Assembly: GCA_051530055.1 (NCBI GenBank)
Contig: CM121342.1
Span: forward strand, 2,018,797-2,082,796
Reading direction: 5' to 3'
From: Neoechinorhynchus agilis
Taxonomy: Eukaryota; Animalia; Acanthocephala
Length of the DNA: 64,000 nt
Every line of letters begins with the position of its first letter. The first letter of the stretch is position 1. The notes beneath the pieces were generated by a model. The model did not search any database and was not told the origin of the DNA. It saw nothing but the letters and a program-made list of their open reading frames with translations. Position numbers and translations under genes: made by a program. Of this stretch, positions 1 through 64,000 are shown one piece after another.

Positions 1-3000
1 GGAATCAATGAATTCTTTTAATTTTTCACCGGCATATAAAAAACATGAATAGTTCAATCTTCACTCCATTCTTGATTTCCCGTTTTTCTAGAATGGAATG
101 TTCATTTTGTGTTTCTAATTTATCTCTGGTGACTTTTAGGCCTAAAGAAGTTCGACGAGACGGACGAAATATTGTGAAAGGGAATCATTGAATTCTTTTA
201 ATTTTTCACCGGCATATAAAAAACATGAATAGTTCGATCTTCACTCCATTCTTGATTTCCCGTTTTTCTAGAATGGAATGTTCATTTTGTGTTTCTAATT
301 TATCTCCGGTGACTTTTAGGCCTATAGAAGTTCGACGAGACGGACGAAATATTGTGAAAGGGAATCATTGAATTCTTTCAATTTTTCACCGACATATAAA
401 AAACATGAATAGTTCAATCTTCACTCCATTCTTGATTTCCCGTTTTTCTAGAATGGAATGTTCATTTTGTGTTTCTAATTTATCTCTGGTGACTTTTAGG
501 CCGAAAGAAGTTCGACGAGACGGACGAAATATTGTGAAAGGGAATCAATGAATTCTTTTAATTTTTCACCGGCATATAAAAAACATGAATAGTTCAATCT
601 TCACTCCATTCTTGATTTCCCGTTTTCTAGAATGGAATGTTCATTTTGTGTTTCTAATTTATCTCTGGTTACTTTTAGGCCTAAAGAATCGACGAGACGG
701 ACGAAATATTGTGAAGAGATCAATGAATTCTTTTAATTTTTCACCGGCATATAAAAAATATGAATAGTTCAATCTTCACTCCATTCTTGATTCCCGTTTT
801 TCTAGAATGGAATGTTCATTTTGTGTTTCTAATTTATCTCTGGTGACTTTTAGGCCTAAAGAAGTTCGACGAGACGGACGAAATATTGTGAAAGGGAATC
901 AATAAACTCTTTTAATTTTTAACCGGCATATAAAAAACATGAATAGTTCAATCTTCACTCCATTCAGGATTTCCGGTTTTTCTAGAATGGAATGTTCATT
1001 TTGTGTTTCTAATTTATCTCCGGTGACTTTTAGGCTTAAAGAAGTTCGACGAGACGGACGAAATATTGTGAAAGGGAATCAATAAATTCTTTTAATTTTT
1101 CACCGGCATATAAAAAACATGAATAGTTCAATCTTCCCACTTCCATTCAGGATTTCCCGTTTTTCTAGAATGGAATGTTCATTTTGTGTTTCTAATTTAT
1201 CTCTGGTGACTTTTAGGCCAAAAGAAGTTCGACGAGACGGACGAAATATTGTGAAAGGGAATCAATGAATTCTTTTAATTTTTCACCGGCATATAAAAAA
1301 CATGAATAGTTCAATCTTCACTCCATTCTTGATTTCCCGTTTTTCTAGAATGGAATGTTCATTTTGTGTTTCTAATCTATCTCCGGTGACTTTTAGGCCT
1401 AAAGAAGTTCGACGAGACGGACGAAATATTGTGAAAGGGAATCAATTAATTCTTTTAATTTTTCACCGGCATATAAAAAATATGAATAGTTCAATCTTCA
1501 CTCCATTCTTGATTTCCCGTTTTTCTACAATGGAATGTTCATTTTGTGTTTCTAATTTATCTCCGGTGACTTTTAGGCCTAAAGAAGTTCGACGAGACGG
1601 ACGAAATATTGTGAAAGGGAATCAATTAATTCTTTTTATTTTTCACCGGCATATAAAAAACATGAATAGTTCGATCTTCACTCCATTCTTGATTTCCCGT
1701 TTTTCTAGAATGGAATGTTCATTTTGTGTTTCTAATTTATCTCTGGTGACTTTTAGGCCTAAAGAAGTTCGACGAGACGGACGAAATATTGTGAATGGGA
1801 ATCATTGAATTCTTTTAATTTTTCACCGTCATATAAAAAATATGAATAGTTCGATCTTCACTCCATTCTTGATTTCCCGTTTTTCTAGGATGGAATGTTC
1901 ATTTTGTGTTTCTAATTTATCTCTGGTGACTTTTAGGCCTAAAGAAGGTCGACGAGACGGACGAAATATTGTGAAAGGGAATCAATGAATTCTTTTAGTT
2001 TTTCACCGGCATATAAAAAATATGAATAGTTCAATCTTCACTCCATTCTTGATTTCCCGTTTTTCTAGAATGGAATGTTCATTTTGTGTTTCTAATTTAT
2101 CTCTGGTGACTTTTCGGCCTAAAGAAGTTCGACGAGACGGACGAAATATTGTGAAAGGGAATCAATGAATTCTTTTAATTTTTCACCGGCATATAAAAAA
2201 TATGAATAGTTCAATCTTCACTCCATTCTTGATCTCCCGTTTTTCTAGAATGGAATGTTCATTTTGTGTTTCTAATTTATCTCTGGTGACTTTTAGGCCT
2301 AAAGAAGTTCGACGAGACGGACGAAATATTGTGAAAGGGAATCAATGAATTCTTTTAATTATTCACCGGCATATAAAAAACATGAATGATTCAAATACTT
2401 CACTCGTTCTTGAATTTGTTTTCTAGATGGGTCATTTGTTTGTGTTTTCCAATTTCTCTGGTGACTTTGAGCTAAAGGTTCATTTTTGAGACGGACGAAA
2501 TATTGTGAAAGGGAATCAATGAATTCTTTTAATTTTTCACCGGCATATAAAAAACATGAATAGTTCAATCTTCACTCCATTCTTGATTTCCCGTTTTTCT
2601 AGAATGGAATGTTCATTTTGTGTTTCTAATTTATCTCTGGTGACTTTTAGGCCAAAAGAAGTTCGACGAGACGGACGAAATATTGTGAAAGGGAATCAAT
2701 GAATTCTTTTAATTTTTCACCGGCATATAAAAAACATGAATAGTTCAATCTTCACTCCATTCTTGATTTCCCGTTTTTCTAGAATGGAATGTTCATTTTG
2801 TGTTTCTAATTTATCTCCGGTGACTTTTAGGCCTAAAGAAGTTCGACGAGACGGACGAAATATTGTGAAAGGGAATCAAAAATTCTTTTAATTTTTCACC
2901 GGCATATAAAAAACATGAATAGTTCAATCTTCACTCCATTCTTGATTTCCCGTTTTTCTAGAATGGAATGTTCATTTTGTGTTTCTAATTTATCTCTGGT

Positions 3001-5085
3001 GACTTTTAGGCCTAAAGAAGTTCGACGAGACGGACGAAATATTGTGAAAGGGAATCAATAAATTCTTTTAATTTTTCACCGGCATATAAAAAACATGAAT
3101 AGTTCAATCTTCACTCCATTCTTGATTTCCCGTTTTTCTAGAATGGAATGTTCATTTTGTGTTTCTAATTTATCTCTGGTGACTTTTAGCCCAAAGAAGT
3201 TCGACGAGACGGACGAAATATTGTGAAAGGGAATCAATGAATTCTTTTAATTTTTCACCGGCATATAAAAAATATGAATAGTTCAATCTTCACTCCATTC
3301 TTGATTTCCCGTTTTTCTAGAATGGAATGTTCATTTTGTGTTTCTAATTTATCTCCGGTGACTTTTAGGCCTAAAGAAGTTCGACGAGACGGACGAAATA
3401 TTGTGAAAGGGAATCAATGAATTCTTTTAATTTTTCACCGGCATATAAAAAATATGAATAGTTCAATCTTCACTCCATTCTTGATTTCCCGTTTTTCTAG
3501 AATGGAATGTTCATTTTGTGTTTCTAATTTATCTCTGGTGACTTTTAGGCCTAAAGAAGTTCGACGAGACGGACGAAATATTGTGAAAGGGAATCAATGA
3601 ATTCTTTTAATTTTTCACCGGCATATAAAAAACATGAATAGTTCGAATCTTCACTCCATTCTTGATTTCCCGTTTTTCTAGAATGGAATGTTCATTTTGT
3701 GTTTCTAATTTATCTCTGGTGACTTTTAGGCCTAAAGAAGTTCGACGAGACGGACGAAATATTGTGAAAGGGAATCAATGAATTCTTTTAATTTTTCACC
3801 GGCATATAAAAAATATGAATAGTTCAATCTTCACTCCATTCTTGATTTCCCGTTTTTCTAGAATGGAATGTTCATTTTGTGTTTCTAATTTATCTCTGGT
3901 GACTTTTAGGCCTAAAGAAGTTCGACGAGACGGACGAAATATTGTGAAAGGGAATCAATGAATTCTTTTAATTTTTCACCGGCATATAAAAAACATGAAT
4001 AGTTCAATCTTCACTCCATTCTGATTTCCCGTTTTTCTAGAATGGAATGTTCATTTTGTGTTTCTAATTTATCTCTGGTGACTTTTAGGCCTAAAGAAGT
4101 TCGACGAGACGGACGAAATATTGTGAAAGGAATCAATGAATTCTTTTAATTTTTCACCGGCATATAAAAAATATGAATAGTTCAATCTTCACTCCATTCT
4201 TGATTTCCCGTTTTTCTAGAATGGAATGTTCATTTTGTGTTTCTAATTTATCTCTGGTGACTTTTAGGCCTAAAGAAGTTCGACGAGACGGACGAAATAT
4301 TGTGAAAGGGAATCAATGAATTCTTTTAATTTTTCACCGGCATATAAAAAATATGAATAGTTCAATCTTCACTCCATTCTTGATTTCCCGTTTTTCTAGA
4401 ATGGAATGTTCATTTTGTGTTTCTAATTTATCTCTGGTGACTTTTAGGCCTAAAGAAGTTCGACGAGACGGACGAAATATTGTGAAAGGGAATCAATAGT
4501 TCGATCTTTCACAATTCTTTTAATTTTTCACCGGCATATAAAAAATATGAATAGTTCGATCTTCACTCCATTCTTGATTTCCCGTTTTTCTAGAATGGAA
4601 TGTTCATTTTGTGTTTCTAATTTATCTCTGGTGACTTTTAGGCCTAAAGAAGTTCGACGAGACGGACGAAATATTGTGAAAGGGAATCAATGAATTCTTT
4701 TAATTTTTCACCGGCATATAAAAAATATGAATAGTTCAATCTTCACTCCATTCTTGATTTCCCGTTTTTCTAGAATGGAATGTTCATTTTGTGTTTCTAA
4801 TTTATCTCTGGTGACTTTTAGGCCTAAAGAAGTTCGACGAGACGGACGAAATATTGTGAAAGGGAATCAATAAATTCTTTTAATTTTTCACCGGCATATA
4901 AAAAACATGAATAGTTCAATCTTCACTCCATTCTTGATTTCCCGTTTTTCTAGAATGGAATGTTCATTTTGTGTTTCTAATTTATCTCTGGTGACTTTTA
5001 GGCCTAAAGAAGTTCGACGAGACGGACGAAATATTGTGAAAGGGAATCAATGAATTCTTTTAATTTTTCACCGGCATATAAAATA
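1..5085 (+). repeat. 180-bp tandem satellite array (about 28 copies, runs off the left edge); each monomer contains a hammerhead-like motif
   Basis: The same sequence recurs at 1, 181, 361, 541 and again at 2881/3061 and 3241/3421/3601. Copies are nearly identical apart from scattered SNPs and homopolymer indels. The array ends abruptly near 5085. The unit contains EcoRI, XbaI and StuI sites. Confidence 0.98.
134..180 (+). ncRNA. Minimal type I hammerhead-like motif in the satellite monomer (first copy shown), core CUAAAGA (G5->A)
   Basis: CTAAAGA-A-GTTCG acgaga CGGAC-GAA-ATAT-T-GTGAAAGG: 5-bp stem II, GAA, palindromic ATAT in place of stem III, and an imperfect stem I (cttttaggc/gtgaaagg). 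It differs from the CUGANGA core at one position. Confidence 0.7.
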
Positions 5086-5602
5086 ATCTATATTTCTAAT
5101 CACCAAACAAAAATACATAAGGAAGGCGTAAGACGTCCCTAGATGGACAGTAGGTAAATAAGGGTTGTGAGAGAGGTAAATAACAAACGGTCTATTTAAT
5201 TATAAATTTTCCGATTGACGAATGTGGTTGCTTCTCTTATTTAACATCATTTGTCAAGTTTTCATGAAACGCGTATCTACGTTTATTTCCTTCATTTTCA
5301 TTAATTGTAGGTAAGATTTTTGATAGAAAATTTAAAAGTTCGGACGTGGATATATTTAAAAAATAACAATTGAACTGTGGAGACGTAGACGAGAAAGAGA
5401 CTGCGAAAAGGATTTTTTGTCTAGAACACGGGGTTAAATCAGTGTACTTTTGTTCTCTTATGGGAATCTAGATAAAAAGAAACTTTGAAGTTTGCCACAT
5501 AATTCATCCAATCCAAAAAGAATTTTGCACGATAGTATGAGCGGTAACCCATAATCGCGCGAATTCGTATTTATTTTTGGTATGGAGACTATATTGCACG
5601 TA

Positions 5603-7726
5603 TCAGAAATCAACCAAACCTCCAAGTGGGAAGTCGTAAGTCTGTTTATAGTGATCCGGGATGTGGAATATTTCATCGTCAATTTCTGGATTAATCGTAA
5701 TTTCTTGAAATGTAACAATGGCTCGTAAGACCGTGATAAGTGGAATCTCTAAAAACATAATGGAAAATAATTGAATATTAATTAAATCTTACCGATTCTC
5801 ATTGGAAAGCCGTATTCCTCAATCAACCCAATAAAGTATTTGAGTCGCTTAAAGTGCTTTAGTGATACAAACGGTTCTATGATATTTATAAAGTCTTTCA
5901 CCGAGAAGTCCGATTCCTCTGCCTAAATAGAAGAATTTGTTATTTTATTTAAACTAATCAAAACTTACTGCTGCGAATTCAAGGGACATGGGTGTCTCTA
6001 CAATTCTCCGTTTTAGCTGTCGTCCTATGGTTGAAAAATAATCTTCGGATTCTAAATACTGGGTAAATGTAGCGCCAGTCTCCGTGTGTGGAGGACAATC
6101 CGGAATGTTGACCGGATATTGTGGTTGACTTTCAAATATGTCTCCATTCCCAGAGGCTATCTCCTTTTCGATATATTTGATTTGATTCTCTCGATTTTCC
6201 AATATATCCGAGGATAAATGTTCTTGTCTATTTCAATATAAATTAAGGGTATATTACACCAAGAACAGTTTAAGATTTACCTTATTATGGAAATAAAACG
6301 CGCATTTTCTATTCAAAGGTTCTCATTTTAAAGTGATTTCATATATTAAATTCTGAAGTTTTTGGCGGATTTGGCTGAATCGACAAATATTGGTCAAATG
6401 TGTTCAGGAATTAAAGGGATCTAAAAAGTCTGCAAAAATTCGTCAAAAATTTATGGAAAAAATAATACATTGATTCGTTTTTGTAATTTGCCTAGAATAT
6501 TCCAAAAAGTGTGATAAAATACTGCCAGATGCAAATCGAAAACTAACCAATGAGCATCATGATAAATTTTCTACATTTCTAATTGGCTAATTTTACAAAG
6601 CGAATTTCATTCTTTTTGGTTATACTTTTTTGGATTTTTATTTTCGTCGCGACGGTTAAAAACTAGAGAACCTGTGATATAATGATTTACATTGGCATGT
6701 TTTTCCACCTATGGTCAGAATTTTGGGATGTTTAGTAAAGAAGCCAGTCATGACATCATGAATCTCGGCATCATCCATGACAAATCGAAGTGTCATTAGA
6801 TCATTGCTCATTAGACCATCGATCTCATTATTATTGAATTCTTCGCTTATTTTCTAAAGAAATCAAACTGCGTATTCGTTTTCTATTCTTCAATAACCTT
6901 ATTTTTGTCGTCATCAGAGACAACATAAATCTGTTTTTTATGATCGACAAAAATTGGTTGAATGTCACCAGGTTTCTCTGTATCAACGATGATCGAAATA
7001 TCGCTTGGTTTCTTTAGGAAGTATGTTGTAAATGAATCAAGACACGGAATGGTCGTATCGACCCTGTAAATGTAGAAATTTATGATTTACGCACAAATCT
7101 GAAAACGAAAAACCTTATTTTCGCTCCTTTTTTACGAATGAGGCACACATCAGAAGGAAGAAAATTGGATAACAGCGGAATCCACGTTTTAAATTCCCAA
7201 TTGAGTTTTATTTGAATATCCGGTGTCGTAATGAATGCATTTTTTACCTTATCTCGAATATCCGCATTTTTCTGTATCATTTGGTTGAACATCTCTTCGA
7301 AGATTAGTTTTACTTTTTGAATTAAAGTAAGACGATAGAGTGGTTTACAAGATATCTAACATACTGTTTTCGCGTTTCCCATAAGAAATTGCTTCCTCCA
7401 ACGCGTGACATTTGAGGTTATTGTTAGTTCGCACCTTTGCACCATGCTTCAGCAACCATTTTACGGCTCCTTTTAAGCGCTTTTAATTAAAGATTAAATC
7501 ACAAGAAAATCTTACCTGTCCGACCGAGAATCGCGGCTAAATGGAGTGCTGTGTTACCGTGATTGTCTTTCAAATTAATAATTTCCACAATTTGCTCGTC
7601 GCTAAGATCTAGCTCACTTTCAGGGTGAAGAGTGTCATTAAACACCATCCAGTGCAATGGATACTTTTCGTGTGGTGTCTGACTATATAATAAATAAAAA
7701 TTCTGATCGGGAATCATGGCGAGCAT
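5603..7726 (-). CDS. ANKRD13: ANKRD13-family protein (ankyrin repeats + GPCR-chaperone domain), multi-exon, ANKRD13C-like
   Basis: The exons read YPLHWMVFND..KDNHGNTALHLAAILG / KWLLKHGAKVRTNNNLKCHALEEAISYG / LNWEFKTWIPLLSNFLPSDVCLIRKKG / TFTQYLESE..IGRQL / KHFKRLKYFI..GFPMRI / EIPLITVLRAIVTFQE..IFHIPDHYK..DF*. These match the ANKRD13 motif series in order. Introns are short GT-AG. Internal exon borders were not all resolved. Confidence 0.88.
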
Positions 7727-9654
7727 AGTTACCTCATGTGTACAAAAAGGTCAATTAACGATAGAAAATATGCGAAGTCTGAAAAATATGAGGTTCTAAC
7801 TCATGTATTTTCGACCATCCAAGACGTAGCTATTAAGTTTCGCTAAGATTTTAGAAATTTCAATCACCAAATGTACTTGTGATAGGATTTTAGTTTTTCA
7901 ATGCCACTCATCTTAAATCCTCATCGAAAAATTTATCCTTTTTGTATAAAATACAGAGCCAATAAATGCGAAATTGATATTTTTCATGTAACGCTTTCAT
8001 TTTTGAATATCGAGTTTCGTCAACACTGAGCATTTTGACTTATCACAATAATAAACATCAAAAATTTACCAATTTTATACAAAGTAACCAACTAATTAAA
8101 TCGAAATTGAGGTAAGCAATCTTTTTAAAGGACGCTTTAATTTTTCAATTTTTTTGAGGGCGTTCTACTACTTGCTTGCAACACTTTTTCTTGAACTCAG
8201 CATTACGATCTTAAAACCTACTTAAAAGGTTAATAAAAATGGCTTCCCCTTGATTCGTAAAGGCTTAAATTAATCGGACGTAATATTGGATCTCTTCTTT
8301 ATCATCCTAGCTAACCGAAATAGATTTTCCGCTGTTTTCCTATCACCCAATTGAGTTAAAAAAATTAGTGTTAGCGCAACCACCGCAAAATTAAAAGCGA
8401 AATTTTCACGAAAAGTTGCGGTACAGAGAATACCTGAACTTTTAAAGTTTGATATATTCCGAAAAATCGTAGTTTCTAAAATCAAATGACTCGTCCTGAT
8501 AGCAAAGTATCACGTCGTCGATAGTTCGATTTAACACAATCCCACATTCTCAGTAGATGGCAGTTTTTTAGAACTTTACAGCGTTGGAAGTGTGCTCGCT
8601 TTAACAAAGAGATAAAATCGAGATTTTAACAGATAGATGATTTTGTTCAAAAAACTTAATTGTGGACGGATCGCTAATTTCTTCAGATCGCCGTGTCTTT
8701 TCTTTTCGAGAGAAGTTTAGCCTGAATTTTAAAGACAACTGGAAAGTGCTTGCATTATAAAAGCTATCATTGCCGTTCTAAAGAACTTCTTTGAGGCAAT
8801 TAAAAAACGAAAATCATACCTTTGCTATATACTAAAAAATTTTTTTTTGTTGCCTAGCTCTATTATCAAATATTATCGAAAAATAAAATTTCATTTCCTT
8901 CTTTCTTGAGTACCGTTCATACAGTATTTGAGATTTTTTAAACCAAATTGATCGAATGTAAGTTAAAAATCGAAGGCCATTTTACTCCATTTGGTGTTCC
9001 TCTTTGTAACGTCAATTTTGAACTACAAGTGAAGTTGCGTGGTGTTTTAGGCAGTAACAATCAAAAGGTGGATTGCTTGCCTACAAAAAGTATTTTTCAA
9101 GCGTGATGAATAAAACATTTTTGAGGTTCAGTGGGTACCGTTTAAGAATGTCTTTGTCAGCGTTGTTGCAAAGCGAATGACATAGAACGAATGCGCAGTC
9201 TCAGATGACATCCTAACGCACAATTGTGTTTGAAGGAACGACCAAAAAGGCTCAGAAAGCCCATTCAGACAAACGAAGATTGTGGAGAACGTGATGGATC
9301 GCAGTTTCTTCGTATTCGTTCCAGTCGATCATGCTAATTTGAAGAGTTTCACCTGCTTGCGACGTACATTTTAATACTAAAAGGACATAAGACGAAACCT
9401 TCTTCAGTATGAACTTTACCTAAAGAAATTAGGAGAATGGATTCATTTATTATTCCTTTTTAATCATGTACAACAAAAAAGATTTGTCAGTTCACGATTT
9501 TAGCTCATTTCGAAGTTGCGCGGCGCAATCGAATTCTATGAGTTGAGTTACTAAGAAAAATGTATTTTACATTACCTTAAAATATTTCTATGGGAGGCAA
9601 AATATAAAGCATCAAGTATCTTCGACGAAGTTTGTTGTGTAGATTTTTAAAAAT

Positions 9655-9715
9655 TGATTACTCGCCTGAAAAAGTCCGAAGAGACGGACGAAAAATTGTG
9701 AAAGGGAATTGATAA
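9655..9715 (+). ncRNA. Solo diverged relative of the satellite HHR segment (core CUGAAAA, G8->A)
   Basis: tcgc-CTGAAAA-A-GTCCG aagaga CGGAC-GAA-AAAT-T-gtgaaagggaatt. It shares gagacggacgaaa..ttgtgaaagggaat with the satellite, has a fully Watson-Crick stem II, and a 4-bp stem I (tcgc/gtga). Confidence 0.75.
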
Positions 9716-10564
9716 ATTAATTTCAATATCACAAAAATTAACAAAAAAGTTCTGTGGATAAAAATAAAAGTTCATTTTCCTATTAAAGGCCATTTCCTTT
9801 TACGGCTTAAAAACGTTTTGAGACTGAATGTTGACCATAAACTATTGTGTACCCGCTTGCTTGTAAGATTCATATTGATGACAAAGTTGGGTTTCTAGCA
9901 CTGAATAAAATAAGACGCTCCCAAGTATTAAAAACTGAGTACTTAGAAATAGTAATTTGAAATGAATTTGCTAATAAAAGAATAAAGGTATATTATAAAT
10001 AGTATCACCTTTGAGGATTATTGGTACTCATCTAACCTGCGTATACCGATATTGTTTTTCATAAACTCAGATTAAAAGCAGTTATCTTAAACGTTCAGGA
10101 TATAAAGCGTATGATCCAAGACATTTCTAGGTTCCTTCTAACTATATCTTAACGAAAAAAGCAAAAATTGCTGCTTTCGGCAAAATTCAGATACAAAATT
10201 CGATAAATTCGCTAAACTGTTCTTTAAATATTCATTTTAATATGAACCATCACCTTTCATGAAAAACATGGATTTGCTCATAAAGACCGGGTAGTCGAAC
10301 CTCAATAATCGCGATTGTAGCACAGAATCTACACTGCAAATGATTTCCCTGAAGACTCAAAAATCGCGTCTTTGTTAAGTGGCACTCTAGAATTTGCCTT
10401 TGGTACTTTGCAGCACCAATTTATACAAAAAATACATCGGGTTCGTCAATGGCGCAGCAATAGATAAATCTAATTTGATTAGAAGTGTGTGATTTAGGTC
10501 TTCACCCGGTAAAGAGTTTAATAAAGACGTTCTGCAAACTTTGTCGAGACGTCTTTTAATAACC

Positions 10565-10640
10565 AAAAAAATAATGATGAACCCGACAGAATACGAAACG
10601 TCTTTAATAAACTCCTTACCGAGTGAAGATCTAAATAAAA
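10565..10640 (+). repeat. Degenerate minimal HHR / PLE-pLTR remnant, paralogous to 27190-27270
   Basis: ATAATGA-T-GAAC..ATAC-GAA-ACGT-C-tttaa. It aligns over about 75 nt with the 27.2-kb copy (shared atgatgaacccgac and aacgtctttaataaa). Confidence 0.5.
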
Positions 10641-11460
10641 CGTATAATAAAAAACCCCTCCTTTACCAACATTTCGACCTAATTTGAGTTTTCTCATTTT
10701 ATCCAAAGGTCTGTGGAGCCAACCATAACTCTAATTTTTTTGTAATACAGAATAAAATTCAATGCATTATAAGAACGCAAGCTGTGGGGCACTGTTTCAT
10801 TGTTTATTCGGATGGAGAGCACAGTTCCCGGGTTAAAAATTTATCTGACAATGCGGATGTCAAAATCGATTTAAAAGGAAAAACATTTTTATTTCAAGAA
10901 TCAATTCATATATAATGTCACATATCAACGAAAGCAATCGATTTCAAAAAAATATTGCCCTTAAATTTTTTGCAATGATTGATCCCCAAATAAAACACCA
11001 CACAATTAGTCTTGATTTCGAAAGGCGAACACACGAACCCTTCTAAATGTATTCAAAAAATTCACGCGATTTCGTAAAAATAAATCTGCATTACGGTTCA
11101 ATTGTTAGCGACCTTGAGATTGTCATATAGGCTGTTAATTTATACAAAATATTCACTTAAATAACATTTGTGCAAGATCTATGACGAGATATTTAACTTG
11201 TTCATTCATGGACGATCCGAGAAATCGCAATATAACTTCGCGAGCATCCATTATTTGAAATAAAAGTGGTAAACAGGAAAACAACAAAGATAAATTGTTG
11301 CATAGATTTAGCTTTTAAAAATAATTCTCCTGACCGAATTTTCTCCCCTTTGAGTAAGACGATTAATGTGTTGAGAGAATTATTATCGTTGATACCAATC
11401 TGATTAATTATATTTCTTTTAAAAACACATATAAAACTGTAAAGATATTATTCATTATAG

Positions 11461-11662
11461 TTTTAGTTTCAATCAATTAGCGATCTTTGATTCAGAAAAA
11501 TAGATTTATCTTGAAAATTTTCGGCCTTTTCGTTGGCCTTCTTCAGTTAATTGTTTGCAAGTTAGTTGAAAAAACTTGCATACAATTGACTGAAGAAGGC
11601 CAACGAAAAGGCCGAAGATAAATCTATTTTCTGAATCAAAGATCGCTAATTGAAACTGAAAC
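11461..11662. repeat. About 200-bp palindrome (arms 11461-11562 and 11574-11662, 11-nt spacer) built from two HHR-bearing segments in opposite orientation
   Basis: The arms are near-perfect reverse complements. The left arm (minus strand) reads CTGAAGA-A-GGCC aacgaaaa GGCC-GAA-AATT-T-tcaa. The right arm lacks 9 nt covering stem III. A third copy lies at 28885-28990. Confidence 0.9.
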
Positions 11663-12216
11663 ATAGAAAACTGCAACTTCAACCGATAATAATAAACCAG
11701 TGAAAAAAACACGAGAATAAAATTAAAATTTTAAAAAGCAGGTATCCACTATTAAAAATTCCCAAGCAAAAAAGAAGCAATAGAATAAATCACCATTAAT
11801 TCAATTTAAAGTGCATTTAATTCAAAAAGAATGGTTGCATTCACAAAAAACCGGGCTCTAAAATTTGAAAAAAATAAAATCGTGAATAAACGAGAGTTGC
11901 TATTGAGCATTGCATCAATCGTGGACCCGTTTAAAGATATCCGGTTATTTTCTTTTGGTAGTTTTGCCATCGCTCGGATTTAAGTTCACTAATTCATTTC
12001 ACCTCTCGGATAATTCCGACATCCGAAAATCCGAGTGATTTTATAACTAAGAAAAGGATATTCTCTTTTTCCCCTACGATAATAATCCCAGTCATTTCCG
12101 GTTATTTTTCAATTTCACGAAAAATACTATATTTTTCATTCGAAAGAAATTCTTAGTAATGGAAAAATAAGCAAATTCTCGTATTGGGATCTAAAATTCC
12201 TTTTCACAGTTTCCGA

Positions 12217-12632
12217 ATGGTAAGTTTCCGTATTTTCTAAGACTTGAAAACGCGACATTTCCTTCGTTAAAGCTCCCACTTTCGGTTCTCAAAGCAGCCA
12301 TATCCCTCCCGGCATTAATCGAGCTAAAAAATGGTGAAACCTACAATGGAATCCTATTCAAATGCGATAACCTCATGAACATTCATTTAAAAGAAGTCAT
12401 TTGCACTTCAAGAGTCGGTGATTAGACTTATGACTTTTTAATTTCATTTCTTTAGGATGGAGACAAATTCTTTAGAATTCCGGAGGTATTTATAAGAGGA
12501 TGCAATGTGAAGTATATCCGTATTTCAGATGATGTTCTCAATAAAGTGAAGGATGAAAGTGGGCGATTTGGACGAATGAGAGGAACGAGCCGTGGGAGAT
12601 CTTTTCGAGGAGGACGGGGGCGAGGCTTCTAG
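12217..12632 (+). CDS. LSM4: U6 snRNA-associated Sm-like protein LSm4 (exons 12217-12219, 12273-12413, 12456-12632)
   Basis: The spliced product is [73 protein letters not shown]-rich tail. Introns are 53 and 42 nt, both GT-AG. Confidence 0.96.
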
Positions 12633-13401
12633 TGGAATAAAAGTGTAGGTTGTGGAGTTTCGATTTTTTACTGTGATAAAAAGTATTTTAGATAAAAAAT
12701 AAACAATGGGGAAATTATTGGACACTTAATCGTGAATTTAAAAAAGGATTTTGAGTAAAATTCGTGATTTAAAATACCCTAAATATTTTTTGAGTCCATT
12801 GATCAATTTTTATTCCCAAAAAGCCATTGAGATCACCATAAAATAGACGAATACGGATCTTTTCAGCTCAAAATTTTTTATAGTTTCTTTGCTAAACCCT
12901 TGGCAATAATAAAAATCAATTAAATTGATGATCTTCATAAGACATCCATTCTTACGTTTCCCTAGGTCTTTACCCGTCAAGTCTGCCTCTGTTTGGCTTT
13001 AATACCAGCAGGGAGAATCACCAAGGGGTGAGGCGTTCATCTCTTTAGCGTTGGAAAATGACCTTTGAACGTGGTAATCGATCCGAGAACTTTGTATTCT
13101 TTACACGTTTTTATAAAAAAAAGTTATCAGTTTGATGATCGGGACCGATCGGTTGTTGAGATTTCTCAAAAAAATTTTGTCAATTAAAAAATGAAATTTT
13201 GGATGTTTGTAGATGGAAACAATAAAAAATTCAATATTTCTTTAATTGTAAACTGTGTCGCTTCTACTTAAACGCGGCTCTCTATTCCCTCATTACATTA
13301 TTGATAGTAGGGCGATTATTGATTATCTCTAGAAAATTTTACAGAATTTCATTGCCCAGAAAAGCAAGAGCGTTTTTGATCGCCGTAAATTCACGTTTCA
13401 G

Positions 13402-14133
13402 ATGTACTCAGCAGTCCGCCAGACCGTCCGGAATTTGCTCCGTTTCTGGCCACGGACCCTTAATTCCAACATTAGGTATGAATATTCCTTGCTAAACCGT
13501 TTCAGTTCAACAGCATCTCCTGCTAATTTCGTTGATTTCCTTGAACATGAAATCCGAGCCGAAAAGGATCTTCATCGCGAGTCTTCATCCATTGAACCTC
13601 CTTCAGCAATCTCATCCGGATTCAACGTAGCCTACGATGGATCCCTTGTCACTCTCAGTAAACACCAAGGCAGCAAATCCGTCGATGTTAAGTTTTCTGT
13701 GAGTGCAAGCATTGATACTGGAACGGATGACGAGGACGATATCCAGGAAGGACGCGAGGTGAACGAACAAACGAAGATGCTTTCGAGACCGGAATTCACT
13801 ATTGACGTGACTGATCTGAACACTGCTCCGGGTGCTGATGATCGAGTAGTTTCGTTCTTATGTTCGTTTGTCCAGGACGAAGAAGGAGGTGAAACGTATC
13901 AAGTTGACGAATTCGCTATTCATTCCGGCGAAGAGAAGAATCCTAAAGCGTTTTCAGTCGATTGCAGTGTCTTGGATGAAGAACTATATGAACGAATATG
14001 TGAATACCTCGAAACCGAGTTCGGTATTGGGGACGATTTCGCGCAGGATGCGGTCCGCCTAGCCACTATGTATGAACATCATTGCTACGTGAATATGCTG
14101 ACCAAATTGCGGGCATTTGTTGGTCGAAAATAA
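13402..14133 (+). CDS. C1QBP: Mitochondrial acidic glycoprotein p32 / MAM33 family
   Basis: Intronless 243-aa ORF with a basic N-terminal presequence, then FVDFLEHEIRAEK, SRPEFTIDV and LDEELYERICEYL..GIGDDFA..YEHHCYVNMLTKLRAFV, typical of metazoan p32. Confidence 0.9.
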   Translation: MYSAVRQTVRNLLRFWPRTLNSNIRYEYSLLNRFSSTASPANFVDFLEHEIRAEKDLHRESSSIEPPSAISSGFNVAYDGSLVTLSKHQGSKSVDVKFSVSASIDTGTDDEDDIQEGREVNEQTKMLSRPEFTIDVTDLNTAPGADDRVVSFLCSFVQDEEGGETYQVDEFAIHSGEEKNPKAFSVDCSVLDEELYERICEYLETEFGIGDDFAQDAVRLATMYEHHCYVNMLTKLRAFVGRK

Positions 14134-14154
14134 ATGAATTTAATGGATCGCCTC

Positions 14155-16614
14155 GGTTTTTTCATAAACACTTAAAAATAAAACGGATGTTTATTGAAGG
14201 GCAATAAATAAGGGAAGTCTACAGTAAGCTAAGAATTCCACTTTTGGAATTGTCCAAGGAGATTTAGGAATTAGTAAAGCAAAATCTTCTCGCGGAAGAC
14301 CACCTCGCTCTTGACATCTCCCGGATTAGCCGATAATCCGTAATCATGATGTACACCTTGGTTATATGGTTCGAACAACAAAAATGGTATATCTGTTGTT
14401 GTGGTTGGCAGTTGAAAATCTAAAGCCGTCTGAAGCTGAATCTCCGGTTTTAAGTTAAGACTTTCATTCGGTTCCTCGAATTCGTCGCGAAATTGCATGT
14501 AAACTTCATTTTGGTCCGATTGTGGATGCTCATTTGCCTGTTCATTTTTAAATGCTTGAGAAGGTAGAAAATTCTTGAAGGTCCTAAATTGAAAGTTTGT
14601 ACTCATTTTGTCATTGGGAGGAAATTTCTCTTCCTTGATGTCTAAAGATTCAGTTGGTCGTCCGCATTTGTGATGCGATTGTGTCCGATATCCATCTTCT
14701 TTCTCTGGAGGATGATTCGCTATATCGTTTTTTTCTAGTGGAGATGACATCAACTTTTCGAAAATGGGAAATTGAAGGTTTGTATTCAGTTGGTTATTGA
14801 GAGAGAACTTCTCTGGTTTAAAATCTGAAGATGTAGTTGGCCGCTCGCATTTCTGGTGCGATTGTGTCCGAAATCCATCTTCTTCTTTCTCTGGAGGATG
14901 ATTCGCTATATCGATTTTTTCTAGTAGAGATGACACCAACTTTTCGAAAATGGGAAATTGAAGGTTTGTATTCAGTTGGTCATCAGGAGAGAACTTCTCT
15001 GGTTTATAATCTGAAAATGTAGTTGGCCGCCCGCATTTGTGATGCGATTTGGATCGTAATCCATTGTTGTATGAGGTTGGAAGCTCATTTGCTATCTGGG
15101 TGTTGTGTAGATGAGACGATATCAACTTTTCAAAGATTGGAAATTGGACGTCATTGTTCGTTTGCCCTACAGGAGAGAAAACCTCTGGTTGGAAAGTTAA
15201 AGCTTCTGTTGGCATTCCGATTAAATGATGAGATTCTGGGTGCAAACCGTCCATTCCGGGTTTTTTCAGCTGCGAAGATAAGAACTCCAGAATTGGAAAT
15301 TTTAAATTTGTCTCGATATGACCGGGCGATGTGTGATCATTTGGCATTCCGAATCTATGATGCGATTGAGGAATTATCTGTTCGTGGTGGTATACTGGGA
15401 CCGTTACATGTGACGGGTTTAATAATTCCAACGAAACAGGAATTCCTTCAAGCTCAAGTACGGTTTGTAGCATTGATTGAGCTTCATTAAATTGTGGTTT
15501 GGTGGCGGTAACTGGAAAGACATACGCTGCACCACTGATTTCTGTTCTCATTATGAATCCTAGTTTAATTAAACGATCCAAAAGAAGGAGTGCTGTGTAT
15601 TCTTTTAGAATATCTTCATTGATACCCAATCTGTACAATTCGTCCGGTAACCGTATACGAAATAACAGCGGCTCATTGATCTGAATTAATCCGTTCCCAA
15701 TCCGGACGTGACTTGGATGATATTCGATCAAAAAATCATTTATTCGGTGGATTGTGTACGGTAATGATCGAACTCCAACAAATAGGAGAAGACAGTAAAA
15801 AATTGTAGCTTTAGATAACATTGTACGGTGTATTTTACAATTCAAAAGTATCGAACTATACCATATGGAAGGGTTGGTATGCACGGGATTGGAAGTAGCA
15901 AATTATTTGTGTGTTTGCGGTCGATTTTGAAAGTGATGTTTTTATTTGATGGCTTTTTCAACCGGTATAGTTTCTTAGATTTTGTTTTAAAAGTGGCGTG
16001 CATGATATTTAGTATGTCGTAAAGTTTATAATCTCTACAGTGAGCATTCTTCTATCGGACGAACGATGGCCAATCCTCTTCGAAATCAATAAATAATGAC
16101 TCAAAAATACTAGTTTACTCATAATTCCGTAACAATATAGAACGAATGCCGACTGGGAAATTAAATTTTAATTCTGCTTTAATATATTGATGATTATATT
16201 TTCTCGAATTAAATACTAAATAAACAATAATGTTTTGCTGTCCATAATTTTCATAATTTTCATTGAAGTTATTTAGGACACTTTAGTTTGTGTTCGGATG
16301 TTGTTTGCGTTAAATGGCAAATAGATAACTGCGATATATAACCATTTATTGTAAGTTAGTTAAAAACAAAATAAATTCGTAAGCAAATACCTCGAAGATC
16401 TAATTCAAATGCTGAAAAAAAACCTAAGTTCGCTTATAAGAATTATAAACTGATCGAATGTTTATTCGTCAAATAAACTGTTACGTCCGCTCACATTGCA
16501 ATACAGGATTATTACAATATCAGTCTTCAGATTGATATCGTTTATCTAAACCGACTGTGGTTTAGATAGTTTATTTGATCAATGGTCGAAATCTAAACAA
16601 AGAACAAAAATACA
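14155..16614 (-). repeat. Left arm of a 2.46-kb inverted segmental duplication (partner 22142-24602)
   Basis: It is the reverse complement of the right arm, with identical ORF-track proteins and a handful of SNPs in the non-coding parts. Confidence 0.95.
14271..15884 (-). CDS. Orphan secreted protein with about 62-aa internal repeats, copy A (537 aa; likely start M22 at 15821)
   Basis: Long intronless ORF with a signal-peptide-like MLSKATIFYCLLLFVGVRS. The repeat SHHKCGRPT..KPEKFS..QLNTNLQFPIFEKL..IANHPPEKE occurs about 5 times. An AATAAA lies downstream of the stop. Confidence 0.8.
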   Translation of the reverse strand: MHTNPSIWYSSILLNCKIHRTMLSKATIFYCLLLFVGVRSLPYTIHRINDFLIEYHPSHVRIGNGLIQINEPLLFRIRLPDELYRLGINEDILKEYTALLLLDRLIKLGFIMRTEISGAAYVFPVTATKPQFNEAQSMLQTVLELEGIPVSLELLNPSHVTVPVYHHEQIIPQSHHRFGMPNDHTSPGHIETNLKFPILEFLSSQLKKPGMDGLHPESHHLIGMPTEALTFQPEVFSPVGQTNNDVQFPIFEKLISSHLHNTQIANELPTSYNNGLRSKSHHKCGRPTTFSDYKPEKFSPDDQLNTNLQFPIFEKLVSSLLEKIDIANHPPEKEEDGFRTQSHQKCERPTTSSDFKPEKFSLNNQLNTNLQFPIFEKLMSSPLEKNDIANHPPEKEDGYRTQSHHKCGRPTESLDIKEEKFPPNDKMSTNFQFRTFKNFLPSQAFKNEQANEHPQSDQNEVYMQFRDEFEEPNESLNLKPEIQLQTALDFQLPTTTTDIPFLLFEPYNQGVHHDYGLSANPGDVKSEVVFREKILLY

Positions 16615-17519
16615 TTTTTAAATCTCCATCAAAACTGCAAATTTCCCTTTTGCTCCCAGCTTTCAGACGTGTTTGTTTTTGCGTAATGTGGGAAGCGAGT
16701 CAGATCTCGCTGTTTCTACTTTCCTGGTTTTTATCGTTTGCAAAATCTACCATTTGTTCCATAATTCATTTCAGACCCTAAGTTAAATTTTTAGAATTCT
16801 AACGCCATGGCACAATCCTTTTAAAATCTTTTGCCTCCATATAACGAAATTTTAGAAATACTGATTCTAAGGACAAATTGGACAATTGTAGTTTAATGTT
16901 ACACGAAATACAACAAATGTTTGTAACTAATTTTCACATTGAAATCGATGTAAATTTTTCCATCTTTTTGAAATCAATCGCAAAAGTTCATCGAAAGCAT
17001 TTATTAAAAATATAGCTAAATGTAAGCAATAGCAAGTAAAATATAAATCAATATTTTACCAATTTTATTTATCAATAACTCTGTTGTCGTGGAATGACGG
17101 TTTGATCAACTTGAACAATATCAGTCATGAGTATTCTCATCAAATTCGTTATTTCTTTAACAACGACCCTTACAAAGGTTTTGTTAACTCAATTCTTCAA
17201 TCGTTCTTCTACAACCGTGCAACTCGTAAATGCCTAATTTATCTTGGTAATAAGAAAATAAAATGAAGTTCATAAGATTGCCTTGAGAACATATTACATA
17301 ATTAAAGCCTTCATACTGCTTTTGATTTTATTTAAACGCCACCGGAAACTCAAAGCCGTGCGTTATCTTGAAATATGATTCCAAAAAATGAATTCAACAC
17401 AGTTCACCGAGCAGATTTGCTCGAAGTCACGCACCAGAAGCATTTCGCTATTTCGTAAATGCCTATGAGACTTCAACTCCTTTATTGTGATTAATTGTTC
17501 TGGCAACTTTACTCTTAAC

Positions 17520-17830
17520 CTCCCCGATATATGATTTATTGTAAATTTTCGACCGCATGCAGTCCTCTTCAGACATGTATAATATGCGTTTTACATTAAT
17601 TTGTGCTTACATTACTCATTTCAGGTACCCTGGGTCGTAAATCCCGAAAGTGATCTCACACTTCCTTGAGTGTTGGTAAGTTTGATGCTAACTCTTGGAA
17701 TTCTCAGATTCCAAGACTGCGTATTACCCTCTGTACAACATACAGACACAAAAAGCGCCTCCTTGATCACTCTTCTCCTATTGTTAGTTTCCTTGGTCAA
17801 CACTGCAGCTTTCGAAAAATCGATTTCTAA
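17520..17830 (-). mobile_element. Penelope-like element 3' fragment (GIY-YIG C-terminus + HHR)
   Basis: DFSKAAVLTKETNNRRRVIKEALFV..GNTQSWNLRIP resembles the end of PLE endonucleases and is followed by the HHR. Confidence 0.6.
17540..17576 (-). ncRNA. Minimal type I hammerhead motif with intact core
   Basis: tgt-CTGAAGA-G-GACTG catg CGGTC-GAA-AATT-T-aca. It lies downstream of a PLE GIY-YIG C-terminal fragment. Confidence 0.75.
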
Positions 17831-18210
17831 CATCCTAGAGCCGAGCGATCCTTGCCGACTCGATGGTGGTAGACCGGACGGTGTTACTGTATTCCCACGG
17901 CGAGGGGAGGCAAATGCTTTCTCTGCGAATCGCCACTATTAGAACAGAGGGAGCAGCAACCCCCGCCGAGGACGGCAAAAAGACAAAATGCAGGGGCCTG
18001 AGTCGAAATCATTATTTCGTTCCCTTTGGGGTCGAGACACTCGGGTCGTTTGGTACCGCGGCATAGGACCTGGTCAAGCAATTGTCCAAGAGATTGAGAC
18101 GAATCACTGGCGATCCGAGAACAGGGGCATTCCTCCTACAAAACATTAGTCTGGCTGTGCAACGGGAACGCTGCATCCGTACTAAGACGGCAACTGAGTG
18201 ATCCAGAGCG
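17825..18210 (+). mobile_element. CRE-type (RLE) non-LTR retrotransposon 3' fragment, internally deleted
   Basis: NILEPSDPCRLDGGRPDGVTVFP and HYFVPFGVETLGSFG are homologous to 20930-21360. It ends in gtgatccagagcg, shared with other copies. Confidence 0.8.
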
Positions 18211-19703
18211 ATGGGGTAAATTTTTTACCACCAAGTCGTCTTAAGGCAAATGATGAACCTATTAATGGATTATATACGGTCGATTGCTTGTCGAGGTATC
18301 TACAAAATTGTTTTTCTATTATGCAATGAACTCATAATCCATTAAATTTATGATATCATTATTTATTGGGAGCGACATAAGGAGAATTTTGTGCTAATGA
18401 ACGAATTAATCGCTCCGTTCGCAGCAAATCTGCTATTAAGTACTCGACCTGAAAATGTCATTTTACGAAACCTGCTACGCGAATCCACAAGTTGTCGGAC
18501 GTAGAATTACGAAGCAATTTCAATAGTAGCAAAAATCAAAACATAATTTGTTTAAGATACTCAAACACAATATTTACGTTTATAATGACTGTTAAATCCG
18601 GAACGGATGATGGACGGAAGGCTCAATTCGTTTATCATTACGGTATTCTCAGTGGCAAATAAGATAGATGGGATTTAGATAGGATTATTGTTATGATGTT
18701 TATTACTTCATGACAATTTTTATAATTTGTTGTAACAATCTAAGAATTTCCAAAAATTTATATCGACTATTTTAAAATACGCTCCATTGACATAATTGTT
18801 GCAAAACATTAAACTTATTTTTACACCGAATATTGACGATTAGTATATCGTTGTTAAATTTCGTCGAAAAACGTCAATGGATACAAAATCAACTCAAGAT
18901 GAACAGCGTCGAGAACCAATGAGTATAGTAAACGGCATAGTTATCACTGGAAAAGTTAGCGTCTTGAGTGAGGGACTTTTCAATTTAACAAACATTTGCG
19001 CGTTGATAGTCAAGGATAATCTTCTAACTTCGATTCCTACTCTTATAAGGAACCTTGTAAATTTAGAAACTTTGGATGCAACAAACAATCGTCTTATTTA
19101 TATACCACCAGAAATTGGAGAATTGAGTAACCTGAAGGATCTCCGATTGTCCATTAATAAACTAAAGGTGGTACCTGTTGAGATTTGCAAATTAAAGAAT
19201 TTACGTTGCCTTGATCTAAACCACAATCCGTTGCAGGAACCGCTGAAGAGCGTTTATGCGCAGAGAAATTTAGCGAAGACTTTGGAATATCTCTCCCGCC
19301 TTTATGCCCAACGTTTAATTCAGAGACAATAAGAAAAGACCTTACGATGAAGTTGGGATCGCGAAAAATATAAATATAAAGAAACTGTATAAGATTGCAC
19401 TTGTGTTTCGTATTTGAACACGGTGATGAATTTTGTTTTTATCAATAAATAATGATATCATAAATTTAATGGATTATGAGTTCATTGCATAATAGAAAAA
19501 CAATTTTGTAGATACCTCGACAAGCAATCGACCGTATATAATCCATTAATAGGTTCATCATTTGCCTTAAGACGACTTGGTGGTAAAAAATTTACCCCAT
19601 CGCTCTGGATCAATCAGTTGCCGTCTTAGTGTAATGGTCAAAAAGACGGATGCAGCGTCCCCGTTGCACAGCTAGACTAATGTTTTGTAGGAGGAATGCT
19701 CCT
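18124..19703. repeat. Inner inverted repeat (arms about 18124-18368 and 19443-19703) flanking the LRR gene
   Basis: 18200-18368 is a near-exact reverse complement of 19443-19612. The outer parts match the CRE-fragment 3' end, with a 17-nt indel. Confidence 0.92.
18877..19332 (+). CDS. Stand-alone leucine-rich-repeat protein resembling the N-terminal LRR domain of CCR4/CNOT6, lacking the nuclease domain
   Basis: 151-aa intronless ORF. GIVITGKVSVLSEGLFNLTNICALIVKDNLLTSIP...LDLNHNPLQEPLKSVYAQRNLAKTLEYL parallels the recalled CNOT6 ELEISGKVRSLSASLWSLTHLTALHLSDNSLSRIP...GNPLTQDILNLYQEPDGTRRLLNYL. A stop follows immediately. Confidence 0.8.
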   Translation: MDTKSTQDEQRREPMSIVNGIVITGKVSVLSEGLFNLTNICALIVKDNLLTSIPTLIRNLVNLETLDATNNRLIYIPPEIGELSNLKDLRLSINKLKVVPVEICKLKNLRCLDLNHNPLQEPLKSVYAQRNLAKTLEYLSRLYAQRLIQRQ

Positions 19704-21400
19704 AGTGCGATTTTTGGAACGCCTTTAACTCTCTCTCGATAGAGAAAGCATGTTCTGCGCAATTAGGGATCACGCACCAGAAGCCTTCCAATATTTTCTC
19801 AATGCCTACTGGACGGCGACTCCTTTGCTTTTCGAAGACCACCTCATTTGGTCCGAAAGAGGAGTGGAGCAAGAAGATCCCCTCGGTCCAATCGCCGCAT
19901 TCTCTATATTCCAGCTTCAACGCTTGGTACTTGGATGATGCTACGCTCGGAGGTGATCCCTCCGTTGTACTGCGCGATCTGGAGATGCTGATTAGGGAGA
20001 ACTCGAAGATGGGCATTGAGCTTAATGCTGGAAAATGTGAGCTCCTTGTACTGAATATTGGAGACGCCGCCAAAGTCAAGGAACTAGTGGCTGGGTTCGA
20101 GGCCGTACCTCCAGGCCTGAAACTCGTTACTCGGGAACAACTCAGCCTCCTGGGCAGTTGCGTCTTCGATTCAAATCTGGAAGATGAGATCGGCCATATC
20201 ATACCGAAACTTTCGTTGCTGTGCGATAGGGTGTGCGCTCTCTCGGCTCATGAAGCCTTGTTTCTCATAAAGAACGCGCTCTTCATCCCCAAATTATTGT
20301 ACAAGGTTCGCACAGCAACATTTTTCCAACATAAGGAAGGATTGGCTAAGCTCGACGACAAGGTGAGGGCTTGTCTCGAGCGTATTTTATATGTCCAGCT
20401 CTCGCATGAGGCGTGGCGATAAGCTTCTTTGCCTGTGTCATCTGGGGATTGGGGATTCGGGCACTAGTGGACCTTGCTTTACCGGCCTTTCTTGGATCGT
20501 TTGAGGGGAGCCTACCAGTATCGAAGAAAATTTTGAAGGAAAAGTTATGTCTTGACCGGGATTTCGTGGTGGCGGTTGAGGAATGGTGCCAGCAGACAGG
20601 CGCTAACCATGTTCCCGTGAATGGCCTCAGACAGTCGATCTGGGACGGACCTCTTGTCGCGAGAGCTCATGGCTCTCTACTTTCCGGTTCTCGCGATGGG
20701 GTCGTCCGAGCTAGACTGTCGGCAGTTTCAACACGAGAATCTGGGGCGTGGCTGGAGGCTTTTCCTCGGGTATCAGTAGGAACTCTTCTTACTGATGAGG
20801 TAACGAGGATCGCAGTATCCTTAAGACTTGGTCTCCCGATATGCACGCTCCATCGCTGTCGATGTGGGTCTTTGGTTGATGCTTTTGAGGTTCTCACGCC
20901 ATTCTGAAATCAATAGCATAATTTCTCCGGCGTTGAGAACGACGAACTTCCCGAACATCCTGGAACCCGCCCACCTCTGTAGACTAGACGGCCGTAGGCC
21001 CGATGAAATTTCGGTCTTCCCGTGGCGGGAGGGCAAATGCCTTCTCTGGGACGCCGCGTGTGTGGACGCCCTCGCAGCCAGCAACATCCCCTACTCCCTC
21101 GAAATCGCCCGTGGTGCCGCCAGTGCAGCGGAAAGGAGGAAAATACGGAAATATCTTCACTTATCGAGGGTTCACTATTTTGTCCCCTTTGGGGTAGAGA
21201 CGTATGGAGCGCTCTGCAGCTCGGCACTCTCTCTGCTCCAAGATCTCTCGAAGAAATTGAGAGAGGCAACCGGAGACTCAAGAGCAGGCTTATTTCTTCG
21301 ACAAAATATCTCGCTGGCAGTACAACGGGGCAATGCTGCCAGCGTGATGGCGACGGTCGAGGAAGGACAAAAGCTGGAATTTGGTGGGAGGTGGTGAGTG
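19700..21400 (+). mobile_element. 5'-truncated, frameshifted CRE-clade non-LTR retrotransposon (RT + Zn-knuckle + restriction-like endonuclease)
   Basis: GVEQEDPLGP, AWYLDD, HEALFLIKN, RESGAWLEAFP..RIAVSLRLG..HRCRCG, RLDGRRPDEISVFPWREGKCLLWD, FVPFGVETYG, QNISLAVQRGNA. Confidence 0.9.
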
Positions 21401-22141
21401 TGTTAATTGTCGAGAGATGAAGATTGATTGAATTTCAAAAATTATACAGGTTTCAGAAAACATTACCCAGTAAATAAAAATTCGATGTTAAATAAGATTC
21501 CCCATTTTTTATTCATTTATAATTTCAAATTTTTAATAGCGATGTTTTTGTATGCCTCATGACCAGTTCTTAAAAATCTATATTTAAAGTTAGTTCGTTG
21601 CGATCAATGCAGAATTTTATGCTGATGACATTTTAACTCAAGTTGTTTTCTAAAAAAGATACGGCCTTAATGACATTATAAATCACTTCGATGAAATTTA
21701 TCTGTGATCGATTCAAATTTTCGCGCTTAAGTAAAGCCTCGTGTGTTATTTTTATAAACGGTAACCCTTGCGATATTGGAAAATTATTCAAAGATGTTTA
21801 ACAGTGATTAATGCAATTTTCCGTGTTTACGTGAACCGATAAATTGTTTGGCCAAACGGAATTTTCCATTCTTTATTATCGAAGGAGATGCAGCCGCTGT
21901 GATATTGGGGATTTATTTGATTAAAATTGGTCGTGATCAGTGCACTCGTTTCGAGCTTTTAATTTTTTAAATTCTTGAGTGAAATTTGGAATGTCGATGA
22001 ATACATTTATCGTTATTGAAAAAAAATTTTTTCTAAGTGCTGAGAACGATAGGATAAATCCAAAATTCATTAAAATTTTTTTTACAATGATCATGAATGC
22101 TATTGTCACTTCAAATTGCCGTTTAAATCCTCGCATTAAAC

Positions 22142-24602
22142 TGTATTTTTGTTCCTTGTTTAGATTTCGACCATTGATCAAATAAACTATCTAAACCACA
22201 GTAGGTTTAGATAAACGATATCAATCTGAAGACTGATATTGTAATAATCCTGTATTGCAATGTGAGCGGACGTAACAGTTTATTTGACGAATAAACATTC
22301 GATCAGTTTATAATTCTTATAAGCGAACTTAGGTTTTTTTTCAGCATTTGAATGAGATCTTCGAGGTATTTGCTTACGAATTTATTTTGTTTTTAACTAA
22401 CTTACAATAAATGGTTATATATCGCAGTTATCTATTTGCCATTTAACGCAAACAACATCCGAACACAAACTAAAGTGTCCTAAATAACTTCAATGAAAAT
22501 TATGAAAATTATGGACAGCAAAACATTATTGCTTATTTAGTATTTAATTCGAGAAAATATAATCATCAATATATTAAAGCAGAATTAAAATTTAATTTCC
22601 CAGTCGGCATTCGTTCTATATTGTTACGGAATTATGAGTAAACTAGTATTTTTGAGTCATTATTTATTGATTTCGAAGAGGATTGGCCATCGTTCGTCCG
22701 ATAGAAGAATGCTCACTGTAGAGATTATAAACTTTACGACATACTAAATATCATGCACGCCACTTTTAAAACAAAATCTAAGAAACTATACCGGTTGAAA
22801 AAGCCATCAAATAAAAACATCACTTTCAAAATCGACCGCAAACACACAAATAATTTGCTACTTCCAATCCCGTGCATACCAACCCTTCCATATGGTATAG
22901 TTCGATACTTTTGAATTGTAAAATACACCGTACAATGTTATCTAAAGCTACAATTTTTTACTGTCTTCTCCTATTTGTTGGAGTTCGATCATTACCGTAC
23001 ACAATCCACCGAATAAATGATTTTTTGATCGAATATCATCCAAGTCACGTCCGGATTGGGAACGGATTAATTCAGATCAATGAGCCGCTGTTATTTCGTA
23101 TACGGTTACCGGACGAATTGTACAGATTGGGTATCAATGAAGATATTCTAAAAGAATACACAGCACTCCTTCTTTTGGATCGTTTAATTAAACTAGGATT
23201 CATAATGAGAACAGAAATCAGTGGTGCAGCGTATGTCTTTCCAGTTACCGCCACCAAACCACAATTTAATGAAGCTCAATCAATGCTACAAACCGTACTT
23301 GAGCTTGAAGGAATTCCTGTTTCGTTGGAATTATTAAACCCGTCACATGTAACGGTCCCAGTATACCACCACGAACAGATAATTCCTCAATCGCATCATA
23401 GATTCGGAATGCCAAATGATCACACATCGCCCGGTCATATCGAGACAAATTTAAAATTTCCAATTCTGGAGTTCTTATCTTCGCAGCTGAAAAAACCCGG
23501 AATGGACGGTTTGCACCCAGAATCTCATCATTTAATCGGAATGCCAACAGAAGCTTTAACTTTCCAACCAGAGGTTTTCTCTCCTGTAGGGCAAACGAAC
23601 AATGACGTCCAATTTCCAATCTTTGAAAAGTTGATATCGTCTCATCTACACAACACCCAGATAGCAAATGAGCTTCCAACCTCATACAACAATGGATTAC
23701 GATCCAAATCGCATCACAAATGCGGGCGGCCAACTACATTTTCAGATTATAAACCAGAGAAGTTCTCTCCTGATGACCAACTGAATACAAACCTTCAATT
23801 TCCCATTTTCGAAAAGTTGGTGTCATCTCTACTAGAAAAAATCGATATAGCGAATCATCCTCCAGAGAAAGAAGAAGATGGATTTCGGACACAATCGCAC
23901 CAGAAATGCGAGCGGCCAACTACATCTTCAGATTTTAAACCAGAGAAGTTCTCTCTCAATAACCAACTGAATACAAACCTTCAATTTCCCATTTTCGAAA
24001 AGTTGATGTCATCTCCACTAGAAAAAAACGATATAGCGAATCATCCTCCAGAGAAAGAAGATGGATATCGGACACAATCGCATCACAAATGCGGACGACC
24101 AACTGAATCTTTAGACATCAAGGAAGAGAAATTTCCTCCCAATGACAAAATGAGTACAAACTTTCAATTTAGGACCTTCAAGAATTTTCTACCTTCTCAA
24201 GCATTTAAAAATGAACAGGCAAATGAGCATCCACAATCGGACCAAAATGAAGTTTACATGCAATTTCGCGACGAATTCGAGGAACCGAATGAAAGTCTTA
24301 ACTTAAAACCGGAGATTCAGCTTCAGACGGCTTTAGATTTTCAACTGCCAACCACAACAACAGATATACCATTTTTGTTGTTCGAACCATATAACCAAGG
24401 TGTACATCATGATTACGGATTATCGGCTAATCCGGGAGATGTCAAGAGCGAGGTGGTCTTCCGCGAGAAGATTTTGCTTTACTAATTCCTAATTCTCCTT
24501 GGACAATTCCAAAAGTGGAATTCTTAGCTTACTGTAGAAGTCCCTTATTTATTGCCATTCAATAAACATCCGTTTTATTTTTAAGTATTTACTTAAAAAC
24601 CG
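22142..24602 (+). repeat. Right arm of the 2.46-kb inverted duplication
   Basis: Reverse complement of 14155-16614. Confidence 0.95.
22872..24485 (+). CDS. Orphan secreted repeat protein, copy B (identical protein to copy A; likely start 22935)
   Basis: The ORF-track translation is identical to 14271..15884. Confidence 0.8.
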   Translation: MHTNPSIWYSSILLNCKIHRTMLSKATIFYCLLLFVGVRSLPYTIHRINDFLIEYHPSHVRIGNGLIQINEPLLFRIRLPDELYRLGINEDILKEYTALLLLDRLIKLGFIMRTEISGAAYVFPVTATKPQFNEAQSMLQTVLELEGIPVSLELLNPSHVTVPVYHHEQIIPQSHHRFGMPNDHTSPGHIETNLKFPILEFLSSQLKKPGMDGLHPESHHLIGMPTEALTFQPEVFSPVGQTNNDVQFPIFEKLISSHLHNTQIANELPTSYNNGLRSKSHHKCGRPTTFSDYKPEKFSPDDQLNTNLQFPIFEKLVSSLLEKIDIANHPPEKEEDGFRTQSHQKCERPTTSSDFKPEKFSLNNQLNTNLQFPIFEKLMSSPLEKNDIANHPPEKEDGYRTQSHHKCGRPTESLDIKEEKFPPNDKMSTNFQFRTFKNFLPSQAFKNEQANEHPQSDQNEVYMQFRDEFEEPNESLNLKPEIQLQTALDFQLPTTTTDIPFLLFEPYNQGVHHDYGLSANPGDVKSEVVFREKILLY

Positions 24603-24619
24603 CATAGAGCAAGAGTATA

Positions 24620-24830
24620 CTGAGGCGATGCTAAAATTCCGTTAGATGAAGGCACAAGATTGTAAAAGGATTACGGCATGGTGTTAGAATTCTGAAAATT
24701 TCACTTGGGATAGAAGATTTTGCAAAATGATAAATACCAGGAAAGTAGATACGGCGAGATCTGATTCGCTGCCCACATTGCGTCATGACCAACATGTCTT
24801 AGGGCTGGGAGCAAATTGAAATTTGCAGTT
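24620..24830 (+). mobile_element. Highly decayed RTE-like LINE 3' remnant
   Basis: The broken frame contains ..FAAHIA.., resembling the RRLRFAGH motif. The signal is weak. Confidence 0.3.
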
Positions 24831-25444
24831 TCGATCTAGATTGGAAAAGTGTAAACCGTTTGATTTGCTAGTTGTTTAAAACATAAAGATTTTTTTAAGT
24901 GTAAGGACATTGAAACATGAGTAGTATTAATCAGGTTGCTGGCCTAAAAACTTAATGATTAATCACCGTGAGAATTACATTTAATTATAGGAAATCGTGA
25001 AATCTGCATGCCTTGTAACCCTTTCACATAAACTTCTCGAAATGGATGCGTTTTGTTATTTCGCTTCATGTTTTGCCCCGAAAATGTTTAATTTCTTCGT
25101 TAAATTAGGAAATTGATTTGAAATTTCATCGTGCAATTTTTTATACCACACATTCCATAATTTAATTTATTTCCAAGATATTCGAATCGCACGGTGTTCC
25201 GGAATACGAAAATAGCGTGTAAAATTTTAACAATAAAAAAGGAATTCGATTTTTTCAAGGAAGCGAATCGGGGCTTTTTTATTTATGATTTAAAGCTTAT
25301 GCGAAGATTAGAGCTGAATTTGCAGACCGATATATTTGGCTGTGTTTTTGGAGCACTAAAAAAGTTGAAAAGGATATTTTATCTTATGCCTGGCTTGTTG
25401 GTTACATTTTCAGTGTATTTGAAATTAACATAACTTACGCGGCA

Positions 25445-25798
25445 GATTATTTTTCCCTGGAACACAGTCCACCGATATTATTCGGGGAAGTGCATTGAAT
25501 CTACATCCCTCCGGATCTCCATAGTTGTGTCGAGATTGTTCTAGTGGACTTGAACCCCATGTCCTGTTTTGGGGGTAAAAATGTTCAAAATCCATTTGCA
25601 CCGATGATGCACAACCAAAGTGGACGAAATACTGCTAAAGATAGGAGAAACTCACTGATGAGTCCCGCCATTTCGTGAGGTATTTGAGAATCCGGAGGGA
25701 TGTACTAACTCATAACCGCGTATGATTTAGGATATTAAGTGTTATTTTATGCGCTTCCCTGAACCAGATCAGGGGTTTTTGTTCCAAAGATAATAATC
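25445..25798 (+). ncRNA. About 355-nt self-complementary element enclosing hammerhead core sequences
   Basis: Nested stems: 25445-51/25792-98, 25458-63/25781-86, a 15-bp stem 25481-95/25749-63, and a perfect 15-bp stem 25502-16/25690-704. Inside is CCGATGA..GTGGAC-GAAA-TAC..CTGATGA-GTCC. Confidence 0.6.
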
Positions 25799-26599
25799 AG
25801 CTTCAAATATTGTGAATTCTTTTAAAGCCACTTTAACATTTCCAAAACATTTTTTGTCTTAGGAGGAGTCTCGATTGGCACTAGTTTCTTCATTATTGAT
25901 TATTTAAGCATCACTTGATGACAAATTTTTTGTATAGGCAACCTATCAAAAATGAAAATATTTATTTACCATGTGATTCAAGTTCGCTTTGCCGTGAACT
26001 ATATTTTCAAGTATTTAATCACAGCGAATTCTCTTGGGTGAATAAGTTTTGTCTAATCAATATTCTTTTAATTATCGATTGTTGTCTTTCCGCAGTGAAT
26101 ATAATATTTTTTATTAAAATGTTGCCTTAAATTTATCAAATATTTACGGCTTTTTCGTACTCATTTACTTTTTGTCAAATGCTTAAATTATGTTTGCATT
26201 TAAAGAATACTTATCGTTCACATCATCACCATTTGAATTATTTTGCAAAATTATTTATGCTATTTTTAATACGACTTATTTTTACATTACAAGGGACTAC
26301 CTTTTTTCTTCATTATTGTTTTGAACGTAATCATTAACTGCTTCAAAGTTTCAGAATTGGAAACACTATCTAACCTAGCAATAAAATAAAATGAGTAGTT
26401 TTATCCTCGCATGATAAATCCCATTACATTTCCCAAAACTCATCTAAGATGATCTCACGTATTTTCTCACTCGCAAGACTTAAAAACAGAGTTAAAGTGA
26501 TGGAAACACGAAATGTATCACAATAAAGAAATATCAAATCCACGAAGCAGTAATTAGCACCGAAACCTGCATAGAACAAAGATTTCCCTCAGAATTTAT

Positions 26600-27120
26600 T
26601 TCGATCTGCGAGTGGACTTGGCTGGGGGCTATTTTTCATCTGAAAGTTTCCCGTTCCTTTCAAAATCGACTCTGTGATACATTAGAAACAGCGAAGAAAA
26701 AAGCGCCACGTTTTTGCAGTGTCACAAACGGCACTTCGCAAAATGGCATAGAAATTGAGATTTACAGGCATTCTGGCCCGCGGGATCCTGATGGGGGTGG
26801 TAATCCGAAAGGAAAAGATATGCTTAGAGGAAAGGAGCATGTTTTGTGAGACCCCTGAGCATCGAGTCAACAAGGAAAACTTCATCCTTAGATTGAACAA
26901 GTCTGGCGACTCTCACGATTACTCATTCCGGCGTATCTTACACACACATCTCACAAATCGGAGGATTGTCGCCTATTCGCTAGGATGGAGAAACTTTAGG
27001 ATAAAAATATAGGCAGCTAAAAATTCTTCAACACGGAAACCGACGTCTGAGAGACACTATTAAATAATGGCAAATCCATCTCGTGTAAAAATGCTTAGCA
27101 AACGGTTCCTGCAATGTCCT
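26600..27120 (+). mobile_element. Decayed RTE-like LINE post-RT region
   Basis: MFCETPEHR..LNKSGDSHDYSFRRILHTHLTNRR and HGNRRLRDTIK resemble the LYGCETW..H.RCLRRIL..GRP..R..D region of RTE elements. Confidence 0.45.
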
Positions 27121-27189
27121 AGGGAAATTCAACGGCAAGTGACGTATTGAAAGCTCAAAAACAAGCTACGAGGAAATTGGAAAAACTTA

Positions 27190-27270
27190 CTGGCAAAATG
27201 ATGATGAACCCGACGATGTTCGCAACGTCTTTAATAAAACATTATTTACCGGGGGAATATCTAAACAATA
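27190..27270 (+). repeat. Degenerate minimal HHR / pLTR remnant
   Basis: aaa-ATGATGA-T-GAAC ccgacgat GTTC-GCA-ACGT-C-ttt, with a 4-bp stem II, an ACGT palindrome and a GUC site. It is paralogous to 10565-10640. Confidence 0.55.
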
Positions 27271-28884
27271 CTTCTAATCATATACCCGCGGCTCTCGGAC
27301 CTTTAAATCGTTTTGGTCTATTTTTTAGGAATTTTTACTTAAATTTTTAGTTACTCTTTTTCAGGAATCGGAGCCCTCCCCATTCTCTATTCTTTTGACA
27401 CTTATGATTGCTTCATTCCCCCTGCAGCTTTTCGGCCATAATGGTTTTGCTAGAGACTCGCAAGCCTTCATTCGCAAGTGGTAGCTACCTAAACTTCGTT
27501 TCCATGTATGGACTGAAGATTTTGTTGATTTTTGCATGTTATGACTTGTATTGAAGTCTAAGACGCATATTCGTGTAATCTTTATGTTGTTTCCAGCAGA
27601 GTGCTATTTTCATTAACACAGGTTTGAACTGATTATCCAATTAGTCACCGGATTTTGATCTGGATGATTTTAACTCGCAAGGTTTAACGTTCTTAACAAA
27701 AAATCTGCCGCCTATCACATTGTGCTACCGGAAAAACCATTTCTACATCTACGCTAAAAAAGCTTTCGGTATATCACCTACACAGAAAACATAATTAAAT
27801 GCTGGATTCAAGAGGGATTCATTAGATATATTGATTTTTAATTTTTTATAGCGTTTCTGATCATAAAAATGTGATTGCTTGTGAAGGTTGCGTTCCTTGT
27901 AGTTTTAAAACTTAAATTACCATTGTTGAAACTAAACGTAAAAGTACAAGAACTGTGCATACCGATCAATATATTTTTCGGTCAAAAATATTAATAATTT
28001 ACGTTGCTAATTACAGGTGAGACCCATTGCTATTGGTTGTATATCCGCCGGTTAGCTGCCATGATTGCATGCAAAATTGCATCTCCTTTGCTGTTTGACG
28101 AGGTCCTACCATCTCTACTCCATTTTAGTGTTCCAGGAGGAGTAGAGGCAATTGTGAGCTCTTGACCTTATTACTACTCATAGCCGGTTGTTACGACAGC
28201 GGCTCAATATTTGACGAAATGTGATAACGAGTTTCACAGGACGATCCTTTCGGCCCTCTTCAGTTCTCACATTATATCAATGAGCTAGGTTACAGCCTTT
28301 CGTCACCATTAACCATTTGGTATTTAGACGACTGCCGCATAAAATGATCTATCACTGCTGTGCTTGGCTATGGTTGCTTCCAAGGTTCGAAAAATGCGAG
28401 ATCGTCGCAAATAGACGCTTCAATAATACTTTCTCTCTGAGAGGTTTTGGTGTTCTACGCGCGGCAGAAATAGCAATCCCAGTCTTTAACTCATCCGTGT
28501 CCCGAACAAGCCGCTCAACCTCGATGATTTTGCCGGCATTCTTATCCGACCGTTCAATAATTAAAGATCAATAGTGCCGAATCGCCCCTTAAACTGATGA
28601 ACTGGCTGTCCCAACGGATATATCAATACAAAAATGTTGGTTATACCATTTCGGTCTTAGAAGGAATTCCGAAACCTCATTTGTCCCTGTGACGAGCCCA
28701 AAGAACGAGCACGCCAAATCGCGGCCGCAACCGAATGGTCCGGTGGTTTTTTTAACGTTTCACCAATCTCGTAGATTGGTACTAAAATGGATGACTGCTC
28801 CTTTAGTCTCGCTTAGGAATTAGGCCCAGGCGTGGCTTGCACAACCATTGCGGCATGGAAGCGCTGTGTCAAGACCGACGGCAC

Positions 28885-28990
28885 TTTACAATTGACTGAA
28901 GAAGGCCAACGAAAAGGCCGGAAATTTTCAAGATAAATCTATTTTCTTAATAAAACATCGCTAATTGAAACTGAAACTATAATGAATAAT
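28885..28990 (+). repeat. Third copy of the 11.5-kb palindrome arm (HHR with A13->G), inserted in CRE debris
   Basis: caattga-CTGAAGA-A-GGCC aacgaaaa GGCC-GGAAATTTTCAAG-ataaatctatttt..cgctaattgaaactgaaac. Confidence 0.85.
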
Positions 28991-29820
28991 TTCTTTACAA
29001 TGTCCCTAAACGACAGCCAAGCACAATTGTCACAGCATAGTGAATACTCGAATACGAACGATTATGGTCTCTCATCGAGCCGGTCGATTAAAGCGGAGAT
29101 GCCAGAAAAGACCGGGCAGCGCATCAACATTTCCGCTGGAAAAGAGGTCGTCCCCTTGGGACTACTGCCGAATACGTCTGCGACGAGCAAATGGTCCCTT
29201 GCAGTTTCAGGGGCCAGTAAAGTGGTGAAAAGGGCGGAAGATCGAAAAACAAAAATACAAATGCATCGATTCGTCGATTCTACAATTTCCAACTTTTCAC
29301 CATTGAGACAATTGGTGCCTTCGGACTGAGCACCGCAGAATTTCTAACAAAGGTTGTAAAATTGTTAATCACAACAAAAAGGAACCCCGTGTAGCCCACT
29401 ATTTATCGGAGAATAAGCTTTGCGATTCAGAAAGGGAATACTGGGTGCATCCTCGAAGCAATGGAGGATAAACATGTTCCGCCGTTTCCATCGATACTTT
29501 TATAGATTATTTGCGAACTTAATGCGCCCAACATCCTAGAACGGAGCGATCTTTGCCGATTCGATGGCCGTAGACCGGACGGTGTCACAGTACTCCCACG
29601 GCGAGGGACCCGAAAATTATACGTTTTGGAATTGAAGGCTTTATGTTTATTTTTCTTGCGGTTACCGATTTTCCTCCAGGAAAGAACTTGAGGCTGTTTG
29701 GATTTGGCGTCTCTTCCGTTCGAACGAACATTGAACGAACCTGTGGTTTTCCCACTGAGGATCCAAGAAGACTTTGATTGAAGACGATCTCAAGTGTTCA
29801 AAGACAACGAGTACGGATTC

Positions 29821-30055
29821 GAAGACGACGGACGAGGCTTTATCCACCGGCGGCGGATCGCCAACTCTGAGCACTCGGCCTAAGTGAAAATCCGTTCTTC
29901 TGAGCACTGCTTCAGCGCAACGGCCAAGTAAACGGACTACGGATCCGAAGACGACAGACGAGGCTTTATCCACCGGCGGCGGATCGCCAACTCTGAGCAC
30001 TCGGCCTAAGCGAAAATCCGTTCTTCTGAGCACTGCTTCAGCGTAACGGCCAATT
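29821..30055 (+). repeat. 126-bp direct tandem duplication (about 2 copies)
   Basis: gaagacgac recurs at 29821 and 29947. The minus-strand ORF shows a 42-aa repeat. Confidence 0.9.
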
Positions 30056-30559
30056 CGTTCCTTTTGACGTCGCGACACTCGGGTCATTTGGTACTGCGGC
30101 GCATGACCTGGTCAAGCAAATGTTCAAGAGATTGAGACGAATCACTGGCGATCCGAGATCAGAAGCATCCCCCTGCAAAACATTACTCTGACTGTGCAAC
30201 GGGGGAATTCTGCATCCGTCCTTTCGACCGCTACACCAGGGCGGCAGCTCAGTGATCCAGAGCAGTTGCGTTAATGACTTCTGCTCCGAGATTAAGTGAA
30301 CCTTTTTAAGAAATCCCAATTAAATAAAGTCCCGGTTTTTAAAAGAATTTATAAAGTATTAAAAACCCATTTTTGCCGCATAGTTTCTGGATTGCTGAAA
30401 TTTCGAGCAAGCGTTTTAGCCCAAGCAGCGATCATACAAGAACGAATGAATTTTACGAGATTGTATATGTTTTAAAACCGTATCCCAAAAAATAGTTATA
30501 CATAAATTGCGTTTATTATACAATTTGCCATTAAATTATGTAAAACAACATGTTCCACT

Positions 30560-33155
30560 TTAATTTTTACCCGGACGAATCGCATCGAATGCATCCGCTA
30601 TCGCATTCAGTTCTCTGCATGTATTTAAAGCATTCGTGAGATATTGATCTTCGAATAGTGACGGTTTTGGAGGTTTAGAATGTGTACCAATGGCTGTGAT
30701 CTTTCTTTGAGGAGGTTTTCCAATGAAGTTGTGTTTTGATCTTGATTTAACATACAATTGAATTTTTTTGGCAATGTTGCATTGCTCTTAGGACCCAAAG
30801 TTTGCCCGGCGATATTCGAAAATGGCATATTCGTACCGACTGGATCGTCACCTCTTAGTTCATCTATTTCTGAGTTTCCTATTCTCCAATTTAAAAGACG
30901 GCGTATCATCCGTTCAAAAAGCCTGAGTCTATGTTGATCACGATTATTCGCATCTTCAAAATCCTTTGTTTGCTTGCACATTTGGGACTTTAGTTCTTTT
31001 TGTGATTGCTCCAAGACTGTCACCTTTCTTGTACAGCGGCCAACATGATCTTCCAAATCTTTGTTCCTTTTTAAAAGCTTGTTTTTCTCAAGTTTGTTCT
31101 TCTTTAGTTCTTCAATCATTTGATTATTTAACTTCTTCATCATTTCCCATTGCTCGTGAGCGTAAACCGAAACGTTTTCACGAAGTTCCGCCTTCAATTT
31201 GCTAATTTCACTGTCTTGCGTCTGAATAATTATTGAACGATTTTGATTTTCGCTTAAAGCGCAATCAAACTTCCTTTGAATGGTTTCCACTTTTTCTAAC
31301 AATTCTCCATTTTGCACAAGGAGATTTTCTAACTTCATGGAACTTTCTGCTAGTTTCGTCTTCTTCTCTCTTAATTCCTTATTAAGAGATTCGGATTTTG
31401 TTTTGAGATCACAGATCTCAGATTGAGCATTTCCCAAGCAACCCTGAAGTCTCAGATTTTCTTCTTTGCTTTCCATAGGTCGTGTATTTTCCTCGAAATT
31501 CCTCGACTGTTCCAAATGTTCGAGTTTTCCCATAATGTTTTGAAGTTTTAGTTCAAGTGATTGCTTATCAGTTTTCCATTTTATTTCCTTCTGTGAAAAC
31601 TGTTCTACTCTTTTTGCGGCCATGTCTGTTTCTGCTCTCAATTTAGCTTCAACTTCTGCAATTTGCCGATCTCTCGATTTCCTTTCAATTTGATTTTGGT
31701 CGTTGATTTCCTTTAGTTGATTTAATTTAGCCTTAAGGTCATTTATCAGTTGACCGTTAGCCTTGAGCTCGATAACCATTTCTTCATTCCGCTTTATAAC
31801 TTTTTCTAAATGTTTTTCCGATTCCGATGAACCTTGTACCTTCGCATCAAATTTCTCATTTGCCCCTTTAAGGGATCTCTCAAGATTAATTATTTTCCAC
31901 TGGCTTTCATCAATACGACATTGGATCTCCCGTTCCGTTTTTTACAAATTGATTTCCTTTTCTCGCTGAGCAGACGAAAGTTTCGTTTTTAAATCCCGAT
32001 TTTCCTTCGTCATTTCCTCTAATTCTGAAGATAGCGTTGCACACTTCTTGTTTTTCTGCTCAATTTCATATTCATTAATTTTCTGCTTTTTAGTCAGTAC
32101 TGAAATTTTAGCATTAAGGTCATTGTTTTGATTTGATACCTCCTTCAGTCTGCGTTTGTTGTCAATCAAATGATTCTCTTTCTCATTCAAACTTTCTAAT
32201 ATTTCCTTTTGGTATTCCTGCAATTTCATCACCTCCTCTTGCGCGTCTTCTGCGAACGATTTAAGCTCATTTTCTTTTTTCGATAAATCAGCATTCGTAC
32301 TTTTCGCAAGTCTTAAATCCTCCTTCAAGTTAGCATTCTGTTTTGCTAACTCTGTAATCCTCATATTTTGGTCTGAACACTTTTTGTCCCTTTCCTCAAA
32401 ATCGTTTTCTATCTTTCTCGTGATCATTCTCAGCTTTACAATTTGTGCGTTTATTTCATCGTTTTACGCGGATATTTCTTTTAGCCTGCGATTCGTGTCC
32501 TCTAGCAGCATTTCCTTCTCACTTAGCTCCTCCTTCAGCATTTTGCATTGGGAATCAATATCTCGGATAGGGGACAAACGACTTTCTGTTTGAGGCTTTG
32601 TTTCTTGTTTTCGAAAATTATCTATATTCACATTTTTATTGTTTGTACTCTTGGAAGCCCTTTCTATATGCTTACTCCAACCGAAAGGCTCGTCAACCGA
32701 TTCATATTTTCCGAGCGGATCGCCTCCGTTTTCAATACATTGTGTGCCATTTAATAGGTCGGGACTTTTAATTGACTCTTTCTTGCCGTCGTTGCTTCCC
32801 TTGCCATTTGAATGCTCAGTTTCCTTTTTTTCCTTTGGTTTCTCTAGCGCAGTGGATTGACCATTTTCGCTGTTCTGAATAGCAACAATCAGATCCGACA
32901 AAGATGAGTAAGGGCAATTTTTATCGTATGAGTTTCCGTCTTCACTAGCAAGGATATTGTTTATTGTTGTTTTCCGGTCTTTGTCTCCATCGAACAACAA
33001 TGCTGACAAAAGGCAAGTGAGTGTCGTTTGGTCGCTCTGGTTCAATCGTGTACACATTTGTAAAAAAAATCACTTACAGAAGGCGTTGACAGTCCGTAGC
33101 AGTAAAAGCTCAAAATCAAGGAAGCGCGCCCCAATAGTTCTAATGGTTTAATTTT
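30560..33155 (-). pseudogene. Long coiled-coil protein gene, copy 1 (nonsense codons, 5' end replaced by a PLE fragment)
   Basis: ORFs 32464..33057, 31942..32427 and 30625..31779 are collinear with copy 2. It has TAA at positions where copy 2 has CAA or TCA. Confidence 0.8.
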
Positions 33156-33164
33156 GTTCGAGTG

Positions 33165-33790
33165 GAGAAAGTAATTAAATTAAATTAAATTAAATATTTC
33201 GATCCTCTATCTCGGATCTTCTTCAGTATCTGAAAAACACAAACAGGGATTGTCAATCACTTAGTGTCTAATAATATCCGGCGGAAGTCTCAATCTCAGC
33301 TTGAAATCCGACTTGTTGCCATTGAACGTTTCGAAAGCATCTATGTAGAGGGCTTCCACGATAATTCGATCGAAACGACAATCGTTGCAAACGAGGGTAG
33401 TCGCACCACTAAAATCGATAGTGTGCCCTGTGTTTTTTGCATGGGTCACCACTGCGGAACTGATGTCCGTATTACGTGCAATTGATGACCTGTGCTCGTT
33501 CATTCCTGTTCGCAACCGGAACACGGAATTCGGTAGACCGCACCAGATGAGTGTTGGCCATTCTTGGGACATATCAGTCCATGTAGAGTGCGTCCCCTCT
33601 TAGTGAATGCATCTACTCGCTTGGCCTCACATCCCGATTTGCGATCATCAGGAAATGGCAGCTCGACAAACATCGCTTCCTTTGTTGACTTCGTTTCCTT
33701 GTTGAAGGTGTGGCGTACATTCCGAATGCACCGTTCAACAAGATGGAGTGGATAGCCCTAGGCTGTGTAATGAGGAGATTGACTTCCTGA
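33165..33790 (-). mobile_element. Penelope-like element 3' part (GIY-YIG C-half) with downstream hammerhead (33191-33230) and (TTAAA)n tail
   Basis: FRLRTGMNEHR..SAVVTHAKNTGHTIDF..RIIVEALYI, then cagata-CTGAAGA-A-GATCC gagataga GGATC-GAA-ATAT-T-ta. Confidence 0.85.
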
Positions 33791-34009
33791 AATACCTATC
33801 AGGTCGATATGGCTATGATTAGAAGTTTGATTTACTGATTGTGTTCAAAATTACGATTTTAAATTTATGTCCGTTTGTTGCTTGAGTATACGCTTTAAAC
33901 CGTAAGTCACGATAATCAAGCAGTTAATTTTATTTACAGACTTTATTGCAGATTTCATATAGAGGCAACGTACGAATCCACGATTTGCATAAGAAGGCTA
34001 ATGCAAAAG

Positions 34010-34640
34010 TCGACGGTAGCTTCAATTCGAAATTTATAAAAAGGTTTTTGGATCATGCTTTTATGAATAGTTTTCTGACGTTAAAAGTGACTTGACAATT
34101 TATAAAATCCTTCGCTTTGTGGTACTAATTCAGAATATTTTTGTATTCGGTTTGTCGCTAACAGCAATTGGGCTTTAAATCTGCTCAGCGCACTATCGTT
34201 TCTTTTAAAATGTTCCAACCAAGCGACACTTGCGTGTCTTTTTTTTAGCACTGTTGTTTAATGGAGACAAAGACAGGAAAACCACAATTTACACTGTGCT
34301 TGCAAGTCAATTTTCTAAACGTTGCACTTTGAATAAAAAAAGGAATATAGATTTTTTAAGAAAATGTGAAAATTATTTCGTTCTGCTTAAAGATATAAAC
34401 TTTTTGAAATGAAAGAGTTACTTTGAAATAGAAAGGTGCACTTTTGATTTCGAGTAGAAGAGAAATACGCCTTTGTTCGCCCATTCATTTTGAACTTTTT
34501 CTGTTGTTGTTGATTGGATATGACATTTGTGGATATCCCAGCATTAGCTAACTGATCGACCAGATCACAAATCTATTGTATGAAATCAAATGCCAAAATA
34601 TTAGGATATTCTTCGAGCGATAAATAGGTAACATACAAGA
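34010..34640 (+). repeat. Plus-strand stub of the coiled-coil family with upstream flank, duplicated at 55035-55690
   Basis: Direct match to 55035-55690. It encodes a FLALLFNGDKDRKTTI motif homologous to LSALLFDGDKDRKTTI of copies 1 and 2. A further shared block is 34925-35070 = 55695-55815. Confidence 0.8.
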
Positions 34641-35269
34641 AATAATTTTAAAAAATCGAGTATTAAATAAGTACAACTGCTGGGGAGTCATTTTATGCGG
34701 TGAAATAATCTTACGACAATAACATATAACTTTTCAAAAATAAACAAAGTTGTGTTAAACAGTTTTTTGAAACAATAAGGCAAAGGGAGCGCCTACAGGA
34801 TTTTGGGTGTCGGCATAATTTGGTTACCTGAATTCGTAGAATCAGTACAAATACACTCATACCTCGCTTTACAGAATAGATATGTTCAACGATCGTATAA
34901 TTCCCATTCTGTAAATTTTAAAAAATACTAAATTTATTTCCAGAATAGTCATTCGACTCATCGGTTTTTATCGTTTGTTATTTTGCTCAATCCATATAAT
35001 CAACAGTATTCCATTTTTTCGTAATCCCGTTTTGTGAGAGATCTAAAGTTGAAGCATATTGCAAATATGTTTTAAAATATTTATCACGAAAAGTTGTATT
35101 TGTTGATTTCGCAAGCCCCCGTACAGATTTAAGCGATTTTCTCTTTAGCTTCCAATCGACATGATATTTCCAGTCTAGTTTTGTGAAATACAACTTGACT
35201 TTTCTGCCGCATGATTGATCAAGTTTGTTTTTAATACGAAACTTGGCTGGGCTGTTGACAAAGAAAATA

Positions 35270-36540
35270 AAAAATCTTGATTTCCGAGCATTCGCCATCT
35301 TACGGCTTCTTCAGGAATCTAAAAAGGCATGTGGGGGTGTGAATTGTGTTAAACTAGCGACATTAAAATGTAGAAAGTTCGTCTCGCTCGTTTAACAGTT
35401 CTGGGTTGTTGCCGAATTGATTTCCAGAACTCGCCCTCGAATAGTCCTAGGAGACACCTTCACTTTCCAACCGCCCGGTATATAAGCAGTACCTCGGCAA
35501 TCGGTATTCCACCGAATCCTTGACCACAGACCTAACTCGTGTAGAGAGGTACTCTGTCGCAATGGAACTCGGAGCGGTTCTTTTGTTAACGGTGTAGCCA
35601 TAATGCTGCGTCCGGAGTCAGTGTGTTGGGAACTTGTACGGTCCAACGTTAACGCACGCGATGACCATTTGCGCCCACGGAATTCCCTGGTCCGTACACA
35701 TCAAGGACAATGCTGGACATGTTTCCGGCGTTTCGTGATGTTCAGTTCTCGCCAGGATTCGTCTAAGTGTAAGCGCACTTCTGTGGAAAATCCGGGCATC
35801 CATTCTAACCATGGCAGATTCTTTAGAACTTCACTAGGAATCTTTTCGATGACATATGGAATCTTGAGAATCGGTTTCCTCCATATCGATTCCCACAACG
35901 ATCATCGTTCCGTTTTGCGTCTTTTGAATTACTTGGCGGCAAGATCTCTTTTTTCGTGTATATCCATTATGAGCGAAAATTCCGTTTATTCTGTCTATCG
36001 CCAATCGTTTCTCCGTTAACGACGATGAACAAACCAGTGCTGTAATGTACATCTCAGCGTAAATTGCCTGTTTCATCACGGAAAAATGATGGGAATCTCG
36101 ATGCATGACTCTACTTTTAGAGTTTGCGATATAAATTGAAATCCGTGACCTGATTAACTCTGAAACACAAATTCAGTATGGCAGATAATCCGGTGGTTTG
36201 TCTCGCATCACCTTAATTCCTCCAGTAGGATCCATAGAATTCAACCCCTTGGTCATCGACCTCACAATCCTCTCTGTAGGTGAATAGCTCATCATCCAGA
36301 TAGCGGAGGTAAATTTGGCTCGATGTTTAATGTGGGAAGATGCAATGCCTTTACAAATCACCGAGGAAAATTATTGCAAAAACGGGAGCAATGCTGTTTC
36401 CCATTGACAGCCCATGGATTTATCTATAAAGTCGGTCGTTATATCGAAAGAACTTGCAAGCCTCATTTGTTCGCATTCAACTGCTTTCTCGAAAGCCCGT
36501 ACCGCTATCGGATTTTGCGTCAATTTTCGCCTTGAATGGG
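35270..36540 (-). mobile_element. Decayed Penelope-like element (RT remnants + GIY-YIG) with degenerate hammerhead at 35278-35320
   Basis: LASSFDITT, AIDRINGIFAHNGY and LKIPYV segments. The HHR reads agattc-CTGAAGA-A-GCC gtaagat GGC-GAA-TGCT-C-ggaaatc (AGCT palindrome with one change). Confidence 0.75.
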
Positions 36541-37880
36541 CATGTCAGAAAAATTGAGTGGCTGTTGAACGATTCTCGGTTGCTTTCGGTTTAAATTTAA
36601 GAAGGTGAACTGCTCCTGAATTTTTATGCTCAGCGGTTTTTCCATTATTGGAAACACCTTTGTAAGTACTAAGATTCCCACAGGCGCACACGATACCAAT
36701 GGACCCGACAAGAAGAAATGCTTTTTCGGATGTAGAGACCACATCGTCCTGATCCGGAAAAGTGGTTGTTGTGACCGACTCGGTGGTAGACATCACATCA
36801 ACATATACGCAATTGGTCCAAGTTTTCCATCTTTATTCCCTTTCCGGGTATCCATGTTCGTCTTTTCAGTGTTTCTATGAACCTCTCGGCTAACCCGTTA
36901 GTTCTAGGATGATATGGGCTAGCTTTTATATGTTTGATTTGAAATTCGCTGCAAAAACGTGAAAACTCATTCGAAATAAACTGTGGCCCATTGTCTGACA
37001 CAATTTATTTCGGTGCCCGAATCTGCTGAAACATCTCCATCGACATCGTACGACATGCGTGGTCGTCGAATTTCGACCTAGCGACCATACCTCTGGCAAT
37101 TTTGTGTTCGATACGAATTAGCTATGTATCGCTATTTACTGACCCAGCCATGTCCACGTGTAATCTTTCCCATGTTTCTACAAGCCAGTCGCAAAGTTCA
37201 CACATTGCGATCATTTGTCTGATCTCTTCCTCCATCTTAGGCCAAAACACATAATACCGACTCATTGCAATCATCGCATCCCTTCCGGTGTGTCCTGCAT
37301 GTAGACGATCCAATACGCACCTTCTCAAGCTCTTTGTTAATTACTAACCGGTCAAGATGCAAAATGATCCCATTTATAACGCTTAATTCGTCTCTAACCT
37401 TCAAAAATGGAGGATCTGTCGGGCTAATCTCTCGTGGCCAGCCATATTTTATATATCGCAGGATCCTCCCTAATTGAACATCGTCCCTCGTGGTGCTGCG
37501 TATTGTGTTCTCCGAAATCTCAATCTTACACGATTTTTCCTCAATCACCATTCCGATTTGAATCTATTCTTCGTTACTCGCTCCATCACTTATATTCTTG
37601 TTTGCTAACCTCGATAAGCAGTCAGCTACCTGGTTCCGAAAATGTATTGCAATGGCGTGTGGTCGGTTTCGAGCGTGAATTTCCGTCCATATACGTAGAA
37701 GTGGAATTTCTGCACCGCGAAAATCAAAGCCAACGCTTCTTTGACAAGAACCGAGTAATTCTCTTGTGATTTTCGCAATACCCTTGAAGCGAACATGACA
37801 GGATGCTTCGATCCGTCCTCCAATTCGTGGAATAATACAGCACCTATTTTGGTGTCACAAGCATCGGAATTTATAACTAT

Positions 37881-38750
37881 TTTCTTATTTTCATCATATG
37901 GCAAGGGATTCCGTGTACTCGTCAGCATTTCTTTAATTTGATTGAATGCATTTGAGTGATATTGTTTCCATTCGAATCGCGTCCCTTTCCTTGTATTTTC
38001 TTATTTTCATCATATGGCAAGGGATTCCGTGTACCCGTCAGCATTTCTTTAATTTGATTGAATGCATTTGAGTGATATTGTTTCCATTCGAATCGCGTCC
38101 CTTTCCTTGTATTTTCTTATTTTCATCATATGGCAAGGGATTCCGTGTACCCGTCAGCATTTCTTTAATTTGATTGAATGCATTTGAGTGATATTGTTTC
38201 CATTCGAATCGCGTCCCTTTCCTTGTATTTTCTTATTTTCATCATATGGCAAGGGATTCCGTGTACCCGTCAGCATTTCTTTAATTTGATTGAATGCATT
38301 TGAGTGATATTGTTTCCATTCGAATCGCGTCCCTTTCCTTGTATTTTCTTATTTTCATCATATGGCAAGGGATTCCGTGTACCCGTCAGCATTTCTTTAA
38401 TTTGATTGAATGCATTTGAGTGATATTGTTTCCATTTGTTTGTTTTTGTGGTTTTTTGTGGGTTGTGTTTATTTGATTAATTTTGGTGTTTGTTATTCGA
38501 ATCGCGTCCCTTTCCTTGTATTTTCTTATTTTCATCATATGGCAAGGGATTCCGTGTACCCGTCAGCATTTCTTTAATTTGATTGAATGCATTTGAGTGA
38601 TATTGTTTCCATTCGAATCGCGTCCCTTTCCTTGTATTTTCTTATTTTCATCATATGGCAAGGGATTCCGTGTACCCGTCAGCATTTCTTTAATTTGATT
38701 GAATGCATTTGAGTGATATTGTTTCCATTCGAATCGCGTCCCTTTCCTTG
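37881..38750. repeat. Seven tandem copies of a 116-bp segment of the Gypsy RT-RNaseH tether; the fifth copy carries a 61-nt T/G-rich insertion
   Basis: gtccctttcc occurs at 37981, 38097, 38213, 38329, 38506, 38622 and 38738. Confidence 0.95.
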
Positions 38751-40560
38751 TTAGCTCGTAAAGTGGCGCACATATCGGATGCAGCTCTGGAAAATATCGC
38801 TCTTGAAAATTCACTTAGCCAAGAAAACTCTTCAGTTGCATAACATTTCGAGGTCTTGTGCCCTTCAGCATATCTTCAATCTTTTCTTTGGTCGGTTGAA
38901 TCATCACTCGTCAACAAATTTCGGGAGTCTGCGTCTATTTCTAATTGGTGATACGCATCCGATAAATCAAGAATCGAATATTTCTTTCCTGGAGCGATGT
39001 TGTGTAGCAACTCGTCAAATGTCGGCATTTGATACAGTTCGTCTCGGAGATATTTATTGCTTGCTGTCCTGAAATCTCCGCATATCCGTATCTTACCATC
39101 CTTCCTTCTTACGACGACGATCGGCGTTGCCCATCTCACCTGCTCCTCGTGATCTATGAGCTGCTCGAGAACATTTTTCTTAACTAATCTTTCTAACTCT
39201 TCCTTCAAAAGCGCTTGAACAGCAAACAGAATCCTCCGTGCTTGACATCGAATCGGGTTACTCTCATTCATCAAATCTAATTTGATCTTGTAATCCATGC
39301 TGGCAGAGTCTGGTTCTCGAAAAATATTAGGGGATGCCTGTTGAATTTTGTACTTCGAAATCCGATTCCCTTTAGCTTTTATGCTGTCTTCCTCGGGCAA
39401 TTCCATCTCGAACGCAATACACCAGGGTAACCCAAACAGACATCGACTGTTACAGGGCACTACGTGAGCCTTGACTGATTTTGTCGCCCCACGGAGTTCC
39501 ACTGTCAATTCACATTCTCCAAAATCCTCAACTTTCGCCCCCACAAATCCCTTCAATTCTTTGCCCCTTAAGCAATATCGGACGTCCTACTTGTTCCCAT
39601 ACCTTATTGCTAATAACGCTTACCTTCGCTCCTGTATCGAATTGCATCTTGCAGTGGACATTATTGATTTTGACTGTGATCTCCATTCTTTTATTCTTTC
39701 TCTTATCAACCACGTATAAGCAAATTTGTTCGTTGTTAATCTCCACATTTTCGGCCGCTTATCCTTGCTTCTTTTCGCTTCCCTCCGCTATCTGCATCTG
39801 TCGATCGTCGATTAAATCTCATTCCTGTTCTTTGCTCCAATCTATTGATATCGTGCTCCATTTTCAATTCTTCGGTATTTCCCCCAATAATCTCCTGGGC
39901 ATTCTCACTTGCTTCCATCGCGTGGGCCAATTCTAATAACTTTTGTGGTGTCCTTGCACTGCATCACGGCTATTCTCAATGTCGCATTGGGTGTTTTGAG
40001 GACAACCAAGCCTTTGATTCTATCATCCACGGCTTTCAACTCATCATCAATTTCTTTTGAGAAAAACGTTGAATCCTCTTGCAGCTCCTCGCAAATCAGC
40101 CACCCATTGTGCACGTGTTTCGCCTTCTCGTTTATTTTTCGAATTGAAAATGTACCTGGCCAATATTTTCAGTACCTCAGCTTTGTAATATTCATCCACT
40201 AGCCGGATAATATCCTTATATGCGAACTTCGCCATCTCCTGTGCTGCCGTCAATTTTTTTATCAGCTTGTATGTTTCGCCACCGATCCATGTAAGCATAT
40301 TTGCCTTTTTGGTTTTATCTTCGATCACTTCATTAGCTTCCATATATTGGTTAATTTTTTCCACGTATTCTGCCCAATCCTCCTGCTCCTGTTCGTATCG
40401 TCTCAATGCATTTATCCCTCTCCTCTGTCCATGAGCATCCAATTCATCTTTTCCTTGCACTAACATCATGAGTTCCATCATTGCTGCTATTGCTGCTGCA
40501 TCCACTCCCTCATCATGTTCGCTTGATACTTTTTATGATCTGCTGCAACACGTGAGAATC

Positions 40561-40570
40561 CTCGTCGCCA
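40561..40570 (-). promoter_or_regulatory. Primer-binding site TGGCGACGAG, 2 nt inside the LTR end (..GTCACA)
   Basis: It lies between the CA-ending LTR and gag, and begins TGG, complementary to a tRNA CCA end. Confidence 0.8.
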
Positions 40571-41369
40571 AATGTGACTGACTCGGTGGTAGACATGTTG
40601 TATTCTGATTCCAAAGACGTCCACTCTCACACACATCAACGTATACGCGCACACAGATACTTGCATGTATCACCAGATCGATGGCATGACGACATCATGT
40701 CCACTATAAATGTTGTCAAATTAAAAATTCCAAGACCGGCGAAAATACTAAGCGAAATAAGTTTGGGATTTATCTGGAAAAGTTTTGATGGCGATTCTTA
40801 GGTGAGGAACGATTTTCAAGTAAAACTCGCGGTGCGGAATGTGACCGAGGACGTCAGGAGGACGCCAAAGTGTCACAAATGAGAAAAATCGACCGGTGTT
40901 CCATATTTCCTTCAGGGACAGGAACAACGAACCAACAGAAAATCCGATTACGAATAGGACTTAACGGGACAAACAGAAGTCCAAGAAGTCTAAGCTACAT
41001 CCTTGTTTAACAACTTTTTAAACTTTCGAAAAATTATGAACAGACTGCTGCCGGGTTGCCGTTAAGGACGTTTCCGATAAATGAAGTCCTATGCGGCACC
41101 TCGACAGGTAGTGCAGCCGTTTCACATCAAGGAGAAAACTTTGGCGGCTCGGATCGGTAATTGTTTCCCATCTAATGGCGAAATCAGTTAAGTGTTGTAA
41201 GCAATTGACCCGACAGTGCATACTTTTCCATTTTAAAGGAGTTATATTCTAAAATCTTTCAAAACAAAGTGGAACCTGTAGGCGTTTGATTTTTATTCGA
41301 TGTTTTACACCCAGAAATTTATAATGTCAAAATACACTCCATTTTTTATTTGGTCTCATCCCTGAGGTG

Positions 41370-41615
41370 CCACCCTCTCTAATTTTTTCCCCTTTGGCGT
41401 CAAGACGCTCGGGTCGTTTGGTACCGCGGCGCAGAACCTGGTTAAGCAATTGTCTAAGAGATTCAGACGAATCTTCCTCCTGCAAAACATTAGCCCGGCT
41501 GTGCAACGAGGAAGAGTATTAAATAATTGAGGAAAAGCATTTCGCGCCCATGGTCGATTCTTTAACAAAATTAATATTTCACACCAGGACTGCAGCTAAG
41601 TGATCCAGAGCGCTG
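41370..41615 (+). mobile_element. Short CRE-type 3'-end fragment
   Basis: ctcgggtcgtttggtaccgcggc..caaaacattagc..gtgcaacg..agtgatccagagcg, shared with the 18.1-kb and 30.2-kb copies. Confidence 0.8.
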
Positions 41616-42430
41616 ATGTGAATGATTTCTGTTGGATTATTGTGAATAAAAAATTCAGTTACTTGTTCACAAAGCGTACTTATAATCCTTTGCTTTTTGG
41701 GATTGCATCGGCATTTAACGATTTGGTAATAATTTTTCCGTAATCATTGAGAAAGGTTTTCTATTTGCATTCGATTCCACATTTTCTCGTATCGAAAGTC
41801 CTGTTCCTCGAACTTACATTTTCCTGGATCTCAACCTAAGAAAACGCTCAACTATGCTTCATTTCTGTAATTCTATATGTTCGATTAGTTAAAAAATCAA
41901 TTTCGAATTCTTCTTTTAAGTTAATTTTCCTTTCCTCATGGATTTGTGACAAGAGACGCAAATCCGATTAAACTTATCACAAAATCCACCACTTCTGTAA
42001 GCTATTAGACTTTCGAGAGCATTCGAGTGGTCCGATGTCGAATCTCTTTTCGTAATCTTTTTTTGTTGAGACATTTTTCGTATTTCCATGTCAAATTGGA
42101 AATCATAAATACTGACAATAACGTAAATTAGTCGTTTTCCCAGAAAAATCGGCTATATTAGGTTGATATATTTGTTGTTTTTATACAATCATTGATTCCA
42201 TTATTCAGATATGAGCGGAAACGATCATTACACACTGATAAAGCTTTCAACGGACTATGCAGGAGCGTTTACGAGTAAAAATACAATAATCGAACTTTTT
42301 AAGGTTGTTGAACGCGATATGCGAATAGAATGGAATGACCCCAAAGAACCTGGATATTTGTTAATCAGCCATTGACATTGTAGATAGTGCACTTTCGGAA
42401 AAGCTGGAGTTGAAAGTCAAAACCTCTATT

Positions 42431-42994
42431 ATGGCCGATACAAAATTACAAGTTCGTCTTCTAAAGTTTTTGTCTCCTTATGAGATTTTTATCGCTACTG
42501 ATACCTACGACCGAAACCTAGAAACCATCGGCCGTTTGCTGAAGAGTTTATGTACACATCGGAATCTTCGAGTGGGATCCGACGGACCGCAAACGAACAC
42601 CATGTATGCAATTGAACGACAAGGAGTCTTTTATCGCTGTACAGTAAGCGATAAAAACATTAAAACTATAACCTTTGCAGATAAGTTTTGCTATGAAGCC
42701 CTTGATGATTTCACTGGACTTCATATACTCGGTAAGGAATCTTTTCAGTTTCCATCATTGATGATAGACTGCGCTATGGATGATATATTGCCCATGTATG
42801 ATCAAGACGAGTTTGACGATCAAGTCAGTAGAGAGATTGAGAAGAAAATTAAAAATTGTGAAAGGTTTGAGATTCATGTGAAGAGACATCTAGAGAGCGA
42901 GAAGCATGACTTCTATACTATTCATCTAAGGACGGAGTTCGGCGATTTAGAAGAATATTTGATTGCAAATAGATTGGCTCGACGGAAGATTTAA
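42431..42994 (+). CDS. Extended Tudor-domain protein (possible out-of-frame KH-like segment upstream at 42211-42365)
   Basis: VRLLKFLSPYEIFI..GVFYRCTV..ITFADK..FQFPSLMIDCAMDDILP..FDDQVSREI..YTIHL..LEEYLIANRLA follows the extended Tudor-SN pattern from end to end. Confidence 0.75.
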   Translation: MADTKLQVRLLKFLSPYEIFIATDTYDRNLETIGRLLKSLCTHRNLRVGSDGPQTNTMYAIERQGVFYRCTVSDKNIKTITFADKFCYEALDDFTGLHILGKESFQFPSLMIDCAMDDILPMYDQDEFDDQVSREIEKKIKNCERFEIHVKRHLESEKHDFYTIHLRTEFGDLEEYLIANRLARRKI

Positions 42995-43167
42995 GGAATC
43001 TTTCTTAATATAGTAAATTGCGCTTTAAGTTCCATCTATAACCGCTTTTTCTTGAATAATCCGGCAACCACTATCGCTTATTTTTATAATATTTGATAGA
43101 AGATAACCGTCATAGTGAGCGAATTTTTAAAGTATGGAATTTGTAAGAATTTCAGCAAATTCGACGA

Positions 43168-43204
43168 AGGAACTGAAGAAATGCTTTAGACGAAATATAA
43201 GCCA
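43168..43204 (+). ncRNA. Degenerate minimal hammerhead (intact core boxes, broken stems)
   Basis: ggaa-CTGAAGA-A-atgctttagac-GAA-ATAT-A-agcc. Confidence 0.4.
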
Positions 43205-43329
43205 CAAGCATTTGGTTTTCTTGCCTTGAACAACATATTTCTCCATAGACTTTGTCATTCTTACCTTTATATTGTGAATAAGAATTGCATATATCACTGC
43301 CTAAAAATATATTATCTTTGTCGTGTGTA

Positions 43330-45540
43330 ATAAATGTATAACATTAAACAAAAAACTACTTCCGCTATCACCATTCTCCGAGTTGGGTCAACTAATTTAC
43401 TTCCTAACTCGTCTTGAAGCTCACTTCGACAAAGTGTTCACCAATATCGAAGCCTACTCAACCGTCTGTAAACCCCTCCTCGCACGAACTCTGGCCACTC
43501 TGCCCTTATAGCTCCCTCCACCCCACTTCAGCGTTTAAAATCACCTCGTTTACCTGTCTGGGATAAGCGATATCATAATATCTAAAATTTTATTAAATGA
43601 TTTAATACTATGATTCACACCATCCACTCTGACAACACAAATGACCCCTCCTTAGCCGTGTCCTCACTAAATTCAACCAAAAATTTTGTCTAACTTTAAC
43701 AATACTCAAGAAATTCGTTAGAATATCCAACCATGACCCACCATGGATAATCCCCCACCTTGAAACTCCCTCAAAAGCAAGCATATAAGGAACATCGCAA
43801 TAACTTTCCAGACTTTGCCCGTTTATAAAAAAACACTAATATGCACAATTCTTGTTGCCCGAAAAAACTTCATTTCCGCTAAAATTCGTTCAGGTGGCAA
43901 TTCAACATGGTGTTGGGCCGTCAAGAACTCTCTTCGTCTACGCAACCCTGACCCCCCTTCCTAAATTTGTTCTCTTCTGAACTGAAACATGTCTTAGAAA
44001 CTATCCATCAGGGCAGTGGTTCTAATGGATAGTTTCTAAGACATGTTTCAGTTCTCTTCTGAACTGAAACATGTCTTAGAAACTATCCATCAGAACCACT
44101 GCCCTGACTCAAATTGCAATCGTTGTTCCACATCGGACTCTATGCAATCTTTCACTTTCGCAGCTGAAACTTCTGTCAACTTTTCTGTACTCCCATTAGT
44201 TTCGTCATACGAAGTACTACAGTTTCTCAAGAAATTACCTATAAATTCATCCTCTCAATCCCAAATGCTCTTCGCTGCGTCATCCTTGAACTTCTCAACC
44301 CTCTTACCCACATTATAAACCACACCTTTTTATATGACATCAACACCGCATGTCTGAAACTGCTAAAGTTATACTTCTTCCGAAAAAGAACATCCTATTT
44401 CCACCAAATCATTCCGTTCAATATCCATTCTACCCCCACTTTCAAAAATCACCAAAAAATGTTATAAATCTCTCCTTCTTTCACTTCTTAAAAACAAGTT
44501 ATCACCCCTGCAATTCGGCTTCCGGCCCAATTTTCCTGACACCGATACTTTACTCTGCATTTATGACACGCTCCAACGTAAGCCCACGTCACCCGCCCCA
44601 TTTAACTTGATTTATCTAAAGCATTCGACTCCGTAGACCGCTAACTACTTTTTTTCAGGTCTGTTGCGAGTTGGTTCTAAACTGGTGGCAGATCCACTGA
44701 CTGGATTCTTATCTTCATAATCGCAAACAATACATTCACTGTCGATCTACCTCCTCGATCATCAAATCCCTCTCCGAACGCGTGGTGCTGTTCTGCCACA
44801 ACTTCTTTTTAATATTTTCTTAAACGACTTTAAGCATCTCTCCTTTCACTCTAAACTATTCTTGTATACCAACGATCTTGCCCTCATCACCCATTCACCA
44901 CCCCACGTCTCCCTTTCCTTAACCTCTAACGAAATCATGCACATAAAAGATTTCTGCATCAATTACAAACTCCACCTAAATTTCTCTAAATGCTTCGAAA
45001 TGATCGCTTAATTGTCCCACAACCTCACATCCTCCCCCGAGCTTCTAAATGATATAATACGAGTCACTTCCCTCAGAATGCATTGATATCCAATTTCGCT
45101 TAAACTTGAAATTAGACTCGCATATCATTCTCTCCTCCGAGCTCAAAATATTTAAAAAATTCCTCCTCAAAGGCCTCCGCCATTTAGGAGTACATCCACC
45201 CGATCCCTTCAAAGTTTACTTCTGCTTTATTTTACCCTCCCTCATCTACGGCTATCCCGTATTTTGCAACCTTTCCTAATCTCAAATCCGTCGTCTTGAA
45301 ATATTTCATAAAAGAACATAAAAAATTTCCATAACTGACTTTCCCTCTCTCACCAAATACCTTATTACTATTTTCATAAAACCATCAAAACGCCTATCAA
45401 CCCTACCGCCACAATTTTTATCGCATTTTATTCATCAATCCCAATTCTTTTCATCCTCCCTTGACCTCGTACCTCCCTATACCGACGCTCCTTTTTAAAT
45501 ACTGCTCAATCTACTTGGATATCACTACCGAAATGAACCC
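43330..45540 (+). mobile_element. Decayed CR1/L2-like LINE (C-rich RT region)
   Basis: RPIS-like segment, aaagcattcgactccgtagac (KAFDSVD), LFLYxxDL and FLPSLIYG-like segments, with many stops and frameshifts. Confidence 0.7.
43969..44106. repeat. Micro-triplication with inverted middle copy (A - inverted - A)
   Basis: gaactgaaacatgtcttagaaactatccatcag is present twice in direct orientation, separated by the reverse complement of itself plus its downstream aaccactgccc. Confidence 0.93.
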
Positions 45541-45940
45541 GAGGAAGACCTAACTTCGCAAGCGCTCCTGCAAACAATATCCGCGAATCCCCGCCCGAGC
45601 GGGCATCCCCCGACCGCATTTGTCATTCTCAGAAAATGTCGACCGCTTCGCCAGGAATAACGTGTTATTAACATAACCGCGTGTTAATGAGGACCCAAAG
45701 GTACATGGATCTTATTTCTTAAACACAAAAATAATAAAATGTGTTATTATTGAAATATTCCATATTTAAAACGCCGCGATTTACTCAGAACCAAAAGAAG
45801 GCTTTCGGTTGGTTCATTAGAATATTGTCGAAAAAATTATTTGCACAAAAATGTACTTTGAACGATTTAAATATTGCGTTTCACAGAATCACCTTCAGAA
45901 ACTAATAATCCGACTTTATTCTCTTGAGCGCTAACAATGT

Positions 45941-47071
45941 TTAGAAGCACTTTCTGTGGACAATCGAAGGTCCGCTTTCGTCGTATTCCTCTTTTGAAAT
46001 CCACATTGATTGGAACGTTGATAATGAAGCGAGAATAGATCCACCAATCCATACTGAGTATTTACGTTCAGGTGGGGCGATAATCTTAATCTTGATTGTG
46101 CTTGGTGCAAGGGCTGTCATTTCCTTTTGCATTCGATCGGCAATACCCGGGTACATGCTACTACCTCCCGAAAGGACGGTATTAGCATAAAGGTCTTTGC
46201 GAATATCAATATCACAGCGCATTATTGAGTTAAAAGTAGTTTCATGAACTCCAAGGATTTCCATTCCTACAAACGAAGGTTGGAACAACGCTTCAGGGCA
46301 ACGGAATCTCTCGTTTCCAATGCTGATCACTTGACCATCAGGAAGCTCGTAACTCTTTTCAATCGAGGATGAACTTGCGGCAATAGCCAATTCTTGCTCA
46401 AAGTCCAGCGCCACATAACACAGTTTCTCCTTGATATCTCTCACGATTTCCCGTTCTGCCGATGAGACAAAGGCATAACCGTGTTCCATCATGATTTTCA
46501 TCATGTACTCGGTCAATTCCCGTCCAGCGACGTCCAGACGGAGAATGGCATGAGGAAGGGCGTATCCTTCGTAGATAGGTACTGTATGAGTTACACCGTC
46601 CCCAGAGTCTAGAACGACTCCGGTTGTTCGCCCTGAGGCGTATAAAGAAAGGACGGCCTGAATGGCCACGTACATGGCTGGTGAATTGAAAGTTTCGAAC
46701 ATGATTTGAGTCATCTTTTCTCTGTTCACTTTTGGATTCAATGGAGACTCAGTCTGAAGAGTAGGATGCTCTTCTGGAGCAACTCGGAGTTCATTGTAAA
46801 ACGTATGATGCCATACTTTCTCCATATCATCCCAGTTTGTAATGATGCCATGCTCAACTGGATACTTTAGAGTCAATATTCCTCTCTTGCTCTGAGCTTC
46901 ATCTCCAACATAAGAGTCCTTTTGCCCCATTCCGACCATCACTGCCTGGTATTTGGGCCGTCCAACGATTGAGGGAAACACGACACGAGGAGCATCGTCC
47001 CCGGCGAATCCGGCTTTGCACATACCCGATCCATTATCGATCACGACTGCTGCGACCTCGTCTTCTGCCAT
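45941..47071 (-). CDS. ACT: Actin (intronless, divergent isoform, 376 aa from MAEDEV)
   Basis: Complete actin sequence [18 protein letters not shown]...[14 protein letters not shown]. The ORF-track start at 47110 adds 13 non-homologous residues. Confidence 0.98.
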
Positions 47072-47479
47072 TGAATCAAATAATAACGCTTCGGTGTTGA
47101 CTGGGAACATTGCTTGCTTTTATATGGCCTTTGTGCATAATTTGTGGCAAATCTCATGAAGAAGATTTTTCCTTATAAGGAAATCCGAGTTTCTCCGCTT
47201 CCACACAGAGGAAAGATTTTCTATCTTTATCCTTTTTTTCGTATTTTTGTGCGTCTGGGCTACGAGGAATTTGACTTGCGTATAGCGAAATCTATTTTCT
47301 GAACAGGAAAACACGAAGAAATGCGAGTAGTCGATAAGCGATCGATGGATTTGAAGGACACAAAGCATTCTACAGCCGATATTCAAGTGAGGAAAGGATG
47401 CTCATCTTTTAGGTCGCACGCGCGCTCAATCGAATATCATGATGTAGACTGATTATAAAATGGAATCCATAATCAAAGA

Positions 47480-48298
47480 TTACTCTCTAAACGTTAAATG
47501 AACCGGATTTTTGTCAATTTTGTTATCTTTAGATTCCACTGCTATTCGCAATTGGCAGAGATCTAATTTGGTATTGAGGCAATATTCCAATCGTTTTTTT
47601 GCCTTTACATGGAGTCTCCCCAAATTATTTGTGATCTCGATAAAAGGCAGAGTGGATGCGTTTGCGTGTTCTAGAGAACTGTTTATCATGCGAAATAGAT
47701 CAACTGAGAGGGCAGCTTGCATCTCCGCCAAAAATATTTTGTAAAGCCAATCACTTTGTGGATTGTGCATGATTCCACCGTAAACAACAAAGCAGTCCTT
47801 GTTCAACCATTCAATTTCTGCGTCTAAACGCTTAGCAGCCCAGTCCGCTCTCGTAGCCGCAGGGTAGATTTCATTGAGGTTATCATAGGAATCGCACTTC
47901 TTAGTGAATGACCGCAGCGACAGATTTTTGACACCATGCAAACTGCAAGTGTTTATATTCCAACCCCAAAGTCCATCACAATTTAACTCATTGGTCCCGC
48001 TTCGGTACTGCATCTTCCCACACTTTTTCAGCTATTCGAGAGGAATTCAGGAAACATGGTCCAGATAAGGGGTGTAAAAACCTCAACCTATCAGTTTGCG
48101 ATGATAAGTCCCGAGCTTCTCGATTATGCGTAGCCAAGCTCAATTTGTAACCCAATATCGAATCTTCTATGAATACTTTCAACAGCTCCACTACTGTTTC
48201 AATCTTAGATATGGCAAACCAATGGTATGAAGCATCAGTCGGATAACTTCAGTTCGGCCTTCGAGAGCAAAGTAATAAAGGGTGTATTCAAGACACAT
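47480..48298 (-). pseudogene. Glutathione S-transferase-like gene, interrupted or highly divergent
   Basis: The N-terminus MCLEYTLYYFALEGRTEVIRLMLHTIGLPY matches the GST-N pattern, then stops. The downstream ORF has IEWLNKDCFVVYGGIMHNPQSDWLYKIF, resembling GST-C. No clean splice path was found. Confidence 0.55.
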
Positions 48299-49219
48299 CG
48301 CGCTTGATACTCGGTATTCTTTTTTGACTACGAACGAACTTTTGAGGTATGCTAAGACTCAATAGTTTTTAATTGCTCATTGAGGTGAGACTTTTGTTAG
48401 AAAAGCGTTGTATTGTCATGATGGAAAACTAGATCCTCACTTTATTTGTCGTTATTATGATCAGGACTAATTTTATTTACATTTCCCATTAGCGATTTCA
48501 TCGATTAATTTACAAAATTGGAAACGGAAGCAGCACACAGACATTACAACGACAATGATTTTCCAAATCGAAACAACCGCTAAAAACAGATCGGTTACTT
48601 AATATATGACTTTCTAAAGAACGTTTTCAAATTGAATGGCAATTGATAATCCGAAAAAGAAAAAATTAAAAACCAGCGGTAACACAAGCCAATATTTTAG
48701 AATGTGGAACGAAACGTGATAATCGACATTATAATTTTAGTAAAATGCAAACGGAACACAGAATTATTTTCATGTCGAAATAACTGCAAAAAAGCGGCAT
48801 ATGATGGTAAAATTTCAAGCGAAGATTTAAATATTCAAAAGACAATTGGTGGAGGAATATAACAGTAAAGGCTGCCCTCGAGATTTTTTTACCGCATTGC
48901 AATAGTATTCTTCTTTGTTGTTCAGAATAAGATTTTAATTGTGATTTAAAGTGACCCGCGATTTAAACGTGCAAAAATATGTTTACAAAAATATCCATAA
49001 AATCTATTTTCACTGGTTTTCAAAAGCACGCGCGCTAGGGAAAAGTAACAAGTTATTTGTTTACCAAATTTCGCTTGAAATCTGATATGGCCAATCCGGC
49101 TCAAGACGAGTCGTTTATTCACAAAGATACAATAATAGAGCGAAATGAGCAATCCAAAAGAAGTTAAGCAAACCATTTAAATTGTTGGGCAACCTGTGCT
49201 TGATAGTCCAATGATCAAG

Positions 49220-50021
49220 TTATTATCAGAGAGGCAAATAACGGAAACTTTTAAAGAGCTAGAAAAGGAGCTAATCACTAAATTTATTACAGATTTATAA
49301 ACGGATCTTGTGAAGTGCAAGAAAGAGTTGGAAATATATCGGAATAAAGACGAAGTCTTAAAAGATGAAATAAATCAAATTAGACGAAATTTGCGTCAAT
49401 ATCGTACACTGATGGAACAACGCGTGGAGGAAAAAAAGCAAGTGTAAAAGTGAGACCCGCGAAACAAAATCTAAAGTTTCAGTGGTGTTATCAAAGCTTA
49501 AAAATAAAATCGATGAAGTGGAAGCCGTAAATAATAACTTGAGGGAATCGCTCGAGAAGGAAAAAAATCAGATTCAGCAACTTGAAGTGGAAGTAGATGA
49601 CTTGAACGTACATATTGATGAAGTTGAACGAATGTTGATTAGAAAAGATCGTCAGATTGATCTCTTAAATACTTGGATCAAGGAATTCGAAAAGACTTAT
49701 ACTTCGATGAAAGTTGCGTATCATGCGATTCAAACTGAAGATGGCCACCTATCAAGCATTATGGACCAGCCGCTTAAAGACCACGAGATGGAGATGGAAT
49801 ACAACGAACGGTCGATAGTTGTACCGGTAACTCCCATTAAATGCAAGAGCTTCATCGAAAATGCCGTTCAATGGTTATTTCCTAGATCAAACAAACCATC
49901 ATTCCAAACATATTATCGTGCTTGCAAACACCAATCAGCGAGATTCTGCCAAATGGTTCTCCTCAAGATACGCTCTATAATTCATAGAAACTCAGCTGCA
50001 TTTCCTCTAATATTCCACTGA
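49220..50021 (+). CDS. Coiled-coil protein fragment of unknown family (possible in-frame stop in the upstream part)
   Basis: Heptad-rich ORF 49482..50021 preceded by an ..tttcag acceptor and another heptad-rich frame. Confidence 0.4.
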
Positions 50022-50059
50022 TTCAAACTATCGAATTAACCCTGGACGAGTACCAACTT

Positions 50060-50495
50060 CTGCAAATGTATTTGATAATTGTGTTAAAGATTGTTTATTA
50101 AAAATCTCGGAACCTGATTCTTGTCCAAAAACAACCAAAACTCCTTATGCGAGCAAACACAAACTTTTTGTTCAATTCGATAGTGGTACTAAAACGTGGG
50201 ACGATGTTGATTTCTTTTCTGCGACCCAGGAGTTGGTAGCGAAGCAGATCGCTAAATCAACCGATTATGTCTCGACGTGTATTGCAGAGTTAGTGGAAAC
50301 GGAATCCATTTCGCAAAACGATACTTCACTATTGGCATCGACAACGACCCAGCCGCCCTCGAATACGCCAAGCACAATTCTTTTATTTTTGAAACCGAAA
50401 AAATAGTCGATTTTGGTCCTGCTGACTGCAATTATCCTACTTTCCATTCCCAATGCTTTGATCTGGTTTTTCTTAGCCCTCCTTGACGTGGACGC
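50060..50495 (+). pseudogene. TGS1: Trimethylguanosine synthase (TGS1)-like catalytic-domain relic
   Basis: YASKHKLFVQFDSGTKTWDDVDFFSATQELVAKQIA-(frameshift)-DVYCRVSGNGIHFAK..IGIDNDPAALEYAKHN..FDLVFLSPP* parallels the TGS1 RYRLFSRFD..WFSVTPE..DAFCGVGGN..VFLSPPWGG motifs. There is a TGA at the Trp codon, and a CRE fragment truncates it. Confidence 0.8.
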
Positions 50496-50900
50496 GGGTA
50501 ATCGTCTCGAGGAAGACGTATGGATAAGCTGGCAAAATAAGATGAGACGGTGAAAACCTCTCTCGAGAAAATTTTATATACTCATCTGTCGGACGAGGCC
50601 TGGCGCCAAGCGTCCTTTCCTGTGTCGTCTGGCGGTTTCGGTATCTGAAAAGCAGCGGATATTTCTCTCCCAGCTTATTTGGGATCGTATGAAGCAAACC
50701 GCATAATAATTCAGTCTTTTCTTGGCGAGAATTAAACTTTGGATGAAGATTTCGTGGAGGCTTTTAATCCATGGTGTGGAGATTCAGGCAGCGATCAAGT
50801 TTCCGTCAATGGTTGCAAACGACCAGTTAGGGACTAACCCCTGGTAGCGAGAATTCATAACTCTTTCATTTCAGATTCTCGTAACCTGGTAAATCGAATT
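50495..50900 (+). mobile_element. CRE-type LINE post-RT fragment
   Basis: SDEAWRQASFPVSSGGFGI*KAADISLPAYLGS is homologous to 20400-20500. Confidence 0.8.
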
Positions 50901-51089
50901 CGATTGGTGCCGCATAGTTTCTGGATTGCTGAAATTTCGAGCTAGCGTTTTAGCCCAAGCAGCGATCATACAAGAACGAATGAATTTTACGAGATTGTAT
51001 ATGTTTTCAAACCGTATCCCAAAAAATAGTTATACATAAATTGCGTTTATTATACAATTTGCTATTAAATTATGTAAAACAACATGTTC

Positions 51090-54026
51090 CACTCTAATTT
51101 TTACCCGGACGAATCGCATCGAATGCATCCGCTATCGCATTCAGTTCTCTGCATGTATTTAAAGCATTCGTGAGATATTGATCTTCGAATAGTGACGAGT
51201 TTGGAGGTTTAGAATGTGTACCAATGGCTGTGATCTTTCTTTGAGGACGCGGAAATGGGTTTTTTTTCTCCTTTTGAAAGTGTGGAGTGGTTTTCCAATG
51301 AAGTTGTGTTTTGATCTTGATTTAACATACAATTGAATTTTTTTGGCAATATTGCAGTACTCTCAGGACCCAAAGATTGCCCGGGCAGGTCGGCGAGGTT
51401 CGAAAATGGCATATTCGTACCGACTGGATCGTCACCTCTTAGTTCATCTATTTCTCAGCTTCCTATTCTCCAATTTAAAAGACGGCGTATCATCCGTTCA
51501 AATAGTCTGAGTCTATGTTTTGGACGATTATTTGTATCTTCAAAATCCTTTGTTTGGTTGCACATTTGGGACTTTAGTTCTTCTTGTGGTTGCTCCAAGA
51601 CTGTCACCTTTCTTGTATAGCGGCCAAAATGATCTTCCAAATCTTTGTTCCTTTTCAGAAGCTTGTTTTTCTCAAGTTTGCTCTTCTTTAGCTCATCAAT
51701 CATTTGGCCATTTAACTTCTTCATCATTTCCCATTTCTCGTGCGCGTAAACCGAAACGTTTTCACGAAGTTCCGCCTTCAATTTGCTAATTTCACTTTCT
51801 TGCGTCTGAATAATTATTGAACGATTTTGATATTCGCTTAAAGCGCAATCAAACTTCCTTTGAATGGTTTCCACTTTTTCTAACAATTCCCCATTTTGCA
51901 CAAGGAGATTTTCTAACTTCATGGAACTTTCTGCTAGTTTCGTCTTCTTCTCTCTTAATTCCTTATTAAGAGATTCGGATTTTGTTTTGAGATCACAGAT
52001 CTCAGATTGAGCATTTCCCAAGCAACCCTGAAGTCTCAGATTTTCTTCTTTGCTTTCCATAAGTCGTGTATTTTCTTCTAAATTCCTCGACTGTTCCAAA
52101 TGTTCGAGTTTTCCCATAATGTTTTGAAGTTTTAGTTCAAGTGATTGCTTATCAGTTTTCAATTTTATTTCCGTCTGTGAAAACTGTTCTACCCTTTTTG
52201 CGGCCATGTCTGTTTCTGCTCTCAATTTAGCTTCAACTTCTGCAATTCGCCGATCTCTCGATTTCCTTTCAATTTCATTTTGGTCGTTGATTTCCTTTAG
52301 TTGATTTAATTTAGCCCTTAGGTCATTTATGAGTTGACCGTTAGCCTTGAATTCGGCAGCCATTTCTTCATTCTGCTTTATAACTTTTTCTAAATGTTTT
52401 TCCGTTTCCGATGAACCTTGTACTTTCGAATCAAATTCCTCATTTGCCAATTTAAGGGATCTCTCAAGATTAATTATTTTCCGCTGGCTTTCATCAATAC
52501 GACATTGCATCTCCCGTTCCGTTTTTGACAAATTGATTTCCTTTTCTCGCTGAGCAGACGAAAGTTTCGTTTTTAAATCCCGATTTTCCTTCGTCATTTC
52601 CTCTAATTCTGAAGATAGCGTTCCACACTTCTTGTTTTTCTGCTCAATTTCATTTTCATTAATTTTCTGCCTTTTAGTCAGTACTGAAATTTTAGCATTA
52701 AGGTCATTGTTTTGATTTGATACCTCCTTCAGCCTGCGTTTGTTGTCAATCAAACGATTCTCTTTCTCATTCAAACTTTCTAAAATTTCCTTTTGGTATT
52801 CCTGCAATTTCATCACCTCCTCTTGCGCGTCTTCTGCAAACGATTTAAGCTCATTTTCTTTTTTCGATAAATCAGCATTCGTACTTTTCGCAAGTCTTAA
52901 ATCCTCCTTCAAGTTAGCATTCTGTTTTGCTAACTCGGTAATCCTAATATTTTGGTCTGAACACTTTTTGTCCCTTTCCTCAAAATAGTTTTCTCGTTAT
53001 CATTCTCAGCCTTACAATTTGTGCGTTTAATTCATCGTTTTGCGCGGATATTTCTTTTAGGCTGCGATTCGTGTCCTCTAGCAGCATTTCCTTCTCACTT
53101 AGCTCCTCCTTCAGCATTTTGCATTGGGAATCAATATCTCGGATAGGGGACAAACGACTTTCTGTTTGAGGCTTTGTTTCTTGTTTTCGAAAATTATCTA
53201 TATTCACATTTTTATTGTTTGTACTCTTGGAAGCCCCTTCTATATGCTTACTCCAACCGAAAGGCTCGTCATCCGATTCATATTTTCCCAGCGGATCGCC
53301 TCCGTTTTCAATACATTGTGTGCCATTTAATAGGTCGGGACTTTTAATTGACTCTTTCTTGCCGTCGTTGCTTCCCTTGCCATTTGAATGCTCAGTTTCC
53401 TTTGTTTCTTTTGGTTTCTCTAGCTCAGTGGATTGACCATTTTCGCTGTTCTGAATAGCAACAATCAGATCCGACAAAGATGAGTAAGGGCAATTTTTAT
53501 CGTATGGGCTTTCGCCTTCACTAGCAAGGATATTGTTTATTGTTGTTTTCCGGTCTTTGTCTCCATCGAACAACAATGCTGACAAAAGACAAGTGAGTGT
53601 CGTTTGGTCGCTCTGGTTCAATCGTGTACACATTTGTAAAAAAAATTCACTTACAGAAGGCGTTGACAGTCCGTAACAGTAAAAGCTCAAAATCAAGGAA
53701 GCGCGCCCCAATAGTTCTAATGGTTTAATTGCCATCTTAAAGCGATTCTCTAACAACTTTTTCATTTCGCTTGGTTTTTTTCCAAGCATTAAAAAATCTA
53801 CAGGTGGATTTTGTTCATTCACGGTGTTTTCAATTTGAGAACAAATGTCCTGCATTATTTTATACACAGCATTTGGGTCGTTAATAGAAATCCAAGTTCG
53901 GATATTGCGTCGTACCTTACATGTCGGAGATACGGAGGCAGCGATGAGGTTAGTTATCATAGTACGAATATTGGCGTTGAGACTCATTTCTAAAATTGAA
54001 GAAGGGGTTTTCCTATCAGGAATCAA
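51090..54026 (-). pseudogene. Long coiled-coil protein gene, copy 2 (most complete; 8-nt deletion near 52990, nonsense near 51455)
   Basis: 348-aa and 485-aa ORFs. Comparison with copy 1 shows the frameshift and an AAC TCA -> AGC TGA change. The block 50910-53735 is a direct repeat of 30375-33155. Confidence 0.8.
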
Positions 54027-54099
54027 TATGTTGGAGCGGTTTGTATTGATAAAAATGAAGATACATTTTAAAATAAAGAATAATTAAAAATTCTCAGAA

Positions 54100-55260
54100 A
54101 CATATGAGAAAGTAAACGATAGTGCCCTCAGCAGATTTAAAAGCTCGATCGCTGTTAGCGACAAATCGAATACAAAACAATTTTTAATTAATACCACAAA
54201 GCGGAGGATTTTATGAATTGTCAAATCACTTTTAACGTAAAAAATCATTTCAACGTTAGAAATCTATTCATAAAGGCATGATCCAAAAACTTTATAAATT
54301 TCAAATTCAAGCTACCGTCGACTTGCATTATGCGAATCTTGGATTCGTACGTGGCCTGGGATGACCGCGTGCATCCAGAAATGGTTTCTAAACTAATTCG
54401 CATAAACTATTATTAGAAAACCGCTATTCAATAATGTTTTTAATTCCCCTTTACAATAAAGGATCCTTAAACCTTTTTTAACCTTCGTTTTCTTTATTGC
54501 ATTAGGATAGCATTTTAAATGGCTTATTAAGTGCCGCGATTTTCAAAGTAGCGATTGGTATGTAGAGTCGAGAATCTCTCTTCTCCGCTAAAATGGAATT
54601 CACTGACCAATTTCCTTGACTAGGATGAGCGGATTAGTAGGTTTTCAAAAAGATCGTACGTATGACTAATAATTTGAAAATTTATCCTCGGATCATTAAA
54701 CCTAAAAAATCCCAGTAAATGTTGACAGAGAAAAAGAGATCAAGAATCCGAATACGTCCGTGACGTTCATTTATAGAATCGTTTCAAATTCTTAAATGAG
54801 AGCTTGATCGCCAAAATGGAGGTTTCTTGGCTTAGTAAGCAACTCGCTCGCTTGTATTGGAACACTACACGAATAGCAACACAACGAACAATAATCGAGC
54901 ATTCGAGAGCTGAGGGGGATGATGTATTTCTCAAAAATTATTATTGATCATAGGTATTCCTTTGGGAAATCGTTCACCATCTAAAGATGATTGTCTTTAG
55001 CTATGGTTTGGAAAACATGAATGCTTGCTTATCACTAGACGGTAGCTTCAATTCGAAATTTAGAAAAAAGTTTTTGGGTCATGCTTTTATGAATAGTTTT
55101 CTGACGTTAAAATGATTTTCTACGTTAAAAGTAACTTGACAATTCATAAAATCCTTCGCTTTGTGGTACTAATTCAAAATATTTTTGTATTCGGTTTCTC
55201 GCTAACAGCAATTTGGCATTTAAATCTGCTCAGCGCACTGTGGTTTCTTTTAATATCAAT
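54100..55260. repeat. Inverted repeat (about 54100-54345 vs 55035-55260) upstream of the head-to-head coiled-coil copies 2 and 3
   Basis: ccacaaagcggaggattttatgaattgtcaa..caagctaccgtc is the diverged reverse complement of gacggtagcttc..ttgacaattcataaaatccttcgctttgtgg. Confidence 0.8.
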
Positions 55261-55814
55261 AAAATTGAATCAGCGCAACCAAACGACACTTGCGTGTCTT
55301 TTTTTAGCACTGTTGTTTAATGGAGACAAAGACAGGAAAACCACAATTTACACTGTGCTTGCAAGTCAATTTTCTAAACGTTGCACTTTAAAAAAAAAGA
55401 ATATAGATTTTTTAAGAAAATGTGAAAATTATTTCGTTCAGCTTAAAGATATAAACTTTTTGAAATGAAAGAGTTGCTTTGAAATAGAAAGGTGCAATTT
55501 TGATTTCGAGTAGAAGAGAAATAGGCTTTTGTTCGCCCATTCATTTTAAACTTTTTCTATTGTTGTTGATTGGATATGACATTTGTGGATATCCCAGCAT
55601 TAGCTAACTGATCGACCAGATCACAAATCTATTGTATGAAATCAAGTGCCAAAATATTAGGATATTCTTCGAGCGATAAATAGGTAACATACCATTCGAC
55701 TCATCGGTTTTTATCGTTTGTTATTTTGCTCAATTCATATAATCAACAGTTTTCCATTTTTCCGTAATCCCGTTTTGTGAGAGATCTAAAGTTGAAGCAT
55801 ATTGCAAATATGTT

Positions 55815-56030
55815 TTAAAATTGCACGACCTGTGGGCAAGATGCCTCGGGCCGAATTATATTGGCCGTGAACTGCAGTCGTCTGCGGCGCAAATATTCAC
55901 TGGGCGGTGGGACTCCGGCTCTCTTATAAAGTGCTTTGTTGGTCACTTTATCTGACCATCTGACTTTGAACGCCGCACGTAAGAGAGATGAATGATTTTG
56001 GTCCAACTTCCTCGTCGCCGTTGGTGACCC
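55815..56030 (-). mobile_element. RTE-clade LINE fragment
   Basis: SLLRAAFKVRWSDKVTNKALY..YLRRRRLQFTANIIR. Confidence 0.75.
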
Positions 56031-56799
56031 ATACCCTTTCGACATACCGAAGCCATCGTTTAATCGCTTTGTTTTTGCACAGAAAACTTTTCTCCCAACT
56101 CCTCATATATATCGGCGATTATCGGAGCAAGAGGCGAGCCCGTCGCTACACCGTCCCTCCGATCTACTCAAAGGCAGTCCCCGACGTGCACCACTTCAAT
56201 ACATCGGTCCAGGTAGAAACATCCATCTTCACTTCTTCACATTTTTCCGATAGAAACATCGCAGCCATGTTAACTACCTTGCGTAACGGTATGTTTGTAA
56301 AAAGCGAAGAAACGTCTGCCGTAAATAGAGTTCTATCGGTCAATGTCTGACCCTTGATTTCACTAGCGAATGCAATGCCATCACTGATAAACGAGTCCGC
56401 CACTGGAAGTACATTTTTGGTTAACCTATTGATCTCCTTCGCCAGTTTACGGTTGAACGTCGTATAGCTCGCAATTATAGGCCGAAATTGTAAGTTGGGC
56501 TTGTGGATTTTTGGCAAGAGGTACAAGAAGGCACATTGACTCAATGACGACCGCACTTTCAGATATAAGTCTTCAGGTAATATATTCCGTCTAACAAGGC
56601 TTCTCAAATAATCGTTGAATTGAGTTTCCCTCTTGGTGGTAGGGTCGCTCATGCCACTGAACTTGCCAGACTCCAAGAGTTGCTCGGCAGCTTCTTTGTA
56701 CTTGTAAGTATCTACTGCCACTAATGCCCTGCCTTTGTCCGATTTACAGATCGTAATCTCCTCATCTGCTAATACGTTCCTCAGTATCGGCCACTCCTT
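56030..56799 (-). mobile_element. Penelope-like reverse transcriptase fragment
   Basis: ICKSDKGRALV, LYLLPKIHKPNLQFRPII, ADVSSLFTNIP, GSPLAPIIADIY and RWLRYV. Confidence 0.9.
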
Positions 56800-58084
56800 T
56801 TCATCGGAAACGGAAAAACATTTAGAAAAAGTTATAAAGCGGAATGAAGAAATGGTTGTCGAGCTCAAGGCTAACGGTCAACCGATAAATGACCTTAAGG
56901 CTAAATTAAATCGACTAAAGGAAATCAACGACCAAAATGAAATTGAAAGAAAAGCAAGAGATCTCCAAATTGCAGAAGTTGAAGCTAAATTGAAAGCCGA
57001 AATGGACATGGCCGCAAAAGAAGTTGAGCAGTTTTCACAGAAGGAAATAAAATGGAAAACTGATAAGCAATCACTTGAAGTAAAACTTCAAAACATTATG
57101 GGAAAACTCGAACATTTGGAACAATCGAGGAATTTCGAGGAAAATACACGACTTATGGAAAGAAAAGAAGAAAATCTGAGACTTCAGGGTTGTTTGGGAA
57201 ATGCCCAATCTGAGATCTGTGATCACAAAACATAATCGGAATCTCTTAATAAGAAATTAAGGGAGAAGAACACGAAACTAGCAGAAAGTTCCATGAAATT
57301 AGAAAATCTCCTGATGCATAATGGGGAATTGTTGGAAAAATTGGAAACTATTCAAAGGAAGTTTGATTGCGTTTTAAGCGAAAATCAAAATCGTTCAATA
57401 ATTATTCAGACGCAAGAAAGTGAAATTAGCACATTGAAGGCAGAACTTCGTGAAAAGGTTTCGGTTTACGCGCGCGAGAAATGGGAAATGATGAAGAAGT
57501 TAAATGGCCAAATGATTGATGAGCTAAAGAAGAGCAAACTTGAGAAAAACAAGCTTCTGAAAAGGAACAAAGATTTGGACGGCAAACAAGAAAGGTGAGT
57601 CTTGGAGCAACCACAAGAAGAACTAAAGTCCCAAATGTGCAACCAAACAAAGGATTTTGAAGATGCAAATAATCGTCCAAAACATAGACTCAGACTATTT
57701 GAACGGATGATACGCCGTCTTTTAAATTGGAGAATAGGAAACTCAGAAATAGATAAACTAAGAGGTGACGATCCAGTCGGTACGAATATGCCATTTTCGA
57801 ACCTCGTCGACCTGCCCGGGCAATCTTTGGGTCCTGAGAGTACTGCAATATTGCCAAAAAGATTCAATTGTATGTTAATGCAAGATCAAAACTCAACTTC
57901 ATCGCAAAACAACTCCACACAAACAAAAGGAGAAAAAAGAACGCCTCCGCGTTCTCAAAGAAGAAGCACAGCAGTTGGTACTCATTCTAAACTTTCCAAC
58001 GGTCAATATTCGAGGGCAATTGCAGATGCATTCGATGCAATTCGTCCGGGTAAAAATTACAGTGAAATATGTTGTTTTAAATAA
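56800..58084 (+). pseudogene. Long coiled-coil protein gene, copy 3 (3' half; premature stop at 57235, internal deletion near 57590)
   Basis: ORFs 56735..57235, 57293..57598 and 57602..58084 are collinear with copies 1 and 2 in the opposite orientation. Confidence 0.8.
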
Positions 58085-58249
58085 TTAAAATGCAAATTGT
58101 ATAATAAACGTAATTTATGTATTACTATTTTTCGGGACACGGTTTAAAAACATATGCAATCCCATAAAATTCATTGGGTTTTATATGACCGCTGCTTAAG
58201 CTGAAATGCAAGCTAGAAATTTAAGCAACTCTTAAACTATACGGCGAAA

Positions 58250-58605
58250 ACGGGTACTAATCATTTTCATGATTCTTTTAAAAACCATTATGTTTGCAAA
58301 TAATCTATAAAGGTATCGATGGAAACGGCGGAACATGTTTATCCTCCATTGCTTCGAGGATGCACCCAGCATTCCCTTTCTGAATCGCAAAGCTGATTCT
58401 CCAATAAAAACAGTGGGCTGCACGGGGTTCCTTGTTGTTGCGGTCAACAATTTTACAACCTTTGTTAAAAATTTTGCGGTGCTTAGTCCGAATGCACCAA
58501 TTGTCTCAATGGCGAGAGGTTGGAAAAATGTAGATTCGACGAATCGACGCATTTGTATTTTTTCGATCTTCCGTCCTTTTCGCCACTTCACTGGCTCCTG
58601 AAACT
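58250..58605 (-). mobile_element. CRE-type RLE 3' fragment
   Basis: FFQPLAIETIGAFGLSTAKFL. It matches 29200-29520 in reverse orientation. Confidence 0.75.
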
Positions 58606-60250
58606 GGAAGGTGTAATTTGCTCTTCGCATCCCAATCGAAACTGGTGGCGTGAAATAAAAAATGTCACTGGTCTTGGTAGATCCACCCCCTTAGCATCTC
58701 TCCTCAAATCTGATCTCCTCTCAATCCTCAACACCATGAATAAAAACCTTTGTCCTCCCAAATCTCCTCTCCATTGTCCCAACCTCCCTTCTTACTTTCG
58801 GACCCACCCATTCATACATGCCCTTCCTTAGTTTCCTTTCTCGAAATCCTAGAGATCCTTAAACGCCTGCCCCGCCATTCTTCCCCTAATTCGACTATTC
58901 CAAATTGGGCCATTCGTTTCATCATCCCGGAACTTATCGATCCTCTAACGCACATAACGAACCTTAGCTTTCTATTGGGCTCTTTCCCATCGTGTCTTAA
59001 GGAAGCCCGTGTCGTTCCCCTACCCAAATACAATAAACCGACTTCCCACACATCCTTTCGTCCCATCTCTATCCTCTCACCTTTCTCTAAAATCTTAGAA
59101 AAATGTTTTAAAACCCGCCTACTTCCCTTCTTCCTCAAAAACATCTCCCCTTCCAAATTCGCTTTCCGTCCTAATTATTCTTGTTCTGATGCCCTCCTCT
59201 GCATCTAAGATACGCTTGTGCGCAGCTTGGATTCCAACCCAGTATCAACCGTCCGTCTCGTGCAACTGGATGTTTCCAGGGCGTTTGAGTCGGTAGATCA
59301 CTCCCTTCTCCTCCAAGCATGTGCTTCCTTTGGCCTCTTAACCTGGCAACTCGCTTGGATTTCCTCTTTCCTCTCCAACCGCAAAACAATACATTCAATG
59401 TGGAACTTCTTGCTCCTCTTCTCTACCCGTATTTAAAGGGGTCCGCAAAGCGCCGTACTTTCCCTCTCCTCTTTGAAATTTTTCTAAATGGCCTTCATCC
59501 CCTCACTCCCCCTACCAAATATTTTCTCTATGCAGATGACCTCACAGTCATTACCGTCGCATCTCCCTCTCTCTCCCTCTCCACAACCATGGACGAGTTC
59601 AACCATCTCATTTCCTCGCTCTCCGCCCTAAACCTCTCCCTAAATTTATCCAAATCTTTTGAGCTTGTCCCCACATTTCCAAACGCAATCTTATCCCCAC
59701 GCCTCTCCCTCTCACCATCCAATGCTACTCTTCTCTCCGAATACTGAGCCTGACTTTACAAGAAAACCTTAAATGGGATGCCCACATTTCGTTTACACTC
59801 TCTAAAACAAGCCCTCGTTTTTACCTCCTCAAACTCCTCCGGCGTCTCGGCGTTTCCTCTAAACACCTTGCCCACTTTTATTTCTCTGCCATCCTCCCAA
59901 TCCTTACATACGCCTTCCCCACTTTCCTCGCCCTTTCCGCCAATGCTCTCCATTCCCTCGAAACCTTCCACAAGGGAGCATCGAGAATATGCGGGACTTC
60001 ACCCCTTCCCCTCGACGCCCACCTCCACTCCATTTTCTCTAAAAACGCCCTCCGTCTTCTTCAACCCCCACCACAATTTTCTTCCCTCATCTCTAAATAC
60101 TCTTCCCCCAAGCCCAATCTTTCTTTAACAACCGGAGAACAAGGAAAGACTCCCAATCGGTCATTCTCCTGTAAAACTCCAAAGACAAATCCCACCTCCC
60201 TGCCTCAACATCCGACATCCAGACAACTTCAGCAAAGATAGATGCTGGCA
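58606..60250 (+). mobile_element. Decayed CR1/L2-like LINE RT
   Basis: CLKEARVVPLPK..FRPISILSPFSKILEK, LDVSRAFESVDH and FLYADDLTV. Confidence 0.85.
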
Positions 60251-60299
60251 AGTGTTGTTTAAATGGACTGGCTCGATCGGAGACCAAAGTCCTTCTTAT

Positions 60300-60480
60300 T
60301 CGAGTATTCACTATGCTGTGACAATTTGCGTGCCCATCGGTTTTGGGCAATCGAACCCGTTGGTTCTCATGCTATCAGTCTTGGTCCCGCTCTTGCATAT
60401 CTCAGGGATTGAGTAAGCTACGCCTAGGCCTAGTCCCAACGCGAGACTAAAGGAACAGTCATCCATTTTAGCGATAATTT
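60300..60480 (-). mobile_element. CRE-type fragment (Zn-knuckle region)
   Basis: KMDDCSFSLALGLGLG..CKSG is shared with 28785-28880. Confidence 0.55.
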
Positions 60481-61760
60481 CGACAGTATCAATGTTTATC
60501 ATCTAAAATACTAACACAGAAGTGTTATCCTGTATACTAGTTATTATCATGCGATATGATCGAGAAACCCCTGTTTCTGGACTCTTTGTCCGCTAAAACC
60601 TCTGAAGAAGAGCACCATTGCTTCCTCATTGGCAATTTCAAGCTGATGCTCGTTTTTTGGCTTCCATAGGTTGAACTAAGCATTCTATTTTGATGGCTTC
60701 CATTATTAACTGATTTCGTAAATTAGGTTGTACGCTTATCACATTCACGTCATCAAAATCAATTTGATGTTCGCAATTCACCCTGTGATTGGCTATTGCT
60801 GAGGAAGCATCGTAACGCCTACATGCATATCTGTGCTCTGCGATCCTTTTGCTGAGTCCTTGTTTGGTCTGTCCCGCATATTTGGCTAGACAGTCTTTGC
60901 AACGGACATCGAATACAACTTGATATTGCTCACATTTTGACTTATTTTTAAGGATGACTGCGAGGTTCTCTTCTTTTGTATTGAACAGAAAGATTGTTTT
61001 GTCCAAGTTTCGCAAATCTCGATTAAGTACGGATTGAAGTTTGTTATTCACTAATTTAATTCCTATATATTTTGGTTTTTCATTCACCGAACATTTAATG
61101 ATTCTTTTCTCTTGTCTATTAGCGATGTTCTTGGCTTTGTGGTAATTTTTTTATCGCCGATTCAGAATAACCCCTAGCTCTCAAAACTTGAGTAATGAGA
61201 CGTATTTCAACCGTTCTTAACTTGTTAGTTGATCATATTCTATAGGATCTTAGAAACAGTGACACAGCTGTAGATCTCTTAAAGGACTCCGGATTGTGTC
61301 TAAGACCAATGCGAAGGATACCAGGCTAAATTTGGTTTTCTGGACACACTTTATTCTATCATTTGTAAGGAAGGTAGATGACGACTAACCTTAACACCAA
61401 GGAAATTGATAGTAACCTGCTCACACTCTTCCGCTGTTACAGCCAATTTGATGTTGTTATGTATGGAATGCAACAACTTTTTTAAATTGTTGAACTCGAC
61501 GGTGTGCGCGTTCATAATGCGCTCGATATGTCGATAGTTCAACGCCACCGATCGCCGGGTTCCACGGGTGTGCGAGACTACTGGAAGGGTGGGGTCAGGT
61601 TCGAGATCACCCATCGGCCCCAAAAAGTGGGTTGGCTCTGGCCTTCGAGTGCGGCTAAATGCATCCGATGTGTGCAAGTCAGCCGAAAAGCTCCCAAAAA
61701 AAGGAATATAGCCGAAAGTCTCAAACGAAGATGTCTCAAGACCAATCAATCAATATGAGG
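60465..61760 (-). mobile_element. Decayed Penelope-like element (RT thumb + GIY-YIG) with a very degenerate HHR at about 60465-60515
   Basis: HNNIKLAV..INFLGVKV; VVFDVRCKDCLAKYAGQTKQGLSKRIAEHR..SAIANHRVNCEHQIDF..LIMEAIKI. Downstream is attttag..tgtc-GAA-attat-c-gctaaaat. Confidence 0.8.
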
Positions 61761-61998
61761 AACATAACCATGCGTATGTCTGACTGTAAGGATAAATAAA
61801 TAAAAAAATCTGCTGAACAATGGGGCGATCTATAAAACGTCGGTTATGAGTATCATTAAGGATCACCGCGTCAACCACCGACACCTTCGCACTCAATTCG
61901 CTTTCTGATTCTAACGCTGTACAATCTCAAAAATGTGACTATTCCTGGTGTGCTGGTCTTATGTACAAGTTGATTTTCGCAAAAGACTAACGCTCTTA

Positions 61999-62445
61999 CT
62001 AATCTTCTTCAGATTCACTATCATCCATCTGAACTCCTTCGTATTGCCGAAACAGTTCACCAGGTTGAATCGCTCCCCATCCTTCCGGCCTTGGTGGCAG
62101 ATACAAGCGATATGGATTTGCACTATCAGCAAAACGATTCAACCGAGGCAGTGCATTAATAACGTAAGCTGTAAAAATGTCTCTATCCTGCACAAAAGGT
62201 ACCGCAGATTCAGTTCGGGTGCCAATTGACCCGTTAATTTCTCTTATTTGTTGACGTCGCCGATGTCGAAACCAATTTTCAATGGAAAATAGAGTTCTCC
62301 TCATTCCAACAGCTATTCTTGCCAAATCTAGAGTCGTGGGCATTGGTTCCATTTTGAACATTCTCTCAAGGATATTAACTTCATCTTCCACAAATCCGTT
62401 TATGGCTTGATTAATGTCACTGTTACCACTGCCACGAGAAACCAT
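61999..62445 (-). CDS. Highly divergent homeodomain protein (148 aa from MVSRG), intronless
   Basis: GFVEDEVNILERMFKMEPMPTTLDLARIAVGMRRTLFSIENWFRHRRRQ has F8, L16, F20, P26, I34, A35, I45, W48, F49 and R53 at exact homeodomain spacing. Confidence 0.75.
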   Translation of the reverse strand: MVSRGSGNSDINQAINGFVEDEVNILERMFKMEPMPTTLDLARIAVGMRRTLFSIENWFRHRRRQQIREINGSIGTRTESAVPFVQDRDIFTAYVINALPRLNRFADSANPYRLYLPPRPEGWGAIQPGELFRQYEGVQMDDSESEED

Positions 62446-62449
62446 CGCG

Positions 62450-62950
62450 ATCAAGGTGACTAGTCGCGTGTATCGAAAAATATATCCCAAGTCGACCTAT
62501 TCGATATCGACCGTTCATATAGTCTTGATTGTAGGCTTTGGTTTTCTAGAAAACAATGACAGCTTCAAAGTTTAAAACACTGACGATTGTTTTTTGCCAG
62601 CAGTCGACGCCATATAAACCAACAGGTCGAATCACTTTTCGATATATTTTAGAGATTTGATACGAACTTTCATATATGGATCGCACATAGCACGTCACTT
62701 GTTCAAAACATCATTGATTCTCGTATTCATCTCAGCTATACGGGAACCGTCAGCCGAGAGTATTGATCCAAGGTATTTAAAGTTATCTGTTCCGTCTATA
62801 TTTATTTTGCCCGGTTTCAATCTGAACAGTCGCTCCAGATACTTCGTCTTCCGGAAGTTCCAACGCAGCCCAAACAGTGCTAAACGGTCAATCCTTTACT
62901 GGACTTGATTTGTAAAATTCGTCTTGTCGTTTTTTGCCACGAAAACATAA
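62450..62950 (-). mobile_element. RTE-clade LINE fragment (RT C-terminus), abutting the homeobox ORF
   Basis: FGLRWNFRKTKY..DNFKYLGSIL..EMNTRIN..KIYRKVIRPVGLYGVDCW. Confidence 0.8.
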
Positions 62951-64000
62951 TCTACCCAACAATCTCAACAGCTATTGAATCTCGCTAAGCTGAAAAATTG
63001 CTTAAATCCTATTTTCAGTATTTGGACATATTGCTCGTATTTTTTTAAGTTAAAAATATATATCAATATTGCAGAATATTGGTTTAATGTTATACATAAC
63101 TGTTAAATGTTTATAAATGATTGGGAAATGTGAGCAATGCGTCCAAGTACGAAAAGGGATTCGAGCACAATTTCAGGGAAGCGACATTTTGAAATTGATA
63201 TCGTTTTTTCTGCCGCAACGCCATCAATAAAGTAATTTTTAGGCCTGATTACTTTCGAGTGGTGGCGGTTATGGCATTCGACGATGTTCGCATAACAGTG
63301 GCCAGTTCGTACTTGCGGATGTGAGAAACAGCACTGCACTTTTAGACCGATAAACTCGGAAAACTGTATTGAACTTCGGGTGTCGTAGTCAGAACGCTGT
63401 GGAAGGAACAAAATAATCGTCTAATGTAGTTCAAAGGGGTACAGTTTGAAGCGAAGGTGAAAAATCCATTTTATTGGAAGGACGGTCGACCGACACCGCA
63501 ATCGGTGCAACTCGAGAAGTCATTCAGAGAATCGAACAGAGGAGAATTGCGAATTGGTAGCCTATCGCGTGCGCAAAACTCCGATGAAGAGAAAGCGGCC
63601 AATTACATTGAACGAGAAAGATTTTGAGCGATTCTCAAATTCGAATTATTCTCAAATTAAATCTATAATGCGCCAAAGAAGCGAATTAGAAAAAAGGATT
63701 TCAACTCTTATCCGATTTGTGACACACTCGAACTAATCGAAGACGTTAGACGAATTGATCCAAAGACATTAACATGGTAAGCTAATCAAACTGTCAACAG
63801 TCAACCCAGTCTCACGGAACATTTAAATTGGATCCTTTGCATTTGCGAAGTGGCTCGCGGCCACTTACAGTTACTGTCTTTTTGCTAAGTTAGTTTAGAA
63901 AATATAACGAATAAATGATTAGCCGTCAACTTCGTATAATAGACAAACAACTCATGAATTTTATTTCGACAATATCCGAGTTTGTCGATTGGTATAATGT

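Follow-up and report, generated by a model that had tools for sequence, protein, structure and literature searches.

A single-locus 180-bp satellite in Neoechinorhynchus agilis with a relic Penelope-type hammerhead, probably amplified in place

A 180-bp tandem satellite of Neoechinorhynchus agilis carries in its units a minimal type I hammerhead motif of Penelope type, in which the core nucleotide G5 has been lost throughout, and relatives of this motif with intact cores are dispersed elsewhere in the same genome. The array was probably formed by local tandem amplification of a founder that came from the tail of a Penelope-like element (PLE), with a dead hammerhead and with multiplication in place at the DNA level. 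We set out below the evidence on the array, on the hammerhead relic and on the parent family, and weigh the RNA-based and functional alternatives.

Extent, unit and setting of the array

TRF on the window (the whole 64,000-nucleotide stretch of DNA that was analysed) reports an array of period 180 at its start, with 28.2 copies, 95% matches and a score of 9264, and the hammerhead motif recurs in every unit; the first-pass annotation, which had described a 180-bp satellite of 28 hammerhead-bearing units, is thus borne out. The start of the window cuts the array, and a genome search with a reading of the boundary places the remainder upstream, giving ~38 units and 6.9 kb in all (Table 1). In the unit alignment most units are 95–99% identical to the consensus, with one outlier at about 2331-2504 (72%). 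The description of the unit as nucleosome-sized in the first-pass annotation concerns its length. The full 180-bp unit was found at no second locus in the assembly, other large contigs included. Word depth in the DNA runs is 70-350x that of the flank, on the order of 100 or more copies if contig-derived read depth is taken as a rough copy-number guide only, so that the assembly may have collapsed or omitted part of the satellite. The array lies 2.0 Mb from the start of its contig in a gene-rich setting: an expressed gene ends 470 bp from it, and actin, MAM33 and other genes lie within the same 64 kb.

Each unit is a composite. Homology to the dispersed hammerhead family begins some 10 nt ahead of the core and extends to the 3' end of the family, ~113 of the 180 bp (the final ~20 nt being a by-eye alignment on the common CATGAATA...CTTCAC/TTTACA ending), and the unit junction coincides with that 3' end. 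The other ~67 bp, here called filler, occur nowhere else in the assembly: an 83-bp query at E values up to 1 returned 37 matches, all within the array, and comparison by tblastn and blastn with six PLE ORFs and tails gave, apart from the hammerhead, no match better than E 0.7. The earlier statement that a hammerhead retroelement unit had been amplified therefore holds for the ~113 bp that come from a hammerhead-bearing tail and not for the filler. The filler includes a small hairpin, CCATTCT...AGAATGG.

Neither edge of the array shows filler continuing into unique flank. The last, truncated unit adjoins a partial tail of the ancestral dispersed-family type, which matches tail positions +16 to +50 of L033 with a score reached by 0 of 1000 shuffles. 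At the other end, 64 bp upstream of the array start, lies an inverted partial unit.

Table 1. Coordinates of the array, its parts and its relatives (positions are those of the window unless a contig is given)
Feature	Coordinates	Strand	Basis or remark
Tandem array, part within window	1..5083	+	TRF, genome search, upstream boundary, unit alignment
Whole array	G000:C2:2016997-2023880		Genome search, boundary reading
Inverted partial unit	C2:2016890-2016933	inverted	89% identity
Representative unit, predicted cleavage site to next predicted site	3764..3943	+	GAAATATT anchors at 3756 and 3936; consensus
Tail-homologous part of unit (~113 bp)	3722..3834	+	Helix I strand, hammerhead and 71 nt of tail to family 3' end
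Array-specific filler (~67 bp)	3835..3901	+	No match elsewhere in assembly
Hammerhead relic, one unit	3720..3775	+	Own covariance model 24.6 bits, fold, alignment with intact-core relatives
Helix I, 5' strand	about 3723-3731	+	Part of relic
Core CTAAAGA	3732-3738	+	A at 3734 replaces G5
Bulged A	3739	+	Precedes helix II
Helix II	3740-3744 with 3751-3755	+	GTTCG/CGGAC
GAAATATT	3756-3763	+	Palindrome AATATT in place of helix III
Predicted cleavage	3763/3764	+	UU/G site
Helix I, 3' strand	3764-3772	+	Part of relic
Partial tail adjoining last truncated unit	5080..5113	+	29/34 identical to L033
Solo relative of satellite motif	9654..9709	+	39.8 bits, own covariance model
Sister array L071	C2:11627800-11631600		Lesions GAAATAAT or CTTAAGA
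Sister array L053	C3:5135238-5136644		Lesions TTGAAGA plus GACAAAATATT

A hammerhead relic in the unit

GAAATATT, following a stem-loop (GTTCG/CGGAC) and a CTAAAGA-type core, is present in 28 of 28 window units and in 37 of the ~38 units of the whole array, so that the G12-A13-A14 box, A15.1 and a non-G base at the cleavage site are kept; the unit alignment was anchored on GAAATATT, which biases the apparent conservation of that box, among units that are in any case mostly 95–99% alike. Helix II includes one G-U pair, closes on a 6-nt loop and has an unpaired A ahead of it. AATATT is its own reverse complement, and this arrangement, the same as in the intact copies, would permit dimer pairing. 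The minimum-energy fold of the 60-nt motif gives helix I (6 pairs plus 1) and helix II, and helix I pair 12-45 covaries among the sequences of the covariance model.

G5 is an invariant nucleotide of the hammerhead core, as mutagenesis and crystal structures have established. None of the 36 aligned units has G at this position, and in the DNA-run contigs no G allele reaches 5% of depth at 4826 or 5006, in agreement with the earlier observation that the array holds no copy with intact CTGAAGA. The companion statement, that every monomer contains CTAAAGA, was slightly overstated: a core of this type runs throughout, and the exact sequence is found in 23 of the 36 aligned units (25 if two with small deletions are included). 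Further core changes, at C3, U4, A6 or position 5, occur in the other 11: CAAAAGA in three, CCAAAGA in two, CGAAAGA in two, and CTCAAGA, CTATAGA, TTAAAGA and one degenerate core once each. Such extra changes in a third of the units look like drift and not like constraint. The hammerhead thus reads as a relic and is presumably inactive: helices I and II, the GAAA box and the AAUAUU palindrome have been kept and the essential G5 has been lost. With that nucleotide missing, the array should not self-cleave or yield circular RNA.

Scoring with hammerhead models, a check suggested in the first-pass annotation, gave a positive answer from our own model. The Rfam hammerhead models were silent, with no match at gathering score in the whole window and none at E values up to 10 in the array; they likewise failed to match the intact-core hammerhead at 33194-33226, used as a positive control, so the Rfam test is blind to this hammerhead class. 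Our own covariance model, trained only on other Penelope-type hammerhead families with a gap-free alignment, gave the units 20.6-28.8 bits (typical value 24.6, E about 0.01), above the best background score of 17.6 bits in 128 kb. BLAST joins the satellite motif to copies with an intact core (E 6e-17). The CTGAAGA-containing 186-bp repeats at 14.6 kb and 23.7 kb were rejected as hammerheads; they reach only 13.8 bits and lie inside two inverted 537-aa ORFs.

The parent family and its link to Penelope-like elements

The 32-nt hammerhead has 296 matches in the genome at three or fewer mismatches, versus 0 for a reversed control. The units of the array account for about 38 of them, and the remaining ~260 make up a dispersed family with intact core (CTGAAGA). 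Perfect matches with CTGAAGA number 28, and 7 of the 28 have the GTTCG stem of the satellite and so differ from its motif only at G5. The G5A allele at one mismatch was found by genome search only inside the array. The parent family is abundant in the genome as ~130-bp solo and head-to-head copies, with many inverted pairs, and head-to-head pairs have been published for PLE hammerheads (PMC4209133). The solo relative listed in Table 1 has G5 intact and A for G8 (CTGAAAA); its helix II is perfect (GTCCG/CGGAC) and is followed by the GTGAAAGGGAAT tail as in the satellite.

These relatives support the derivation proposed earlier, from a Penelope-type minimal hammerhead by change of G5 to A: the related family with an intact hammerhead, whose absence would have been one of the points against that proposal, is there, with ~260 members and 7 that differ only at G5. 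The suggestion that amplification came after, or together with, the loss of G5 is supported as well.

The hammerhead at 33.2 kb had been taken for that of a PLE. No reverse transcriptase (RT) or GIY-YIG ORF lies beside it, nor beside six dispersed perfect copies; the adjoining genes are host genes (GTPase, MCM, subtilase, kinase and cNMP-binding). We therefore regard the six copies as solo tails, and the 33.2-kb hammerhead too as a solo tail and not a whole element. The T-rich tract that the first-pass annotation had remarked on before both hammerheads is indeed present at both, but its spacing differs (29 nt before the core in the satellite vs. 9 nt at 33.2 kb) and it is absent from the parent family, so its common occurrence is probably coincidence.

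The genome has at least 145 GIY-YIG matches, and GIY-YIG ORFs in it have a hammerhead plus a ATCAATAAATT-type tail about 40 nt downstream. An 826-aa ORF with RVT_1 and GIY-YIG has a minimal hammerhead of the same style on both sides. For the parent family itself, the link to an ORF is one decayed copy, L068, with a weak RVT_1 match upstream and a GIY-YIG match abutting the hammerhead; the intact PLEs of the genome have the same architecture as L068, but other hammerhead sequences.

Published PLE minimal hammerheads occur as solo units and as close opposite-strand pairs, with a palindrome replacing helix III (PMC4209133). The motif described here is like them in being type I, in the unpaired base before a 5-bp helix II, in the short interrupted helix I and in the short palindrome that would allow dimer pairing. 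It differs in the replacement of G5 by A throughout the array, in the 38-unit tandem arrangement, in having no ORF nearby, and in that roughly one third of every unit does not derive from a PLE.

Sister arrays on the same tail family

Two other arrays, L071 and L053, share with this one the same hammerhead and tail module in 160-185-bp units, with cores mostly damaged or the palindrome broken; they differ from it in their lesions and in their filler. A filler common to the sister arrays was rejected on sequence comparison, the fillers being unrelated. Unrelated filler, together with mostly damaged cores or a broken palindrome, fits independent local amplifications. The similar unit sizes in the three arrays (162, 160-184 and 180 bp) might, on the other hand, be the natural unit length of a mobile non-autonomous element.

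Proposed origin and alternatives

In the origin that we favour, the founder would have been a short insertion, truncated at its 5' end, of the 3' tail that carries the ribozyme in the PLE family, and the change of G5 to A would have arisen in the founder or in an early unit. Unequal exchange or replication slippage, acting on the DNA itself, would have multiplied the 180-bp block, tail and filler together, at its site, with partial homogenisation afterwards. The inverted partial unit upstream of the array was counted in favour of a PLE origin, head-to-head pairs of this kind being common in the parent family. That amplification took place at the DNA level and that the ribozyme is no longer active are both inferences; a tandem array cannot by itself tell DNA exchange from reverse transcription of multimeric or circular RNA.

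A rather unlikely account takes the array to be a retired minimal-hammerhead retrozyme. That is, the 180-nt unit with its filler would be a non-autonomous, PLE-dependent RNA element, and the array would have been made by reverse transcription (template switching of tail RNAs, or rolling-circle copying of circular RNA), laid down with the ribozyme working or regardless of it, with G5A spread later by homogenisation. Some ~38 tandem 180-bp units, each with a type I hammerhead motif, fit the published 150-450-bp form (PMC7229834), and an origin of such elements from PLE terminal repeats has recently been argued (bioRxiv 10.64898/2026.07.22.740005); the PLE-style inverted twin at the left edge, the junction at the 3' end of the parent family and the seeding of at least three arrays of 160-185-bp units by the same tail family agree with it as well. 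The filler, however, is absent from all other loci and so gives no sign of mobility, the fillers of the sister arrays are unrelated, and no unit has an intact core. No stable fold of the unit RNA was found (z +0.44 for the plus strand and +0.15 for the minus strand vs. 200 shuffles), the fold being no more stable than the shuffles. RNA-type contigs, which cannot show RNA ends or circles, contain unit sequence at a depth of 8-530, a signal no higher than DNA background could give, since an intergenic background of 2-4 multiplied by at least 100 copies could account for it. Some transcription of the unit sequence is possible, given that RNA-type runs contain it.

The known non-LTR retrozymes and hammerhead satellites, such as newt satellite 2, Dolichopoda pDo500 and Schistosoma Sm-alpha (PMC7229834, PMC5680766), are similar in that their GC-poor units, 150-450 bp long and arranged in tandem, each contain one type I hammerhead with a dimer-dependent helix III. 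They have, as features of their own, canonical active hammerheads, many loci, high copy number, abundant linear and circular RNAs and stable folds, whereas in this array the hammerhead is minimal and mutated, there is one locus only, the fold is not stable and RNA enrichment is not clear.

We also think it unlikely that the tail RNA of one PLE family repeatedly founds arrays of 160-185-bp units via an RNA route, picking up unrelated filler. Were this so, through template switching or rolling-circle copying by the RT of the element, the array would indeed be a retired minimal-hammerhead retrozyme, and the genome would hold every stage between PLE and dead satellite, with the solo tail and the retrozyme-like array as intermediates.

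Since G5 is invariant in the hammerhead core, it is highly improbable that the G5A hammerhead still works as a dimer and that the array yields processed RNAs; the drift-like core changes in a third of the units weigh in the same direction, and no molecule-end pile-up was listed, ends being something that contigs cannot show. What would favour such activity is that nearly all units retain every other hammerhead feature, that unit sequence occurs in RNA-type runs, and that PLE minimal hammerheads are weak in vitro anyway and may need cofactors (PMC4209133).

A (peri)centromeric role had been suggested too, but nothing points to one, and we hold recruitment of the hammerhead unit as a functional (peri)centromeric satellite to be extremely improbable. 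A 180-bp unit is within the length range of many centromeric satellites, and read depth hints at more copies than are assembled; even 350 copies, however, would make about 60 kb at a single site, and the array is one 6.9-kb locus that lies 2.0 Mb into one contig, has no counterpart on the other large contigs and is set among expressed genes, one of which ends so close by. A merely accidental likeness between a hammerhead and an unrelated satellite, for which the missing Rfam match might have spoken had Rfam not also missed the intact-core hammerhead at 33194-33226, has a negligible probability, being excluded by the homology to ~260 intact-core copies and by the score with our own model.

Significance

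The array adds to the known cases in which a mobile element has given rise to satellite DNA, and it leaves the general picture unchanged. On the favoured reading, DNA-level amplification of a PLE tail, it offers a clean, datable case of a satellite born from the ribozyme-bearing tail of a retrotransposon, where the parent family still lives on with intact cores in the genome concerned, alongside sister arrays whose lesions differ. For annotation, the repeat is to be treated as a relic and not as a ribozyme gene. The case fits the recent proposal that animal hammerhead repeats descend from Penelope-like elements (bioRxiv 10.64898/2026.07.22.740005).

The array and its damaged hammerhead

Positions 1–5083 of the window form one tandem array of period 180 (28.2 copies, 95% matches by Tandem Repeats Finder), with a hammerhead-type motif in every unit, as the first-pass annotation had it. 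The window start cuts the array, whose full extent is G000:C2:2016997 to about 2023880 on the contig of the assembly that contains the window, roughly 38 units in 6.9 kb. In the unit alignment most units are 95–99% identical to the consensus, with greater divergence among those on the left. One unit at about 2331–2504 has only 72% identity, with many substitutions and indels before its hammerhead, and neighbours at 96–99%; it may be an old unit spared homogenisation, or a product of conversion from elsewhere.

Each unit reads, in order, helix I strand, CTAAAGA-type core, one unpaired A, helix II (5 bp, GTTCG/CGGAC, with a 6-nt loop), GAAATATT and GTGAAAGGG, the last of which pairs back with the upstream helix I strand. 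The minimum-energy fold of a 60-nt stretch recovers helices I and II; its stability is not above that of shuffles, as expected for helices so small. The AATATT of the unit is self-complementary: it is the short palindrome that stands in for helix III in the minimal hammerheads carried by Penelope-like elements (PLEs), and is thought to permit dimer pairing (PMC4209133).

A CTAAAGA-type core occurs throughout, but the exact sequence, previously ascribed to every monomer, is present in 23 of 36 aligned units (25 if two with small deletions are included), the remainder being further altered in the core, at C3, U4, position 5 or A6. G5 is absent from all 36, and DNA-run data mapped to two units gave no A-to-G variant at the two G5 places at 5% or more, in agreement with the earlier failure to find an intact CTGAAGA copy. 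The satellite hammerhead is thus presumably a fossil, its activity probably lost because G5 is an invariant base of the hammerhead catalytic core. U4 of this core (window 3733 and equivalent) has more alleles than any other site of the unit: in the 36 units T has changed to A three times, to C twice and to G twice. The rest of the sites that vary have two alleles each.

Rfam gave no hammerhead match in the array; the intact-core motif at 33194–33226 (minus strand) likewise escapes it, and it is therefore blind to the minimal-hammerhead class. We built a covariance model, R1, on eight minimal hammerheads that belong to other families of the N. agilis genome, with relatives of the satellite excluded, and scanned the whole window without filters. 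Satellite units scored 20.6–28.8 bits (typically 24.6, E about 0.01), a single observation because the units copy one ancestor, against 17.6 bits for the best background match and 30–61 bits for hammerheads, intact or nearly so, at other positions of the window. Direct homology is stronger evidence than these scores that the motif is no chance match.

Homology to a dispersed, probably PLE-derived tail family

A genome search with the unit dimer returned many 50–95-bp matches outside the array, spanning the hammerhead and the following 50–100 nt (best, 93% identity over 58 nt, E 6e–17). A 32-nt intact-core pattern, allowing up to three mismatches, had 296 genome matches, about 38 of them the array's own units, and its reversed control had none. 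Of the 28 perfect matches, seven carry the satellite's GTTCG stem, so that G5 is their sole difference from the satellite motif. A related intact-core family is thus present in the genome, which supports the origin first proposed. The G5A form, at one mismatch, was found only within the 180-bp array.

In an alignment of the unit with eight dispersed copies plus the solo copy at 9654–9709 of the window, homology sets in about 10 nt ahead of the core and extends across the hammerhead and a further 71 nt of tail, ending where the dispersed copies end. The earlier reading of the whole unit as a hammerhead unit is therefore not supported: about 113 of its 180 bp are tail-homologous, and the filler of ~67 bp has no match elsewhere in the 46-Mb assembly (E up to 1) and does not resemble PLE ORFs or tails. 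Nor was the suggested link through a T-rich tract with the 33.2-kb hammerhead supported.

A genome search for GIY-YIG domains gave at least 145 matches. An 826-aa ORF with RVT_1 and GIY-YIG has identical minimal hammerheads ending in GAAATATT on both sides, about 45 nt away, and three GIY-YIG ORFs have a hammerhead and a ATCAATAAATT-type, satellite-like tail about 40 nt downstream. Copies of the parent family are mostly solo or head-to-head, beside host genes; only one, the decayed L068, is preceded on its strand by traces of reverse transcriptase and GIY-YIG. There, either the tail starts inside a truncated endonuclease region or it was inserted there. Placement of the satellite in the PLE tail class is thus well supported by architecture and context, and weakly by a direct ORF link. 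Directly after the hammerhead, PLE tails conserve AATCAATAAATT (e.g., window 3774–3785, A-variant units), which includes AATAAA, possibly a polyadenylation signal of the element's transcript.

Elsewhere in the window, the head-to-head GGCC pair is a typical Penelope twin insertion, and the single GGCC copy, with GGAA in place of GAAA, is probably another dead one. ORFs adjoining the 33.2-kb hammerhead (30625–33057, minus strand) contain no RT or GIY-YIG domain, making it a solo tail. The two 537-aa ORF copies, without a Pfam match and separated by about 7 kb, belong to an inverted duplication.

Features in the window and at related loci of the assembly (G000; contigs C1–C3)
Feature	Position	Strand or size	Details
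Tail fragment of ancestral dispersed type	5080–5113	 	Directly after last unit; 29/34 identical; 0/1000 shuffles reach score
Head-to-head minimal hammerheads, other family	11503–11558 and 11578–11634	- and +	GGCC stem, GAAAATTT; R1 59.3 and 30 bits
537-aa ORF, two inverted copies	14271–15884 and 22872–24485	- and +	Internal 186-bp (62-aa) repeats
Intact-core minimal hammerhead	17531–17584	-	R1 36.7 bits
GGCC-family minimal hammerhead	28884–28939	+	R1 61 bits; GAAA box reads GGAA
Intact-core minimal hammerhead (33.2-kb)	33181–33238	-	R1 39.3 bits
GIY-YIG match running straight into parent-type hammerhead	L068:1228–1366 = G000:C1:1595227–1595365	-	30 bits, one TGA inside
Sister array on same hammerhead and tail module	L071 = G000:C2:11627800–11631600	About 23 units x 162 bp	 
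Sister array on same hammerhead and tail module	L053:6206–7612 = G000:C3:5135238–5136644	About 9 units x 160–184 bp	 

Genomic setting and RNA

The full unit occurs only at the array locus, 2.0 Mb from the start of a 16.4-Mb contig, in a 64-kb stretch whose other ORFs include actin and a MAM33-family gene. Summed word depth in a DNA run, which is not itself a copy number, was 8,500–42,000 in satellite bins vs. 121 in unique flank, hinting at roughly 100 copies or more, vs. 38 assembled. Even at the upper figure the repeat would be minor, about 60 kb in all, and with one locus among genes the suggested centromeric role is unsupported.

RNA-type data were read as contigs, in which RNA ends, strands and circles are invisible. 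A probable RNA run has a 1,683-nt contig (depth 403) with 174 nt of unit and then unlike sequence; another has a 156-nt unit contig (depth 8.5). A well-covered contig of the RNA-type runs (depth about 380) ends at 5557–5583, only 470 bp from the array. Single-copy intergenic flank has depth 2–4 in these runs, so with 100 or more copies of the unit its signal could come from background DNA or read-through.

Edges, sister arrays and origin

On the left, the array's first unit begins near GAAATAT, followed by GGAATCAAT, and 64 bp further left lies an inverted partial unit (89% identity), a head-to-head layout typical of PLE insertions (PMC4209133). The last unit stops within its tail. At neither edge does filler run into unique flank. 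At G000:C2:2016985–2017000, upstream of the window, contigs of RNA-type runs read GTGCCTCCGAAATATTGGG... where the assembly reads GTGCCGAAATATCGG..., and the left edge is therefore polymorphic between samples.

The main rival to multiplication in place is that the array is a retired retrozyme, written by a PLE reverse transcriptase on the template of a short non-autonomous RNA (bioRxiv 10.64898/2026.07.22.740005). The PLE-style left edge suits this, as do the similar unit sizes of the three arrays; the single locus counts against it. The C2:11.63 Mb array has some intact cores and a broken palindrome, GAAATAAT, and the C3:5.135 Mb array has TTGAAGA cores and GACAAAATATT, the core lesions differing from array to array. 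Fillers of the three arrays show no similarity (of 500 shuffles, 187, 403 and 175 score at least as high), and such unrelated fillers also tell against the retrozyme, as does the lack of a stable fold: whereas the circular RNAs of retrozymes are compact (PMC7229834), on neither strand is the fold of the unit RNA more stable than those of shuffles (z +0.44 and +0.15). The best explanation is that a single PLE-tail insertion, with about 67 bp of other sequence, multiplied in place, and that G5A was either present early on or spread through homogenisation.
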